NCBI GenBank assembly: GCA_965208575.1
Contig: CBDBOV010000001.1
Span: forward strand, 448,001 to 512,000
From: Spirochaetia bacterium
GTDB lineage: Bacteria; Spirochaetota; Spirochaetia; SZUA-6; Bin103
Direction of reading: 5' to 3'
DNA length: 64,000 bases
In this document: piece after piece, positions 1 to 64,000 of the stretch
Layout of the letters: the number at the start of each line of letters is the position of its first letter
How positions within the stretch are numbered: the first letter of the stretch is position 1
Notes under the pieces: generated by a model
Databases searched by the model: none
Seen by the model: only the letters and a program-made list of their open reading frames with translations
Told to the model about the DNA's origin: nothing
Translations under genes and position numbers: made by a program

Positions 1-573
1 GCCCTTCTCGCCCTTCTTCTCGCCGGAACCCTTGACGCCCCAATCGGCATCGCGGTCGCGGCGCCCGTCGGTGTCTTCCTTGTTATCCTTCGGCACCGGA
101 TAGCTGCTCGGACCGTTGGCCAGGGAGTGCAGCTCCTTGCCGTCCAGCGCCTGTACCTGGCCCAGGTCCGGCAGCTCAATCCGGAGTTCGTCGAGGGTGC
201 TGTGGAACAGCTCATCGATCTGCCCCTGATGCTTGCGCAGCCGGCGCTGGAAGCGGGTATAGGCGTATTCGCTGGGCACCGCCCGTGCGCCGTCGAACGG
301 GTCGAACCCGCACAGGTCTCGCAACTGCGCGTTGCGCAGCAACTCGCGCCGCAAGGCGGCGATGCTGGGATGCTGGAACACGAAGCCGGCGATCAGCGAG
401 TTCCACATCGGGCGCACCGGATAATCGTTGCGACCGCGACCGCGACCGGCTTCCAGCAGTTGCATCAGCGGCTCGTCGGGGAGCGCGTCGAGCACCAGCG
501 TCAGGCGTTCGAGATCACCCAACTGGTCGACGCTGTCCCAGCGGAACAGAAACGGATGTGGTATAGTGGCCAT
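1..573 (-). CDS. DDE transposase (IS5/IS1182-like), N-terminal part, runs off the window edge
   Basis: Not in the ORF track. Manual translation gives MATIPHPFLFRWDSVDQLGDLERL...GRGRNDYPVRPMWNSLIAG...LRRELLRNAQLRDLCGF...ALDGK...DADWG. SD (CAGGAG) lies upstream of the ATG at 573. Confidence 0.8.
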   Translation of the reverse strand, partial: MATIPHPFLFRWDSVDQLGDLERLTLVLDALPDEPLMQLLEAGRGRGRNDYPVRPMWNSLIAGFVFQHPSIAALRRELLRNAQLRDLCGFDPFDGARAVPSEYAYTRFQRRLRKHQGQIDELFHSTLDELRIELPDLGQVQALDGKELHSLANGPSSYPVPKDNKEDTDGRRDRDADWGVKGSGEKKGEKG

Positions 574-610
574 CGGCGGTTCTCCTGTTGTGAATTACTG
601 TTCACTTGCC

Positions 611-639
611 ACTATGGCGAGTTACAGGAGAACCGTCAA
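611..639 (-). promoter_or_regulatory. sigma70-type promoter of the transposase
   Basis: TTGACG-17 nt-CATAGT on the minus strand, ~40 nt upstream of the ATG. Confidence 0.6.
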
Positions 640-867
640 TTATTTTGTAGACAAACAGTTGCGATGTATCATCGGGGCCTTGACCGGCGCTCCCGACGCG
701 CGTACAGGGGATCAGCAGGTCGTGGGGTAAGAAATACCTCCCCCTGGTTTCTGATCGCCTGCATCGGGCTTGCAGCAAGCGCAATTGCCTCGGTCACGGG
801 GTAAAGAAAAAATCGCCCACTTCTATCTCGCTGCCCGCTTGGAACTTACCGACAGCGCAATTGGCTC

Positions 868-1668
868 CTAGATCTGGCAGTCTTGGTGGTGCCGGCGCAG
901 CCAGGCCTGGTGGATACGGAAGTCGGGCACCACGCACTCCACCAGGTTCCAGAACCGGGACGAGTGATTGAGCTCCACGAGGTGGGCCAGTTCGTGCACC
1001 AGCACGTACTCGAACACCTCCGGCGGAGCGAGCAGCAGGCGGGTGGCGATGCTGATGTTGCCGCGCGCCGAGCAACTCCCCCAGCGGCTGCGCGCATACC
1101 GGTAACGGACGGTGCCGAGCGGACGGCGAAAGTAGGTGTCGTTGAGATCCTCCACCTGCCCGCGCAGCTCCGGCTCCTTGGCCAGCGCCAGGCCGCGGCT
1201 CACCAGGCGCGGCAGCGCGTGGTCGCGCTGCGCCTCGGATTGGCCGGCCGCCAGGATCAGGCGCAGCGTCCGGCATCCGGTCATGTCCACCCGGCCGAGA
1301 CGAACCGCGTTGGTAGCGCGGTCGGCATGTTCCAGGTGCAGGCGGAACTCGCTGCCGGCGATGCTGAGCCGCTGATCGTGGCGATAACTGCGCGGCGGCC
1401 GGATGCGGAATCGGGCCGGGTCGCGCGTGATGGTGCGCGCGGCCCAGTGCAGCAGCGAGGTCACCTGCCGGTCGCACCACGTGATCGACTCCCCCACCGG
1501 GAGGCGAATCAGCACGCCGCGGCGTCCGATGGTGGCGCGCGCGTCGCGGCGCCGCTCGTGGCTCACGATGACCGGAAAGGTGAGGCCGCCGATCCGCAAC
1601 TCGGCCCGCGTCTCCGCGGGCGGCCTGAGGCGCACGCGCGGCACGTCGAACGTGTCCAGGTTGGTCAA
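868..1668 (-). CDS. M48/YgjP-like (DUF45) zinc metallopeptidase
   Basis: RWGSCS and YVLVHELAHLVELNHSSRFW motifs. TTG start overlaps the fabF stop. Confidence 0.85.
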   Translation of the reverse strand: MTNLDTFDVPRVRLRPPAETRAELRIGGLTFPVIVSHERRRDARATIGRRGVLIRLPVGESITWCDRQVTSLLHWAARTITRDPARFRIRPPRSYRHDQRLSIAGSEFRLHLEHADRATNAVRLGRVDMTGCRTLRLILAAGQSEAQRDHALPRLVSRGLALAKEPELRGQVEDLNDTYFRRPLGTVRYRYARSRWGSCSARGNISIATRLLLAPPEVFEYVLVHELAHLVELNHSSRFWNLVECVVPDFRIHQAWLRRHHQDCQI

Positions 1669-2915
1669 CCGCCGGCGCGCTTCAGGGAAATGACCCCGTT
1701 GTGGCCTCCGAACCCGAAACTGTTGGACAGCGCGGCGCGCATCGGAGCGGCCACGCCTCGCTGCGGGACGTAGTCCAGGTCGCACGCCGGATCCGGCTCT
1801 TCCAGGTTGGCGGTCGGCGGGTAGAACTGCTCGTGCAGCGCCTTGATGGTGACCACCGCTTCCACGCCGCCGGACCCGCCGAGCAGGTGGCCGACCATCG
1901 ACTTGGTGGACGACACCCTGAGCCGATACGCGTGCTCGCCGAACACCCCCTTGATGGCGGCGGTCTCGATCGGATCGTTCAGCGGCGTGGAAGTCCCGTG
2001 GGCGTTCACGTAGTCCACCTCGTGCGGCTCCAGTCCGCCGGTGCGCATTGCCATCCGCATCGCCGACTGGGCGCCGAGACCCTCGGGGTGCGGGGCGGTG
2101 AGGTGGTGCGCGTCGCAGGTAGCGCCGTAGCCGGCCAGTTCGGCGTATGCCGGCGCACCGCGCGCGGCCGCGTGGTCGGCGGATTCGATCACCAGCACGC
2201 CGGCGCCCTCGGCGAGCACGAAGCCGCTGCGGTCCTTGTCGAACGGGCGGCTGGCCCGCGCCGGGGTGTCGTTGAAGCTGGTGGTGAGGGCCTGCAGGTT
2301 GCCGAAGCCGGCGAAGCAGATGGGCGACAGCAACGCCTCGGCGCCGCCGGTAATCATCACGTCGCACAAGCCGGCGCGGATGCAGCGCAGCGCCCGGCCG
2401 ATGGCGTCGGTTGCCGAGGTGCAGGCGGAGGCGATCACCAGGCTCGGTCCGGTGATGCCGAACTTGATCGCGAGCTGCCCGACCGGGCTGTTGGCCATCA
2501 TCTTGGGTATGAACAATGGCTCCACGCCGGCCGGCGCGCGACTGTTCAGTTTGTCCCAGGCGTTTTCGAACGCCTGCACGCCGCCGAAGCCGACGCCGAG
2601 CATGATGCCGGTGCGCTCTGCCGCCAGCGCCGCCGTGCCGTCCAGGCCGGCGTCGTGCAGCGCCTGTATCGAAGCGATCATGGCATACACCGTGAACAGG
2701 TCCATGCGGCGCGCCTCGCGGCGGTCGAGGTAGTCGTGCACCGGCAGGTCATGCACCTCGCTCGCTACCTTGGCGGCGTGTCCGTCCGCCTCGAACTTGG
2801 TCAGCGGACCGATTCCGACGATGCCGTCGCGCGCCGACTGCCAAGTGTCGGCCGCGGTGTTGCCCAGGGAGCTCACCGCTCCCAGCCCGGTGACTACGAC
2901 GCGGGTCTGATCCAT
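1665..2915 (-). CDS. fabF: beta-ketoacyl-ACP synthase II
   Basis: RVVVTGLG, SACTS catalytic Cys, NAHGTST, KSMVGHLLG and SNSFGFGGHN motifs. Confidence 0.95.
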   Translation of the reverse strand: MDQTRVVVTGLGAVSSLGNTAADTWQSARDGIVGIGPLTKFEADGHAAKVASEVHDLPVHDYLDRREARRMDLFTVYAMIASIQALHDAGLDGTAALAAERTGIMLGVGFGGVQAFENAWDKLNSRAPAGVEPLFIPKMMANSPVGQLAIKFGITGPSLVIASACTSATDAIGRALRCIRAGLCDVMITGGAEALLSPICFAGFGNLQALTTSFNDTPARASRPFDKDRSGFVLAEGAGVLVIESADHAAARGAPAYAELAGYGATCDAHHLTAPHPEGLGAQSAMRMAMRTGGLEPHEVDYVNAHGTSTPLNDPIETAAIKGVFGEHAYRLRVSSTKSMVGHLLGGSGGVEAVVTIKALHEQFYPPTANLEEPDPACDLDYVPQRGVAAPMRAALSNSFGFGGHNGVISLKRAGG

Positions 2916-3000
2916 CGCGACATCCTGCGCTAAGGGTGGCGGTCAGGGGGCACGGCCGTCAAGACCGGTGGCCCACTTCATCGCGCGGCTCGGGCAGTCT

Positions 3001-4203
3001 TCATGTACTGGCGAAGTCCGCGTGCGGCGCCAGGTGGGTGATTCTGGATGCGGTGTCATGTATCTGCCCGATTTCCGCCGCCACGCCCGCGACTTCCTCT
3101 TCGCCGAGTGCCACCTCCAGCATGATCTGCGCCTCGTGGCGGGCCGCCGGGTCCAGGCTGATCACGCGCCCGGCGGCGCGTTCGACCGCCCGCGTGTTGG
3201 GATAGTCGGTGGCCGGCTCGATGCCGATCACGTACCCCTGCCCGGTGGCGGCGGTATTCTTCCACAGCGTCAGGCACGGAAGCTGCCGGCAGTCGAACCG
3301 CACCACCGCGGCACGGCGGTGATCGGCGGTGATGAGTGCGGCCAGCGAGGCGCCGTCACCCGGCAGGGCGGCCGGGCGGAAGAAGTAGCACTGTTCGACG
3401 TAGCCGGCGGTGGGCGCCAGGCACGTGGTGGCGCGGGCACTCGCGGTGTCCGGGTCGTCGCCGAGGCCGTCGGCGGCGCGCTCGTCGCGCGGCGCCATGC
3501 CATGGTAGGGCACGGCTACGCGGCTGCCCTCGGCCAGGAACGGCGGGCCGAAGTTGCAGTGGTAGAGCAGTTCCAGCTCGGCCGGGACAGCTCCGCGGTT
3601 GATGACGGTGTCGGCGACGGTGATGCGCGACGAGCCGGGCGTCACCGAAATGGTGGTCTGCAGCTCCAGCAGGGGGTGGAACAGCGCGCTCTCGGCGACG
3701 TGGCCGGTAATCTGCAGCACTTCCTGCGCCGGGTCCGCGGTCACCGCAACGTAGTGCGCGGGCGTGTTGGCGATCCTGCCGTGCAGGTCGAGCGCGACGG
3801 TAATCGGGTTGCCGTTGTTGTCCAGCACCGTGTCCGGGCCCGGCGCGCCGTTGCTGTCCAGGCCGCAGCGCACCATCCACTCGTCGAAGCCGCGCAGCCA
3901 GCCCAGCCCGCCGCGCTCGCCGGAGACCACGTAGGAGGGGTGCACCGGGCCGCGCACCGGGGCCTGCCAGCCAAGGTCCAGGCCGCGGAACGAGCCGCGC
4001 CAGAGCCCCATGCCGCGGGTCGGGAGGATCGCGAAGACCAACGCCCCGCAGGTTACCTGCACCAGGTCGACGCCGTCGCTCAACCCGCCGCGCAGGCGGC
4101 GCTTGGTGATCCGGCAATCGGGCAGGCCCAGCTCCGCCGGCCCGAGGTCCAGTGTCTCCACCCACACGCCCGCGGCGTGGTCGCACAGGGTCCATTGTCT
4201 CAT
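3001..4203 (-). CDS. DUF4432 / aldose 1-epimerase-like protein
   Basis: GLSDGVD, LPTRGMG, WLRGFDEW, LHGRIANTPA, LLYHCNFG and IGIEPAT motifs. Confidence 0.8.
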   Translation of the reverse strand: MRQWTLCDHAAGVWVETLDLGPAELGLPDCRITKRRLRGGLSDGVDLVQVTCGALVFAILPTRGMGLWRGSFRGLDLGWQAPVRGPVHPSYVVSGERGGLGWLRGFDEWMVRCGLDSNGAPGPDTVLDNNGNPITVALDLHGRIANTPAHYVAVTADPAQEVLQITGHVAESALFHPLLELQTTISVTPGSSRITVADTVINRGAVPAELELLYHCNFGPPFLAEGSRVAVPYHGMAPRDERAADGLGDDPDTASARATTCLAPTAGYVEQCYFFRPAALPGDGASLAALITADHRRAAVVRFDCRQLPCLTLWKNTAATGQGYVIGIEPATDYPNTRAVERAAGRVISLDPAARHEAQIMLEVALGEEEVAGVAAEIGQIHDTASRITHLAPHADFAST

Positions 4204-4250
4204 CGGGTCCACCCTCCCATGACCGACAGGACTGTAGATGACTCGCGCGC

Positions 4251-4321
4251 AACCGGCAATCGCCGAAGTACCGGCAGTACCGGCAGAACCGGCAATACCG
4301 GCAGGGTCGGCAGGCACCGGG
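4251..4321. repeat. degenerate 9-bp tandem repeat (TACCGGCAG-like, ~8 units)
   Basis: aaccggcaa/tcgccgaag/taccggcag/taccggcag/aaccggcaa/taccggcag/ggtcggcag in a divergent intergenic region. Confidence 0.7.
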
Positions 4322-4468
4322 TTACATCCGGTAATCAGTCAGATTGTCCGATCTGTATGCTGCGGCATACCAGGCGTACTCGTAGGGCTTTATTGCCGGT
4401 TCGCTATTTCGGTAAGGTGCCCGCGGCGGGCGCAGCGGCGTTTGCGCACCGCTGCAAGGAGGAACGGA

Positions 4469-5467
4469 TTGGCTATTCGAGCAGGCATTCTCGGCTGCGG
4501 GCGCATGTCGCGCCGCCACGCAAAGCGCATCCTGGAACATCCCGATGCCGAGCTGGCGGCGCTGTGCGACGTCGAAACCGGTCTCATCGAGCGTTGGGTC
4601 GAGGAGAACCTGTCGGAGTCGCTGGCCGGCTCCCCGGCGCCGCCGGCCTACGCGGATGCGGCGGCCATGTACCGGGAGGCTTCTCTCGACGCGGTGGTGA
4701 TCTCGACTCCGCACACCGCCCACTTCGAGCACGGCAAGCAGGCGATCGCGGCCGGCTGCCACGTGTTCATGGAGAAGCCGATGGTGACCGACACCGCTCA
4801 GGCGCGCGAGCTGGAGCGGCTGGTGAATGCATCGGGCCGCATCCTGGTAGTCGGCTACAACACGCCGAGCACGCCGGCGTTCCGCTACCTGCGCGAGGTG
4901 GTGCGCGCCGGCACCCTCGGCAAGCTGGAGCTGGTGGATGGCTTCCTGTCGCAGGGCTGGCGCGCCAGCACCACCGGCACCTGGCGGCAGGACCCGGCGC
5001 TGTCGGGCGGCGGCCAGGCCTACGACAGCGGCTCGCACCTGCTCAACAGCGTGGTGTGGACGGTCGAGTCCTCCCCGGAGCGGGTGTTCGCGTTCATGGA
5101 CAACCAGGGCACCCCGGTGGACATCAACAGCGTGCTCGCGGTGCGTTTCGCCAACGGCGTGATGGCGAGCATCACGGTCAGCGGCAACTGCGCGGCCGCC
5201 GGCGCGGGGCTGGTGTTCATCTTCGAGAACGGCCGTGTCGAGATCGACGGCTGGACCGGCTCCTGGATCCGCGTCTACGGCGCCGACGGCGAAATCGAAC
5301 CCGAGTTGCCCGGCGGTGCGGCGGCGCCCATCGTCAGCTTCATCGATGCGGTGCTCGGACGCGCCGAGCCGGCGTCGAGCCCGCGCAACGGGGTCATCTA
5401 CAGCGAGCTGATGGACGCCGTGTACGCTTCAGCGGCGAGCGGCGCCGCGGCCTCGCCACCGAGTTGA
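4469..5467 (+). CDS. Gfo/Idh/MocA family oxidoreductase
   Basis: GILGCG, ISTPHTAH, HVFMEKPM, WRQDPALSGGG. AGGAGG precedes the TTG at 4469. Confidence 0.9.
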   Translation: MAIRAGILGCGRMSRRHAKRILEHPDAELAALCDVETGLIERWVEENLSESLAGSPAPPAYADAAAMYREASLDAVVISTPHTAHFEHGKQAIAAGCHVFMEKPMVTDTAQARELERLVNASGRILVVGYNTPSTPAFRYLREVVRAGTLGKLELVDGFLSQGWRASTTGTWRQDPALSGGGQAYDSGSHLLNSVVWTVESSPERVFAFMDNQGTPVDINSVLAVRFANGVMASITVSGNCAAAGAGLVFIFENGRVEIDGWTGSWIRVYGADGEIEPELPGGAAAPIVSFIDAVLGRAEPASSPRNGVIYSELMDAVYASAASGAAASPPS

Positions 5468-5468
5468 T

Positions 5469-6287
5469 TCAGCAGGCCGGTTGCGGCGGCTCGCGCCTCG
5501 TGGCATCGCGTGGCGCGCCGCCGGCTGCACGCGAGGTGCGCCGCCGGCTGCCACCTCCGGCTGCCAGGTAGCGGCTCCGCTGGTCGGGCGGGAACTTCTC
5601 GATGGCGCAGCGCAACATGGTGCGCGGCATCGTGGCGCCGTGAGCGTCCAGGAACGCCAGTTCCCTGTCCAGGTCGCGCTTGCCCACCTCGCGCAGCATC
5701 CACCCCACCGCCTTGTGGATCAGGTCATGCTCGTGGTGCAGCAGGACCTCGGCGATCGCCAGCGCCGAGGCGAACCGGTCCGCCTTGATCAGCGGCAGCG
5801 TGGCCAGCATGGCGACGCGTTGCCGCCACAGGTCGCCGCTGGCGGCCAGCCAGTGGAGGACCTGGTGCGCGGCCGGTGGTTGATCGAGCAGCCAGGTGCC
5901 GAGAATCCTGGGCGCCGAGAGATCGACCAGGTCCCAGTTGTTCACCGCGGAGAGCTGGTCCAGGTAGAAACCCACGATCGCCGCGCGACCCGCCCAGTCG
6001 GCCTTGGCAAACTGCTGCACCAGGATCAGCAGCGCGGTGAGGCGCGCCTCGTGGAAGGGGTTGGCCAGCAGTTCGGCGATCGCGGTCCAATGGAGGCTGG
6101 CGAAGCGCCGCGCCACCCGCCGCTGCAGCGGTACGGTCACGCCCAGGAAACGGTCGCCCTCGCCATACTCGCCCGGGCCGGTGCGGAAGAAGCGTGGCAG
6201 GAAGCGCGCCTTCTCCGGGTCGATCAACTCCTCCAGGGCAGTGACGACCGTTGCCGCGTCAGCAGGGGCGGGTTGCGCCTCAGCCAC
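5469..6287 (-). CDS. DNA alkylation repair protein (AlkD-like HEAT repeat)
   Basis: FFRTGPGEYGEGDRFLGV, NNWDLVD, HDLIHKAVGWMLREVGKR. Confidence 0.9.
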   Translation of the reverse strand: MAEAQPAPADAATVVTALEELIDPEKARFLPRFFRTGPGEYGEGDRFLGVTVPLQRRVARRFASLHWTAIAELLANPFHEARLTALLILVQQFAKADWAGRAAIVGFYLDQLSAVNNWDLVDLSAPRILGTWLLDQPPAAHQVLHWLAASGDLWRQRVAMLATLPLIKADRFASALAIAEVLLHHEHDLIHKAVGWMLREVGKRDLDRELAFLDAHGATMPRTMLRCAIEKFPPDQRSRYLAAGGGSRRRTSRAAGGAPRDATRREPPQPAC

Positions 6288-6846
6288 CGGTGGAAGTCGG
6301 GTCTTCGCCCGCCGCCTCCGGCGGGTCGGCGAGCCGGCGCAGCCACAACCGTACCAGGCTCACCAGGATGATGGCGGCGGCGGCCGCGGCGGCCGCTGCC
6401 AGCACGAACAACATCGTGCGATCGGCGTCTGCAACGCGCGGCGCAAGATTCACCGCCAGCAGGGCCACCAGGTAGGCGCCGGCGGCGCCGAGCCCGCAAC
6501 TGCGTACCAGGTGGCGCCAGCGGGAGGCGTACTCCGCGAAGCGCACGGCGCGCCCGAACAGGGCCACCCAGTCGTAGCCCAGCTCCAGGAGCAGAAACAC
6601 GGCGATGCCGACGCCGAGCGCGCCCCAGAAGTCGGGGCCGCGCCCCGCCGCCAGCACCGCTCCCCAGTAGGCCGGCAGCAGCAGCGCCGCGCCGGCCGCC
6701 AGCAGGCGATAACGGCGCAGCGCCGCGCCGGCCAGAGCGCCCGCGACCGCCGCGGTCACCAGTACGGCAACCCCGCCGGAGGTATCGATGCTCAGCACGT
6801 ACAGCGCCACCAGCAGCGGCAGGGCCAGCACCAGGCCGCGAATCAT
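6280..6846 (-). CDS. membrane protein of the MoxR/DUF58 module
   Basis: About six hydrophobic segments; co-oriented downstream of the DUF58 gene. Confidence 0.7.
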   Translation of the reverse strand: MIRGLVLALPLLVALYVLSIDTSGGVAVLVTAAVAGALAGAALRRYRLLAAGAALLLPAYWGAVLAAGRGPDFWGALGVGIAVFLLLELGYDWVALFGRAVRFAEYASRWRHLVRSCGLGAAGAYLVALLAVNLAPRVADADRTMLFVLAAAAAAAAAIILVSLVRLWLRRLADPPEAAGEDPTSTGG

Positions 6847-6864
6847 CGCAACACCGCCCGTTCG

Positions 6865-8202
6865 CTACGCGGCACCGGCGCGCCCCGCTACCGCCACCGC
6901 CCCGGCGGTGGCGCGGCGCAGGCTGTCGATGCCGCGCGCCACCAGCTCCGGCGGCGTGTCGGCGGCGCACGGCACCACCGGCATGCCGGCGTGCTGCAGG
7001 CTGCGCAGCCGTTCGTCCAGCTCCAGCCGCCACAGCGAGGCGGCCGCGGAGCTCAGCAGGCGGCCGCGCGCGTCGCGCCGATGGCGCCGCTCCGCCTCCT
7101 CGGCCGCCGCCGCGGCATCGAGCGCTACCAGCACCACGTTGAAGCCGCGCGCGTGCAGGTCGCCGGCCGCGAACGCGAAGCGCGCGTCGATGAGGCCGGA
7201 GATGGCGATGATGAACGCCCGCGCCGGCAGGATGCGAGTCGGAATGGTGCGCAGGTCCTGGCCCACGTAGCTGCGCCGCACCGCGACGTCGGTGAGGTTC
7301 TCCAGCAACCGGTAGCGCTGCCGGTGGCCGCTCGCCGGGATCACCCACTTCAGGATGCCGCTCAGCTCGATCAGCCCGACCCGGTTGCGGGTGGCCAGAA
7401 AGTGGTCGGCGAGGCTGGCGGCGATGCGCGTGGCGGTGTCGAGCAGCCGCGCCCCCGGCGGCCCCGCGTCGGCGAACGTGTCGAGCAGCAGCACGACGTC
7501 GGCGTTGCGCTCCGGCGCGAAGTCGTTGACGTGCAGGGTGCCCATGCGCAGCGACGCACGCCAGTTGATGCTGCGCAGCCGGTCGCCGGGCACGTGCGGG
7601 CGCAGCTCGGCGATCTCCAGGCCCTCGCCGATGGTCGGCGCCGGGTAGTTGCCCATGTATACCTGGGTGCGCACGGGCCGCACCGGGTGGCCGATCGGGG
7701 TAGTGAGCGGACGCACGGTAAGCTCGTGGCGCGGCGCCTCGGTCGACTCCCAGCGCACCAGGGCGGAGGCGTCGTGCCAGCGCTGTTGCAGGCCGCCGAG
7801 GGCGAGGCGGGCGCGGCGGTGGAACTGCACCCGGTAGTGGAACCGCTCGCCTGTGCCGGCGTACAGCGGCCGCACGATGCGGTTGCTGCCGGTGGTCACC
7901 TCGGCCCACGCCGGCAGCGGATCGACCAGCTCCAGCACGCCCACGTCGGCGTCCGGCAGCACCTCGATATGCACGTCCACCGGCTCGTCCTCGTGCACCG
8001 CACCCTGGGTCACCTCGTAGCGGGTGCGGGCGCGCGGGGCGCCCTCGCTGAACAAGGCGGTCAGGATCGCCGCCGCGAACGGCGCCACCGCCACCAGCGG
8101 CTCCAGGCGTCCGATGATCACCGCCGCCAGCACGGCGCAGGTGGTGATGATGAAGTACAGGGTGAGGCGCCCGCTGTAGCGCTTCACCGGCGCCTGGCTC
8201 AC
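6865..8202 (-). CDS. DUF58 domain protein
   Basis: GEGLEIAELRPHVPGDRLRSINWRAS and VVLLLD motifs, with N-terminal TM helices. Confidence 0.9.
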   Translation of the reverse strand: MSQAPVKRYSGRLTLYFIITTCAVLAAVIIGRLEPLVAVAPFAAAILTALFSEGAPRARTRYEVTQGAVHEDEPVDVHIEVLPDADVGVLELVDPLPAWAEVTTGSNRIVRPLYAGTGERFHYRVQFHRRARLALGGLQQRWHDASALVRWESTEAPRHELTVRPLTTPIGHPVRPVRTQVYMGNYPAPTIGEGLEIAELRPHVPGDRLRSINWRASLRMGTLHVNDFAPERNADVVLLLDTFADAGPPGARLLDTATRIAASLADHFLATRNRVGLIELSGILKWVIPASGHRQRYRLLENLTDVAVRRSYVGQDLRTIPTRILPARAFIIAISGLIDARFAFAAGDLHARGFNVVLVALDAAAAAEEAERRHRRDARGRLLSSAAASLWRLELDERLRSLQHAGMPVVPCAADTPPELVARGIDSLRRATAGAVAVAGRAGAA

Positions 8203-8744
8203 GGCAGGTCCGCCAGCTTGCGGGCCACGGCGGCCAGTGCCACGGCGGTCGCGCGCCGCTCCCCGAGCAGCCAGGCCAACCATCGGTTCCGGTCGCGCGC
8301 CGCGGCCGCCAGCCGCTGCAGTTCGGCGCCCACCTCGACCGCGGCCGGACCCGGCTGCTTGCCGGCCAGGATCTGCTCCAGCCGCGGCACCACCACCGAG
8401 TTCAGGTAGGAGGGGCTGCGCGATGCGGCGTCGAGCTGGTGGAGCAGCTCCTGGTACGAGTCGGGAGGACCGCCGCTCGCGGCGGCCGTACCCGGCCTCG
8501 CCGCATCGGCGTCGTTCTCGCCGTCCGCGCGGCGTTGCTCGCGGACCGTGCGATGAGCGAAGCGAATGGTGATGCCCACGATGGTCAGGGCGACGACGCC
8601 GGCTACGGCGGTGGTGCGCAGCGTGGGGTCGTCGCCGGCGGTGAGCGCCCACACCAGCAGGCCGGCGGCGGCGACCAGCAGCGCGATGGCACTGCGCCGT
8701 CCGTAGGGACGCGGTTTCAGATCCTGCTTGGAGTAGTCGCTCAT
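8199..8744 (-). CDS. hypothetical membrane-anchored protein
   Basis: Two N-terminal TM segments; overlaps neighbours in operon fashion. Confidence 0.7.
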   Translation of the reverse strand: MSDYSKQDLKPRPYGRRSAIALLVAAAGLLVWALTAGDDPTLRTTAVAGVVALTIVGITIRFAHRTVREQRRADGENDADAARPGTAAASGGPPDSYQELLHQLDAASRSPSYLNSVVVPRLEQILAGKQPGPAAVEVGAELQRLAAAARDRNRWLAWLLGERRATAVALAAVARKLADLP

Positions 8745-9739
8745 GCCGCCCTCAGTCGGCCGCGAATGTCGTGCAGGCAGCGCAGCGCGGTGTCGCGGTC
8801 GCCGCGCGAAATGGCGTGTTCGGAAAAGCGCGCCACCTCGTAGCGGGTAGCGAGCTCAAGGAGGGCACGCGCCGGCAGCGCCGGCAGGTCGAGCACCAGG
8901 GCGCGTATGAACTCCAGCGGCGTCTGGTGCGCTTCGCGCGGGTGCTCGTTGCGCGCCAGCGCCATCTCCAGGTATGCCCAGCAGCCGATCACGGCACGCC
9001 GGAAGTCCTGCTCGGCCTCCAGCTCCGCGATCGCCAGCTCGGTGGCCTCCGCCAGGTCACGGCGCAACTCCTCGGACAGCTTCTCGTCGACCGGCTCCGC
9101 CTCCGGCGTGGCACGCATCAGGCGCACGGCGAAGTAGATCGCCGCGGCGAAGCCCACCGCCAGCAGGCCCAGCAGGATAATCCGCGATCGCCGGGCGCGG
9201 GTGGCCGCGGAGAGCGGATCTTCCAACGGCTCCGGCAACTCCTCGAGTTCCTCCTCTTCGACCTCCTCGCCGTCGCCCTCCCCCAGCGGCAGCCGCTGCT
9301 CCGCTTCTTCGGGCACCGCGATGAACGACAGCAACAGCGCAACCAGGAAGTAGAACACCAGCATGCCGGCCACCATCAAGATGATGATGCGCCACGGCAG
9401 CGCGCTGCCGCGCTTGTAGCGGTTGCGGTTGGCGCCGAGGACGACGAGCAGGTACGCCATGGCCAGCGCGCCGAGACCGAGCGTCGCCACGCCGAGCAGG
9501 ATCACCAGCAGGGAGGTGGCGGCGCCGCCCAGGTAAGGAATCATGGCGATGCCGTCGGCGCCGGAGGTGGTGGCCGGAGCAAGCCGTTCGCTGCGCGGCA
9601 GCACGGTCACCGCGACCAACAGCGCGGCGCAGGTCAGCAGGGCCGCCGCCGCCAGCGGCAGGATCCGCCGCCGCCCGACCTGCGGGCCGACCAGCGGCAG
9701 CGAGCGGGCGTAGCGCAGCAACTGGTCCACGGTGATCAT
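8741..9739 (-). CDS. DUF4129 domain membrane protein
   Basis: C-terminal RRAVIGCW...REAHQTPLEF...RYEVARFS signature. Confidence 0.8.
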   Translation of the reverse strand: MITVDQLLRYARSLPLVGPQVGRRRILPLAAAALLTCAALLVAVTVLPRSERLAPATTSGADGIAMIPYLGGAATSLLVILLGVATLGLGALAMAYLLVVLGANRNRYKRGSALPWRIIILMVAGMLVFYFLVALLLSFIAVPEEAEQRLPLGEGDGEEVEEEELEELPEPLEDPLSAATRARRSRIILLGLLAVGFAAAIYFAVRLMRATPEAEPVDEKLSEELRRDLAEATELAIAELEAEQDFRRAVIGCWAYLEMALARNEHPREAHQTPLEFIRALVLDLPALPARALLELATRYEVARFSEHAISRGDRDTALRCLHDIRGRLRAA

Positions 9740-9992
9740 GTACGCGCCGCCGGCGTGGTGGAACGGACCCGGTGCTCCATGCCGGGCGGCATTACAACAC
9801 ACGCCATCATCGGGAGTCAAAGGCGGCCATCGCCCGCCGCGACACCGTCCGTGGGCCGCACCGGCCGTACCACAGCACACCCCCAACGAATTTCATCTCC
9901 ACGGACGCATCTTCGACGAGCATGTTGACGGCTGCGCCGAGGAAGGTTAGGAACCGGGTGGAGTCTGCACGGTCAGTCCGTGACATGAAACG

Positions 9993-10956
9993 ATGAAAAC
10001 CGAAACACGGGCATCGCACGGCGGCCGACCCCTTCCCAGGAGCCGGCTCGCACTCCTGAACACGGGATTCGTCGCGCTAACATGCGTGGTTGGCCTGTTC
10101 GCCACGGCGACGCCGGCGCAGACCCAGGAGCGCGGGTCGCACGTCGTGCCGCCCGAAGGAGGGAGGCGGCTTACGTTCGCACAACTCCGCGACGGCCGCT
10201 ACCACCTGCCGCTACGCGGCAACGAGGAAGCCCCGATTCGCTTCCAAGAGGGGCAAGGCTCCGTCAGGTACGGCGAGGGCGCGACGCAGCAGGTACGTGC
10301 CGGACTGGCAGGAGACCTGGTGGCTTTCGGCGACCTCAACGGTGACTCCGCCGCCGATGCCGCGGTGGTCGTGTTCGTCGACCCGGGCGGTAGCGGCACG
10401 TTTATCCACCTGCTGGCGATTCTGGATCACCAGGGCACGCCGGTCCAGGCGGCGCGCGTATTCCTCGGTGACCGCGTGCGCGTGCAACGCCTCGCCATTT
10501 GGAGGGGTCGCATCTTCCTGTCGATGCTCGCCCACGGTCCGGACGACGGGTTGTGCTGCCCCTCTACCGAGACCATCCGCGCATTCACGTACCGGACCTC
10601 CGGTCGGCAGGTGCTGCCGGGCGGCCGGCTGGAGCCGGGTCAGCTACTGGTAGTCGAGTCACCGCTGCCGGGTGAGACGGTGGCGGCGGGCATCGAAGTC
10701 CGGGGCCGGACGAGCACGCAGCCGTCCGGCGATGGCCTGGCATACCTATCTCGGCGAACGCGGCACGTTCGCGAAGTCAATCACCATCCCGAGTACCCAC
10801 ACCGTGGGCGCGGTTCGCATCGAGGTCCGAGACGTCAGCGAAGCCGACGGCTCGCTGTTCACCAGCACCACGGTCCAGGTGTTTGTCATCGGCGGCCCAC
10901 GCCAGCAGCCGGTAGCCAGACAAGAAGCTCGCACCGGGCTCGCGGTTTCGTGGTAG
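9993..10956 (+). pseudogene. secreted protein with Gmad2-like Ig domain, frameshifted near 10745
   Basis: Signal peptide and GDLNGD..D motif. ESPLPGE..IEVRG in one frame continues as GERGTFAKSITIP...RIEVRDVSEADGS in another. Confidence 0.6.
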
Positions 10957-11067
10957 GTTACGCGGGCGGCAGTCAGTGGATCGGCAGCGGCGCGTCCGGC
11001 ACGGCGGGCGCCGGCACGGTGGATCCGGGTTGCCGCGCGGGAGCTACAACCAACAGTGCTACAGACA

Positions 11068-12036
11068 ATGCATCTCCGGCAGGTGAGCGACCTGGCGCAG
11101 CGGGCGATCGACGCCGTGGCGCAGGTGATCGTGGGCAAGGACGAGGTACTAAGGCAGGTGCTGATGGGCATCCTGTCCGACGGCCACGTCCTGATTCAGG
11201 ACAACCCCGGTCTCGCCAAGACGCTGATCGCCCACTCGTTCGCCGAGGTGCTGGATATCGCGTACAGCCGCATCCAGTTCACCCCCGACCTGCTGCCCGG
11301 CGAAATCACCGGCGGCTACATCTACAACCAGCGCGAGGCGCAGTTCGAGTTCCGGCGCGGGCCGCTGTTCGCCAACCTGCTGCTCGGCGACGAGATCAAC
11401 CGCGCGACCCCGAAGACCCAGTCGGCGCTGCTGGAGGCGATGCAGGAGCGCCAGGTAACCGTGGAAGGGGAGCGCTTTGCGCTCGATCCGCCGTTCATCG
11501 TCATCGCTACCCAGAATCCGGTCGAGTTCGAAGGCACCTACCCGCTGCCGGAAGCGCAGCTCGACCGCTTCATCATGCGCACCAGCGTCGGCTACCCCGA
11601 CCCTGACCAGGAGCTGGAGATCCTGCTGCGTCGCCAGCGGCGCAAGCAGGACACCATGACCCTGCAGCCGGTGGTGTCCCACCAGGAGCTGCTGGCGATG
11701 CAGCGTGCCCTGGAGGAGGTGCACGTCGGCGAGGCGATCGGCAAGTACATCGTCGAGTTGGCGCGCGCCACCCGCGAGGACACGCGCACCGAGGTGGGCG
11801 CCTCGCCGCGCGGCGTGTTCGCGGTGTTCAAGCTGGCACGCGCGGCGGCCGTGCTCGACGACCGCGACTTCGTCACCCCCGAGGACGTGAAGGGCGTGGC
11901 CCGCATCGCCCTCGCCCACCGCCTGCTGCTGCAGCCGGAGTACTGGGTACGCGGCATCTCCGACGTATCGGTGGTAGACGACGCCTTAGGTTCGGTCCCC
12001 ACCCCCCAGGCCAACTACCGCGCCTCCGGTCGTTAA
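11068..12036 (+). CDS. moxR: MoxR family AAA+ ATPase
   Basis: GHVL..DNPGLAKT, RIQFTPDLLP, DEINRATPKTQSALLEAMQE, ATQNPVEFEGTYPLPEAQLDRF. Confidence 0.95.
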   Translation: MHLRQVSDLAQRAIDAVAQVIVGKDEVLRQVLMGILSDGHVLIQDNPGLAKTLIAHSFAEVLDIAYSRIQFTPDLLPGEITGGYIYNQREAQFEFRRGPLFANLLLGDEINRATPKTQSALLEAMQERQVTVEGERFALDPPFIVIATQNPVEFEGTYPLPEAQLDRFIMRTSVGYPDPDQELEILLRRQRRKQDTMTLQPVVSHQELLAMQRALEEVHVGEAIGKYIVELARATREDTRTEVGASPRGVFAVFKLARAAAVLDDRDFVTPEDVKGVARIALAHRLLLQPEYWVRGISDVSVVDDALGSVPTPQANYRASGR

Positions 12037-12869
12037 GCGTCCGACGGCGCCCCGACACTGCCGTCCGCCGGGCCGAAGAACTCGTAGTCTTGGGAGGCTT
12101 CGATGCGGACCGGGACCAGGGCGGCGTCGGCGAGCGCCTGGCGGACGATGGTGCGGTTGAACAGGCCGGTGTAGGGTGAGGTGAAGTACTCGTCGACCGG
12201 CATCCAGCGGCACTCTTCGATTTCGCGCGGGTCGGCGCGCAGTTCGCTGGTCAGCGGGCGCAGCCGGCACACGATGTAGAAGTCGGAGCGCCCGAATCGG
12301 AACTGGTGGCGGTGGCGGATCGACACCACGCCCTGGAACGCGCACCGCACCCCGGTCTCCTCGGCCACTTCACGCACCACCGCCTCGGCCAGGTCTTCCT
12401 GCGGATCGAGCGAGCCGCCGGGCAGCTTGTAGTACGGTTTGCTGCGGTCGTGCCGGTAGCGCTCGTTGACCACCAGGAGGCGGCGCCGGTCGTCGATCAC
12501 CACCCCGCCGCCGCCGACGTTGTGGGTGGCGTAGTGCGGGATGGAGGCCTCCGCCTCCAGTTGCAGGGTCATCATCAGCATGCCCGGCTCGGCGTGGTGG
12601 AAGGCAAACCCGACGGAGACCGCGATCGGCACCAGGGCGGCGGCGTAGTGCGGCAGCTCCAGCCACACCAGCCGGCAGCCGGATTCGCGCCACGCCGTCA
12701 GGCTGTTGTCGAGCCGCTCCGCGAACTGCTCCGGTTCGTGCGGCAGTTGCTCCGGGTCGACGATGAAGCCGCCATACATGTTGGTGTTGCCCGCCAGTGT
12801 GTCCACGGCGCGCAGTATGCCCGCTACCGGCGGCGGTGTGCCATGCATGGAGCACTGCGCCGCCGCCAC
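12033..12869 (-). CDS. Nudix hydrolase (NUDT6-like)
   Basis: Nudix box PGG...AVVREVAEETG and N-terminal VWL...GFAFHHAE. True start may be ~60-90 nt downstream. Confidence 0.85.
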   Translation of the reverse strand: MAAAQCSMHGTPPPVAGILRAVDTLAGNTNMYGGFIVDPEQLPHEPEQFAERLDNSLTAWRESGCRLVWLELPHYAAALVPIAVSVGFAFHHAEPGMLMMTLQLEAEASIPHYATHNVGGGGVVIDDRRRLLVVNERYRHDRSKPYYKLPGGSLDPQEDLAEAVVREVAEETGVRCAFQGVVSIRHRHQFRFGRSDFYIVCRLRPLTSELRADPREIEECRWMPVDEYFTSPYTGLFNRTIVRQALADAALVPVRIEASQDYEFFGPADGSVGAPSDA

Positions 12870-13110
12870 AGTAGGATGGCCGGCGAGGAGGCAGGACTAT
12901 CCCACGCTACCGAGTCGCAGGCGGCCAGTCGCGATCTGAGGCGGGGAGTGAAGCACGCCCGGAGCCTTCGCCGGCGTCCGGCGCCGCCCGCCCGCGGCAA
13001 TAGACCAGGGAGCACGCCCGTCGGTGCATGACACCGCCGCCGCACCGACCATCCGCAACAGGGGCAAGGCGATTGACGGCGATTGACGCAGCGCGCGGGC
13101 CGCCGGTTCA

Positions 13111-14178
13111 ATGCGGAGCGTGGACGTCGCCAACCCCATCTACGACGTGGTGTTCAAGTACCTGATGCAGAACGACCGCGTCGCCCGCCTGCTGATCGGC
13201 AGGATCACCGGCCTCGCGGTGCAGTCGCTCACCGTCAGCCCGCAGGAGAGCGCCGTGCGCCGCACTCCCGAAGACCCGGAGCGCGTCCAGCCGCTGACGC
13301 TGCTGCGCATGGACTTCGCCGCCCGCGTGCGCACTGCCGACGGCGGCGAGCGGCAGGTGCTGATCGAGATTCAGAAGACCAGCGCGCCGACCGTGATCGA
13401 GCGCTTCCGGCGCTACCTGGGCCAGCAGATCGGCAGCGGCAACAACATCCTCACCCATCCGTCGGGCCGCACCGAGGCGGTGCCGATCGTGACCATCTAC
13501 TTCCTGGGCTACGCCCTGGATGACCTGTCGGACGAGGCGGTGATCGACGTGTGCCCGCAGGTAACCGAGCGGCGCACGGGGCGGGAGCTTGCGGCGAGCC
13601 ATCCGCTGGTGGAGGGGATCCATCACCGCAGCCACATCATCCAGATACCGCGGCTGGCGAGCCGGCGGCGGGACGAGTTGGAGCGGCTGCTGGCGATCTT
13701 CGACCAGGGCTTGGTGAAAGGCAACGGGCGGGGTGACGCGCATGTGCTGACGATCGAAGAAGGGGAGTATCCGGCGGAGTGCGCCTTCGTGCTGCGGCAG
13801 TTGCGGGAGGCGATGGCGGAAGAAGAGGTGCGGCGCGACATGGAGGGAGAGGACCTGCTGTTGCGAGACTCGATGCTGCTGGCGCGGCAGGTGGAGCATC
13901 GCGACCGCCTTATAGCACAGGAGCGGCAGCGGGCGCAGCAGGAGCGGGAGCAGGCGCAGCAGGAGCGGGAGCGGGCGCAGCAGGAGCGGGAGCGGGCGCA
14001 GCGAGCGGAACGGGCGCAACAGCAGGCGGAACGGGCACAGCAGCAGGCGGAGCAGGAGCGGCGCCTGCTGCTCGCGCAGGCGATCCGCCGCCTGCATGGC
14101 CTGGGACAGGATGCCGAGGCGATCGCCGCGGCGCTGGCGGTGGATGCGGACGAGGTGCGGCGAGTCCTGTCGGAGTGA
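13111..14178 (+). CDS. Rpn-like PD-(D/E)XK nuclease-family protein with coiled-coil tail
   Basis: ANPIYDVVFKYLM N-terminus, RMDF...LIEIQK motif, QQERERA heptads and a terminal helix-turn-helix-like segment. Confidence 0.75.
   Translation: MRSVDVANPIYDVVFKYLMQNDRVARLLIGRITGLAVQSLTVSPQESAVRRTPEDPERVQPLTLLRMDFAARVRTADGGERQVLIEIQKTSAPTVIERFRRYLGQQIGSGNNILTHPSGRTEAVPIVTIYFLGYALDDLSDEAVIDVCPQVTERRTGRELAASHPLVEGIHHRSHIIQIPRLASRRRDELERLLAIFDQGLVKGNGRGDAHVLTIEEGEYPAECAFVLRQLREAMAEEEVRRDMEGEDLLLRDSMLLARQVEHRDRLIAQERQRAQQEREQAQQERERAQQERERAQRAERAQQQAERAQQQAEQERRLLLAQAIRRLHGLGQDAEAIAAALAVDADEVRRVLSE
13918..14060 (+). repeat. 21-bp (7-codon) intragenic tandem repeat
   Basis: CAGGAGCGGGAGCGGGCGCAG-like units encoding QERERAQ/QQAERAQ. 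Confidence 0.85.
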
Positions 14179-14428
14179 CGGCCGTGCGTAGGCGGGGGAC
14201 TGAGGCCCGACGAATTCGCCGTCACGAACTTGCTTGCTCACCGAGTCGGCGCTTGTCCCTCCATCACGTCCGTCAGCATGGGATCGCCCTGGCGAGGAGG
14301 GAGCGGCGATTGACAAGTCAGACGCAATTGAACCTTGACCAAGTCGACCGGAACCCGGTTACAGGCGTTCCCCGCTCGCCGGCACGCCGGCACGGTTGGC
14401 ACGGCCTCGGTGCAGCCTCGGAGGCGAT

Positions 14429-15721
14429 ATGAGTCGGACAGCAGGCGGGGCGCCCACGCCGGCAGGATCGGCCGAGCCGGACGTTCTGGTGATCGGCGGC
14501 GGCATCATCGGCGTGTGCACGGCGTACTACCTGGCGCGCGGCGGCGCGGCGGTCACGCTGCTGGAGGAACACCAGGTTGGCGGTCCGATGGCCAGTTCGT
14601 ACGGCAACATCGGGCTGCTGGTGCCGAGCCACTCCACGCCGGTGGCAGAGCCGGGCGTGATCGGCCGTGGACTGCGCTGGCTGTTCAATCCCGACAGCCC
14701 GCTGTACATCAGGCCGCGCCCGGACGCCAACCTGGTGCGCTGGCTGCTGCGCTTCCGCGCCGCCTGCACGGCCGAGCGCTGCGCGGCCGCCGAGCCGATC
14801 CTGCGCCGCTGGCAGATGGCGAGCCTCGAACTGTTCGCGGAGCTGGCTGCCGAGCTGCCGCCGGAGGTCAACTTCGAGCACAAGGGCGGCCTGTTCCTGT
14901 ACCGCGAGGAACCAAGCTGGGAAGAGGCGGTGGCGGCGGTGCGCGCCGAGCAGGACGAGGGCATTGATGTCGCCGTGGTGGAGCCGGCCGAGGTGCGAGC
15001 CCTGGTCCCGGGTCTGCTGCCGTCGGTGATCGGCGCCGTGCACTACCGCGGCGACGGGCGCATCATCCCCGACCGCTTCGTGCGTGCCATGGCCGCCGCC
15101 GCCGCCGAGCGCGGCGCCATGATCCACGAGCACGCCACCGTGTTCGGCCTGGAACGCCGCGGCCGCGCCGTGCATGCCGTGCATACCAGCCTCGGCACCA
15201 TGCAGCCGCGCACGGTGGTGCTCGCCACCGGCTCGGTGAGCCCGCGCCTCGGGCGCGACGCCGGGCTGCGCATCCCGGTGCAGCCGGCCAAGGGCTACAG
15301 CATCACCGTGCGGCGCCCGCCGGCCTGCCCCGACATACCCCTGCACCTGCACGACGAACGCGTGGTGATCACCCCGTTCGGGCCCGACCGCATGCGCATG
15401 GGCGGCACCCTGGAACTGGCCGGCGACGACCGCAGCGTCAACCTGCGCCGGGTGGCCGCCGTGCGCCGCGCCCCGCCGCGCTACCTGGAAGGCGTGGACG
15501 AACTGGAAGTGCTGGAGATCTGGCGCGGCATGCGCCCGCTGTCCGCCGACACGCTGCCGATCCTGGGCCGCGCACGGGGCGTCGACAACCTGGTGCTGGC
15601 CACCGGCCACGGCATGATCGGCGTCTCCCTCGCCCCCGCCACCGGCCGCGCCGCCGCCGAAGCCGTGCTCGGCGAGCCGCCAACCCTCGACCCCGCCCTG
15701 TTCCGCGCCGACCGCTTCTGA
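14429..15721 (+). CDS. FAD-dependent D-amino acid dehydrogenase (DadA-like)
   Basis: VIGGGIIG, ASSYGNIG, PAKGYS, WRGMRP, ATGHGMIG. GGAGG precedes the ATG. Confidence 0.9.
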   Translation: MSRTAGGAPTPAGSAEPDVLVIGGGIIGVCTAYYLARGGAAVTLLEEHQVGGPMASSYGNIGLLVPSHSTPVAEPGVIGRGLRWLFNPDSPLYIRPRPDANLVRWLLRFRAACTAERCAAAEPILRRWQMASLELFAELAAELPPEVNFEHKGGLFLYREEPSWEEAVAAVRAEQDEGIDVAVVEPAEVRALVPGLLPSVIGAVHYRGDGRIIPDRFVRAMAAAAAERGAMIHEHATVFGLERRGRAVHAVHTSLGTMQPRTVVLATGSVSPRLGRDAGLRIPVQPAKGYSITVRRPPACPDIPLHLHDERVVITPFGPDRMRMGGTLELAGDDRSVNLRRVAAVRRAPPRYLEGVDELEVLEIWRGMRPLSADTLPILGRARGVDNLVLATGHGMIGVSLAPATGRAAAEAVLGEPPTLDPALFRADRF

Positions 15722-15794
15722 AAGCCGTCGCGAGTTGTCTTAACCGGCTGACGCCGCGAGGTCCCACCCGGCATGGACGGTGCTTCCATTTGGT

Positions 15795-16163
15795 GTGGCC
15801 TACGTTGAGCCACACGGTGCCGTCGTCGGTGAGTACGCGGTGGAGCTTCTCGAACACCTCCACGATGCTCTGCAGGTAGTGGTTGAGTGGATCGTCGCGA
15901 CCGATCTGCCGGTCCATCTCGTAGTCGCGAAGAGACCAGTACGGCGGCGACGTGACCACCGTCTGGATGCTCTGCGCGGGGAGCAGTTCCATCGCCTCGC
16001 TCGCACACCCACACATGAGCACCGAGCGGTCCAGGGCAACGGATGGGCGTGGATCGGTGGTGTTGATGCGCACATGGGAGGCACCGCCAGGACGCTCGGC
16101 GGCGATAGCCGAGGCGGCCGGTGCGTGTGCGGTGATATTGGGACGGACCGCGGTCTTGCTCAT
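15795..16163 (-). pseudogene. truncated N4C/N6A DNA methyltransferase
   Basis: VTSPPYWSLRDY...RVLTDDGTVWLNVG, after which homology stops. No SAM-binding motif follows. Confidence 0.8.
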
Positions 16164-16286
16164 GGATCACCGGCCCGGTGGCTCGCCGCTGACAGGCTCA
16201 TCGCTCTCTGGGCTCATACTAATGGGTTGATGGCTCCTTGTCCGTGGCGCTTGACGGGCGGGGGCGGGGGCAGGACCATCGGTAGC

Positions 16287-16685
16287 ATGGAATTGCTTGC
16301 CGCCGCCGGCCGCGCCACCGAGGACGCGGAGGCGGATCACTTCACGGGCGCCGCCACCATGCAGCGCTTTCTCGGCTCGGATCCGGAGTCCGCCGGGCGG
16401 GTGTACCGGGTGGCGTTCGAGCCCGGCGCCGGCACCAACTGGCATACTCACAGCGACGTGCAGATCCTGTACGTGGTGGAGGGGCGCTGCGCAATACAGA
16501 CCTGGGGCGGCGCCGTGGAGGTGGCGGAAGCCGGCGACGTGGTGCGTTTCGCGCCGGGTGAGAAGCACTGGCACGGCGCCACCGCGGACGCACCGATGAC
16601 CCACATCGCCATCAACCTCGGCGAATCCACCGAGTGGCTGGAGCCGGTCACCTCGAGCAGCCGGATGCGCTCGTACGGCCCCTGA
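16287..16685 (+). CDS. cupin domain protein
   Basis: FEPGAGTNWHTH..Q.LYV.EG and GDVV.FAPGEKHWHGA. Confidence 0.9.
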   Translation: MELLAAAGRATEDAEADHFTGAATMQRFLGSDPESAGRVYRVAFEPGAGTNWHTHSDVQILYVVEGRCAIQTWGGAVEVAEAGDVVRFAPGEKHWHGATADAPMTHIAINLGESTEWLEPVTSSSRMRSYGP

Positions 16686-16880
16686 ATGAGGAAGTCGGCC
16701 TCACGGTTCTGCTGGTCGCGATAAACCACAGCGACCAATCGGGGCGCGTGAGATGAATCGCCGCGAGAAGATGCCGGTCAGCCCCAGCCGTTGCAGCGGG
16801 CGGCGGGCGGCGGCGGGCGGGGATGACGCGGGCGCTCTATGCCGAGTTGTGGTATGCTGTGGTGGCACGGAGGATAGCCC

Positions 16881-17621
16881 ATGGCCAGCCCGCCGATCGC
16901 TCCCGCCAAGGTTCACTACCCCTCATCCGACGGCAAGCCGATGGCGGAAAGCGACTTCCAACGCACCCCGCTGACCTATGCCGTGGACCGGCTGCGGCAG
17001 CACTTTCGCAGCCGCCGGGACGTGTACGTGTCCGGCAACCTGCTGCTGTACTACCAGGAGGGCAATCCGCGGGCGGTAGTGGCGCCGGACGTGTTCGTGG
17101 TGCTGGGCGCGTCCAGCGCCGACCGTTCCATCTACCGGCTGTGGGAGGAGCCCAAGGGGCCGGACTTCGTGCTGGAGATCACCTCGCGCACGACGTACCG
17201 CGAAGACCAGGGACGCAAGCGCGAACTGTACCGATCGCTGGGCGTGCCGGAGTACTGGCAATACGACCCGACGCGCGACTACCTGGAGCCGCCGTTGCAG
17301 GGGCTGGAGTTGAGCGCGGGAAAGTATCGGCGGCTGCCCGGGAGGGAGCTGGCGGATGGCACGCTGGCGCTGGCGAGCGCGGTACTGGGGCTGGAGTTGC
17401 GGCTGACGGAGCGCGGGCTGCGGTTCCACGATCCGGAGACCGGGCAGGACCTGCCGAACCTTGCGGAAACCGACGAGGCGCGGCAAGCGGCGGAGACGCG
17501 CCTGGCGCAAGAAGCGGCAGCGCGCCAACAGGAAGCGGCAGCGCGCGCAGCCGCGGAAGCGCGAGTGGCCGAGTTGGAGGCTTTGCTGCGCCGGGAGCGT
17601 CGCAGCGACTCCGATCAGTGA
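16881..17621 (+). CDS. Uma2 (DUF820) family endonuclease with coiled-coil tail
   Basis: YPSSDGKPMAES, APDVFVV, PDFVLEITS, K..LY..LGVPEYWQYDP. Confidence 0.9.
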   Translation: MASPPIAPAKVHYPSSDGKPMAESDFQRTPLTYAVDRLRQHFRSRRDVYVSGNLLLYYQEGNPRAVVAPDVFVVLGASSADRSIYRLWEEPKGPDFVLEITSRTTYREDQGRKRELYRSLGVPEYWQYDPTRDYLEPPLQGLELSAGKYRRLPGRELADGTLALASAVLGLELRLTERGLRFHDPETGQDLPNLAETDEARQAAETRLAQEAAARQQEAAARAAAEARVAELEALLRRERRSDSDQ

Positions 17622-17760
17622 GGAGCGCGCCTGGGAATTCTGTTTCATCGGCGGCTTGGCGCTGCAGCGGTGGGGGAGCCACGCCTCACCGGGAACGTGG
17701 GATCTCACCATCCTTGCCGGGTTCGGCCAGGAGTCGGCGTATATCGAACAACTCCGACTC
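17619..17760 (+). pseudogene. nucleotidyltransferase fragment (AbiEii-like)
   Basis: FCFIGGLALQRWG-EPRLT.(D/N)VDLTIL is recoverable with two compensating 1-nt indels in G runs. Confidence 0.55.
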
Positions 17761-17816
17761 CTTGATGCGATCAGACGGTCACTCATCTGCGGCCTGCAGG
17801 GAGGAGGAGTAGCCGG

Positions 17817-19241
17817 CTACCCCTCCTCGACCATCAGGTTGGCGATCCAGGCGGCATGCGAGTGGTGCAGGTTGTTGTTCTTGATGAGCAGGGTGTTGCG
17901 CCCGCGCTGCAGGGTCACCGGAATGCGCGCCGTCCGAAAGCCGTCCTCGTGGCGCAGCATGGCGACGCGCGTTCCGTTCAGCCAGGCGATCAGCCAGTCG
18001 TCGAACGAGACGCGAAGCACCGCCCGGCGTTCGCGGTCGCTGTCCACCGATCCCGCGGCGTACATCGAGCGGTTCACGAAGCTGCTGCCGGGCAGCGCCG
18101 GGTCGATGCCGGAGAAGCGGAAGTCGATCCAGCCGCGGTTGGCGGACAGCTCGCGGATGAACCTCGGGCGGTCGGCGAAGTGGTCGCGCCAGCGGTCGAG
18201 CGGGACGGTTTCCGGTTCCTCGGGCATGCTGAACCGCTGCCAGTCGCCGCCGCCGTCGTGGAAGCCGGTCACCAGCCAGCGGCCGGGGGTCAGCACCGGC
18301 AGCGCCGCCGCCTCCTCCTCCGATCCGGCGACGCGGTAGTAGTACGCCACCGTCTCGATGTCGTCGTCGCGCGACCCGCAGCGCAGCGAGATCGAGGAAC
18401 GGAAGGCGATCGGGTCGGGCCCGAAGAAGCGGTAGATCACGCCGTCCTGGTCGGTGCGCGAGCGCCGCCGGTGGTAGGGTGAGCCGATCCAGCGTGTCTG
18501 GCGCTCGTGGAAGCCCCACGAGAACCCGAAGTCGTCCTCCATGTTGATGCCGCGGATCACGTGCGGGTCGTCGTCGCCGTCGATCAGGATTGACATGCCG
18601 CCAGTGTGGTACACCATGTCGGTGTGGTTGCGCTGCCGGGCGCCGAGCACCACCCCGGCGATGAAGCCGCTGCCGGTGACGTCGGCGATGCGGTAGGCGC
18701 GGTTGCGCGGCGGGGCAGGCAGGTAGCGGTGGTGTTCGGCGGCGAGGCGGAACGGGGTCAACTCGGTGCCGGCGTCGTACTGCTGCCAGTCCACCATGGT
18801 CGACACGCGCCGCTCGGCGGTGGCCGGCAGGCGCAGCCGGATCCGGCACGAGTGGCTGAACGGGATCGGCAGGAACAGGTTGTAGCCGGGCACGCCCGGC
18901 ACTCCGGGCGTATGAAAGTTGGGCAGCACGGTGTACGCGGCGCAGTCGACCGGGTAGGGCTGCAGGTCGTTCATGATGCCGAAGAACGGGTCGAACGGCA
19001 CGTCGACCTGCGGCACGGCGGCGCCGTCGACGGTGATCTCCAGCCGCCGGCCGGTGCCGTACAGCAGCCACACGTGGCGCACGGCGCCGGGACCCTCCAC
19101 GTCCAGGATGTCGACCCAGCCGCTTGCCGGGACATCCTCGTCGCGCACGTTGGTTACCTGGCGCCGAGAGCGGAATCGCACGGGAAGCGCGACCATCGGG
19201 ACAGCGGGATCCGGCACGGTGGCGCCGGGAACATGGTTCAT
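17817..19241 (-). CDS. DUF2961 domain protein (GH172-related) with C-terminal beta-sandwich
   Basis: EGPGAVRHVW, YNLFLPIPF, EDDFGFSWG, YRFFGPDPIAF. Confidence 0.75.
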   Translation of the reverse strand: MNHVPGATVPDPAVPMVALPVRFRSRRQVTNVRDEDVPASGWVDILDVEGPGAVRHVWLLYGTGRRLEITVDGAAVPQVDVPFDPFFGIMNDLQPYPVDCAAYTVLPNFHTPGVPGVPGYNLFLPIPFSHSCRIRLRLPATAERRVSTMVDWQQYDAGTELTPFRLAAEHHRYLPAPPRNRAYRIADVTGSGFIAGVVLGARQRNHTDMVYHTGGMSILIDGDDDPHVIRGINMEDDFGFSWGFHERQTRWIGSPYHRRRSRTDQDGVIYRFFGPDPIAFRSSISLRCGSRDDDIETVAYYYRVAGSEEEAAALPVLTPGRWLVTGFHDGGGDWQRFSMPEEPETVPLDRWRDHFADRPRFIRELSANRGWIDFRFSGIDPALPGSSFVNRSMYAAGSVDSDRERRAVLRVSFDDWLIAWLNGTRVAMLRHEDGFRTARIPVTLQRGRNTLLIKNNNLHHSHAAWIANLMVEEG

Positions 19242-19424
19242 GCTGCTCTGCTCCTTACCCTTCGGTCTGGAGGCGCGAGCCACCAAGCCGGGGGTTGCGT
19301 CAAGCATAGCCGCGATGAGTCGCCGCGTGTCCGCCGCGCATGGCGCACGGAATAGCCTGTTCCCTTCGCCTTCCCTTCGCCCAACGGGTTGGCGAGGAGC
19401 CAAGGGTCAGCCTCCCGACCGCGG

Positions 19425-20957
19425 CTATTTCCCTGAGACTCCAGCCCGCCGCCCCGAAACCGCCCCCTGCGGCGCCGCTCCCGGCCGAGTCCGCCCGCAC
19501 GAAGAGCCGGCCGAGTCGGCCAGGCTCTCGATGCACCATTCGAACGAACCGGGGCCGGTGCGCTCCAGCATGCCCGCGACGAACCGGCGCATCCCGGCCA
19601 CGCGTTCGGCGCACGCCGGCGACTGCGCGCGGTTGTACATTTCCGCCGGGTCGGTGGCGAGATCGTACAGCTCGTCGATCTCGAAGCGGTTCCACACGTA
19701 CTTCCAGCCGTCCGCGACCACCATGACGTGCGCGGCGAGCTGCGCCGGGTCGCGGTCGCCCTCGTAGATCGCCGCGGCGCCGGCGACCTCCGCGAACACG
19801 GGAGCCGGCTCGGGGACGGCGCCGGCCATGATCGCGGGCGCCATCGACCGGCCTTCCAGGGAGGCCGACGCGGGCGCTCCGACGAGATCGAGCAGGGTGG
19901 GCACCAGGTCCACCCCGCCGAACGGAGTCGTGACGCGCTGCCCGGCCGGTATCGCCTCCGGCCAGGAGATCAGGCACGGCACGCGCACCGACTCCTCGTA
20001 CATCAGCGCCTTCTCCACGAAGCCGTGGTTGCCGAGCATCTCGCCGTGGTCGCTGTTCACCACGAAGATAGTGCGGTCGAGGCGCCCGGCCCGTTCGAGC
20101 GTCGCGACCAGGCGCCCGATCTGCCGGTCGACGTGGGTGACGAGCGCGTAGTAGTAGCGCATCACGGTGCGGAACTCCTCTTCCGTGACCGAGCCCGGCG
20201 GGACGCGGCCGCGGCGCCCGGCCTGCGAACGCGGCTTGCCTTCCAGCGGGTCGTGGAAGTTGTGCGGGAACGGCAGCCGGTCCGGGTCGAAGAGGGCGAG
20301 CAACTCCGGTGGTGGGATGATCGGTGGATGCGGGTCCTTGACGCCGACGAGCAGGAACAGCGGCTGGTCGCGGTCGCGTTCCAGGACGGCGAGCGCCTGG
20401 TCGACGGTCCAGGTGGTGCGCTGCTGGCGTGGGTCGGTCAGCACGCCGAGCGGCATCTCGCGGCCGTAGCGGAATATCCCCGGAGCATCCAGGGCGTAGG
20501 GGTTGGCGATGCCCTGCTCTTCCAGGTCGCCGAAGAAGGGGCCGGGGAGGTTCTCGTAGATGTAGCTGAAGCAGCACCAGTGGTCGGTAAAGCCGTGCGC
20601 GGGAACGGCGTCGTCGCTCAGGTGCCACACCCCCACGTTGCCGCACGCATAGCCGTGCTGCTGCAACAGGTCGGCGATGGTCACGCACCGGTCGGACAGC
20701 GTACAGCCGTCGATCCCCTCGCGCGAGGGCGCGTAGTTGTTGCACAGCCGGTGGGTGTGCGGGTAGGTGCCGGTGAGCCAGCTCGCCCGCGCCGGCGAGC
20801 ACAGCGGGGAAGCACAGTACGCGCTCTCGAACCACGCGCCGCGCTCCGCCAGGCGGTCGATGTTGGGGGTGCGCACCGCCGGGTTGCCGGCGTACCCGAC
20901 CGCATCCCGGCGCAACTGGTCGCACATGACCCATACGATGTCCGGGCGTGCGCTCAC
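19425..20957 (-). CDS. Cys-type (formylglycine) sulfatase
   Basis: CSPARASWLTG, SDHGEMLGNHG, YEESVRVP. Confidence 0.92.
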   Translation of the reverse strand: MSARPDIVWVMCDQLRRDAVGYAGNPAVRTPNIDRLAERGAWFESAYCASPLCSPARASWLTGTYPHTHRLCNNYAPSREGIDGCTLSDRCVTIADLLQQHGYACGNVGVWHLSDDAVPAHGFTDHWCCFSYIYENLPGPFFGDLEEQGIANPYALDAPGIFRYGREMPLGVLTDPRQQRTTWTVDQALAVLERDRDQPLFLLVGVKDPHPPIIPPPELLALFDPDRLPFPHNFHDPLEGKPRSQAGRRGRVPPGSVTEEEFRTVMRYYYALVTHVDRQIGRLVATLERAGRLDRTIFVVNSDHGEMLGNHGFVEKALMYEESVRVPCLISWPEAIPAGQRVTTPFGGVDLVPTLLDLVGAPASASLEGRSMAPAIMAGAVPEPAPVFAEVAGAAAIYEGDRDPAQLAAHVMVVADGWKYVWNRFEIDELYDLATDPAEMYNRAQSPACAERVAGMRRFVAGMLERTGPGSFEWCIESLADSAGSSCGRTRPGAAPQGAVSGRRAGVSGK

Positions 20958-20975
20958 CGGGTTAGGGTCATCGCG

Positions 20976-21302
20976 TCAGGGACCGGAGGCCATCGGCAGG
21001 CCGGCGTCCTGCCAGTCCTGCTTTCCCGCGCCGTACTCGAGGACGTCGTGGAAACCGAAGAAGGCCAGCTTGCGCGCCGCCAGGCCGCTGGCCGCGCACG
21101 CCTGGTCGGCGCAATACAGGATGAGCTGCTGCTCGGGCCGGTAGCGCTGCCGGGAGGTGGCGCCGATCCGCTCCAGCGGGATGTTCACCGCGCCGGCGAT
21201 GTGGCTGCGCCGGAACTCCTCTTCCGGCATCACCTCGACCAGCACCGCGTCGCCCTCCGCCAGCAGGCGCCGCACCTCTTCGCGGTCGATCACGCGCGCC
21301 AC
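20976..21302 (-). CDS. rhodanese-like domain protein
   Basis: SHIAGAVNIP, LYC, G..DW..AGLP. Confidence 0.85.
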   Translation of the reverse strand: MARVIDREEVRRLLAEGDAVLVEVMPEEEFRRSHIAGAVNIPLERIGATSRQRYRPEQQLILYCADQACAASGLAARKLAFFGFHDVLEYGAGKQDWQDAGLPMASGP

Positions 21303-21312
21303 CGTGGCGCGC

Positions 21313-22839
21313 CTACATCGGGCCGACGCGGCGGGTGCCCACGTCGACGGCGGCCATGGCGGCGGCGTAGCTGCCCAGCAGCAGGTCGGCCTTCAGCGCC
21401 GCGTGGTCCGGGTCGTCCCACAGGTTGTCGAACTCGCACCGGTCGCGCTCCAGGTCGTACAGCTCGCCCAGGCCGTGGCCGTGGTACACCACCAGCTTGT
21501 AGCGCCCGCGCCGGTACATGGTGGCACGCGTGGCGTCGGGCGCGTCGATGGCGTCGAAGTACTCGCACCATACGGCGTCGCGGTGGCGGTCGAGCGGTGC
21601 GCTGCCGGTGCCCATCGGCAGCAGCGAGCGGCCCTGCATCCAGTCCGGCACCGGCTCGCCGGCCGCCTCCAGCAGGGTGGGCGCCAGGTCGGTGAGCTCC
21701 ACCAGCGCGTCGCTCCGCTGCGAGGCGCGGATCTCCCCCGGCCAGGACAGGATCAGCGGCACCCGCACCAGCCCCTCGTAGAAACGGCAGCCCTTCTGGA
21801 TCAGGCCGTGGTCGCCGAGCATCTCGCCGTGGTCGCTGGTGAAGATCACCAGCGTGTCGTCCGCCTGGCCGGACGCGCGCAGGGCATCAAGCATGCGCCC
21901 AACCTGGTCGTCGATCAGCTCGATCATCGCGTAGTAGGCGGCCTGCAGGGTGCGGGCGTCGCGCGCGGTGGCATGCGCCGGCATGGCGGACGCATCGCCG
22001 CCCGGCACATCCGCCGCCGCGGCGCCTTCCCGTCCGGGCGACACCGGGATAACCGGGCTGCGGATGTCCAGGTCGTCCGGCGGACGGCCCTTGGACTGGA
22101 AGTCGACCGCCGCCAGCGCCGCCTGCTGGGCCAGGTCGCTGTCACGAAACAGCGGCCCCGGCATCGCCGCCGGATCGTAGCGGTCACGGTACTCCTGCGG
22201 CGGGTTGAACGGCGGGTGCGGATCGTAGATGTTCACGCACGCCAGCCACGGGGTATCGGGGGTATCGGCGGCGCGCTGCTCGCCGGTGATGAACTCGATG
22301 GTGCGCTCGGCGGCCCAGGTGGTCTGGTGCAGCGGCGCCGGCACGCCGGCCGGGTCCTGGATCAGTTCGCCGAGCACGGCGCCGCGCTGCCGCACCCAGT
22401 CGGCGTAGTCGTGGCCCACCGGCCAGTCGTCGCGCGGTCCGTGGCTGTAGCGCCAGTAGCGGTAGCCGTCGTCGGCGCGCGGCTCGGTGCGCCCGTAGGC
22501 GCTCGCCAGGTGCAGCTTGCCGATCAGCCCGCAGTCATAGCCGGCGTCGGCGAGCAGCCGCGTCACCAGCGGGAAACGGCCCACGAACGTGTCGTTGCCG
22601 TTGCGCGTGTTGTGGCAGGTGCTCGGGTAGGTGCCGGTCAGGAAGCTGGCGCGGCTCGGCGTGCAGATCGGGCTCTGGCAGTAGGCGTGGGTGAACGCGG
22701 TGCCGGAGCGCCACAACTCGTCCAGGTGCGGTGTGCGCACATGGCGGTTGCCCTGCGCGCCGAGCGTGTCGTAGCGCTGCTGGTCGGTGCACAGCCACAG
22801 GATGTTGGGCCGCTTCGGCCGCCGCGGCGTGCCGCTCAC
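21313..22839 (-). CDS. Cys-type sulfatase
   Basis: PNILWLCTDQQR, CTPSRASFLTG, GKLHL, SDHGEMLGDHG. Confidence 0.93.
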   Translation of the reverse strand: MSGTPRRPKRPNILWLCTDQQRYDTLGAQGNRHVRTPHLDELWRSGTAFTHAYCQSPICTPSRASFLTGTYPSTCHNTRNGNDTFVGRFPLVTRLLADAGYDCGLIGKLHLASAYGRTEPRADDGYRYWRYSHGPRDDWPVGHDYADWVRQRGAVLGELIQDPAGVPAPLHQTTWAAERTIEFITGEQRAADTPDTPWLACVNIYDPHPPFNPPQEYRDRYDPAAMPGPLFRDSDLAQQAALAAVDFQSKGRPPDDLDIRSPVIPVSPGREGAAAADVPGGDASAMPAHATARDARTLQAAYYAMIELIDDQVGRMLDALRASGQADDTLVIFTSDHGEMLGDHGLIQKGCRFYEGLVRVPLILSWPGEIRASQRSDALVELTDLAPTLLEAAGEPVPDWMQGRSLLPMGTGSAPLDRHRDAVWCEYFDAIDAPDATRATMYRRGRYKLVVYHGHGLGELYDLERDRCEFDNLWDDPDHAALKADLLLGSYAAAMAAVDVGTRRVGPM

Positions 22840-23885
22840 GCGCCGGGCGCGGTCTCCAGGAGGCCGATCTTCTCCAGCACCCGCTGCGCCTTGGTCACGC
22901 CCTCGTAGTTGGGACTCTCGGCGACCACCCGCTTGAGCGCGATGATGGCGTGTTCGTCACCCTGCTCGGCCAGCTCCAGCGCCTCCGCGAACGCGACTTC
23001 GCCGAACCGTGTGTCTCTCTCGACCAGCTCGAATTGCGAGGATCGCCAGTAGTACTTCAGCGCGTCGTCCGCCGGCCAGTCCTCGTACACCTCCTCCCAG
23101 GTGAGGTCCTCGACCAGGTGCGGGAGAAGCTGCTGTTCCGATACCGGCAGGCCGTCGCGCTGGTAGCGGTTGTCGAGCGAGACGCGCAGCCGATCCTCGG
23201 TCAGGTTGGGCAGCGCGCCGTGCACCATCAGGCAACCGAAGATCAGCGTGTCGCCGATCTCGAAGTCGCTGCAGCGCGGGATGCCGCGCTCCTCGGGCCG
23301 GGTCACCTTCTGACCGCCGGCGCCGAGCGAGAAGTGGTGGTCCACCACCTTGCCCACCTTGTGGGAGCCCTCCACCACCGCCAGCGGCCCCAGCTCCATG
23401 GGACAGTCGCCGAGCGGGGTCCACGCCGTGATCACCTCCAGGTTGCTCTGGAAGTGGACGAAGTCCTGGTGGAACGGCGTGGTATGCTCGGTGTACTGCG
23501 GAAACCACAGCCGGGTGATCTTCATCGGGTGGGGCAGCACCGGCCCGTCGATGACCGTGCCGATCAGGTCCACCACCTCCGGCCAGTGTCCGGACGCGTG
23601 CATCGAGCGCAGCTTCTGCACGTGCGTGTAGATGCGCGCGTACTCGCGGTTCCCCTCGGTGATCGCCCTGGACGGGTCCACGCGACCCTCCGCCAGGTCG
23701 CTGCCCGGCACCATCCAGTCGCTCGCCCCCCGCAGCGCCTCCAGGATTTCGAGGCGGAGCCGCCACAGCTTGTCGGGATCCTGCAACTTGCGCAGGAACA
23801 GGTAGCCTTCCTCTTTGAACCGCCGGCGCAACTCCACCGGGTCGGACAGCGCGTCGTTGGACACGCGAAACGGCTGCAATTCCAT
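22836..23885 (-). CDS. phytanoyl-CoA dioxygenase (PhyH) family Fe(II)/2OG enzyme
   Basis: TPFHQD, AWTPLGD, GSH, VHGALPN...R.S.D.RYQ. Confidence 0.88.
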   Translation of the reverse strand: MELQPFRVSNDALSDPVELRRRFKEEGYLFLRKLQDPDKLWRLRLEILEALRGASDWMVPGSDLAEGRVDPSRAITEGNREYARIYTHVQKLRSMHASGHWPEVVDLIGTVIDGPVLPHPMKITRLWFPQYTEHTTPFHQDFVHFQSNLEVITAWTPLGDCPMELGPLAVVEGSHKVGKVVDHHFSLGAGGQKVTRPEERGIPRCSDFEIGDTLIFGCLMVHGALPNLTEDRLRVSLDNRYQRDGLPVSEQQLLPHLVEDLTWEEVYEDWPADDALKYYWRSSQFELVERDTRFGEVAFAEALELAEQGDEHAIIALKRVVAESPNYEGVTKAQRVLEKIGLLETAPGA

Positions 23886-23989
23886 ATCGCGCCCACGATA
23901 GCGGCTCACCGGCCGTTGTGCAACGTCCGGCGGACGGCATGGGCTCGAAGATTGGAACGGGCGAGCGGACGGAGCGGACGTATGAGAGT

Positions 23990-24018
23990 TTGACGGGGCG
24001 CGGAGGGGGGACTAAGGT
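23990..24018 (+). promoter_or_regulatory. putative sigma70 promoter of the ABC binding-protein gene
   Basis: TTGACG-17 nt-TAAGGT. Confidence 0.5.
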
Positions 24019-24104
24019 AGTGGATCAGGAGCCGTCCGTCCCGCGCCGCGGTGCGGGAGAGCCGAACGGTTTCACAACACGTGGAGAGTTCAGGGAGGAC
24101 TGTC

Positions 24105-26129
24105 ATGACACATGCGAAATGGTTGGCACTGGCCGTGGCGCTCTGCCTGCCGGCGGCGCTGGCCGCGGCGGGCGGCGAGGAGGAGGGTTCGGCGGTTGCC
24201 GGCGGAGCCATGGCCGCGTCCCCCGAGGTGCAGGCTGCCATCGATTCCGGCACCTGGGTGTGGGCGACGCTGGCCGACTACGAGCAGGACACCGGCAACC
24301 GCCTTACCAGTTTCGGCGAGGCGCCGATGCTGGCGGCGATGGTCGCGGCCGGCGAATTGCCGCCGGTGGAGGAGCGCATCTCCGAGGAGCCGCTGGTGAT
24401 CAACCCGTTCGACGAGATCGGCACTTACGGCGGCACGCTGCGTACCGCGTCGCTGGGCCCCGGCTACAATGACTTCACGCCGATCCGGGGGCTGGCGGGG
24501 GTGATCCAGACCGCCAACCGCGGCCCGGGCGCGCCGCACGAGAACGTCCCCTACGGCTACAAGGGCTGGGAGATCTCCGACGACGGCATGACCTTCACCA
24601 TGTTCCTGCGCCGCGGCGCCAAGTGGTCGGACGGGCATCCACATACCGCCGAGGACGTGGAGTTCTGGGGCGAGTTCTTCTGGCATCCCGATTACGCGGG
24701 CTGGGATCAGAGCAACTTCGGTCCGGTCGCATCGGTGGAGAAGGTGGATGACTACACCGCCCGCCTGACCTTCACCCGTCCCAACCCCACCTTCATGGGC
24801 TGGGTCGAGTTCTGGGGCGGCTGGTACCCGTTCCGCTATCCCAAGCACTACCTGTCCCAGTACCACCCCGAGTACAACGACGACGCGGAAGCGCTGGCCA
24901 AGGAGGAGGGCTTCGAATCGTGGCTGCAGTCGTTTCGCGCCCATTCCGACAGCGGTGACTTCGGCCAGAAGGACTTCGACCTGCCCACCATGCGGTCATG
25001 GGGTGTGATCGACATCACCGCCACCTACTCGCTGATGGAGCGCAACCCCTACTTCTGGGCTATCGATCCGGCCGGCAACCAGCTCCCCTACATCGACCGG
25101 CTGCGCGTCGAGGTGGTCAACGACCAGGAGGGCTACAACCTGAAGGCGATCGCCGGCGAGATCGACATCGCCCAGTTCGGCCTGGAGGCCGCCAACGTCA
25201 GCCTGTACAAGGAAAACGAGGAGAAGGGCGACTACCAGCTCCTGATGTGGAAGGCGCCGGACGGCTCGGAGGCGGCGTACGGCTTCAACATGACCCACTC
25301 CGACCCGGTGCTGCGCGAGATCTTCCAGGACATCCGCTTCCGGCAGGCGATGTCGCTGGCCATCAACCGCGACGAGATCAACACGCTGCTGTACTTCGAC
25401 CTCGGCGACGTGCGGCAGGCGGCGATGAACCCCGACAACAGCTACTACAAGCAGGAGTGGGCGGAGCGGTTCGTCGACTACGACCCCGACCGCGCCAACG
25501 CGCTGCTCGACGAGATGGGCTTGGCCTGGAACGGCGACGGCACGGTGCGGCTGCGCCCCGACGGTGAGCCACTGCGCATCCGGCTGTGGATCAACCAGCG
25601 CCGGCCCACGCTGATCAACACCGGCGAGCTGGTGGAGGCGCACTGGGAGGCGGTCGGCGTGGACGTCGACTTCCAGGGCAGAGACGGCCCGTTCGTGGGC
25701 CAGATGGTGCGCGCCAACGAGCATGATGTGCAGAGCTGGCACCTGCGCCGCACCAACGAGAGCAAGGGCTTTCAGGCGCACAACAAGTTTCTCTCCGGCG
25801 ACGGCGTGGAGTTCGGGCGCCTCTGGGAGCAGTGGCACCAGAGCGGCGGCGAACAGGGCGAGGAGCCGCCGGAGAAGATCAAGCGCCTGTACGAACTGGG
25901 CGAGCTGTGGCTGGCGTCCACCAACGACGCGGACTACAACCGCTACGCCGAGGAGTTGTTCGACCTGGCCAGCGAGGAGCTGCTGATCATCGGCACCGTC
26001 GGCTTCGTGCCGTTGCCGGTGATCGTGCAGAACAAGGTGGGCAACTTCCCGCGCGACGTGCGCTGGATCGGCGACGACACGCAGTTCCTGCGCGACGTCA
26101 AGCCGGACACCTGGTTCCTGCGCCAGTAG
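24105..26129 (+). CDS. ABC transporter substrate-binding protein, family 5
   Basis: Signal peptide, GELPPVEER, GTYGGTLR, KWSDG.P.TAEDV, RNPYFW..D.AGNQLPYID, FRQAMSLAINR. Confidence 0.93.
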   Translation: MTHAKWLALAVALCLPAALAAAGGEEEGSAVAGGAMAASPEVQAAIDSGTWVWATLADYEQDTGNRLTSFGEAPMLAAMVAAGELPPVEERISEEPLVINPFDEIGTYGGTLRTASLGPGYNDFTPIRGLAGVIQTANRGPGAPHENVPYGYKGWEISDDGMTFTMFLRRGAKWSDGHPHTAEDVEFWGEFFWHPDYAGWDQSNFGPVASVEKVDDYTARLTFTRPNPTFMGWVEFWGGWYPFRYPKHYLSQYHPEYNDDAEALAKEEGFESWLQSFRAHSDSGDFGQKDFDLPTMRSWGVIDITATYSLMERNPYFWAIDPAGNQLPYIDRLRVEVVNDQEGYNLKAIAGEIDIAQFGLEAANVSLYKENEEKGDYQLLMWKAPDGSEAAYGFNMTHSDPVLREIFQDIRFRQAMSLAINRDEINTLLYFDLGDVRQAAMNPDNSYYKQEWAERFVDYDPDRANALLDEMGLAWNGDGTVRLRPDGEPLRIRLWINQRRPTLINTGELVEAHWEAVGVDVDFQGRDGPFVGQMVRANEHDVQSWHLRRTNESKGFQAHNKFLSGDGVEFGRLWEQWHQSGGEQGEEPPEKIKRLYELGELWLASTNDADYNRYAEELFDLASEELLIIGTVGFVPLPVIVQNKVGNFPRDVRWIGDDTQFLRDVKPDTWFLRQ

Positions 26130-26187
26130 CGGGATCGGCGAGTCCCGGAGCGGTCCCCTTTAGCCGCCTCCGGGGCTCCACTCTCGG

Positions 26188-27033
26188 TTACCCGCCGCCC
26201 GCGGCCTCGGCGTCGCGGGCGATGCGGCTCAGGATGCCCTTGACGATGATGTCGAGTTGCCCGTTCCGGGAGTAGTCGGCGGGCGCAACGAAGTCGACGC
26301 GACGGTCGGCGATCAGGCGGTGGATCTTGTCCAGGTGCTCGGGGCTGGTGCGCGGGTCGTACACGGCGATGGCGCAGCCGCCCTTGTAGGTGACCATCTT
26401 CATTGCCGGCACGTCGGTGTCGCCGTCACCGATGAAGATGATGCGGCCGAAGGGAACGGCGCGAGCCTCCTTGGCCATGTAACGGTTCATCGCCGCGCTG
26501 TCCCAGTGATTGTCGATGCCGCGGTTGATTCGAAACAGGTACTGCGTCTTGGTGGTGTAGTTGATCGCCACGCCGGGCCAGATCGCCTCGTTGTGTTCGT
26601 TGTAGATAAACTTGGAGGCGAACACGTCGTGAAACTGGTCCACGATTGCGCAGCCGCGGATCATCTCCTCCACCCCCGACGAAAGTATATAGTGCTCCAG
26701 CGCCAGGCCGCAGTCGGCGGCGTGCGCGTTGATGCGCCGGAACCATGACCTGTCGGCCAAGCCCGGAAACAGTTCCACCGTGGCGCCGTGCGCGCGCAGC
26801 GCTTGCCGGGTGATCGGGATGCCCCGTTCGGTCGACTTCTCCAGCATGAGGCGCATGTAAGCCAGGATCTGGTCGGCGTCCTCGACCTGGGCGCGCATAT
26901 TGGACTCCCGCCAGAACGCCTCGTTGGACATCCCGAGTGCGGAGATGAAGCCGTGCTCCTGCAGGTTGCCGGGGGCGAGGGTGCCGTCGAAGTCGTAGAT
27001 CAGCGCCGTGCGCTGCAGTTCGGCGCGGTTCAC
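26188..27033 (-). CDS. HAD-superfamily hydrolase
   Basis: YDFDGTL, SSG, KTQYLFRIN, IGDGDTDVP. Confidence 0.88.
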   Translation of the reverse strand: MNRAELQRTALIYDFDGTLAPGNLQEHGFISALGMSNEAFWRESNMRAQVEDADQILAYMRLMLEKSTERGIPITRQALRAHGATVELFPGLADRSWFRRINAHAADCGLALEHYILSSGVEEMIRGCAIVDQFHDVFASKFIYNEHNEAIWPGVAINYTTKTQYLFRINRGIDNHWDSAAMNRYMAKEARAVPFGRIIFIGDGDTDVPAMKMVTYKGGCAIAVYDPRTSPEHLDKIHRLIADRRVDFVAPADYSRNGQLDIIVKGILSRIARDAEAAGGG

Positions 27034-28796
27034 GGCGCCGATCCGGTAAGTGCGGTCGCGTGTGCGATGCCCGTGCCGCGGCCGCGGCCCTGGTGGTTGC
27101 CGGCGTCACGGAGCGGCGGTGCCTCCGGCTCCCGGGTGATCACGATGCGGGTGCCGGCGGCCGGTGCGGCGAACGCGACCTGTTCGCCATCCGGCCACAG
27201 CACGGTAAGCGTGCCGCCCGGCAGGTGGCCGCCGCCGAGCCCGAAGTGGGCCTCCGGTGGGTCGCCGGACAGGTAGCCGCTGCCGCTGCGCAGTTCGCGT
27301 GTCTGCACGCCCTGCCTGCTTTCCAGGTGCAGCCGCGCGCCCACGGCGAACGGGTTGGCCGACCCCGGCCAGCGCAGCGCCACCTGCGCGCTTCGGCCGC
27401 CGCACAGCCGGTTCTCGTACAGCACCGCCGGCGCGCCGATGTTGTTGATCACGATGTCCAGGTCGCCGTCGCGGTCGAAGTCCGCCATGCTCATGCCGCG
27501 ACCGCCGGCGGTGTCGCCCAGCCCCCACTCCGGCGCCGCCGTGAAGTGGCCGCTGCCATCGTTGCGGAACGCCAGGTTCTCCTCCACCAGCTCGTTGCCC
27601 GGTAGGTGGCCGAACATGTCGGCGGCAATCATGCCGTTGACCACGTACAGGTCGGCGAAGCCGTCGTTGTCCAGGTCGCCGAACTTGGCCGACCAGCTCC
27701 AGCCGGTGGCATCCACGCCGCGCGCCGCCGCCTCGTTCGCGAAGCGGAGCTGGCCGCCGCCCGGCTCGCCGGCCGCCGTGCGGCGCAGCAGAACATTCTC
27801 GTTGATCTGCCGCGAACCGCGCCGCGGCTTCTCGTAGTAACGGTACACCGGCTCCCAGGCTGTTTCGGTAGCCGCGTCCGGGCGAAACGGCTTCATGTCG
27901 GCGGCGAACAGCTCCTCGCTGCCGTCGTTGTCCAGGTCGGCGATGTCGAAGCTCATGGTGTTGCGCGCCGTGGCCGCGAACGGTTCCGACAACTCCCAGC
28001 CGTCGCCGCGGCGCAGGTACACGTAGTCCTCGCGGTCGAAGTCGTTGCCGACCAGGATGTCTGCCAGCCCGTCGCCGTCCAGGTCGGTGAACAGCAGCGC
28101 CAGCGCCTCGGCGGTGTTGACCAGCGAGCGCGGTTCCAGCCTCCCCGCGGCCCGCTCGTAGTAGACCACGCCGCTGCCGAACAGCACGTTGCCCATCTCC
28201 TCCACCATCTCCGCGTCGTAGGTGGCCGACGCGATGTCCAGGTCGCCGTCGCGGTCGGCGTCGGCCCACGCCATGGTCATGGCAGGATACCACGCCCCGA
28301 AGCGGTCCGCGGGCGCAAAGTTGGCGGCGCCGTCGCCCAGCCACAGTTGCGGCGGCGTGTGCGGGCGGGTGAACACGAGGTCGAGCGCGCCGTCGGCGTT
28401 CTCGTCCACCAGGAACACCGCGCGCGTGCGCGAGTTGGCGATTGTCGCCGTCTCGAACACCGGTCCGCCACCGGCCCACGGCGCGCCGGCGTTGATCAGT
28501 ACCGTGCCGGGCCCCACCAGGTTGGCGAATGCGATGTCCAGGTCGCCGTCGCCGTCGACGTCGCCCACCGCCACCCCCGAGCCGATGCCGGCGAACGGGC
28601 TTCCGGACTCGGCGTCGAAGGGCGATGCGTGCGGCAACTCATGGCGCACGAACCGTGCCGTGCCGACGCAGACCGGCTCGGCAAATCGGGTGACGGCGAA
28701 GCGGTAGCCGGGCGGCGGCGAACTCTGAGCGGCGGCGTCGCCCGCGAACAGCGCCGTCGCCAGGAGCGTCGCGGTCACCAGCGCTGTCGGCGCCAC
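27030..28796 (-). CDS. CRTAC1/ASPIC-UnbV family FG-GAP repeat protein
   Basis: Repeated D.DGDG..D motifs and C-terminal SGSGYLS....AHFGLG. Signal peptide follows the GTG at 28796. Confidence 0.88.
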   Translation of the reverse strand: MAPTALVTATLLATALFAGDAAAQSSPPPGYRFAVTRFAEPVCVGTARFVRHELPHASPFDAESGSPFAGIGSGVAVGDVDGDGDLDIAFANLVGPGTVLINAGAPWAGGGPVFETATIANSRTRAVFLVDENADGALDLVFTRPHTPPQLWLGDGAANFAPADRFGAWYPAMTMAWADADRDGDLDIASATYDAEMVEEMGNVLFGSGVVYYERAAGRLEPRSLVNTAEALALLFTDLDGDGLADILVGNDFDREDYVYLRRGDGWELSEPFAATARNTMSFDIADLDNDGSEELFAADMKPFRPDAATETAWEPVYRYYEKPRRGSRQINENVLLRRTAAGEPGGGQLRFANEAAARGVDATGWSWSAKFGDLDNDGFADLYVVNGMIAADMFGHLPGNELVEENLAFRNDGSGHFTAAPEWGLGDTAGGRGMSMADFDRDGDLDIVINNIGAPAVLYENRLCGGRSAQVALRWPGSANPFAVGARLHLESRQGVQTRELRSGSGYLSGDPPEAHFGLGGGHLPGGTLTVLWPDGEQVAFAAPAAGTRIVITREPEAPPLRDAGNHQGRGRGTGIAHATALTGSAP

Positions 28797-28835
28797 CCTG
28801 AAACTACCCCTCGTCAAGCTACTGCTTGCACTCTG

Positions 28836-28873
28836 ACAAACTATTGTTTGTACCCCCACAAACTACTGTTTGT
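28836..28873. promoter_or_regulatory. tandem palindromic operator-like sites ACAAAC-N4-GTTTGT
   Basis: Copies at 28836-28851 and 28858-28873, 22 bp apart, upstream of the CRTAC1-like gene. Confidence 0.55.
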
Positions 28874-29993
28874 AGGGGTCGGCGGCGTCGCGTAGGCCGT
28901 CGCCCACGAAGTTGAACGCCAGAACGGTCACGATCACCCACAACCCCGGTACCAGCAGCCACGGGTGCAGCGCCACCGTGCGCACGTTCTGCGCCTCCTT
29001 CAGCAGCACGCCCCAACTCACCACCGGCGGGCGCAGCCCCAGCCCCAGGAAGCTGAGCGCCGTCTCGCCCAGGATCATGCCCGGCACCGCCAGCGTCAGG
29101 TTGACGATCAGGTAGCTCATGAACGAGGGCAGCAGGTGGCGCACGATGGTCGCCCCCGGTCCGGTGCCGGCGATGGCGGCGGCCATCACGAAGTCCTCGG
29201 CGCGCAACTGCAGCAGCTTGCCGCGCACCACCCGTGCCAGGCCGCCCCAGCTCACGATCGACAGGATGATGGTGATGGCGAAGTAGATCTGCAGCGGGCT
29301 CCAGTTGCGCGGCATCGCGGCCGACAGCGCCATCCACAGCGGGATGGTGGGAATCGACTGCATGAACTCGATCAGCCGCTGCACCGCCATGTCGGCGCGC
29401 CCGCCGAAGAACCCGGAGATGCCGCCGAGCGAGCAGCCGATCACGAACGTCATCGCCACCCCGATCAGGCCGATGGAGAGCGAAGTGCGCGCCGCGTACA
29501 GGACGCGCGAGAACATGTCGCGGCCGAACTTGTCGGTACCGAGCAGGTACAGCGTGCCGTGCTCCACCCCGAACAGGTGCAGGTCGCTGCGGAACAGGTT
29601 CCACAGCCGGTACTCGTCGCCGCGCACAAACAGGCGCAGGTAACTCGGCCGCGAGGTCTCCAGGTGGTACACCTTGCGGAACTTCTCGCGGTCCATCTCC
29701 AGGCGCAGCGGGTAGACGAACGGGCGCGGCGAGAACCCCTGCTCGCTGACGAAGCGGATGCGCTGCGGCGGCGCGTAGATGTTGTCGGTGTCGCGCTTGG
29801 CGATGTCCCCGGTGGCGAAGAACTCGGCGAAGATCGACACGAAGTAGAGCACGGCGAGCACCACCAGGCCGGCCTGGGCCAGCTTGTGGCGCGCAAACTT
29901 GCGCCTGATGAGCTGCCATTGCGAGGCGAGAAAGTAACTCTCGTTGGCGGCGTCGTCACGGGCGGCAACGCCTGCCGGCAGCGCCTCGCTCAT
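28863..29993 (-). CDS. peptide/nickel-type ABC permease (DppC-like)
   Basis: LLGTDKFGRDMFSR, RHLLP, ETALSFLGLG, FNFVGDGLRDAADPY. Confidence 0.93.
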   Translation of the reverse strand: MSEALPAGVAARDDAANESYFLASQWQLIRRKFARHKLAQAGLVVLAVLYFVSIFAEFFATGDIAKRDTDNIYAPPQRIRFVSEQGFSPRPFVYPLRLEMDREKFRKVYHLETSRPSYLRLFVRGDEYRLWNLFRSDLHLFGVEHGTLYLLGTDKFGRDMFSRVLYAARTSLSIGLIGVAMTFVIGCSLGGISGFFGGRADMAVQRLIEFMQSIPTIPLWMALSAAMPRNWSPLQIYFAITIILSIVSWGGLARVVRGKLLQLRAEDFVMAAAIAGTGPGATIVRHLLPSFMSYLIVNLTLAVPGMILGETALSFLGLGLRPPVVSWGVLLKEAQNVRTVALHPWLLVPGLWVIVTVLAFNFVGDGLRDAADPYKQ

Positions 29994-30988
29994 GCCGTCT
30001 GCTCCGCCTCGAAGCGGATGCGCGGGTCGATCCAGATCAGCAGCATGTCGGAGATGAAGGTGCCGATCACGGTCAGGATCGCGAGCACCATCACGATGCT
30101 GGAGGCGAGCTGCATGTCCTCGGCGGTGAGCGCGGTGAACAGCAGCGGCCCCACGGTCGGCAGGTTGAGGACGATGGCGGTGATGATGGTGCCGGACACG
30201 ATCTCCGGCAGCAGGCCGCCGACGGTGCTGACGATCGGGTTGACCGCGATGCGCACCGGGTACTTGAACAGGAGCTGGCCCTCCTCCACGCCCTTGGAAC
30301 GGGCGGTGATCACGTACTGCTTCTGCAGCTCGTCGAGCAGCGAGCTGCGCATCACCCGGATCAGGCCGGCGGTGCCGGCGGTGGCGACTACCAGGATCGC
30401 CACCGGCAGGTGCTTGAGCATATCGATCACCTTGGCGAAGCTCCACGGCGCATCCAGGTACTCGGAGGAGAACAGGCCGGTGATGCTGAAGTCGAGCACG
30501 CTGTAGGAGAACCACATCAGGATCAGGGCGAGCAGAAAGTTGGGAGTGGCCAGCCCGATGAATCCGAAAACGGTGGCGGTGTAGTCGCCCACCGAATACT
30601 GGTGGGTGGCGGAGTAGATGCCGATCGGAATCGCCATCGCGTAGGTGGCGGCCAGCGTGATCACTGCCAGCAGCACGGTGAGGCCGATCCGTTCTCCGAT
30701 CAGCTCGGTTACCGGCTTGTTCCACTGGTGGGACAGGCCCAGGTTGCCCTGGAGGAAGTTGGCGACCCACTTCAGGTACTGGATGTAGTCGGGCTGATCG
30801 AGGCCGTACAGCTTGCGCAGCCCCTCGAGCTGTGCCTCGCTCATCGTGGTGCCGGAAAGCTGAAGCTGCTGCAGGTGGAACGTGAGGTAGTCCCCTGGCG
30901 GCAGCTTGATGATCGCGAAGCCGACCACCGACACCGCCACCATGGTGAACACCATGTACAGTAGCCGCCGCCCGATGTACGAGGTCAT
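29990..30988 (-). CDS. peptide/nickel-type ABC permease (DppB-like)
   Basis: YIGRRL, YGLDQP, YVITARSKG, DPRIR. Confidence 0.93.
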   Translation of the reverse strand: MTSYIGRRLLYMVFTMVAVSVVGFAIIKLPPGDYLTFHLQQLQLSGTTMSEAQLEGLRKLYGLDQPDYIQYLKWVANFLQGNLGLSHQWNKPVTELIGERIGLTVLLAVITLAATYAMAIPIGIYSATHQYSVGDYTATVFGFIGLATPNFLLALILMWFSYSVLDFSITGLFSSEYLDAPWSFAKVIDMLKHLPVAILVVATAGTAGLIRVMRSSLLDELQKQYVITARSKGVEEGQLLFKYPVRIAVNPIVSTVGGLLPEIVSGTIITAIVLNLPTVGPLLFTALTAEDMQLASSIVMVLAILTVIGTFISDMLLIWIDPRIRFEAEQTA

Positions 30989-31007
30989 GGCGCCCTTACC
31001 TTAGCCG

Positions 31008-31043
31008 AAAACGCATCGGCCCGCCATTCGGCGGGCCGATGCG
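31008..31043 (-). terminator. intrinsic terminator or stabilising hairpin after the binding-protein gene
   Basis: Perfect 14-bp stem CGCATCGGCCCGCC/GGCGGGCCGATGCG followed by TTTT on the minus strand. Confidence 0.7.
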
Positions 31044-31519
31044 AAGCGATTGGGCGGTCCAGTCCTATTGGCGGATGAACCACTGGTCGGGCTTGACGTC
31101 GCGCAGGAACTGCGTGTCGTCGCCGAACCAGCGCGCGTCGCGCGGGATGTTGCCCACGCGGTTGTGCACGATCACCGGCACCGGCGCGTAGCCCACCGTG
31201 CCGATAATCAGCACGTTCTCCGAAGCGAAGTCGAAGATCTGCTGCGCGATCCGGTCGCGTTCGGCGAGGTCAGTGGTGGAGTACCAGGTCTCCGCCAAGG
31301 CGTAGAATCGCTTGAACTCCTCGGGCGGCTCCTCGCCCCCCTCGCCGCCGGTCTGCACCCAGCGCCACCACTCGCGGGCGTAGTCGATCAGGCCGCCGGT
31401 GATGAACTTGTTGTTGCGCGAGAATCCCTTGCTCGGATTGGTGCGGCGCAGGTGAGCTGGTCCCGGAAAAACGGACGGTATGGTAGAGTGTATCCAAGGC
31501 CACGAGGAGGGCCAGCAAG

Positions 31520-31804
31520 ATGGCGACGAAGAGGCGTCGGTTCACAGCGGAGTTCAAGGCGAAGGTAGTGATGGAGGCGCTGCGGGGAGACCGTACGATC
31601 CAGGCGATCGCGGCCAAGCACGAAATACATCCGAACCAGATCAGCAGTTGGAAGCGGCAGGCTCAGACCGGTCTGCGGGACCTGTTCGCCGACGGCCGGA
31701 GCCGGCGGCAGAAGGAGCACGATGAGACCATTCACGACCTGCATGCCAAGATCGGGGAGTTGACCGTGGAGCGCGATTTTTTAGCACGCGGGCTCGGGCG
31801 CTGA
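31520..31804 (+). CDS. IS3 transposase OrfA
   Basis: RRRFTAEFKAKVV HTH. T-TTT-TTA slippery site at 31777-31783. Confidence 0.92.
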   Translation: MATKRRRFTAEFKAKVVMEALRGDRTIQAIAAKHEIHPNQISSWKRQAQTGLRDLFADGRSRRQKEHDETIHDLHAKIGELTVERDFLARGLGR

Positions 31805-31824
31805 GCCGGGCCGAGCGACGAGAG

Positions 31825-32661
31825 ATGATCGACCGCGAGCACGACCGTCTGAGCATCAGCCGGCAGTGCCGCCTGATCGGGCTGAACCGGTCGACGCTGT
31901 ACTACCGAGCGGTGGGCGAGAGCGCTGACACGCTCGCGTTGATGCGCCGCATCGACGAACTTTATCTGGAATGTCCGTTCTACGGCAGCCGGCAGATGAT
32001 GCGCCATCTGGCACGCGAGGGAAAGCGGGTCGGTCGGCACCGGGTGCGGCGGCTGATGCGGCTGTTGGGGCTGGAGGCGATCTACCGCAAGCCACGCACC
32101 AGCGTCGCGCACCCGGACCATCGGGTGTATCCGTATCTGCTGCGAGGGCTTACGATTGAGCGCCCGAACCAGGTGTGGTGCGCGGACTTGACCTACATCC
32201 CGGTGCAGGGAGGATTTCTGTACCTGGTGGCGATCATGGACTGGGCGAGCCGGCGGGTGTTGGCCTGGCGGCTGTCCAACACGATGGACACCTCCTTCTG
32301 CCTGGAGGCGTTGGCGGACGCTCTGGAAGACTTCGGCATTCCCGAGATCTTCAACACCGATCAGGGCAGCCAGTTCACCAGCATCGCGTTCACCGGCCAG
32401 TTGGAGGCGACCGGGATACGGTGCTCGATGGACGGGCGCGGTCGTTGTCTGGATAACGTATTCATCGAACGGTTGTGGCGCTCGCTGAAGTACGAGTCGG
32501 TATACCTGCACGATTTGGAGGATGGCTTCGAGGCGCAGCGGGTGATCGACGGGTGGATGGCATTCTACAACGAGACCCGACCACACTCGGCGCTCGGCGG
32601 GCGTACGCCCGCGGAAGCGTACCGCGACGGGGTGGCGGAACAACAGCAGGAGGTGGCGTAG
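31825..32661 (+). CDS. IS3 transposase OrfB (rve DDE domain)
   Basis: WCADLTY, NTDQGSQF, DNVFIERLWRSLKYE. Confidence 0.93.
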   Translation: MIDREHDRLSISRQCRLIGLNRSTLYYRAVGESADTLALMRRIDELYLECPFYGSRQMMRHLAREGKRVGRHRVRRLMRLLGLEAIYRKPRTSVAHPDHRVYPYLLRGLTIERPNQVWCADLTYIPVQGGFLYLVAIMDWASRRVLAWRLSNTMDTSFCLEALADALEDFGIPEIFNTDQGSQFTSIAFTGQLEATGIRCSMDGRGRCLDNVFIERLWRSLKYESVYLHDLEDGFEAQRVIDGWMAFYNETRPHSALGGRTPAEAYRDGVAEQQQEVA

Positions 32662-34692
32662 CGAACAGGAACGGCAGGCGGTTGGCATGGGGTGCAAGGG
32701 CATCCGAGGACCAACGGGAGCGCGAGCAGTGGGGACGAAGTATCCACATATCCACAGGCTCGCTCACCCCCTCCCCGGACCCCACCCCCATTACCGCCGC
32801 CTGATCATCTCGACCAGGAGGGTGGGTTGACAACGAACGAGATGCACTCTACAATATCCCATCCACTGTCCAACCTATCGGGTCCACGTCACAGGAACCA
32901 CACCGCGATGTCGTGGTCGTTGGTGGAGATGCGGGTCTCGACCAAGTCGACGTCGCCGGTGCGCATGTCGACCTTGAGGCCCACGTCCTCCCAGTACTCC
33001 TTGACCAGCTCACTGATGTCGATCAGCGACTCGGACTCGTTGTTGATCCACATCTGCGCCTCCAGCACCTTGCCCGTCGGGGCGCAGCCGGAACTCGTTG
33101 TTGCTGTCCCACTGCAGGCCCATCTCGTCCAGCAGGGCGTTGGCGCGCTGCGGATCGTACTCGGCCAGGTGGTTGGCCCACTCTTCCTTGTAGTAGCTGT
33201 TCTCCGGGTCCATGGCCGCCTGCCGCGGCACCGCCATGCCGAAGAACATCACCTCGTTGATCTCGTCGCGGTCGATGGCCAGCGACATCGCCTGCCGAAA
33301 GCGCAGGTCGCCGAAGACCTCGCGCAGCACCGGATCCTTGCTGGTCATGTTGAAGCCGTAGCCCGCCTCGGCGCCGGCCGGGCGCGGCCACAGCAGGGTC
33401 ATGTAGTTGGCTTTCTCCTCGCCATCCTTGTACAGCGGAATGTCCGCCGCGGAGTGGCCGAAGCCGGACACGTCAAGCTCGCCGGACACCGCCTTGAGCG
33501 TCTTGCCCTCGTTGTCGTTGACCACCTCCACCCGTACCACGTCGATGTAGGGGAGCTGATTGCCCGCCGTGTCGATGGCGAAGTGATAAGGGTTGCGGAC
33601 GAAGGTGCGGTAGGTCGGATCCACGTCGCCGAGCAGCCAAGGCCGGATGGTGGGCGGCTCGTCGTCCTGTCCGAAGGTGCTGATGCCCGACTTGCGACCG
33701 AATGCCTGCACCCACGACTCGAATCCCTCCTCCTTGGCCAGCGCCTCCGCGTCGTCGTTGTAGCGCGGGTGCCACTTCGACAGGTAGTGCTTGGGATAGC
33801 GGATCGGGTACCAGCCGCCCCAGAACTCCATCCACGACATGGCGGTCGGGTTGGGCTCGCTCCAGTGCAGCTTGACGGTGTAGTCGTCGACCCGCTCCAC
33901 GGTGGAGATCGGCCCGAAGTTGTTCAGCACCCAGCCACCGGATGGCGTGTCCGGATGCAGCAGCACCTCCTCCGCCCAGAACACCACGTCGTCGGCAGTG
34001 TAGGGCTCGCCGTCCGACCACTTCATGCCGCGGCGCAACTCCATGGTGAAGGTGTAGGCGTCCTCCGAGAGGTAGTTCTTCTTGTGCGCGTAGTTCACCC
34101 ACTGGTGCGGGTGACCGGGGCCGTGGTTGGCGATGTGCACGGTGCCCGCCAGATCCCGGATCGGGGTGAAGACGTTGTAGCCGGCGCCCACGGTGGCCAT
34201 GCGCAAGGTACCGCCGTACTGGCCGATCTCCTCGAACACGTTGAGCACGAGCGGTTCCTCGGGCAGCCGCTCGTCGACCGGCGGCAGCCGGCCGTCGGCC
34301 ACCATGGCGGCCAGCGCCGGCGCTTCCTGGAAGCTCAGGATGCGGTTGCCGGTATCGCTCTCCTACTCGGCCAGGGTGTCCCACGACCACGCGTCGCCGA
34401 CGCGCTCCCCCGCGGCCGCGCCGCCCGCGCCGTCCGCGCCGCTGCCCGAGCCTTCCTCGCCCTCGCCGCCGGCGAACGCGCCCGGCGCGCTCAGCGTGCA
34501 GATCAGGCCGGCAATTGCCAGCCGAAAAAGCCTGTTCATGAAGGTCCTCCCGTTTCCGGACTCAGTCGGTGGGGCGCCAACCTGTGCCTTCACGCGCAGT
34601 TCCGCCGGCCCAACCGGCTGTCAATGCGCCACGTTACGCCGTGTGCCGAGGCCTGTCAAACTGCTCGCGCGGGGACCGGCGTTGGGGTGCTG

Positions 34693-35697
34693 CTAGACCG
34701 GGAATTCGAGCTGTTCGGCGCGGAATACCTCGCTGACCGACTGGCGGTTGTGGATGCGGGCGATGGCGTCGGCGAGCAGCGGCGCGATGGTGAGCACGCG
34801 CACCTTGCCGCCGAGGCGCTTGTGTTCGGGCACCGGCACGGTGTTGGTGGTGACCACCGCCTGCACCGACGGGCGGTCCAGGCGCTCCACCGCCGGCCCC
34901 ACCAGCACGCCGTGGCTGACGCTGATGATCGCCGGCTCGGCGCCGGCATCCACCAGGGCGTCGGCCTGCTGGTAGATCGAGCCGCTGGCGATCACGTCGT
35001 CGATCAGCACCGGCGTCTTGCCGTGCACGTCGCCGACGATGTCCACCACCTCCACCTCCAGGCCGGCGACCCCGGAGCGCCGCTTGTGCACCACCACGAT
35101 CGGCAGCTCCAGGATCATCGCGTACTTGTCGGCCATCTTGGCGCGCCCCACGTCGGAGGCCACCACGACGGCGTTGCCGAGGTCGAAGCTGTCGCGCAGG
35201 TAGCGGCACAGCGTGGTGACGGCGGTCAGGTGATCCACCGGGATGTCGAAAAAGCCCTGGATCTGGGTGCTGTGCAGGTCGATGGAGACGATGCGGTCGG
35301 CGCCCGCGGTGGTAAGCAGGTTGGCGACCAGCTTGGCGGTGATCGGTTCGCGCCCGGTGGACTTGTGATCCTGGCGCGCGTAGCCGAAGTAGGGGATGAC
35401 CGCGGTGATGGTGGCCGCCGACGCCCGGCGCAGGGCGTCGATCAGCACCAGCAGCTCCATCAAGGTGTCGTTGACCGGTTGGCAGGTTGGCTGGATGACG
35501 TACGCGTCCACGCCGCGCACGCTCTGCTCGATCTGGATGTGCACCTCTTCTTCGTGGAAGGTCTGGAAGCGCACCTCGCACAGGTCGCGGCCGAGCACGC
35601 TGGCCACTTCCAGCGCCAGTTCGGGACTGGAACGCCCGGAGAAGAGCCGGAAGCGGTCACTGAGGTCGGCGTTCACCAGCGCACTTTCGGGAGCCAT
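34693..35697 (-). CDS. prs: ribose-phosphate pyrophosphokinase
   Basis: LFSG, LMELLVLIDALRRASA, PYFGYARQD, DLHS.QIQGFFDIPVD. Confidence 0.93.
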   Translation of the reverse strand: MAPESALVNADLSDRFRLFSGRSSPELALEVASVLGRDLCEVRFQTFHEEEVHIQIEQSVRGVDAYVIQPTCQPVNDTLMELLVLIDALRRASAATITAVIPYFGYARQDHKSTGREPITAKLVANLLTTAGADRIVSIDLHSTQIQGFFDIPVDHLTAVTTLCRYLRDSFDLGNAVVVASDVGRAKMADKYAMILELPIVVVHKRRSGVAGLEVEVVDIVGDVHGKTPVLIDDVIASGSIYQQADALVDAGAEPAIISVSHGVLVGPAVERLDRPSVQAVVTTNTVPVPEHKRLGGKVRVLTIAPLLADAIARIHNRQSVSEVFRAEQLEFPV

Positions 35698-35872
35698 CAG
35701 GCGGTGACGGTAGCACCGGCGGCGGGCGGCCGTAAAGAGCTTCGGGCGCGGGCGGGGCGCGCCGCGAGACGGTCCCGCGGGCTGTCGCCGGCTCCGATGC
35801 GCCCGGACACCGGCACCGTGATCGCCGTACCGGGACGGTGTTCCGAGCCGGACGTGCTCGCCGGGCGGTGCG

Positions 35873-36124
35873 TCAGGGGCAGCAGGCGCAGCCGTTGGGC
35901 TGGCAGGGCACGCTCGGCGCCGGCTGCGCGGCCGCCGCGGGTTCCTTGCCGCCAATCAACGGTGCCGAGAACACGCGCCGCAGCGGCGCATCGACCGGCG
36001 TTTCGCCGGGATCGAGATCGGCGCTGTCGCACAATTCGCCCCAGGTCTGCAGCAGCGTGGTCATGGCGTGGCTCACCTCGATGGTGCGCCCGTTGGTCTC
36101 GCAGTGGTAATCGTAAGCAGGCAT
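35873..36124 (-). CDS. FmdB-like zinc-ribbon protein
   Basis: MPAYDYHC start and Cys-rich C-terminus. Confidence 0.75.
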   Translation of the reverse strand: MPAYDYHCETNGRTIEVSHAMTTLLQTWGELCDSADLDPGETPVDAPLRRVFSAPLIGGKEPAAAAQPAPSVPCQPNGCACCP

Positions 36125-36183
36125 TCCTCAACCTCTTCCTGGTTCCTTAGCAAATGCTACCCGGCGCCGGTACGTCAAGCTCT

Positions 36184-37137
36184 TCATGCCGACCTCGTGT
36201 CGCCCGCCATTACCGGCAGCTCGTCGGCAGTCGGGAAGCCGTGCTGATGGCGGTGCGGCGGCGCGTCGAACGCCTGCGTCGACTTGTACCACTCCAGGCG
36301 GCCGTCGGCGGCCACCGGGCGCACGCGGGCCAGGATCGCTTCCTGCTCCTCCGCGCTCATCGGCGTGAAATCGCGCGCGAGGGCACTGTTGTGGTCCACC
36401 ATCTCGGTGGTGGTCATGCCGGAGATCAGCGTCGCAATCGGTTGCGACATGGCGAAGCGCAGGCACTCGGCCGCGGACAGTCCGGCCCTGGTCAGGAACT
36501 GAGTGCGCCCGCCGAGCGCCTTCATGCCGAGCACGCCGACGCCGCGCCGCTGCGCCTCCGGCAGCACGCCGCGGATGAAGCTCTTGTAGTGCGGGTCCAT
36601 CACCGTCACCGGCATCTGCACCGAGGCCCACGGGAACTCGTGGCCGAGCATCGCCAGCAGGTAGGCGGGATCCTTGTGGCCGGTGCAGCCGACGTAGCGC
36701 ACCTTGCCGTCGGCCAGCGCCTGGTGGGCCGCCTCGGCGGCGCCGTCGGCGGCGAACACCAGCTCGTCGTCGTTGGCGTAGTTGATCTCGTGGAATTGCC
36801 ACAAGTCGATCACGTCGGTGCGCAGGCGGCGCAGGCTGTCCTCCAGGTTGGACAGCGCACCGGCGCGGTCGCGCGCGCACACCTTGGTCATCAGGAACAC
36901 TTCGTCGCGGCGGTGCTCGATCGCCTGCCCCATGAGGGTCTCCGAGCGGCCCCCGTTGTACTCCCAGGCGTTGTCCATGAAGGTCACCCCGCGGTCGATG
37001 GCGTGCCGGATCACGCGCACCACCTCGGCGTCGGAGTTGGCGGCCCCGACGCCGGCGACGTGGGCGCCGCCCATGCCGAGCATCGACACCCGTTCCCCGG
37101 TCGACCCGAGCGGGCGGGTCGGTAGCTGGTCACTCAT
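36184..37137 (-). CDS. aldo/keto reductase
   Basis: RPLGSTG, DNAWEY..G.SE, FLMTK, SLRRLRTD.IDLWQFH. Confidence 0.92.
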   Translation of the reverse strand: MSDQLPTRPLGSTGERVSMLGMGGAHVAGVGAANSDAEVVRVIRHAIDRGVTFMDNAWEYNGGRSETLMGQAIEHRRDEVFLMTKVCARDRAGALSNLEDSLRRLRTDVIDLWQFHEINYANDDELVFAADGAAEAAHQALADGKVRYVGCTGHKDPAYLLAMLGHEFPWASVQMPVTVMDPHYKSFIRGVLPEAQRRGVGVLGMKALGGRTQFLTRAGLSAAECLRFAMSQPIATLISGMTTTEMVDHNSALARDFTPMSAEEQEAILARVRPVAADGRLEWYKSTQAFDAPPHRHQHGFPTADELPVMAGDTRSA

Positions 37138-37198
37138 GTCTGGCACCCTACACCGCCGCGCCGACGCCATGCCAGCGCGCGGGAAGGCTCGTCGAGCG

Positions 37199-38671
37199 CT
37201 ATCCGGGAAGGTAGGGCCGGTCGCCGACGGCGGCTTGCTGTTCGTGGAGCAGTTCGGTCAACTCCGCGGTCAGCGCGGCGTAGGCCGGATCGGCGTACAC
37301 CGAGTGCATCTCGTACGGATCGCGCTGCAGGTCGAACAGCTCCCACTCCGCCTCCTCGGCGCGGCCGGTGTTGCCTGGGATGGCGAGCGGGTCGGCGTAG
37401 AAGTAGATCAGCTTGTGGGTGTGGGTGCGCACCCCGTAGTGCGCCCACGTGTTGTGGTGCGAGCCGTGCATCCAGTAGCGGTAGTACATGGCGGTGCGCC
37501 AGTCGGCGGGGGTGACGCCCTCCAGCAGCGGCCGGAACGAGCGGCCCTGCATGTCGTTCGGAATCGCCACTCCCGCGTAGTCCAGGAACGTCTCGGCGAA
37601 ATCGACGTTCAGGATCATGTCATCGTTGACGCTGCCCGGCTGCACCGCGCGCGGGTAGCGCACGATGAACGGCATGCGCAGCGACTCCTCGTACATGAAC
37701 CGCTTGTCGTACCAGCCGTGGTCGCCGAGAAAGAAGCCCTGGTCGGAGGTGTACACGACGATGGTGTCGTCGGCGATCCCGTCGGCGTCGAGGTAGTCGA
37801 GCAGCCGCCCGACACCCTCGTCGATGGCGTCCACGCAGCGCAGGTAGTCCTTGATGTAGCGCTGGTAGAGCCAGCGCTTGCGCTCGTCCGGCGATGCGAA
37901 GTGCGCCGGCTCGCCGCCGGTGGGGGTGAGCGATCCGGCTCCGGCGCCGAGCCGGCGTTGTGGATCGCCCGGCTCGGGCGGGTGCACCTTCACGTCGCCG
38001 GGGATGAAGTCGCGCTCGATGCGCATCTCGGCGGCCGCGGCGGCGCGGGCGCGGTGCGCGTAGTCGTCGTCGAAGGTCTCCGGGTAGGGGATCTCGTCGT
38101 CCTCGTAGCGGTGCGCGTGGCGCGGATGCGGGTCCCAGGGGCGGTGCGGCGCCTTGTGGTGGCACATCAGCAGGAATGGCCGCGACCGGTCGCGCTGCCG
38201 CAGCCAGCGCAGCGAGTGGTCGGTCACGATGTCGGTGGCGTAGCCGGGGATCACCTTGTGTTCGGTCATCTCCACCATCTCGGGGTCGTGGTAGCGCCCC
38301 TGACCCGGAAACACGGTCCAGTAGTCGAACCCGGTCGGCCAGTGCGCGGGGCCTTGGCCCAGGTGCCACTTGCCGACGTGAGCGGTCTGGTAGCCGGCGG
38401 CCTGCAGCAGCTTCGGGAAGGTCTGCAGGCGGTTGTCCATCAAGGTGGCCAGCGTGGTAACCCCGTTCACGTGGTTGTAGGTGCCGGTCAGGATCGTGGC
38501 CCGGCTCGGCGTGCAGATCGAGTTGGTGCAGAAGCAGTTGTCGAACCGCATCCCGCCCGCCGCGATGCGGTCCAGGTTGGGGGTGCGGTTGATGCGGCTT
38601 CCGTAACAACTCATCGCATGCGACGCATGATCGTCGCTCATGATAAACACGATGTTCGGCGCGCGCTTCAT
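37199..38671 (-). CDS. Cys-type sulfatase
   Basis: PNIVFIMSDDH, CTPSRATILTG, GKWHL, SDQGFFLGDHGWYDKRFMYEES. Confidence 0.93.
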   Translation of the reverse strand: MKRAPNIVFIMSDDHASHAMSCYGSRINRTPNLDRIAAGGMRFDNCFCTNSICTPSRATILTGTYNHVNGVTTLATLMDNRLQTFPKLLQAAGYQTAHVGKWHLGQGPAHWPTGFDYWTVFPGQGRYHDPEMVEMTEHKVIPGYATDIVTDHSLRWLRQRDRSRPFLLMCHHKAPHRPWDPHPRHAHRYEDDEIPYPETFDDDYAHRARAAAAAEMRIERDFIPGDVKVHPPEPGDPQRRLGAGAGSLTPTGGEPAHFASPDERKRWLYQRYIKDYLRCVDAIDEGVGRLLDYLDADGIADDTIVVYTSDQGFFLGDHGWYDKRFMYEESLRMPFIVRYPRAVQPGSVNDDMILNVDFAETFLDYAGVAIPNDMQGRSFRPLLEGVTPADWRTAMYYRYWMHGSHHNTWAHYGVRTHTHKLIYFYADPLAIPGNTGRAEEAEWELFDLQRDPYEMHSVYADPAYAALTAELTELLHEQQAAVGDRPYLPG

Positions 38672-38799
38672 GACCTCAGAGTGATACCGGCGTAGTGGGC
38701 CCGTGTCTACGAGCCCCTCGCAATCATGATGAGAATATTGGGCGCGCGCTTCATGACCGGTGATTGATACCCGGCGCCGTGATCCCGTGTCTACGAGCC
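38638..38799. repeat. degenerate ~84-bp tandem duplication of the sulfatase start and upstream region
   Basis: GGCGCGCGCTTCATGACC at 38658 and 38741; CCCGTGTCTACGAGCC at 38700 and 38784. Confidence 0.8.
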
Positions 38800-40194
38800 G
38801 GTCCAGGCTCCCTGCCACGCCTCGAACTCGGACGGCCTGACCCGGTAGCGCGCGAAGTTGCCCTCGTGCAGGCTCAGCAACTCTCTCTCGGCGACCTCTC
38901 GGAACCGCTCTCGCTGTTGTTGGTCGATGTGCTCCTCGGTCCACGCGGCGACCCAGGCACTGGCGCGCTTCGTGTTCATGCGCTCGCGAATGACCGTGCC
39001 GATCACCTCGCGCAGCGCCGAGCGGTGCTGCAACCGAAACGGATCGGGTTCTCCCAGGGACTGCCTGACGGCGGCGTAGCGGGCCGCCGATCGCCCGTAT
39101 GCCCAGATGAACACGTCGCGCAGCAACTCGACGCGCTTCATCTCGTACACGCCGAGGATCGCTTCGGTATACAGGTCGCGCGGTACGTCCTCGAAGGACA
39201 GCGGCACCAGGTTTGCCTTGATCAGTGGAATGTTGGCGGCGAGCCGCGACACTCGCTTGTTGACATCATCGAACGGCTGCAAATAGGGAAGCTGCACCAT
39301 CACGAACAGCGCCTGCTCGAACGGATCGTCGATCGCGGCGGCGGTGGCAAGAATCTGACCGAAGCACTCTTCGATCAGGGCCGGCGTCTCCAGCGGATAA
39401 AACACCGAGCCGTCGATACCGACGGCGATACGGCGGAGCCGCCCCGCCGCGCGGGAATCGGCAAGCAGGTTGTCCGCAAGCAGCGCGTGGAGACTGAGGA
39501 TGGTGTGGCGATCGAAGCCGATCCTCCCTGCCTCGTCTACCAGGAACTCGATCGCGTCCTTGTGGTTGAGGATCATCTGCGCTTCGAGCCGTTGCTTTCC
39601 TTCCGCTTCCTCGCCAATCTCCAGCAGGCGCGTGGTATCGAGCAGCGAATAGGTGTTGCCCTCGAGGCGGCTCGAGTTCCAGGACAGATCGATCAACAAC
39701 CTGTTCAGGATTTGTCTCGCGTAGGTGCCGGCGGGTTGGCCGGCGGTCACCGGCCGCCCCACTTCGTGGAGGTGCTGCCGCTCCGCCTGTGAGAAATAGA
39801 AGGTCATGTTGGGCCGGTACGAATCGAGGAACGCCCGGTCATAGCCGACCGGGCGGCGCGCCGCGAGCGGCTGGCGGACATACTCCCGAACCTCAGCCCC
39901 GGCCTCCGACAGCCCGGGTACAGCTTCAACCCTTATGCCGACCGTGGGAGTCCCTGAGACCGCATGGATCGCGATATCGACCATCCTCGGCACGCGGTAA
40001 CGTGCTGAGCGGCCTGTGCCTTCCATGATCAGGCGCTTGTTGTCGACGAGAGACTTCAGGCGGTATTGCAGTGTCCTCCGTGGCGGTGCACTGGCCAGGG
40101 CTGCCTCGATCTGTGCTGCAGTCCTGCCCTCCGGGTGTTCCTGCAAGACAGCTTCGATTGCCTGAAGATGCGCTTCCTGCACGGTCCGTGCCAC
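38791..40194 (-). CDS. Fic family protein with N-terminal HTH
   Basis: SWNSSRLEGNTYS, MILNHK and variant Fic motif LQPFDDVNKRVSR. GGAGGG precedes the GTG. Confidence 0.9.
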   Translation of the reverse strand: MARTVQEAHLQAIEAVLQEHPEGRTAAQIEAALASAPPRRTLQYRLKSLVDNKRLIMEGTGRSARYRVPRMVDIAIHAVSGTPTVGIRVEAVPGLSEAGAEVREYVRQPLAARRPVGYDRAFLDSYRPNMTFYFSQAERQHLHEVGRPVTAGQPAGTYARQILNRLLIDLSWNSSRLEGNTYSLLDTTRLLEIGEEAEGKQRLEAQMILNHKDAIEFLVDEAGRIGFDRHTILSLHALLADNLLADSRAAGRLRRIAVGIDGSVFYPLETPALIEECFGQILATAAAIDDPFEQALFVMVQLPYLQPFDDVNKRVSRLAANIPLIKANLVPLSFEDVPRDLYTEAILGVYEMKRVELLRDVFIWAYGRSAARYAAVRQSLGEPDPFRLQHRSALREVIGTVIRERMNTKRASAWVAAWTEEHIDQQQRERFREVAERELLSLHEGNFARYRVRPSEFEAWQGAWTGS

Positions 40195-40226
40195 GTTGCC
40201 CCTCCGAAGTTGCGCGAAAGATATGC

Positions 40227-40342
40227 GCGCAAGGTCAGTGGATGAACGCGCAATATACGAGAGTATGCGCAAGCGTAGCGAATCTTCGCGCAACTTTCAA
40301 TATTATGCGCAGCTATTCTTGCGCAATAAACCGTTCACGCAA
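40227..40342. repeat. phased GCGCAA motif array upstream of the Fic gene
   Basis: GCGCAA(-like) at 40227, 40248, 40267, 40288, 40307, 40321 and 40337 in AT-rich context. Confidence 0.7.
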
Positions 40343-40377
40343 GTTCGAGCGGGTGGCGGCCGGCGGGGCAGCCTCGC

Positions 40378-41212
40378 TTACGCCAGTTGCGGGGTGCTCG
40401 GCTTGTTGAGCGGCGCGCCGCGGCGCAGGCCGGCGGTGCCGACCGTGTGTGTTCTCGACGCGCGAGTTCCAGTCCGGCCAGTCGTAGACGGCGTCGGCGG
40501 ACATGTAGGCGACGGTCATCGCCTCGCGCATGGCGGGGGTGCGGTTGGCGTCGGCGCGGTGGTAGACGCAGCCGGAGTGGAACGTGCAGTCGCCCGCGGC
40601 CAGCGGCACCCACCGCCAGTCCAGCTCGCCGGGCAGCGGGATATCTTCGGTGACGTTGAAGATGTCGACGAACTCCGGGGCGTCCACGGCGCGGTGGCTG
40701 CCGGCGGCGAACGCCATGCAGCCGCGCTCGCGCGGCACGTCGACCAGCGCCACCCAGATGGTGGTGGTGTGCCCCGCCGGCTGCACCGGCCAGAACGCCG
40801 CGTCCGCGTGGTAGTCGGTGAGCCGCCCGCCGGGCTGCTTGTAGAGCGCCTGGTCGAACCACAGCCGCACCCCGCGGATCCCCATCAACCGGCGCGCCAG
40901 GTCGGCGAACCGGAACGCATGCGCGAACGGCCGGATCGCCGGATACTTCGGCCCCAGGTTGATCGCCTGCAGGAAGCTGCGCTCGTACACCCGCTTGTCC
41001 GCCGGTGCGCGGTCGTCGTCGACGAAGTAGTGGCCAACGGCGTAGCCGATCACCTCCCGGAAGTAGCGCAGCGCCTCGCCGTAAATCACCCGCTCCAGCT
41101 TCACGAACCCATGCTCCCGGTAGTGCTCGACCTGCTCCGGAGCGAGCGCATAGGGCCCGGCCAGAAACTCGCTCACCGCGCGCGGCGGCGGCTCGTACAA
41201 CCGCCGCTCCAC
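40378..41212 (-). CDS. PhyH family dioxygenase, probable frameshift near the C-terminus
   Basis: DQALYKQPGG..T.YHAD, GDCTFHSG..YHRA. The alternative frame after the (CA)n tract gives VGTAGLRRGAPLNKPSTPQLA* ending at 40378. Confidence 0.8.
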
Positions 41213-41335
41213 ATCCGGCCGGCAACACCGGCTTCAGCGACCGCCTCAGATCCATTGTTGGGCTGTTGCGGTACCTACGCCTTTCAGTCGGTACCGGAGA
41301 GACCCACGAGCTTCGATGTGGGCCACAGGGTCCTG

Positions 41336-41524
41336 TCAGTCCTTCTTTGGTTGCTGTTGGGTGTCGTCGGACGAGGACGGGTGAGTCGCAAGAGTTGTTT
41401 CGCCTGTTCCTCCCTTGGGTGGAACTATTTTCTCGGGAGGAACAGTGGTCTTCGGTGTGTAGCCCCTTCGATGAAGTGGCCAGTCATCGACTCCCTGCCT
41501 TGGTGTGTTCTTCCGATGCTTCAT
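41336..41524 (-). CDS. 62-aa Pro/Gly-rich peptide (RGYTP...PPKGGTG)
   Basis: AGGAGG SD 8 nt before the ATG; overlaps the 3' end of the upstream membrane-protein gene. Confidence 0.65.
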   Translation of the reverse strand: MKHRKNTPRQGVDDWPLHRRGYTPKTTVPPEKIVPPKGGTGETTLATHPSSSDDTQQQPKKD

Positions 41525-42119
41525 TCGAAGGTCCTCCTACTGCGTAGAATTCAAGGTAGTCGATGACGCCGTGGTTGACAAGTGCTCCCATGGTTGCGTC
41601 GATTCTCGATTGGAATCGTCCTTGCTCATCCACTTTCCACACTTCGCCAAGATAGATGTCTTGAGATTCGGGATAGGAGGAAGCAAACGACTCACCGTTG
41701 TACAACCCGCCGATCACTTTGCCGTCTTTGAGATGTACAAGGACGAAGCACGAGTGTCCTTGGCGAAAGAAGTAATCCCAAGCCAAGGGATCAGGGTGTA
41801 TGATACGGCCGCGAAGCATGCGCCCGTTGAGGGTTGCCCGAAGTAGTACCGGCCATGCAGCGGGAGCACCAATGAAGACGCCGGCTCCGACGATGATTCG
41901 CAGCCATAGCGGAGAGTCCGTGGTAATCGCTAGCAGCCAAGAGAGTGCAGCGAAGTTCAGCGCGCTGAAGGCGATGATATCCAGCAGGTAGTCCGCCAGC
42001 TTCAATCGTGCCGTCGGATTGATGAGAGTCCACACCTTCAGGGACGCGAATCCCGGAATGATCAGGACCAGGATCTCTTCGAGTCTGTCGAAATCCAAGA
42101 GCTCAAGCATTGATCGCAA
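41484..42119 (-). CDS. DUF6338-like membrane protein
   Basis: IPGF, three TM helices, AWDYFF, VHLKDGK.IGG.Y...SFASSYP...DIYL..VW. Visibly lower GC than flanks. Confidence 0.75.
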   Translation of the reverse strand: MRSMLELLDFDRLEEILVLIIPGFASLKVWTLINPTARLKLADYLLDIIAFSALNFAALSWLLAITTDSPLWLRIIVGAGVFIGAPAAWPVLLRATLNGRMLRGRIIHPDPLAWDYFFRQGHSCFVLVHLKDGKVIGGLYNGESFASSYPESQDIYLGEVWKVDEQGRFQSRIDATMGALVNHGVIDYLEFYAVGGPSNEASEEHTKAGSR

Positions 42120-42137
42120 CTCGCATGGGTGGCCGGG

Positions 42138-43211
42138 TCATGGGAAGCGGATGCCGAGTTTTACTACGCGGTCGGGGTGGTCCTGGATCCAGTGGTAGAC
42201 TTCGGCGGACTGCTCGAAGGGGACGATCGGGTGCACCAGGCCGTCGCTCTGCAGGCGGCCCTCGCGCATCAGGTGAAGGGCGGTCTCCTCGACACGGCGG
42301 TTGTCCCAGAGTGGGTGATCGCGGGACGGGTTGCCCCACACCGGCATGCTGCTGCGCACCGTCACGCGGGTCAGGTGCCACTCCTCGTCCAGGTGCAGGG
42401 CGCTGCCGGGGCCGTGGTAGTTTGACACGGTCACCACCAAGCCGGAGTAGTGCACGGCGCGGATCGCGTCCTGCAGAGCGCCGTAGTTGCCGCTCACCTC
42501 GATGGCCACGTCGACGCCGGCGCCGGCGGTGGCCTTCTTGATCTCCAGGCCCGCGTCGCTGACGGCGGGATCGTAGCAGGCGGTGGCGCCGAGGCGGCGG
42601 GCGAGCGCGCGACGCGAGGGCAGCGGGTCGACGGCATACACGGTCACCGCGCCGCTCAGGAGGGTCATCTGCAGGATGAGCAGGCCGATGGCGCCGAGAC
42701 CGAACACCGCCACCCGCTCGCCGACCCGCACGTTGGCATCGCGCACCGCTGCCAGCGCGAAGTGGGCGGGGTCGAGCAGCACCACCTGCTCGCTCCGGCG
42801 GCACCAAGTGCAGTTCCTGCTCGCGCGGGCCGGCGGCCATCGATTTGTAGGGGCCGTCCTCGGGCACGGTGTGGGTTTCCCGAATCGGCAGGTGGCCGTA
42901 CACGCGGTCGCCCACCTTGAACCGGGTCACCGCGCCGCCCACCTCGGTGACCGGCCCACGGTCATGTTGCCGAGGCGGCGCGGAAACGGCCGTCCGGTAG
43001 CATCCCCATTCGCGGGCACGAAGATTCGGTACTCGGGGTGAAAGCGCCGCGCGAGCCGGCGCTGGACGTCCAGGTAGGCGTGCGACTCGGTGCCGTGCTT
43101 GGGGGCGACGAACTCGCTCCGGATGCGGACGTCGCGGTCGCCGAGCGGCGGCTCTTCGTATTCGACCAGCTCGGTGGTGCGCGGCGCGACCGCCACCAGG
43201 GCGCGCGGCAT
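42138..43211 (-). pseudogene. zinc-binding (MDR) alcohol dehydrogenase, two frameshifts
   Basis: KHGTE / GNMTVG / FKVGDRV / VFGLGAIG are spread over three frames, with breaks near 42950 and 42795. Confidence 0.85.
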
Positions 43212-43215
43212 CCGG

Positions 43216-44349
43216 CTATTCCTGCGAGGCGCGTGCGGCGCGCGCCTTCATTGCGGCCATCTCGGCGTTTACCGGCACGGTGCGGCCCGGGTGGCGGCGC
43301 GCCGGGTCATGCAGCCAGCGGCCCTGGTTGTCGCGCAGCACCGGCAGGCGGGCGGCCATCGGCGGCGGCGTGGCCGCGGCGGCCGGTTCGGCGGCGTACC
43401 AGTACGCCGTGGAGGCCATCTCGTTGGCCAGGTGGTTGCCGTGGCCGTGCTCGATGGTCACCTTGATCTCCTCGCGGAAACGCACCGGGTTCTCCAGGTG
43501 CAGCACGTAGCTGGTCTGGTAGCCGCCGGTGTTGTCCTCGAAGATCGACGAGCCATTGCGCAGGAACGCGTTGTCCTGCATGCGCCACGCCTGGTTCAGG
43601 TAGTCCTCGCTGCCGGTGCCGTGCAGGTCGGGCGGCCAGCGGTAGCCGTCCACCCAGATCATGTCGTCGCCCTCGCCCCACCAGGTGCCCTGGAAGTTGG
43701 TAACCGACATGTTGCAGCCGAGGTAGTGCCCGCGCCCGCGCGTCTGGAGGATCACGTAGTTGTTGTCCCACGCCTCCCGTTCGCGGTTGACCACGTTGGC
43801 CTCCGGCGTGTTGACGCGGATCTCGTGCCCCCAGCCGCCGAACGGGTTGGCGCGGCGGAACTCGGCGTGCAGGTAGCCCGCCTCCGCGCGCGGCTCGTCC
43901 AGCCGCTCGTAGTCGATGTAGAAGTACTGCAGGTGCTCGTCAGCGCTCTCGTTGACCAGCTCCAGCAGCGCACGGCGCCGGAACGGCATGGGGACGTAGC
44001 TGTTCAGGGCGCAGCCTTCGTTGAAGCGGTTGTTCGACCGGGTCGAGGCCGTGAACAGCGCCGACTGGTAGCTGTTCACGATGCCGTGGCCGAGGCCGAA
44101 GAAGTCGCCGAGCGGCACCACGACACTGGGCGCGGGCGCGTCGTCCCAGGTGATGCGCAGCAGGCACTCGCGGTAGTGGTTGCGCTGCGTGAACCAGAGG
44201 TGGGTGATGACGCCCGGGCCTTCCAGGTCGGCAAGCACGCGCGCCTCCCCGGGCGCCAGCAGCCAGCGGTCCCGGTTGCGGCCGCTGGTGTCCCACGAGG
44301 AAACCCGCCCGGTGCGGCCGCCGGTGAGCGAAGCAAGGTGATCGTACAT
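43216..44349 (-). CDS. DUF2961 / GH172 family glycoside hydrolase
   Basis: RVSSWD..G.N.D, GPGVITHLW, PLGDFFG, WWGEGDD, GTGSEDY, VTIEHGH. Confidence 0.88.
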   Translation of the reverse strand: MYDHLASLTGGRTGRVSSWDTSGRNRDRWLLAPGEARVLADLEGPGVITHLWFTQRNHYRECLLRITWDDAPAPSVVVPLGDFFGLGHGIVNSYQSALFTASTRSNNRFNEGCALNSYVPMPFRRRALLELVNESADEHLQYFYIDYERLDEPRAEAGYLHAEFRRANPFGGWGHEIRVNTPEANVVNREREAWDNNYVILQTRGRGHYLGCNMSVTNFQGTWWGEGDDMIWVDGYRWPPDLHGTGSEDYLNQAWRMQDNAFLRNGSSIFEDNTGGYQTSYVLHLENPVRFREEIKVTIEHGHGNHLANEMASTAYWYAAEPAAAATPPPMAARLPVLRDNQGRWLHDPARRHPGRTVPVNAEMAAMKARAARASQE

Positions 44350-44423
44350 GCGGCGCTACTGTACGGGAGCCCGGCACGGGCGGGCAAACCGGGTGGCGCC
44401 CAGCACCCTCGCGGCTCGGCCTG

Positions 44424-44578
44424 GCAGCCCGTGCCGAAACACCGGCTGCACGGGACGCGGCGATGCATGCGGCTGGCGGCGATGCTCCTCGCTCACACCC
44501 CAACCGACATGTTGCGTCGCGCCTTGCCAGCGTGGCACCACCGCCCATCGTGCGATGCCGAGTTCCACCACGAGCGGC
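44424..44578 (+). repeat. degenerate, intron-less copy of the MITE-like palindromic repeat
   Basis: Shares GCAGCCCGTG..GAAAC, GCTCCTCGCTC, GTCGCGCCTTGCCAGC and GTTCCACCACG with the element at 59431-61590. Confidence 0.75.
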
Positions 44579-44608
44579 CGGTGGTGCGCCGCCGGTGGCG
44601 CACCACCG

Positions 44609-45436
44609 TCAGTCCATGCGTACTCCGCCGCACACGTTGATGGCGATGCCGGTGAGGTAGCCGGCCTCACCCGAGGCCAGGAACGCTGCCGTGTTGGCAA
44701 CCTCGCCGGGGTCGGCGACCCGGCCTATCGGGTTGCGGGCTGCATAGCCCTCCAGGAACTTGCGCAATCTCGGCTCGGGGTCCAGGTCGGGGAGCGCGGT
44801 CATGGCGAGCGGCACGACCCGCTCGGTCTTCACCAAGCCGGGACAGATGGCGTTGACGGTGATGCCGGCGGGCGCGAGTTCCTGGGCGAGCGCCTGGGTG
44901 AAGCCGTTCACGGCGAACTTGGAGGCGTTGTAGGCGGAATAGCGCGCGGTGCCGGACCGGCCGGCGATCGACGAGATGTTGATGACCCGCCCGCCGCCGC
45001 CGCGTTCCAGCATGTGGCGCGCCACCGCACGCGAAACCAGGTAGGTGCCGCGCACGTTGGTCCGCTGCACCGCGTCCCACAGGTCGACCTCCAGTTCCAC
45101 CACCGGCACCCGGTCCCAACCGGCGAGCGTGCCGGCGTTGTTCACCAGTATGTCGATGCGCCCCATCTTCTCCAACGTCTCCGCCACCATGCGGTCCACC
45201 TGCTGCGGGTCGCCGACGTCCGCCGCCACGCACGCGGAGCGGCGGCCGAGCGCCTCGATGGCGGCGACCGCGGCCTCCAGTCCGCCCCACTCGGCATCGG
45301 GGTAGGGCCGCGCGCTGACGTCGTTCACCACCACGTCCGCCCCCTCCTCGGCGAGGCGCCGGGCGATGGCGTATCCGATGCCGTGTTCGCCGCCCGCGCC
45401 CGTGACCAGCGCTACCTGTCCCTGCAAGTCGTACAT
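44609..45436 (-). CDS. SDR family oxidoreductase
   Basis: ALVTGAG...GIG, LVNNAG, YNASK. Confidence 0.92.
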   Translation of the reverse strand: MYDLQGQVALVTGAGGEHGIGYAIARRLAEEGADVVVNDVSARPYPDAEWGGLEAAVAAIEALGRRSACVAADVGDPQQVDRMVAETLEKMGRIDILVNNAGTLAGWDRVPVVELEVDLWDAVQRTNVRGTYLVSRAVARHMLERGGGGRVINISSIAGRSGTARYSAYNASKFAVNGFTQALAQELAPAGITVNAICPGLVKTERVVPLAMTALPDLDPEPRLRKFLEGYAARNPIGRVADPGEVANTAAFLASGEAGYLTGIAINVCGGVRMD

Positions 45437-45609
45437 GTGCTGTCCTCCTGTGCTCGCGGGCGCCGTCGCGCGCCGGAACCGTTCTGAGGTAGGGTTGCCT
45501 CGGCTGCCCGCCGCTACGCCACGCTACCCGCGCCGCGCGCCACGGTCAACGGTGCAAGGCGGCGCGGGGCGCGCGCCGGCGCGGCGGCCACTGCAAGGAG
45601 CGTCTCGAC

Positions 45610-47064
45610 ATGCAATCTCCGGCCGCGGCGCGGCGGCCCAACATCGTCTGGGTGATGTGCGACCAGTTGCGCTGGGATGCGCTCGGCTGTACCGGCACCG
45701 GCTACGTGCACACCCCCAACATCGACGCCCTGGCGCGCCGCGGGGTGGTGCTGCGCAACGCCTATTGCGCCTCGCCGGTGTGCTCGCCGGCGCGCGCGAG
45801 CTGGCTGAGCGGCCTCTATCCGCACGCCACCGGGCAACTGGTCAATTACGGGCCGCACCGCGCCGACCAGCCCGGCTGCCGCATGCGCGCCGATGTCGTG
45901 ACCATCGCCGACGTGCTCGCCGCCGACGGCTACCGCTGCGCCAACGCCGGCGTGTGGCACCTCGGCGACGACGAACACGCGCAGCACGGCTTCGACGCCG
46001 GCTGGGTCACCTACCGCTATCACCGCGATCCCGACGACCCGCTGGTGCGCTACTTCGCCGCTTGCGGCGTCGCCAACCCCTACCGCCACGGCGCCCCCGA
46101 GGTGCAGCGTTACGGACCCAACACGCTGCCGTTCGGCACCATCGCCGATCCGCGCCAGCAGCGCACCACCTGGACCGTGGACCGCGCCATCGAGCTGCTC
46201 GACGGCCTGGCCGGTGCGCCGTTCTTCCTGCTGTGCGGGGTGAAGGATCCGCACCCGGAAATGATGGTCATGCCGGAACTGCTCGCCCGCTACCCGGAAG
46301 AGGAAGTGCCGCTGCCGGCCACCCGCCACGACCCGCTGGCCGGCAAGCCGCGTTTCCAGCACGACGCGAAGTTCCGCATCCCGCCGGACACGCTCGACGA
46401 CCGCTCCTGCCGGCGCATGCTCGCGCACTACTACGCCCTGGTCACCCATGTCGACGCCGAGATGGGCCGGCTGTTCGGCCACCTGCGGCGGCTCGGCGTG
46501 GCCGACGACACCGTCGTGGTGTTCAGCAGCGACCACGGCGAGATGCTCGGCGACCACGGCTTCGTGGAGAAGTGCCTGATGTACGAGGAGTCGGTGCGTG
46601 TGCCGTGCATCCTGGCATGGCCGGGCGGGCTGCCCGCCGGCGCCGAAGTGCGCAGCCCGGTCGGCGGCGTCGACCTGATGCCGACCCTCCTGGAACTGGC
46701 CGGGGCGTCCCTGCCGGCGCCGCTGGACGGCCGGTCGCTGGCCGCCGCGCTGCGCCGCGGCACGGAGCCGGCGCCGGCCCCGGTGCTCGCGGAGATCGCC
46801 GCCATCGCCGGCGAGCAGGCGATCGAGCACGGCAGCCTGGCGCCGGACCAGCTCGCCGCGCACGTGATGCTGCGCGAGGGCGGCTGGAAGTACGTGCGCA
46901 ACCGGCACGACATCGACGAACTGTACGACCTGGATGCCGACCCGCGTGAGATGCACAACCTGGCCGCGGTCTCCGAGTACGCCGGGAGGGTGGACGAAAT
47001 GCGGCGCAGGATCGCCGCCATGGTGCGCACCACCGGTCCCGGACCGTACGCCTGGTGCGCTTGA
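45610..47064 (+). CDS. Cys-type sulfatase (paralog of 19425-20957)
   Basis: CSPARASWLSG and shared DPRQQRTTWTVD, GVKDPHP, QLAAHVM. Confidence 0.92.
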   Translation: MQSPAAARRPNIVWVMCDQLRWDALGCTGTGYVHTPNIDALARRGVVLRNAYCASPVCSPARASWLSGLYPHATGQLVNYGPHRADQPGCRMRADVVTIADVLAADGYRCANAGVWHLGDDEHAQHGFDAGWVTYRYHRDPDDPLVRYFAACGVANPYRHGAPEVQRYGPNTLPFGTIADPRQQRTTWTVDRAIELLDGLAGAPFFLLCGVKDPHPEMMVMPELLARYPEEEVPLPATRHDPLAGKPRFQHDAKFRIPPDTLDDRSCRRMLAHYYALVTHVDAEMGRLFGHLRRLGVADDTVVVFSSDHGEMLGDHGFVEKCLMYEESVRVPCILAWPGGLPAGAEVRSPVGGVDLMPTLLELAGASLPAPLDGRSLAAALRRGTEPAPAPVLAEIAAIAGEQAIEHGSLAPDQLAAHVMLREGGWKYVRNRHDIDELYDLDADPREMHNLAAVSEYAGRVDEMRRRIAAMVRTTGPGPYAWCA

Positions 47065-47158
47065 AACCCAGGTCCCCGGCGCCGATCATCGTATATCACG
47101 CCACGTTGCACTGCGGCGGCCGCTGTGGCACCATTGGAGCCATGAAGTGGGAGTTCGC

Positions 47159-47566
47159 GTGTCGGTAGAAGCTCATCGCACCGTCCTGATGCGTTTCCAT
47201 GAAGAGGTGTTCAACCAGCGCAACCTCGCGGTCATCGACGAGGTGCTGCATCCCCGCTACGCACACTACGACGCCGGCAGCAAGAGCGCCGACGAGCACA
47301 AGAGGATCCTGGCCGACCAGCTCGCCGGGCAGAGCGACTTCCGGGTCGAGGTCGTGCAGACCATCGTCGAGGGCAACAGCGCCGCGGTCGAAGTGTCGCA
47401 TTACCAGGGCGACCGGAAGTATCGCACCGGCGTGGCGCTGTTCACGTTCGAAGATGGCCTGATCATAAGTGACCGATTCTGGTATCGCCTTGTCTCGGAG
47501 AGCGAATCGGTGGATGCGGACCTTGTCCCGGAGCCCGGAACGGGGGCGCCGGAGACGTCCGGGTAG
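47159..47566 (+). CDS. SnoaL/NTF2-like protein
   Basis: RFHEEVFNQRNLAVIDEVL...FTFEDGLI. Confidence 0.75.
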   Translation: MSVEAHRTVLMRFHEEVFNQRNLAVIDEVLHPRYAHYDAGSKSADEHKRILADQLAGQSDFRVEVVQTIVEGNSAAVEVSHYQGDRKYRTGVALFTFEDGLIISDRFWYRLVSESESVDADLVPEPGTGAPETSG

Positions 47567-47662
47567 GGCGCCGAGCGCCCCCACGCACCGCACAGATGGC
47601 CGGCAGGAACAGCGAGGCGCAACGCTGGGCGGAGGCGAAGCGCAATTATTGGGAGCGCGGCG

Positions 47663-47845
47663 GTGGGCATCGGCGGCGTCGTGCTGCACCACAGCCACAC
47701 GCTGCACACCTCGCACGTCAACCGTTCGCAGCGCTGGCGGCGCGGATACGCCACCCATTGGGCAGCCTCCGACGTCACCTCGGAGAGCGGCTTCGTCGAA
47801 GGCGCATACTTCAACCGCCCGGGCTACCCTAATTCCGATACCTGA
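47663..47845 (+). pseudogene. C-terminal fragment of a PhyH dioxygenase
   Basis: GGVVLHHSHTLHTS..N.S..WRRGYATHW with no upstream HxD region. Confidence 0.6.
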
Positions 47846-48013
47846 CGGTCCACCAGACGGCCCCAACCTGGTCTATCAGGCCCTGCTGGACCGAGCCGGA
47901 CCCTACAACCGGGCGGCAACGCCGCGGGGGCATCGGAACGCTTTGCGCTGTCCGGGCCATGGGCTCCCCGGCCTGTCCGGGAGTCGCGCCCGGGCCCGAG
48001 CCAGGGCGTCGGG

Positions 48014-48871
48014 TCAGTCGGACTCCGGTGCGGGCGGACCTTCGCGAGTCGGCAACCGCCGGGCCACGAAGCCCAGTTCCCGCTCGATGCGGCGCACGTC
48101 GTAGGCGCTGTCCCACTCGTGGCCGGCCTGCTCGTACCAACTCAGGTCGACCGCGTCGCCCCACCAGCTCCGCAGCACCTCCGCCGTCGGGGCGGCCACC
48201 CAGGCGCGCGGCCCGGTGGTGTTGAGGATGCGCAGCCCCGGCTTCAGCGGCGACTCCACCGCCGCGGTGAAGGCGGCCACGGCGTCCTTCAGGGTCATCA
48301 TGGTGATGCTGCCCAGCGCCCACTGGCCCAGCGGACCGGGCGAGACCAGCGGGCGCGGCGCGTCGTCCGGGCACACCGACGACAGCCGCAGATTGATGAT
48401 GTCCAGATCCGGATCCTGGCGCTGCACGTAGCGGGTCAGCTCCTCCATCAGGTACTTGGAGACACCGTAGCCGTCGCGGTCCAGGCACGGGTGCTCGTCG
48501 GGAATCGGCACCTGCAGCGGGCGGAACGCCGTGGTCTGAAAGCCCACCGCGGCGATCGAGCTGGCGGTAACGATCTTGCGGCAGCCGCGGTGGCGCAGGT
48601 AGTGCAGCAGGGTACGGGTGCCGACGGCGTTCACCATGATGGCGGTGTGCTCCGGCGCCCCGCCGGTCACCGCCCCCAGGTGCACGGCGCCGTCGAAGCG
48701 ATGCCCATCGAGCCCAAGCAGGTCCTCGTACTGCTGGAAGTCGCCGCGCACCACCGGCACCTCCAGGTCCGGGCGCCCGCGCGCCAGCGCCACCACCTCG
48801 TGCCGGCGCGCCAGCTCGCCCACCAGCGCACGCCCAATGAACCCGCTCGCCCCCGTCACGAGGATCTTCAT
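48014..48871 (-). CDS. NAD-dependent epimerase/dehydratase
   Basis: ILVTGASGFIG and YGVSK. Confidence 0.9.
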   Translation of the reverse strand: MKILVTGASGFIGRALVGELARRHEVVALARGRPDLEVPVVRGDFQQYEDLLGLDGHRFDGAVHLGAVTGGAPEHTAIMVNAVGTRTLLHYLRHRGCRKIVTASSIAAVGFQTTAFRPLQVPIPDEHPCLDRDGYGVSKYLMEELTRYVQRQDPDLDIINLRLSSVCPDDAPRPLVSPGPLGQWALGSITMMTLKDAVAAFTAAVESPLKPGLRILNTTGPRAWVAAPTAEVLRSWWGDAVDLSWYEQAGHEWDSAYDVRRIERELGFVARRLPTREGPPAPESD

Positions 48872-48878
48872 GATTCGA

Positions 48879-49190
48879 TTACTCCTTCCCGCGTTCGTAG
48901 ATCGGGATACCCCACCGGTCGATGTGGGTCTTCAACGGCGCATGGTGGATCCGCTCGTACGCCTGGACGCCGCACGCCTGGGGGATGGCTACTTCGTCCA
49001 GGTCGAGGGAGAGGCGCCCGAGCCGGTGCCGATCCAGAATCCCGCGGGTAGCCAGGTCGATGTCCGACCGCTCGGTCGCTTTGCCGATTGCCCGCGACCC
49101 GAACAGGATCACCTGCTGCAGGTCGGGGTAGCGTCTGAACACGGCAACCAGCTCACGCAGCGCGGCGCTGGGCAGTTCGACCTGTCTCAC
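48879..49190 (-). CDS. minimal nucleotidyltransferase (MNT) antitoxin-like protein
   Basis: LFGSRA.G....SDIDL. Confidence 0.88.
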   Translation of the reverse strand: MRQVELPSAALRELVAVFRRYPDLQQVILFGSRAIGKATERSDIDLATRGILDRHRLGRLSLDLDEVAIPQACGVQAYERIHHAPLKTHIDRWGIPIYERGKE

Positions 49191-49621
49191 GGCTCCTCCG
49201 TCTCCTGTTCAGCCATCTCGTGGCTCAGGCGAACATGCAGCTCGTTCAGCCGCTCGAGATATCGCTCTTCGATCTCCGTGATGATCGTTTCGAACGTTGC
49301 GCTGTCGTAGGTGTGGGACATGCGGTTGCGATCGCCGAGCATGTCGATCCATTGCTCGCCCTCGGAGATCAGCTTCGCCTGGAACGCGCGGCGGATCACG
49401 GAGCGCGGGGTGACCGGGCTCAGCACGATGCCGTCGTGCTCCAGGCGGTCCTTGAGCGTGTTCCAGGCCAATTCGAAGGTGTACTCGAAGCGCTGGATCA
49501 CGCCCTCCTGCTCCAACTCGTTCAGTGCCTCAGCGCCCTCTTTCAAGGCATCCTGCAACCGGCCAAGTGCCCGGGAGAAGTTCTGGAACCGGTAGTGCCA
49601 GCGAATCTCCTCCTCGGGCAC
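49187..49621 (-). CDS. HEPN (HI0074-like) RNase toxin-like protein
   Basis: IQRFEYTFELAW and RNRMSHTY (Rx4H). 4-nt overlap with the MNT gene. Confidence 0.88.
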   Translation of the reverse strand: MPEEEIRWHYRFQNFSRALGRLQDALKEGAEALNELEQEGVIQRFEYTFELAWNTLKDRLEHDGIVLSPVTPRSVIRRAFQAKLISEGEQWIDMLGDRNRMSHTYDSATFETIITEIEERYLERLNELHVRLSHEMAEQETEEP

Positions 49622-49653
49622 GTCGACTCGGCCTGCGTGCTCCTGGCCGCCGG

Positions 49654-51312
49654 CTACTTGTAGTCGCGGTCGTAGGTGCTTTGCACCAGCTCCAGGTAGC
49701 GGTCGATGCCGATCTTGTCCAGCTCCGCCAGGTAGGCGTCCCAGTCGCCGTCCGGGTCCATCTTGCCGGTCACGAACAGGGCGATGTTCTCGCCCACGAA
49801 CTCGTTGATGGTAGTGCGCAACTCGTTGAACTCCTGCTGGTCGGTCAGCGACACGAACAACGGCGGCAGCACCATCTCCTCCGGCGCGCCGTACGGCTCC
49901 TGGCCGCTCTTGGTGGCGTCGTAGAGGCGCTTCTCAATGTACCAGATGTCGTCGGGATCGGTGGTGCGGCTCTGGATGATCGCCCAGCTCGCGTGCCGCG
50001 GCGACATGTGGCTCCACGCCTGGTTCTGGCCCGGCACGCCGCGCACCATGGTCAACTCCTCGAACAGCGCCGGCTCGTCGTCCACGCCGACCTCGCCCGG
50101 CTCCGAGTACTTCCAGTCCACGCCCTGCTCGCCGAAGTACAGCGTGAGCGTGGCCTCCTCGGCGTACATGTAGTCCGCCCAGCGGAACGCCACCTCCGGG
50201 TGCTCGGCCTCGCGGGTAATCACGAAGCGCCCGTTGCGGAAGCCGTGTGCGGGCGGAAAGAACGGCGTGCGGCGCAGGCCGCCCGGCCCCGCCACCGGCG
50301 GCAGCAGGTAGAAATTCTTGGTCGCCTCGCCTTCGTTGAGCGAGAACGCCGCCGGCACGCCGGCCGCGATCGTCCCGTACAGGATCGTCTCGCCCTCCAC
50401 GCCCTGCTTCATCTGGTTCTGATCCTGGGTGAAGCCCTCCTGGTCGATCAGCCCCTCCGCGTACAGCCGGTTCATCCAGCGCAGCCCGTCGCGCCAGCCG
50501 TCGGTGGTGAACGCCGCCACCACGGTGCCGCCGGCCAGGTAGAGGCGGTCGCGCGCGTCGTTGTACTCGAACGGGTTCATCAGGTAGCCGTCGAGCGTGG
50601 TGTTCCAGCCGGTGGTGGCGCCGGTGAACGGCACCTCGTCCGCCTTGCCGTTGCCGTTGGGATCCTGCGTCTTGAACGCCGTCAGCACCGCGTACAACTC
50701 GTCGGTGGTCTGCGGCACCGCCAGGCCGAGCTTGTCGAGCCAGGTCTTGTTGTACCAGACGCGCTGGCTGTAGTAGCAGTGGTAGCACAGGTCGTAGTTG
50801 CCCAGGCTGTAGATGTTGCCGTCCGGCGAGGTGCCGATCTTCTCGATCAGCGGGTTCTCCTCGAAGAACCGCTTCACCTCGGTGCTGTACTGGTCGATGA
50901 AGTCGTTCAGCGGCAGGAACAGCCCCTGGCCGCCGTACAGCGCCGCCTGCTCGGGGGTAACGGCGCCGTTGCCCAGGAACACGTCCGGCAGGTCGGTGGC
51001 GCTGGTCAGCATCAGGTTGATCTTCTGGCGCGCATCCTTGCGCGGCAGCACGTTCCACTCCACGTGTACGCCGGTCTGCTGCTCCAGCCACTCGGTTGCG
51101 TAGTTGGTGGTGAGATCCTCCACCGTGACATGCGGAATCGCCGCCACGCGCAGGGTCACCGGCTCCTCGACGATCGGCAGCACGCCGGGCGCCGACATCA
51201 TTACGCCGGAAGCGCCCGCCTCCGTCTCGCCCGCCGCGAACGCGGCCCCCGCCACGCCCAGGCTCAACAGGGCGACAATCGCCCCAACCGCAATGGTCCT
51301 CGAAATGAACAT
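49654..51312 (-). CDS. sugar-type ABC substrate-binding protein (LplA-like, family 1)
   Basis: Signal peptide, WLDKLGL.VP.TTDELY.VL.AFK..DPNGNGKADE. Confidence 0.9.
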   Translation of the reverse strand: MFISRTIAVGAIVALLSLGVAGAAFAAGETEAGASGVMMSAPGVLPIVEEPVTLRVAAIPHVTVEDLTTNYATEWLEQQTGVHVEWNVLPRKDARQKINLMLTSATDLPDVFLGNGAVTPEQAALYGGQGLFLPLNDFIDQYSTEVKRFFEENPLIEKIGTSPDGNIYSLGNYDLCYHCYYSQRVWYNKTWLDKLGLAVPQTTDELYAVLTAFKTQDPNGNGKADEVPFTGATTGWNTTLDGYLMNPFEYNDARDRLYLAGGTVVAAFTTDGWRDGLRWMNRLYAEGLIDQEGFTQDQNQMKQGVEGETILYGTIAAGVPAAFSLNEGEATKNFYLLPPVAGPGGLRRTPFFPPAHGFRNGRFVITREAEHPEVAFRWADYMYAEEATLTLYFGEQGVDWKYSEPGEVGVDDEPALFEELTMVRGVPGQNQAWSHMSPRHASWAIIQSRTTDPDDIWYIEKRLYDATKSGQEPYGAPEEMVLPPLFVSLTDQQEFNELRTTINEFVGENIALFVTGKMDPDGDWDAYLAELDKIGIDRYLELVQSTYDRDYK

Positions 51313-51422
51313 TTCTGGTCTCTCCTCCGTTGGTTCTGACGGTCGATCATAGTGCCGGCGCTCACCATGCGGCAAGTCCGCGCATCTGCGCCAGCGAGGG
51401 ACCGCGCCAGCAATTGGGTCGC

Positions 51423-52844
51423 TCATGGGGCGCGGCGGTTGCGCAGCCGTTTGCTCAACGCCTGGTGGCTGACGCCCAGGAGGGCGGCCGCGCGTGACTG
51501 GTTGCCGCCGGTACGCCGCAGCGCTTCGGCCACCAGCAGGCTGCCGATCTCCTTGAGCTGCGGCAGCCTGCCCCCGAACCTCAGGTCAGGCCCGCCCGCC
51601 GGCGGTTCGGCAGGCGGCGGTGCCGTCGCCGTCGCGCCGGGCAGCGCGGCGAGGTCGCCCGCGGTGAGCACGTTGCCCTGCACCCGGTACACGGCGTCGA
51701 TGATCAGGGAGCGCAACTCGCGCACGTTACCCGCGAACGGGTGCCGGGCGAGCCGCGCCACCACGTCGTCGCCCACCTCCACCGCGCCCCGGCCGCGACT
51801 GCGCGTGCCTTCCTCCACGAAGCAGGCGACCAGCAGCGGCAGATCGTCCTGCCGCTCGCGCAGCGGGGGCACGTGCACGCTGTGGGTGTTGAGCCGGTAG
51901 AAGAGGTCGCGGCGAAACGTGCCCGCCGCGACTTCGCGGGCCAGATCCTGGTGCGTGGCGGCCACCACGCGCGCGGCGGCGCGGCGCGGCACGTCGGAGC
52001 CGAGGGGGTAGTACTCGCGCTCCTGCAGGAGCCGCAGCAGCTTCACCTGCGACGCGGTGCTCAGGTCGCCGATTTCGTCCAGGAGCAGCGTGCCGCCCGC
52101 GGCGCGTTCGATCATGCCGCGTCGTTCGGAGGACGCCCCGGTGAACGCTCCCTTGCGATGCCCGAACAACGCATCCGAGAACAACGTGTCGTCCAACCCC
52201 GCCAGGTTGACCGCAACCAACTCCCCGCCCAGGCCGCTCAGCCGGTGCAGCGCCTGCGCGAACAGCTCCTTGCCGACGCCGCTCTCGCCGGTGATCAGGA
52301 CCGGCTCCGGGCTTGGCGCGATCGCCTCCAGGTAGGAGAACAGCGCGAGCATCGTTGCGTTGTTGGTGGCGATGCGCGCGAACGCCTCCGGGTGCTGCAG
52401 CCCGCGCTGGATCAAGCGCTCCTTGAGCCGCGAGATATCGGCGCGGAGACTGGCCTGCTCCAAGGCCCGCCGTATCGCCTGTCCGAAGGCATCCTGCTCC
52501 AGCGGCTTCAGCACGAAGTCGTAGGCGCCGAGCTTCATGCACTGCACCGCCACCGCAACGTCGTTGGTCCCCGTCGCCACGACGACCGGGATGTCGGGCC
52601 GCGCCAACCTGACGCGCTCCAGGATCTCCTGCCCCGAAACGTCGGGCATCGCAAGATCCAGCAGGATCAACCGCGGGTCGTGCTCATCCAGGAGCCGCAT
52701 CACCCGGGTGCTGTCGGCGCACAGCACGACGTTGCGCAAGCCAAGCGTGAACAGCAGCAGCTCGGTGCTCTCCAGCACGTCCACCTCGTCGTCCACCACC
52801 AGGATCGGCCGTTCGCCGGCAGCAGCGTAGCTCGGGCGCGCCAT
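51423..52844 (-). CDS. sigma-54-dependent response regulator (NtrC family)
   Basis: Receiver VVDD...LLD, GESGVGKE, GAFTGA, LLDEIG, FRRDLFYRL and Fis-type HTH. Confidence 0.95.
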   Translation of the reverse strand: MARPSYAAAGERPILVVDDEVDVLESTELLLFTLGLRNVVLCADSTRVMRLLDEHDPRLILLDLAMPDVSGQEILERVRLARPDIPVVVATGTNDVAVAVQCMKLGAYDFVLKPLEQDAFGQAIRRALEQASLRADISRLKERLIQRGLQHPEAFARIATNNATMLALFSYLEAIAPSPEPVLITGESGVGKELFAQALHRLSGLGGELVAVNLAGLDDTLFSDALFGHRKGAFTGASSERRGMIERAAGGTLLLDEIGDLSTASQVKLLRLLQEREYYPLGSDVPRRAAARVVAATHQDLAREVAAGTFRRDLFYRLNTHSVHVPPLRERQDDLPLLVACFVEEGTRSRGRGAVEVGDDVVARLARHPFAGNVRELRSLIIDAVYRVQGNVLTAGDLAALPGATATAPPPAEPPAGGPDLRFGGRLPQLKEIGSLLVAEALRRTGGNQSRAAALLGVSHQALSKRLRNRRAP

Positions 52845-54382
52845 CAGGTTTCCCGTGCGCCGGTTCGCGGCAGTCTGGCGGTGGCCGTGGTGCCGGCCCC
52901 GCGCTGCGAGGAGAAGGTGAGGCTGCCGGAGTGCTCGCCCATGATGTGGCGCGACACGTACAGTCCCATGCCGGTGCCGCCGCGATCCGGACGGGTGGAG
53001 AAGAACACCTCGCCGGCACGGGCCAACGTGTCCGGCTCCATCCCCACGCCATCATCGGCCACTGCCAGCTCGACACCATCGCCGGTCGCGCGCGTGCTGA
53101 CCGTGATGCCCGCGCCGCTGCCGGCGTGGCCGGCGTCGCGCGCCTCCCGGATCGCCTCGACCGCGTTCGACAGCAGGTTCACCAGCACCTGTTCGAGTCG
53201 TTGCGCGTTGCCCGCCACCGGCGGCAGCGAGGCGGCCAGCCTGGTCCGCAACGGGATGTTACGCCGCCTGATCTGGTGTCCGAACACGACCAGCGCGGCG
53301 TCGACCACGCCGTTCAGGTCCACCGTGTCGCGGTACTGTGCGCGCGTGCTCCGGTAAAATCTCCTGAACTCGGTGACGATGCCGGCGATACGCTCGGCGC
53401 TGTGCGCGATGCCGGCGATGGCGCGACGCATGCGATCGCGCACCACCGCGTGGGGCAAGTCGCCGATGAATCCATCGCCGCCGTCCTCCTGAGCGCCGTC
53501 CAGGAGCGGCACGGCGTGTTCGTAGTAGGTGCGCAGGAACGCGGCGTTCGCGGCGATGGCGCTGTTCGGGTTGGCGATTTCGTGGCTGAGGCTCGCCGCC
53601 ATGGTGCCGATCGATACCAGCTTGTCCGCCTCCACCAGCTTCTGCATCTGCCGCTCCCGGTGTTGGCGCATCCGATCCAGCCGGATGGAAGTGGCAAGTG
53701 AGAGACAGGAGATCTGGCCCAGTACTCCCCAGTACATCGCGTAGCGCGTGGCCAGGTTGTCGGCAAGCACCTGGTCTTCGCGCAGCAGCTGCACCCAGGC
53801 GCCGGCCGCCACCAGGACCCACCCCACCAGGTACAGCCAGGCGAAGGGCGCCCTGCGCACGGCGCAGATGATCCCGACCGCCAGGAGGATCGGCAGGTGG
53901 ACGATTCCGATGAGCGGCAGCAGGAACTGGACCGGATACGTGGACTGCACGGCGCCGAGGATGGCGACCCACAGCAGCAGGTTGACCGCGTCGAACACGA
54001 TCACGCCGACGAGGACGCGATCCGCGACCGGAAGGTCCTGCCTGGTCGCAAAAACGAGGCGCGAGAACTGGGTCAGCCACAACAACAGCAAGAGCGAGAA
54101 GACGAGCGACATGAGGTTGTTGACCAGGGGCAGGCGGCCGCCGAGCACGTGGCGGTAGAACAGGCCCTCGGCGACCGCGAGCACGCCGATGAACGACACG
54201 AGCACGAGTGCGTAGACGAGATAGCTCGGTTCGCGTAGCGAGAGGGCGAGCAGCAGGTGGTAGAGGGCGAGGATCGCCAGCACGCCGAAGAAGACGCCGA
54301 GGATGAACGGATCGCGCGGCTCGCGCCAGACCTGGACGGTCTCACCGGGAGCCTGCACCAACAACTGCCAGATCGTTGCCAT
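52844..54382 (-). CDS. 7TM-DISM-type sensor histidine kinase
   Basis: About seven TM helices, SHEIANP H-box, NLLSNA, DDGVG, GGTGMGL. Confidence 0.9.
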   Translation of the reverse strand: MATIWQLLVQAPGETVQVWREPRDPFILGVFFGVLAILALYHLLLALSLREPSYLVYALVLVSFIGVLAVAEGLFYRHVLGGRLPLVNNLMSLVFSLLLLLWLTQFSRLVFATRQDLPVADRVLVGVIVFDAVNLLLWVAILGAVQSTYPVQFLLPLIGIVHLPILLAVGIICAVRRAPFAWLYLVGWVLVAAGAWVQLLREDQVLADNLATRYAMYWGVLGQISCLSLATSIRLDRMRQHRERQMQKLVEADKLVSIGTMAASLSHEIANPNSAIAANAAFLRTYYEHAVPLLDGAQEDGGDGFIGDLPHAVVRDRMRRAIAGIAHSAERIAGIVTEFRRFYRSTRAQYRDTVDLNGVVDAALVVFGHQIRRRNIPLRTRLAASLPPVAGNAQRLEQVLVNLLSNAVEAIREARDAGHAGSGAGITVSTRATGDGVELAVADDGVGMEPDTLARAGEVFFSTRPDRGGTGMGLYVSRHIMGEHSGSLTFSSQRGAGTTATARLPRTGARET

Positions 54383-54440
54383 CAGTGGCGTGCTTCCATG
54401 GGGCCGGCTGATCTTAGCACGACCCCCTCCGCCCTGGCCC

Positions 54441-54578
54441 GCAACTTCGGTTGCACAGCGTGCCGCCGGTGCAACCGCGGTTGCCGTCGCGCGAGCGCCG
54501 CCAGAGCCTCGGAGACACTCACAAGTCTCTTTCCCGAAACCAGTTACGAATTACAACAGCGCCTGGCACGGTTCTTGA
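54441..54578 (+). promoter_or_regulatory. sigma-54 promoter with tandem upstream activator sites
   Basis: GCAAC-N4-GTTGC at 54441-54454 and 54471-54484. TGGCAC-N5-TTGA at 54564-54578. Confidence 0.7.
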
Positions 54579-54605
54579 GATGGCGTTCCGCGAGGAGGCG
54601 GAACG

Positions 54606-55466
54606 ATGAAAACAGTTCCCGGCGCGTACGCGCTGATCACCGGAGCGAGTCAGGGGTTGGGCAGGGCGCTCGCCGAGGAGTGCGCCCGGCGCAGGATGCA
54701 CCTGCTGCTGGTCGCGCTTCCGCAGACCGGTCTGCGGGAACTCAGCGCCGAAATCGCCGCCCGGTACGGCGTCGAGTCTCACTACCTGGAACAGGACCTG
54801 ACCGATCCCTCGGGGCCCGAGCAGGTCTCGCATTGGGTCACGGCTCACGGCTGGAACCTGCGGGTGCTGATCAACAACGCCGGCGTGAGCACGCATGGTC
54901 TGTTCGAGGACACCTCGCTGGAGAGCAACGAGCGGGTGATGAACCTCAACATGGCCGCGGTCGTCAGGACCACGCACCTGCTCATCCCGACCCTCAAAGC
55001 CCGCCGGCCGTCGTACGTTCTGAACGTGGCGAGCCTGGCCGCCATGGGTCCCATGCCCTACATGCCGGTCTACGCGGCGTCCAAGGCGTTCGTGCTCAGC
55101 TTTACGCTCGCGCTGCGCGAGGAGCTCTGGCGGTCGGGGATCCGGGTCAGCGTGCTCTGCCCCGGCGGCATGCCGACCAACGGCGATTCCGCGCGGCGCA
55201 TCGGCGCCAACGGGTGGGGCGGCAGGCTGTCCGCGGTACGCCCCGGGCGCGTCGCCAGGATCGCGCTGGCGCGCACGCTGCGCGGTCGCGCGTGCATCAT
55301 CCCGGGCTGGCTCAACAGGATCGTCGCCGTCGCGAGCAGCGTAACGCCGCGCACGCTGTTCACCCGTTCCGCCGGCAACCAGTTCGAGCGCGCCGAACTG
55401 CGCCTGCAACGCAGGAGTGCGGCGCTCAAGCCGGCCGCGGCGGGCCCCGGCGTTTCATGGAGGTGA
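54606..55466 (+). CDS. SDR family oxidoreductase
   Basis: ALITGASQGLG, INNAG, YAASK. Confidence 0.92.
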   Translation: MKTVPGAYALITGASQGLGRALAEECARRRMHLLLVALPQTGLRELSAEIAARYGVESHYLEQDLTDPSGPEQVSHWVTAHGWNLRVLINNAGVSTHGLFEDTSLESNERVMNLNMAAVVRTTHLLIPTLKARRPSYVLNVASLAAMGPMPYMPVYAASKAFVLSFTLALREELWRSGIRVSVLCPGGMPTNGDSARRIGANGWGGRLSAVRPGRVARIALARTLRGRACIIPGWLNRIVAVASSVTPRTLFTRSAGNQFERAELRLQRRSAALKPAAAGPGVSWR

Positions 55467-55471
55467 CGGAG

Positions 55472-56362
55472 ATGGCGAACGGGCACAACACGGCGCAACG
55501 CGCCACCGCAGGGCCCACGCGCGCGGTGCAGCGCGCAGCGACCGCGCGCAGGATCTTCGTGACGGGAGCGAGCACCGGCATCGGCCGCGCCATCGTCGAG
55601 CACCTGGCCGCGCGCGGCGACCACCTGTTCGCCGGCGCGCGCAGCGACCGCGCCCTCGGCGAACTCGGCAGGCTGCCGAACGTGGTCCCGGTGCGGCTGG
55701 ACGTGACGCAGGCCGACAGCGTGGACGCGGCGGTCGCCCGCGTGCGCGAGCTGACCGGCACCCTCGATGCGCTGGTGAACAACGCCGGCTCGGTGGTAGC
55801 GGGTCCGCTGATGGATGTCACGCCGGAGGCGATGAGCGCGCAGTTGGAGGTCAACCTGGTAGGCGTGCACCGGGTCACGCGCGCCTTCTTTCCGCTTCTG
55901 CTTGCGGCGAAGGGCCACGTCGTGAACATCTCCTCGACCGGGGGCCGGGTCGCGCTGCCGTTCATGGGTCCGTACGTGGCGAGCAAGTTCGGCCTGGAGG
56001 CGTTCTCGGACTCGCTGCGGCGCGAGCTGGCGCCGTGCGGGGTGCAGGTGAGCGTGATCCAGCCGGGAGCGATCCGCACCCCGATCTGGGACAAGACCGA
56101 CCCGCACGACGCGCGCCTCGACGGCTCGATGTTCGCGCCACGGGCGCGCGCCTTCGGCCGGCTGATGCTGGAGCGCGCCCGCACCGGCGGCCGTCCGCCG
56201 GCCACCATTGCGCGCGCCGTGCACCGGGTGCTCGGCAGCCGCCGGCCCCGGCCGCGCTACCTGGTGACCGAGGCCAACCTCATGACCCGCATCGCCGGCC
56301 TGCTGCCGGACCGGTGGCTGGACTTCGCCATCAGCCGTGCCATTCGGGGTGGTTCGCAATGA
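55472..56362 (+). CDS. SDR family oxidoreductase (17-beta-HSD/retinol dehydrogenase-like)
   Basis: VTGASTGIG, LVNNAG, YVASKF.LE.FSDSLRREL. Confidence 0.92.
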   Translation: MANGHNTAQRATAGPTRAVQRAATARRIFVTGASTGIGRAIVEHLAARGDHLFAGARSDRALGELGRLPNVVPVRLDVTQADSVDAAVARVRELTGTLDALVNNAGSVVAGPLMDVTPEAMSAQLEVNLVGVHRVTRAFFPLLLAAKGHVVNISSTGGRVALPFMGPYVASKFGLEAFSDSLRRELAPCGVQVSVIQPGAIRTPIWDKTDPHDARLDGSMFAPRARAFGRLMLERARTGGRPPATIARAVHRVLGSRRPRPRYLVTEANLMTRIAGLLPDRWLDFAISRAIRGGSQ

Positions 56363-56740
56363 GCGGCTTCAGCCTCGATGCGGCGGCGCTCCTGCAGCGG
56401 TGGGCGGCGACCGTGTCCGCGAGCTACGGCGTGAACCCGTACCTGTTCATCGCACTGACGACGATCTGCGCACCCGCGTTCTACTATTCGATCTACCGCC
56501 TGACCAAGGCGCTGGCGACCAGGCAGCGCCGCCACGTGTCCACGTGGAGCTCGGTATTCCTCGGCGCATCGGCACTCCCGTACGGCTACGTGCTGGTGTC
56601 TGGCCGCAACCTGCCGTGGTGGATCTACCTGGCCCTCGGTATCCTGCTTGCCCAGGGCTTCGCGTCCCTGGTGCGCAAGCTGACGAGCCGGCCGGGAATA
56701 CGTCCCACCGGTGGGACGGGCCGCCGATCCCTGGCTTCAG
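56359..56740 (+). CDS. small membrane protein; 3' end uncertain (frame stays open to 57168)
   Basis: ATG overlaps the SDR stop; YGVNP motif and three TM helices. Confidence 0.55.
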
Positions 56741-57126
56741 TCGATCCAGATGTCGACGCGGTAGCCGCGGTCGCCGTCGGCGACCTCCAGCACCGTGCCC
56801 ACGGTACCGGAGGCGATCGCTTCCTGAACCCGTTCCAGGTCGTCCGCGGAGATGCCGGCGCACGCCAGTTCCGCGGCGATCTCCTCGTGCGCCGCGAGCC
56901 GCGCGGCGAACTTCGCGAGCAACGCCGGCAGCGTGACGTGCACGCGCTGCGCACCGGTGGCCGAGTCGGTCACCCGGATGTGCAACCTGCCGCTTCCGCC
57001 ACCGTCGGGCCGGGCGGGCGCAGCGGGCGCCTCCCGCACCGCGTCCAGCAGCCGCGCCGCCTCCGCGGCGGAAATCTTCCCCTCCTCCAACAGGGAGAGG
57101 ATCTGCATCCGTTCTTCGTTCATCAT
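56737..57126 (-). CDS. SHOCT-like / YvlB-LiaX N-terminal domain protein
   Basis: EERMQILSLLEEGKISAAEAARLLDA. Confidence 0.8.
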   Translation of the reverse strand: MMNEERMQILSLLEEGKISAAEAARLLDAVREAPAAPARPDGGGSGRLHIRVTDSATGAQRVHVTLPALLAKFAARLAAHEEIAAELACAGISADDLERVQEAIASGTVGTVLEVADGDRGYRVDIWID

Positions 57127-57252
57127 CTGCCTCCCTTGGTGCCGAGCCCGACCCGCCCGCGGTCATAATACTCTACCGGGTGCCCCACCGGCCCTGGCCG
57201 ACGTGACCCGAACGTCTGCGCACTGACGACCGTGGCCCGATGCTGGCGTGCC

Positions 57253-57450
57253 TCAGCCGCCGGCGGCGTACTGCTGCAACGCGCGCACCGCCCAGTAGCC
57301 GAGCGTGGCCGGCCAGAATGCGCCGGAGATGATCGCCATCGGAATCGATGCCGAGGCTGCCGCGGCGATGCCGACGCCGATGCCGACCAGTATGTAGGTG
57401 CCACCGCTGACGCTGGTGGTGATGTGCCCGCCCTGTCTGCCGTTGGTCAT
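57253..57450 (-). CDS. small hypothetical membrane protein
   Basis: 65 aa with two hydrophobic segments and FWP..LGY. Confidence 0.55.
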   Translation of the reverse strand: MTNGRQGGHITTSVSGGTYILVGIGVGIAAAASASIPMAIISGAFWPATLGYWAVRALQQYAAGG

Positions 57451-57561
57451 GATCCCAAGGGAACCGGACCTCCGCACGAACGTCAATCGGCGCCACGCCC
57501 TCCCACGCCCTCTCCGTGACGCGGCTCGGCGGCGGCGCCGCGGCGCTGATAGAATGGCGGT

Positions 57562-58518
57562 ATGGCTGACGTGCGGATGGCAGCGGCGCGTACGGTGGGG
57601 CGGCGCCGCGGACGGCTGCTGGCGCGGATTCGCGGCAACTGGCAGCTCTACCTGATCCTGTCGGTCCCCATCGCCTTCTTCGTGATCTTTCACTACCTGC
57701 CGATGTACGGCGCGCAGATCGCGTTCCGGGAGTTCATCGCCATCAAGGGCATCTGGGGCAGCCCGTGGGTGGGCGTCGACCAGTTCGTCAAGTTCTTCCG
57801 CTCCTACCAGTTCACGCGCGTGGTGGGCAACACCGCCGGCATCGCCGTCTACACCCTGGTGGCGGGGTTTCCCATCCCGATCATCCTGGCGCTGCTGATC
57901 AACAACTCGGAGGCGCCGCGCTTCAAGAAGACCGCGCAGATGGTCACCTATGCGCCGCACTTCATCTCCACGGTGGTGATGGTGGGGTTGCTGCTGCAGT
58001 TCCTGTCGCCCCGCTACGGCGCCGTGAACGCGCTGATCAAGGCGCTCGGCTTCGAGCCGGTGCACTTCATGGGCGAGGCCGGCATGTTCTGGAGCGTGTA
58101 CGTGTGGTCGGGCATCTGGCAGGAGGCGGGCTGGGGCACGATCATCTTCCTGGCGGCGCTGGCGAGCATCGATCCCACCCTGCACGAGGCGGCGATCGTG
58201 GACGGGGCGAGCAAGCTGCAGCGCACCTGGCGCATCGACGTGCCCGGCATCCTGCCCACCGCGGTGGTGCTGCTGATCCTGCGCATGGGCCAGCTCATGA
58301 ACGTCGGCTTCGAGAAGGCGCTCCTGATGCAGAACCCGCTCAACCTGCAGGCCTCCGAGATCATCCAGACGTTCGTGTACAAGATCGGCATCGAGTCCAA
58401 CCTGCCGGCGTACTCCTACTCGTCGGCGATCGGCCTGTTCAACTCGGTGATCAACTTCGCGCTCATCATCACCGTCAACGAGATCGCCAAGCGGGTGAGC
58501 AACACCAGCCTGTGGTGA
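57562..58518 (+). CDS. carbohydrate ABC permease (LplB-like)
   Basis: FHYLPMYG.QIAF, SPWVG, YAPHFIS, EAAIVDGA. Confidence 0.93.
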   Translation: MADVRMAAARTVGRRRGRLLARIRGNWQLYLILSVPIAFFVIFHYLPMYGAQIAFREFIAIKGIWGSPWVGVDQFVKFFRSYQFTRVVGNTAGIAVYTLVAGFPIPIILALLINNSEAPRFKKTAQMVTYAPHFISTVVMVGLLLQFLSPRYGAVNALIKALGFEPVHFMGEAGMFWSVYVWSGIWQEAGWGTIIFLAALASIDPTLHEAAIVDGASKLQRTWRIDVPGILPTAVVLLILRMGQLMNVGFEKALLMQNPLNLQASEIIQTFVYKIGIESNLPAYSYSSAIGLFNSVINFALIITVNEIAKRVSNTSLW

Positions 58519-58543
58519 GGCGGGCGAGGGGGGTCATGAGGCG

Positions 58544-59431
58544 ATGGCCATAGAACGCAGCCAAGGCGACCGCGTCTACCAGTGGTGCAACAACGCCCTG
58601 CTGGCGCTCGCCATCGCGGTGGTGCTGTATCCGCTGATCTACGTGCTGTCGGCGTCGTTCAGCTCCACGCGGGCGGTGCTCGGCGGGCGGGTGTGGCTGT
58701 GGCCGGTGGAGCCGACCCTGCTCGGCTACCAGACCATCTTCGACTACGCGCTGATCTGGCGCGGCTACGCCAACACCGTGTTCTATACCTTCTTCGGCAC
58801 CATCATCAACGTGGTGCTGACCATCATGGCCGCCTACCCGCTGTCACGGCGCGACCTGGTGGGCCGCAGCCTGTTCATGTTCCTGATCACCTTCACGATG
58901 ATTTTTTCCGGCGGGCTGATTCCGACCTACCTGCTGGTGCGCGAGTTGGGGATGATCAACACGCGCTGGGTGATGATGATCCCCAACGCGATCGCCGCCT
59001 GGAACGTGATCATTACCCGCACCTACTACCAGACCACCATCTCCGACGAGCTGCTGGAGGCGGCGCAACTCGACGGCTGCAGCGACGCCCGCTTCATCTG
59101 GCAGATCGTGGTGCCGCTGTCGGGCGCCATCACCGCCGTCAACACCCTGTTCTACGCCGTCGGCCACTGGAACGCGTTCTTCAATGCCTTCATCTACCTC
59201 AACGACGACCGCCTGTTCCCGCTGCAGATCGTGCTGCGCGAGATCCTGATCGCCAACGACATCGACCTGGAGCTGACCGGCGACGTGATCGACGACGAAG
59301 CGCGCCAGGGCCTGCGCGAGCTGCTCAAGTTCTCGCTCATCGTGGTGGCCAGCGTCCCGGTGCTGATGATGTACCCCTTCGTCCAGAAGTACTTCGTCCG
59401 CGGCGTCATGATCGGCTCCATCAAGGGCTAA
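58544..59431 (+). CDS. carbohydrate ABC permease (LplC-like)
   Basis: AAYPLSR, FSGGLIPTY, EAAQLDG, YPFVQKYFVRGVMIGSIKG. Confidence 0.93.
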   Translation: MAIERSQGDRVYQWCNNALLALAIAVVLYPLIYVLSASFSSTRAVLGGRVWLWPVEPTLLGYQTIFDYALIWRGYANTVFYTFFGTIINVVLTIMAAYPLSRRDLVGRSLFMFLITFTMIFSGGLIPTYLLVRELGMINTRWVMMIPNAIAAWNVIITRTYYQTTISDELLEAAQLDGCSDARFIWQIVVPLSGAITAVNTLFYAVGHWNAFFNAFIYLNDDRLFPLQIVLREILIANDIDLELTGDVIDDEARQGLRELLKFSLIVVASVPVLMMYPFVQKYFVRGVMIGSIKG

Positions 59432-59530
59432 GCAGCCCGTGGCGAAACTCCGGCTGCATTCGAGCGGCGATCCATCCCGTCTGGCTGCGTTGCTCCTCGC
59501 TCCCATATACACGGATATGCTCGTTCGTCG

Positions 59531-61528
59531 TCGCGCCAGGCCAAGCCTGGGGAAGGAGGAAGATGAAATAGACATCAGAAACCTTTCTTAGCCACCCCGT
59601 GGGTAGCCAATCCCATCCGGTAAAGCATAGCAAGCAGCCGGAAGCGAGTCTTGCGTCGGCAGGGGCGACCCTGAGGGCGAAGCGTAGACAGCGACCGCAG
59701 AAGCCGTGTGATTGAGCCTCGAAAGGAGAATGCTCGCTGGGGCCTTCGTAGTCGACAATGCGGGGGCAGCACCGTACGTGCCGAAATGGCGAGGCACGGC
59801 GGCCCGGTCGGGGTCGGAGAGCAGGGCAGATGCGGAGCGGGTGGCCCAGGAACCTGGGAGAGCTCGATGTCTCCATGACGGGAGAGCCGGAGGGACGCCG
59901 GCACACCAACGTCCGGGCCTGCACGGGAGAGCGCCCGTGAACGTGCAGGAGCGAAGCAGCGGGTGCGGTCGTGGTACCGCCAAGCGAAGGCAACGAAGCG
60001 CGGCGGGAAGGGCAACGAGCAGTCTTAGCGCCCCCATAGTACCGAGGAAGCGGGGGAACGGTCGCCGCACCGGACCCGGCGGAGGGAAGGAGGGCGTCAA
60101 GTCGTAGAACTGGTGCGGGGAAACATGGAGGATGCGATGGAATCCGGGAACGTGTTAACGAAACAGCAGCAGATAGCAGAGAACGCGAGAATCCACGCCG
60201 GCGTGGCATTCACGTCGCTGGCGTATCACATGGATCTGGAGTGGCTGTACGAAGCCTACCGGCGTACCCGGAAGGATGGTGCAGTTGGAGTTGACGAACA
60301 GACTGCCGAGCAGTACGGGGAGAACCTGGAGCAGAATTTGAAATCACTGCTGGAGCGGGCGAAGGCGGGAACGTACCGCGCGCCGCCGGTAAGGCGGGCG
60401 CACATTCCGAAAGGGAAGGGCGGAGAAACCCGCCCGATCGGGATACCGACCTTCGAGGACAAGGTACTTCAGCGGGCGGTACAGATGCTGCTTGAGCCCC
60501 TGTACGAGCGAGACTTTCTAAGCTGTGCACACGGCTTTCGCCCGAAGCGATCGCCGCACACGGCGCTGCAAGCACTCTGGGACCAGATGATGGGTCAAGG
60601 GGGCGGTTGGGTGATAGACCTGGACATACGAAAGTATTTCGACACGCTGTCACACGCTACCATGCGCACGATTCTGGCACAGCGGATGCGAGATGGAGTG
60701 ATCACACGATTGATCGGAAAATGGCTAAAGGCAGGGGTCATGGAAGATGGCTCAGTGACCTACCCGGAGCAGGGGACACCGCAAGGTGGCGTACTATCGC
60801 CGTTGCTCAGCAATGTTTATCTGCACGAGGTACTCGACCGATGGTTCTATGAGGTGGTCCGACCGCGCCTGCGGGGGCGGGCGTTCCTGGTGCGTTTTGC
60901 GGACGATGCGGTACTGACGTTCAGCGACCGGCGCGATGCCGAGAACGTGCTGCGCGTGTTACCAAAGCGCTTCGCGAAGTACGGGTTGACCGTGCACGAG
61001 GAAAAGACACGGATGCTTCAGTTTCGACCGCCGGGAGGGAACGCGACAGCCCACCACGGGGCGAGTTTTCCATTCTTGGGATTCACGCACTATTGGGGGC
61101 GCTCGCGCAACGGGAAGTGGATCGTGAAGCGGAAAACCGCCTCCGACCGGCTGACCCGTGCGTTACGAGCACTCGCCGTGTGGTGTAAGCGCCATCGGCA
61201 CGAGCCTCTGCGGGCGCAGCAAGCGGCCCTCCGGCGCAAGCTGCTGGGCCACTATGGGTATTACGGCATTACCGGCAATGGGCGCTCGTTGGGGTACTTC
61301 CACGACGCCGCCAAGCGCCTCTGGTTGAAGTGGCTGAACCGGCGCGGTGGACGACGCCTCACGTGGGCCTGCTTTGCGCGGTTGCTGGCCCGATATCCGC
61401 TGCCGGCCGTTCGTGTCGTCCAGTCCATCTATGCAGCGAACTCTACGACCTGAGGAACCGTGTGCGTCAATCGCGCTCGCACGGGACTGTGGGGGCCTGG
61501 GGCGGGCAACCGCCCTGGGCTACCCGGA
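59531..61528 (+). mobile_element. group II intron (endonuclease-less, class E/F-like)
   Basis: Structured 5' leader, RT ORF, DV-like hairpin at 61455-61487, DVI with GCAA loop and bulged A at 61522. Removal restores GTCG|CGCCTTGCCAGC as in the copy at 44516-44531. Confidence 0.88.
60113..61453 (+). CDS. ltrA: group II intron reverse transcriptase/maturase
   Basis: RT0 GAVGVD, IPK...RPIGIP..EDK, GFRP, DLDIRKYFD, GTPQGG.LSP, RFADD, FLGF and domain X. No HNH domain. Confidence 0.95.
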   Translation: MRGNMEDAMESGNVLTKQQQIAENARIHAGVAFTSLAYHMDLEWLYEAYRRTRKDGAVGVDEQTAEQYGENLEQNLKSLLERAKAGTYRAPPVRRAHIPKGKGGETRPIGIPTFEDKVLQRAVQMLLEPLYERDFLSCAHGFRPKRSPHTALQALWDQMMGQGGGWVIDLDIRKYFDTLSHATMRTILAQRMRDGVITRLIGKWLKAGVMEDGSVTYPEQGTPQGGVLSPLLSNVYLHEVLDRWFYEVVRPRLRGRAFLVRFADDAVLTFSDRRDAENVLRVLPKRFAKYGLTVHEEKTRMLQFRPPGGNATAHHGASFPFLGFTHYWGRSRNGKWIVKRKTASDRLTRALRALAVWCKRHRHEPLRAQQAALRRKLLGHYGYYGITGNGRSLGYFHDAAKRLWLKWLNRRGGRRLTWACFARLLARYPLPAVRVVQSIYAANSTT

Positions 61529-61563
61529 CGCCTTGCCAGCCGGGCGCCTCGCCGCTCTCGGTG

Positions 61564-62742
61564 CTACGCCGGGTTCCACCACGGGCTGCTAGCCGGCAAG
61601 CTGGCGTCTGGCGCTGGCGGGGCGTGGTCGACGACGTGGGTCATCAGCGACGGGATGCCGGCCATCCAGACGACCGGCGGCAGTTGCCCCGGCGGGGTCC
61701 ATATGTAACCCAGCCGGTGCAACTCCTCGCGCGCGGCCAGCCGGGCAGCGGCGTCGGCGCCGGTCGTGGCCAGGGCCGCGTCGATGGCGTGGTCGGAGAC
61801 GGCGGCGCCGGATTGGAACAGCGGCGCCGTCGCCGCGGCCGCGGGCAGCAGGCCGCGCCCCTCCAGTTCGCGATAGCGATCCTGGTAGTAGTCGGTAACC
61901 CTGGCGGCCACGTCGGCGCGCGCCGCGTCCGCGTGCGCGGTGGTGAGCCGCGTCGCGCCGGTGGCCAGGCGCTGCTGCCAAAGGGCGCGCCCCCAAACCT
62001 GGATGAAGTACGGGTAGCACTGGCTGTCCTCGACTACCGCATCGACGGCATCGGCGTCGATCGCCACGCCGTGGGCGCGCAGCGGCTCGACCAGGGCGGC
62101 GCGCGCGGCCGCGGCGCTCAGCAGACCGATGCCCAGGCGGCCTTCGTCCAGCCGACTCCAGAAGGACGCGTTCATGGCGCCGAGATGCGCCGCCAAACCC
62201 GGCGTGCCGGCGAGCACCAGCAGGAACGGGGCGTCGCCGCGCACCTGTTGACTGGCGTTGAGCAGCGTTCTGCCCACCCCGAGATCGAGCGTGTGCGCCT
62301 CGTCGAGCAGCACGGCAAGCGGTTTCTTGCGGCACCGAGCGGTCAATTCCGCCCGCAGGTTCCGCACGCCCCCGGACGGCGGCGCCCATTCGACCGAACC
62401 CACGGCCGCCACACCCACCTTCCGGGGCAGCAGTTTCATCACCGCGGACGACGGCGACAGGACGTCGATCAGCGCTTCCCGCGTGGAGATGTCGTCGGGT
62501 GTCGCGGCCACCACGTCCACTTCCGTAGCGTGGTCGCGGCAGGTGCGCTCGAACCAGCCTAGCAGCACGGTCTTGCCGTTGCCGCGCGGCCCGGTCAGGA
62601 CGACGTCGTGCGGCGGGGACGTGCCGCCGAGCAGGTCTGTCAGACACCGGGTCAGTACTGCCTGCTCCCGTTCGCGCCCGGTAAGCGCCGGCGGCATGGC
62701 ACCCGTACCGGGAGTGAATACGCGCTGTTGCGCCTCCGTCAT
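61564..62742 (-). CDS. AAA (archaeal-type P-loop) ATP-binding protein
   Basis: FTPGTGAMPP.L.GR, GPRGNGKT, LLDEAH, YPYFIQ.WG. The last codons read into the MITE end. Confidence 0.85.
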   Translation of the reverse strand: MTEAQQRVFTPGTGAMPPALTGREREQAVLTRCLTDLLGGTSPPHDVVLTGPRGNGKTVLLGWFERTCRDHATEVDVVAATPDDISTREALIDVLSPSSAVMKLLPRKVGVAAVGSVEWAPPSGGVRNLRAELTARCRKKPLAVLLDEAHTLDLGVGRTLLNASQQVRGDAPFLLVLAGTPGLAAHLGAMNASFWSRLDEGRLGIGLLSAAAARAALVEPLRAHGVAIDADAVDAVVEDSQCYPYFIQVWGRALWQQRLATGATRLTTAHADAARADVAARVTDYYQDRYRELEGRGLLPAAAATAPLFQSGAAVSDHAIDAALATTGADAAARLAAREELHRLGYIWTPPGQLPPVVWMAGIPSLMTHVVDHAPPAPDASLPASSPWWNPA

Positions 62743-63077
62743 GCCGGCGAATACGGCACCACGGCGACTCCCTGCAGACGAGAAGCCGAATCCGCGGTCA
62801 AGCTTCGTGACACCGAGGCAAGCGATTGAGCCATCAGGTTGTCGTCCATGGTGGATCATCGGCCAAGGCAAGTCAAGCTCAGTTCGCTCAGCCCCGCGGG
62901 GCGCGCCGCGATCCTTGCCATCGAGAGCTGGCGCACAAGCGCTCGCGATGCGGGGTCCGTCCGGGCCGTCCTCCGGAGCGCCATGTTGAACGGCACCCGG
63001 CATTTCGGTAAGGTTTCAAGCGCCCCGGCACGGCGATGAACGGCTCAGCCGACCGGCTGGGAACATGGAGTGTTTCG

Positions 63078-63515
63078 ATGAGTACGGTTCTCGACGAAGT
63101 CACCAGCGAAGCCATAGACGCGACGCACGTACGGCGGCGCGTCGATGACTGGGAAGAGCGCTTGAACGGACTCTACGAGACGATCGGTGACTGGTTGCCG
63201 GACGGGTGGGTCGCCCGGCGCGGCGCCCCGGTGCTCATGCACGAAAAGCTGATGCGCAAGTTCGGTGTCGCGTCGAGACCGATGCCCACGCTCGAGCTCC
63301 ACGACCGGACCGGCCAGTTCGTCAAGCTTGAACCGCATGCATTGTGGATCATCGGCAACAACGGCCGGGTCGACGTGAGACGCGACGGTCGCCGCTTCCT
63401 CATCGTCGATGCGGCCGACAACTTCGAAGAACCGGACTGGCAGGTGGCTCGCGACGACCAGCGGCGCCGCCTCGAGTCCGTCACGCGCGATTGGCTGATA
63501 CGGTTCCTGGGGTGA
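63078..63515 (+). CDS. conserved-looking hypothetical protein
   Basis: GGAG SD and globular composition (RVDDW..RL..LY, EE/EKLM, LWIIG.NGRVD). Confidence 0.7.
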   Translation: MSTVLDEVTSEAIDATHVRRRVDDWEERLNGLYETIGDWLPDGWVARRGAPVLMHEKLMRKFGVASRPMPTLELHDRTGQFVKLEPHALWIIGNNGRVDVRRDGRRFLIVDAADNFEEPDWQVARDDQRRRLESVTRDWLIRFLG

Positions 63516-63688
63516 GCGACCTTCAGGCCATCGCGGAATCCTACCAACGGATCGACAGCTATCTCGGAGACTTGCGCGATAGCGTGCGCAACCAGATCGC
63601 CCACGGCACTCTTCTCTCCGAACGCATCGACGTGTCCAGCGAGATACAGGACTTCTTTCGTATTCGGTCATCGCTGGCGCGGGAGTGA
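63512..63688 (+). pseudogene. HEPN-like remnant
   Basis: 58 aa, coupled to the upstream stop, with RNQIAHG (Rx4H). Too short for a full HEPN fold. Confidence 0.5.
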
Positions 63689-63757
63689 GCGACATGGCCG
63701 GCCGATCGTAGTGGTTGGAGGCCCGCAAGCGGCCGCGGGTCGCGGTGTGCGGACCGG

Positions 63758-64000
63758 TCAGTCGACCAGCGGCAGGGTGGCCGTTGCGGTGAGGCCCTTC
63801 ATCGTCTGGTCGGCGTGGCGGATCATCGTGTCCGGGTCGGCCGCGTCGTTGGAGTTGTCCATGTCCATGCCGGTGCACGTAGCGCGTTCGTCGATCCGAT
63901 GAAGTTCGCGCCATACCACGACGAAGTCCTCCACGCGCTGCAGGGGCTGGGAGATCCCGCGTTCGGTCGACATATGGCCAAGGACCGCGGTTCGTCGCTC
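63758..64000 (-). CDS. C-terminus of an unidentified protein
   Basis: Open frame from the window edge to TGA at 63758 with GC3-rich codons. Confidence 0.5.
   Translation of the reverse strand, partial: ERRTAVLGHMSTERGISQPLQRVEDFVVVWRELHRIDERATCTGMDMDNSNDAADPDTMIRHADQTMKGLTATATLPLVD

What the first reader, a model, noticed from the sequence alone, without database searches (positions are those of the whole stretch)
59531..61528. Group II intron with apparently rewired termini and catalytic core
Seen: the empty-site comparison places the ends at 5'-UCGCG (canonical GUGYG) and ...ACCCGGA-3' (canonical AY), with the bulged A 7 nt from the end. The DV triad is AAC (61456-61458) instead of AGC/CGC, facing GGAC, with a UC bulge. 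The putative J2/3 reads UUA (60025-60027) instead of RGA. A stem-loop at 59742-59767 exposes CGACAA (59753-59758), complementary to the 5' exon end GUCG, which independently supports the 5' boundary. Established: gamma pairs with the last nucleotide, and the J2/3 G and triad G form the catalytic triple helix. Inference: gamma U with terminal A, and J2/3 G>U with triad G>A, are compensatory, so this is a variant but working ribozyme. The RT ORF is intact. It may belong to an already described class E-like lineage.
Basis: partly seen in the sequence, partly recalled or inferred. Interest (0 to 1): 0.78.

Follow-up and report, generated by a model that had tools for sequence, protein, structure and literature searches.

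The report
Mobile group II intron, rewired core
This is a recently mobile bacterial group II intron whose end nucleotides and the "invariant" G of its catalytic centre have been replaced together with their known contact partners, which gives a natural test of how the splicing active site is held together.

Summary
Window 59531-61528 is a complete group II intron: an RF02005 domain 1, an intact reverse transcriptase/maturase, domains 5 and 6. The genome carries five near-identical copies. Three uninterrupted copies of the target repeat elsewhere in the genome fix the ends exactly: 5'-UCGCG ... CCCGGA-3'.

The catalytic triad reads AAC, J2/3 reads UUA, and the EBS1 loop pairs with the 5' exon.

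I compared 160 relatives from genomes and metagenomes.
- **Triad and J2/3:** AGC goes with GGA in 79 loci. AAC goes with GUA or UUA in 14 loci. There are two single exceptions.
- **Origins of AAC:** the protein tree needs about seven changes, at least four on well-supported branches. One origin is rejected (AU p 7.5e-8).
- **Gamma and the last nucleotide:** always Watson-Crick, G-C in 49 rows and U-A in 5.
- **First and penultimate nucleotides:** G with A in 32 rows, U with G in 13.

I read this as a working ribozyme with compensated contacts. No splicing was shown: the RNA contigs were uninformative.

I found no published description in the library I could search, but several key papers and the intron database were out of reach.

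Verdict: a new variant of a known kind.

The parts
59431..59530 (+). 5' half of a ~164-bp repeated extragenic element that is the target here. It starts right after the stop codon of the upstream ABC permease gene.
   Evidence: BLAST of the flanks against the genome gives tens of copies. Three are uninterrupted. ORF 58544-59431.
59525..59530 (+). IBS1, the last six nucleotides of the 5' exon (UCGUCG here; UUGUCG in three other copies).
   Evidence: Flanks of the five copies. Complementary to 59753-59758.
59531..61528 (+). Complete group II intron, 1998 nt.
   Evidence: Five copies cover exactly this span. Exact empty sites.
59531..59535 (+). 5' terminus UCGCG (canonical GUGYG). U1 is inferred to contact the penultimate G61527.
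   Evidence: First and penultimate nucleotides: G with A in 32 rows, U with G in 13, of 45 rows.
59607..59823 (+). Core of domain 1, matching Rfam group-II-D1D4-6.
   Evidence: 153.5 bits, E 4.5e-45, full model 1-225.
59742..59767 (+). EBS1 hairpin. The EBS1 loop is CGACAA at 59753-59758.
   Evidence: Two genomic copies carry one extra A in this loop.
60014..60020 (+). 3' strand of the closing helix of domain 2.
   Evidence: RNAalifold on 26 sequences. These pairs show many changes on both sides.
60025..60027 (+). J2/3 UUA. U60025 is gamma, inferred to pair with A61528. U60026 is the inferred third-strand partner of triad A61457. A60027 is invariant.
   Evidence: Aligned with GGA of relatives. 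Lies in the unpaired stretch 60021-60030. Covariation.
60113..61453 (+). Intron-encoded reverse transcriptase/maturase in domain 4, with no endonuclease domain detected. The start is GTG 60113 or, more likely, ATG 60125.
   Evidence: ORF. Pfam RVT_1 only. TIGR04416 328.8 bits against a cut-off of 300. The ATG start is read from the alignment of relatives.
61455..61487 (+). Domain 5: a 9-position lower helix, a UC bulge (61477-61478), a 4-bp upper helix and a 5-nt loop.
   Evidence: Minimum-free-energy fold, z -3.69. Helix covariation in 84 rows, 0 of 500 shuffles as high.
61456..61458 (+). Catalytic triad AAC (canonical AGC or CGC). A61456 faces A61486, A61457 faces G61485, and C61458 pairs with G61484.
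61490..61526 (+). Domain 6 with a GCAA loop. The bulged branch-point candidate is A61522.
61527..61528 (+). 3' terminus GA (canonical AY). G61527 is the inferred partner of U1. A61528 is gamma prime.
61529..61592 (+). 3' exon, the other half of the repeated element. The first nucleotide, C, is the candidate IBS3.
   Evidence: No EBS3 partner was identified.

Best explanation
This is a functional, recently retromobile bacterial group II intron. It combines an RF02005-type ribozyme with a reverse transcriptase/maturase that has no detected endonuclease domain.

I infer the usual life cycle. The intron is transcribed with its surroundings, here downstream of an ABC permease gene. It folds with the help of its own protein and splices by branching at A61522. 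The lariat-protein particle then reverse-splices into DNA sites whose last six nucleotides pair with the EBS1 loop (UUGUCG / CGACAA).

Three tertiary contacts that normally fix the 'invariant' nucleotides have been changed on both sides.
1. The J2/3 middle nucleotide, which stacks on the middle position of the domain 5 triad in the catalytic triple helix, is U instead of G. The triad nucleotide is A instead of G, so a G-on-G triple is replaced by a U-on-A Hoogsteen-type triple.
2. Gamma-gamma prime is U60025-A61528 instead of G-C.
3. The first and penultimate nucleotides are U1 and G61527 instead of G and A.

**Shown here:** the anatomy, the exact DNA boundaries, the copy number and the covariation.

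**Inferred:** splicing itself, branching, and the geometry of the new triple.
For: **Identity**
- RF02005 scores 153.5 bits.
- TIGR04416 scores 328.8 bits against a cut-off of 300.
- The domain 5 and 6 helices are 94.1% paired over 84 rows. 18 of 28 pairs change on both sides, and 0 of 500 shuffles score as high.

**Recent mobility**
- The genome holds 5 copies at 5 different sites. They differ only by one substitution (59731) and one extra A in the EBS1 loop.
- 3 exact empty sites exist in the same genome.
- The 5' exons of all five copies end in GUCG, and 3 of 5 read UUGUCG.
- In copy C2b the extra A in EBS1 is matched by a U at exon position -7.

**Triplex covariation**
- Of 97 rows with both sites read: AGC/GGA 79, AAC/UUA 7, AAC/GUA 7, AAC/GGA 1, AGC/CGA 1, AGC/AGA 1, AGC/GCA 1.
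- Fisher test of 14:1 against 0:82 gives p 5e-16, not corrected for phylogeny.
- The fewest changes of the triad on the FastTree tree of 160 proteins is 7, and of the J2/3 middle position 6.
- On an IQ-TREE tree of 88 of those rows the triad again needs 7 changes, at least 4 forced by starred branches.
- The AU test rejects a single AAC clade: log-likelihood 228 lower, p 7.5e-8.
- All 20 AAC loci keep an open frame of 446 codons or more.

**Structural basis for the contacts**
- In P.li.LSUI2 the J2/3 nucleotides are A420 (gamma), 421 and A422, and A422 contacts triad A551. Gamma pairs with the last intron nucleotide (passages of PMC6224600).
- The middle triple is given as G-G-U (passage of PMC7583470).

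**Gamma and the last nucleotide:** G-C 49, U-A 5, none other, in 54 rows.

**First and penultimate nucleotides:** G/A 32, U/G 13, in 45 rows.

**5' boundaries of relatives**
- In introns that do not start with G, five or more contiguous Watson-Crick pairs join EBS1 to the last exon nucleotides in 19 of 33 loci. Control 6-mers taken 12 nt upstream reach this in 1 of 31.
- In introns that start with G the figures are 22 of 57 against 0 of 54.
Against: - **No direct evidence of splicing.** The only RNA data were metatranscriptome contigs. The exact 59530>61529 joint seen in them (2 contigs in X19, 1 in X20) cannot be told from transcripts of empty repeat copies.
- **Underpowered phylogenetic test.** The sign test on independent pairs gives 5 pairs on starred branches: 4 the same way, 0 opposite, 1 unchanged, p 0.125.
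- **Exceptions.** L046 has AAC with GGA and an open frame. L147 has AGC with GCA.
- **An uncompensated change.** In the window, and only there (1 of 84 rows), the first triad position faces A instead of U, with no evident compensation.
- **Detection.** The general domain 5/6 model RF00029 finds none of the five copies at E up to 1.
- **Inferred boundaries.** Boundaries of the relatives come from homology and EBS1 pairing, not from empty sites.
- **Tree caveat.** The protein tree may not be the tree of the ribozyme if the two recombined.
Confidence: 0.8

Rival explanations
1. Decayed relic. The non-canonical triad, J2/3 and termini are inactivating mutations in a dead intron copy.
For: RF00029 does not recognise its domain 5/6. 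The genome also holds decayed relatives: at least 9 further RF02005 hits above the gathering score. For the one I read (L168) the polymerase palm is deleted, and no domain 5 was found downstream of any. One of the five copies is split by an insertion.
Against: There are five copies at different sites with at most one difference each, and the reading frame is open in all five. Empty sites are exact. The same states occur in the closest relatives from other samples, a supported clade of 8 in the 160-row tree, all AAC and all with open frames. Random decay would not give paired changes at three known contacts.
Confidence: 0.04
2. Functional intron, but AAC and the J2/3 U do not touch. They travel together by shared descent or by linkage to a third change, and the active site tolerates them because the protein stabilises it.
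For: The phylogeny-aware sign test does not reach significance (p 0.125). L046 carries AAC with GGA and an open frame. The whole class already departs from the textbook core, with the triad G facing A in place of U: the pair is non-standard in 81 of 84 rows. That suggests a tolerant core. In the spliceosome most triplex nucleobases were reported dispensable in extract (passage of PMC7583470).
Against: The two positions are the ones that solved structures place in one base triple. AAC is not one clade (AU p 7.5e-8), yet 14 of 15 AAC loci have U, and 0 of 82 AGC loci do. The neighbouring gamma-gamma prime contact shows clean Watson-Crick covariation.
Confidence: 0.1
3. The true splice sites are canonical (GUGYG ... 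AY) elsewhere, and the 1998-bp unit is moved as DNA by another mechanism.
For: No RNA junction was demonstrated. Two of the five copies sit in a repeated element that is itself multi-copy.
Against: The other three copies have unrelated flanks. The unit begins exactly after the exon nucleotides that pair with EBS1, in the same register as in relatives. It ends 6 nt after the bulged A of domain 6. Gamma-gamma prime and the first/penultimate covariation fit these ends. No duplication of the target flanks the copies.
Confidence: 0.02
4. Mobile but poor at forward splicing. It persists as a selfish element in non-coding sites, where efficient splicing is not selected, so the odd core reflects relaxed selection.
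For: The window copy is intergenic, between convergent genes and inside a repeat.
Against: Retromobility needs an excised intron RNA, so it needs catalysis by the same active site. The paired nature of the changes argues for maintained contacts.
Confidence: 0.04

Closest known systems
Canonical members of the same ribozyme/protein lineage: Rfam group-II-D1D4-6 introns with an RT/maturase lacking a detected endonuclease domain (e.g. loci L012, L014, L031, L069)
   Same: They share the domain 1 model: RF02005 hit 20 of 20 loci tested. They share the protein family at 53-69% identity, the shape of domains 5 and 6 and the register of EBS1.
   Different: They read GUGCG ... GAC at the ends, GGA in J2/3 and AGC in the triad. 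The window reads UCGCG ... GGA, UUA and AAC.
Catalytic triplex of solved group II introns (P.li.LSUI2 and O. iheyensis), described in PMC6224600 and PMC7583470 (passages read)
   Same: The architecture is the same: three J2/3 nucleotides, the first being gamma and the next two stacking on the triad, a two-nucleotide bulge in domain 5, and gamma pairing with the last intron nucleotide.
   Different: The middle triple there is G on G-U. Here it would be U on A facing G. The first triad pair there is A-U, here A facing A. No structure or assay exists for the variant.
Group II introns reported with 5'-UUGCG: UHB.I2, assigned to class CL1 with ends UUGCG..GU (PMC7923331), and a plant mitochondrial group called 'rare UUGCG' (PMC6867995) (passages read)
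   Same: The first intron nucleotide is not G, while GCG is kept at positions 3-5.
   Different: Those reports state an AGC triad (UHB.I2 figure legend) and no change in J2/3. They note the ends as a deviation without partner analysis. The window has C at position 2 and ends in GA.
Introns that splice away from GUGYG: C.te.I1 and fungal rRNA introns (review PMC4424553, passages read)
   Same: The first nucleotide of the excised intron is not the G of GUGYG.
   Different: There the GUGYG motif is kept and the splice site is shifted 1-33 nt upstream by extra nucleotides. Here the motif itself is changed in place.
U6 snRNA AGC triad and U2/U6 triplex of the spliceosome (recalled; summarised in PMC7583470, passage read)
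   Same: It is the homologous metal-binding triple helix, with a G-on-G middle triple.
   Different: It belongs to a protein-embedded machine. No natural AAC variant was looked for here.

Membership tests
Group II intron (ribozyme plus intron-encoded protein) | Domain 1 fold with an EBS1 loop | tested here: met
   RF02005 153.5 bits, full length. The EBS1 loop is complementary to the 5' exon ends.
Group II intron (ribozyme plus intron-encoded protein) | Domain 5 hairpin of about 34 nt with a 2-nt bulge | tested here: met
   33 nt, lower helix of 9 positions, 2-nt bulge, covariation-supported.
Group II intron (ribozyme plus intron-encoded protein) | Catalytic triad AGC or CGC at the base of domain 5 | tested here: not met
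   AAC at 61456-61458. The literature states 'usually AGC or CGC' (PMC12350094, PMC7583470, passages read).
Group II intron (ribozyme plus intron-encoded protein) | Boundary consensus 5'-GUGYG ... AY-3' | tested here: not met
   UCGCG ... GA, fixed by three empty sites.
Group II intron (ribozyme plus intron-encoded protein) | Domain 6 with a bulged A 7-8 nt from the 3' end | tested here: met
   A61522, seventh from the end.
Group II intron (ribozyme plus intron-encoded protein) | RT/maturase ORF in domain 4 | tested here: met
   TIGR04416 equivalog, 328.8 bits against a cut-off of 300.
Group II intron (ribozyme plus intron-encoded protein) | Gamma-gamma prime pair between J2/3 and the last nucleotide | tested here: met
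   U60025 with A61528. 54 of 54 rows are Watson-Crick, G-C or U-A.
Group II intron (ribozyme plus intron-encoded protein) | Site-specific insertion without target duplication, at sites pairing with EBS1 | tested here: met
   Five sites ending in GUCG, with exact empty sites.
Group II intron (ribozyme plus intron-encoded protein) | Self- or protein-assisted splicing with lariat formation | not testable with these tools
   Only contigs of metatranscriptomes were available, and their joint is ambiguous.
Rfam RF00029 Intron_gpII (domains 5/6) | Score at or above the gathering threshold of 40 bits | tested here: not met
   No hit at E up to 1 in the window or at any of the five copies in the genome. 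Relatives score 39-49 bits in 10 of 20 loci tested.
   No classified reference set was at hand. The best plasmid hits were 57% (Halomonas) and then 37-39% (Bradyrhizobium, Klebsiella, Sinorhizobium), which gives no clear affinity.

The most novel reading that the evidence does not exclude
The G of the AGC triad, and the J2/3 G that stacks on it, are taken as near-universal in group II introns and U6 snRNA. In active, mobile introns they have been replaced repeatedly, at least four times independently, by an A and a U. That would show the middle layer of the catalytic triple helix to be a replaceable base triple rather than a chemically indispensable guanine. The same lineage freely exchanges the first intron nucleotide (G, U or C) together with the penultimate one. 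These introns escape the standard domain 5/6 model, so surveys undercount them.
Probability: 0.55. Interest if true: 0.8.

Novelty: new variant of a known kind. Interest (0 to 1): 0.68.

Why it matters
The AGC triad and its triple helix bind the two catalytic metal ions in group II introns, and in homologous form in the spliceosome. Mutating the triad G is a classic way of killing the ribozyme (recalled from the ai5-gamma literature; not read here).

A natural, recurrent double change at exactly the two nucleotides that solved structures place in one triple gives three things:
- independent evolutionary support for that contact;
- a ready set of natural sequences for mutant-cycle and structural work on what the middle triple contributes to metal binding and to the rearrangement between the two splicing steps;
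- natural covariation for the first/penultimate contact and for gamma-gamma prime in a single lineage.

There is also a practical consequence. The usual covariance model for domains 5/6 misses these introns, so annotation pipelines that need that hit will not call them.

Tried and rejected
**Empty site inside the window.** A 24-nt probe across the joined flanks found 0 matches at up to 3 mismatches. The empty sites lie elsewhere in the genome.

**RNA evidence.**
- 24 runs were listed. 20 hold part of the stretch and 2 are recorded as RNA.
- I laid X19, X20 (RNA contigs), X1 and X5, that is 4 of the 24.
- RNA contigs show an exact 59530>61529 joint (2 in X19, 1 in X20), and the listed DNA contigs do not.
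- The sides are only 27-34 nt and belong to a repeat that has empty DNA copies. The intron-covering RNA contigs are 6-7% diverged relatives. I draw no conclusion from this.

**Empty site for a unique-flank copy (C2b).** I searched 31 genomes, including the window's own, and 16 had a match. The best relatives carry about 15 extra nucleotides at the site, so they are not exact empty sites.

**Automatic reading of 3' ends.** Regular expressions and a domain 6 pairing score gave many false ends. I replaced them with a clean MAFFT alignment of 84 rows. That alignment holds only rows on which two parsers agreed, that were not cut by a contig end, and that were not duplicates. The counts rest on that subset. 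Ends of L042 (C with G), L132 (A with U), L020 and L127 (C1 with G) were read by eye only.

**Class assignment.** tblastn against plasmids gave no clear affinity. Simon et al. 2008 (RNA 14:1704) is not held. I did not try Michel et al. 2007 (Biochimie), Toro et al. 2002 (Gene) or the bacterial group II intron database, which I know only by recall.

**Prior description.**
- Six literature searches turned up no group II intron paper describing an AAC triad, UCGCG ends or J2/3-triad covariation at the G. A further search was for the Rfam family name, and another for the 2008 paper.
- This covers only the held open-access library and search listings. I read passages of PMC4424553, PMC7923331, PMC3552965, PMC6224600, PMC7583470, PMC12350094 and PMC6867995.
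- Supplements were not seen. The supplementary intron lists of PMC3552965 could bear on the class.

**Pairings not resolved.** EBS2/IBS2 and EBS3/IBS3: I found no convincing pairing.

**Other RF02005 hits in the genome.** They are decayed relatives with a canonical GUGCG start, read in L168. They are not part of this element.

Full report
**What is there**

Window 59531-61528 (+) is a complete group II intron.
- The Rfam scan of 57000-64000 gives one strong hit: group-II-D1D4-6 (RF02005) at 59607-59823, 153.5 bits, E 4.5e-45, over the full model. It gives no hit of the general domain 5/6 model RF00029 at E up to 1.
- An open frame at 60113-61453 (446 aa; the likelier start is ATG 60125, read from the alignment) matches Pfam RVT_1. 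It matches the NCBIfam equivalog for group II intron reverse transcriptase/maturase at 328.8 bits against a cut-off of 300. No endonuclease family was found even at E 10.
- The 75 nt after the stop codon fold into two hairpins, -46 kcal/mol, z -3.69. The first is domain 5 (61455-61487). The second is domain 6 (61490-61526), with a bulged A at 61522, the seventh nucleotide from the end.

**Boundaries**

The window's genome (6.5 Mb, 6 contigs, 67% G+C) holds five copies.
- Four cover the query from base 1 to 1998. The fifth is split after intron nucleotide 138 by about 570 bp, with a 9-nt overlap.
- The flanks differ between copies, except that all 5' flanks end in GUCG (UUGUCG in three, UCGUCG in two).
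- The window copy and the C6 copy sit in a repeated element of about 164 bp that has tens of copies.
- Three of those copies are uninterrupted and read 5'-flank|3'-flank exactly: C5:821556/821555, C6:952467/952468 and C3:212605/212604.
- The nucleotides on either side of both junctions differ, so the ends are unambiguous: 5'-UCGCG and CCCGGA-3'.
Its conclusion is nevertheless right.
- The copies differ only by T/A at 59731 and by one extra A in the EBS1 loop in two copies.
- In copy C2b that extra A is matched by a U at exon position -7. In copy C5 it is not.

**The odd nucleotides**

- Domain 5 has the class's usual shape: nine lower positions, a two-nucleotide bulge, four upper pairs and a five-nucleotide loop.
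- The triad is AAC (61456-61458). It faces G61484, G61485 and A61486, and the bulge is UC.
- J2/3 is UUA (60025-60027). It lies in a ten-nucleotide unpaired stretch (60021-60030).
- That stretch sits between the closing helix of domain 2, whose pairs change on both sides in many of 26 sequences, and the stem of domain 3.
- EBS1 (CGACAA, 59753-59758) lies in the hairpin that the Rfam model places there.

**Relatives**

- The protein found 522 confirmed stretches in the species-representative genomes and 591 in metagenomes. The tools return the best 80 of each. Identity is 53-69%, across many phyla.
- In 20 loci tested, RF02005 hit 20 of 20. RF00029 hit 10 of 20 at E 0.01 or better, with marginal scores of 39-49 bits.
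- The class norm is GUGCG at the 5' end, GGA in J2/3, AGC in the triad and GAC at the 3' end.
- The class already departs from the textbook in one respect. The triad G faces A, not U, so the pair is non-standard in 81 of 84 rows.
- Helices of domains 5 and 6 are well supported: 94.1% of cells paired, 18 of 28 pairs with changes on both sides, and 0 of 500 shuffles as high.

**Covariation at the catalytic triple helix**

- A domain 5 could be read in 149 rows of the tree set, and 20 have AAC.
- Triad and J2/3 could both be read in 97 rows: AGC/GGA 79, AAC/UUA 7, AAC/GUA 7, AAC/GGA 1 (L046), AGC/CGA 1, AGC/AGA 1, AGC/GCA 1 (L147).
- A U at the middle of J2/3 is therefore seen in 14 of 15 AAC loci and 0 of 82 AGC loci (Fisher p 5e-16, not phylogeny-aware).
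- On a FastTree tree of 160 proteins the triad needs at least 7 changes and the J2/3 middle position at least 6.
- An IQ-TREE (LG+G4, quick) tree of 88 rows holds all 20 AAC rows and 68 AGC rows that I chose to sit near them and to span the tree. It also needs 7 changes, at least 4 of them forced by branches with SH-aLRT of 95 or more.
- The AU test rejects a tree with the AAC rows as one clade: log-likelihood 228 lower, p 7.5e-8. I had seen the first tree before the test, but the group is defined by the RNA, not by the tree.
- The pair-wise sign test is underpowered: 5 independent pairs on starred branches, 4 the same way, 0 opposite, 1 unchanged, p 0.125.
- All 20 AAC loci keep open frames of 446 codons or more.
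- The window's nearest relatives form a supported clade of 8 in the 160-row tree, and all are AAC.
- Solved structures place exactly these positions in contact. In P.li.LSUI2 the J2/3 nucleotides are A420 (gamma), 421 and A422, with A422 on triad A551 (PMC6224600, passages). The middle triple is written G-G-U (PMC7583470, passage).
- A change from G-on-G to U-on-A keeps a Hoogsteen-type third-strand pair. That step is my inference.
- The strand facing the triad A is A in 8 AAC loci and G in 12, counting the window.

**Covariation at the ends**

- In the clean alignment of 84 rows, gamma and the last nucleotide are G-C in 49 rows and U-A in 5, with no other combination among the 54 rows where both were read.
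- By eye, L042 has C with G and L132 has A with U.
- The first and penultimate nucleotides are G with A in 32 rows and U with G in 13, of 45 rows. Two loci with C at position 1 have G.
- Of 90 loci whose 5' end could be read, 57 start with G and 33 do not: UU 22, UC 6, CU 2, UA 2, UG 1.
- These inferred 5' ends are supported independently by EBS1. Five or more contiguous Watson-Crick pairs to the last exon nucleotides occur in 19 of 33 non-G loci, against 1 of 31 control 6-mers. For G loci the figures are 22 of 57 against 0 of 54.
- A first nucleotide other than G is therefore common in this lineage. The window's exact empty sites are its best-documented case.

**Against, and unexplained**

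- Nothing shows splicing.
- The RNA contigs that carry the exact joint cannot be told from transcripts of empty repeat copies.
- Only the window has A facing the first triad A; the pair is A-U in 83 of 84 rows.
- Position 2 is C or G in all six UUA loci whose 5' end could be read, but UC also occurs once with GGA/AGC (L166). I have no partner for it.
- L046 and L147 are exceptions to the triplex rule.

**Comparison with the known**

- It works like a group II intron and meets the structural, protein and mobility criteria. It fails the two sequence signatures usually quoted: GUGYG...AY, and the AGC/CGC triad.
- UUGCG starts have been noted before. One bacterial CL1 intron is reported with ends UUGCG..GU and an AGC triad (PMC7923331). 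A plant mitochondrial group is called 'rare' (PMC6867995).
- Searches of the held library found no report of an AAC triad, of UCGCG ends, or of covariation between the J2/3 G and the triad G. Key subscription papers and the intron database could not be consulted.
- The class could not be named.

**Verdict**

This is a new variant of a known kind. Interest is moderate to high for specialists in ribozymes and the spliceosome, because it turns an 'invariant' catalytic nucleotide into a testable, naturally compensated contact.

Noticed in passing
window 59431-59530 and 61529-61592: The intron sits in a repeated extragenic element of about 164 bp that starts right after the stop codon of the ABC permease gene. 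The genome has tens of copies, three of them exact empty sites. What the repeat is was not studied.
   Followed up: partly
G000:C5:153102-155679 (loci L005/L006): One of the five intron copies is split after intron nucleotide 138 by about 570 bp, with a 9-nt duplication. The insert matches the two ends of a repeat of about 1.44 kb that is present in many copies, so it is an internally deleted IS-like element. A 99.8% identical copy lies at C4:140183-140758.
   Followed up: partly
G000, e.g. L168 (C4:536000-539000), C6:952910-953129, C6:1384895-1385121: The genome has at least nine further RF02005 hits above the gathering score. The one I read starts with canonical GUGCG (L168:288), and its ORF keeps the fingers and the maturase part of the protein but lacks the polymerase palm (L168 416-1672). 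No domain 5 was found downstream. These look like decayed relatives, or a derived element family.
   Followed up: partly
L055 (2113-nt contig), both ends: The 3' end of this intron is joined directly to an intron 5' end, and the contig starts with the same 5' end. This could be a head-to-tail tandem, a self-insertion or an assembly wrap-around.
   Followed up: no
window 59731 and 59758/59759: These are the only differences among the five copies: T or A at 59731 (in a domain 1 loop, perhaps EBS2) and one extra A in the EBS1 loop of copies C2b and C5. The intron population is diversifying its exon-binding loops.
   Followed up: partly
alignment A1 (domains 5/6 of 84 loci): Introns with U at position 1 mostly have G or C before the branch A, opposite an A. 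Introns that start with G, and the window's clade, have U there, giving a G-U pair. The whole class has a five-nucleotide loop on domain 5.
   Followed up: no
L147 and L046: L147 has AGC with J2/3 GCA, where a C over G would be the other classical Hoogsteen triple. L046 has AAC with GGA. They may be intermediates on the path between the two core states.
   Followed up: no
window 59331-61728 in public runs: The stretch or parts of it are held by 20 of the 24 listed runs, several labelled sponge metagenome. RNA contigs of two metatranscriptome runs cover a 6-7% diverged relative of the intron.
   Followed up: partly
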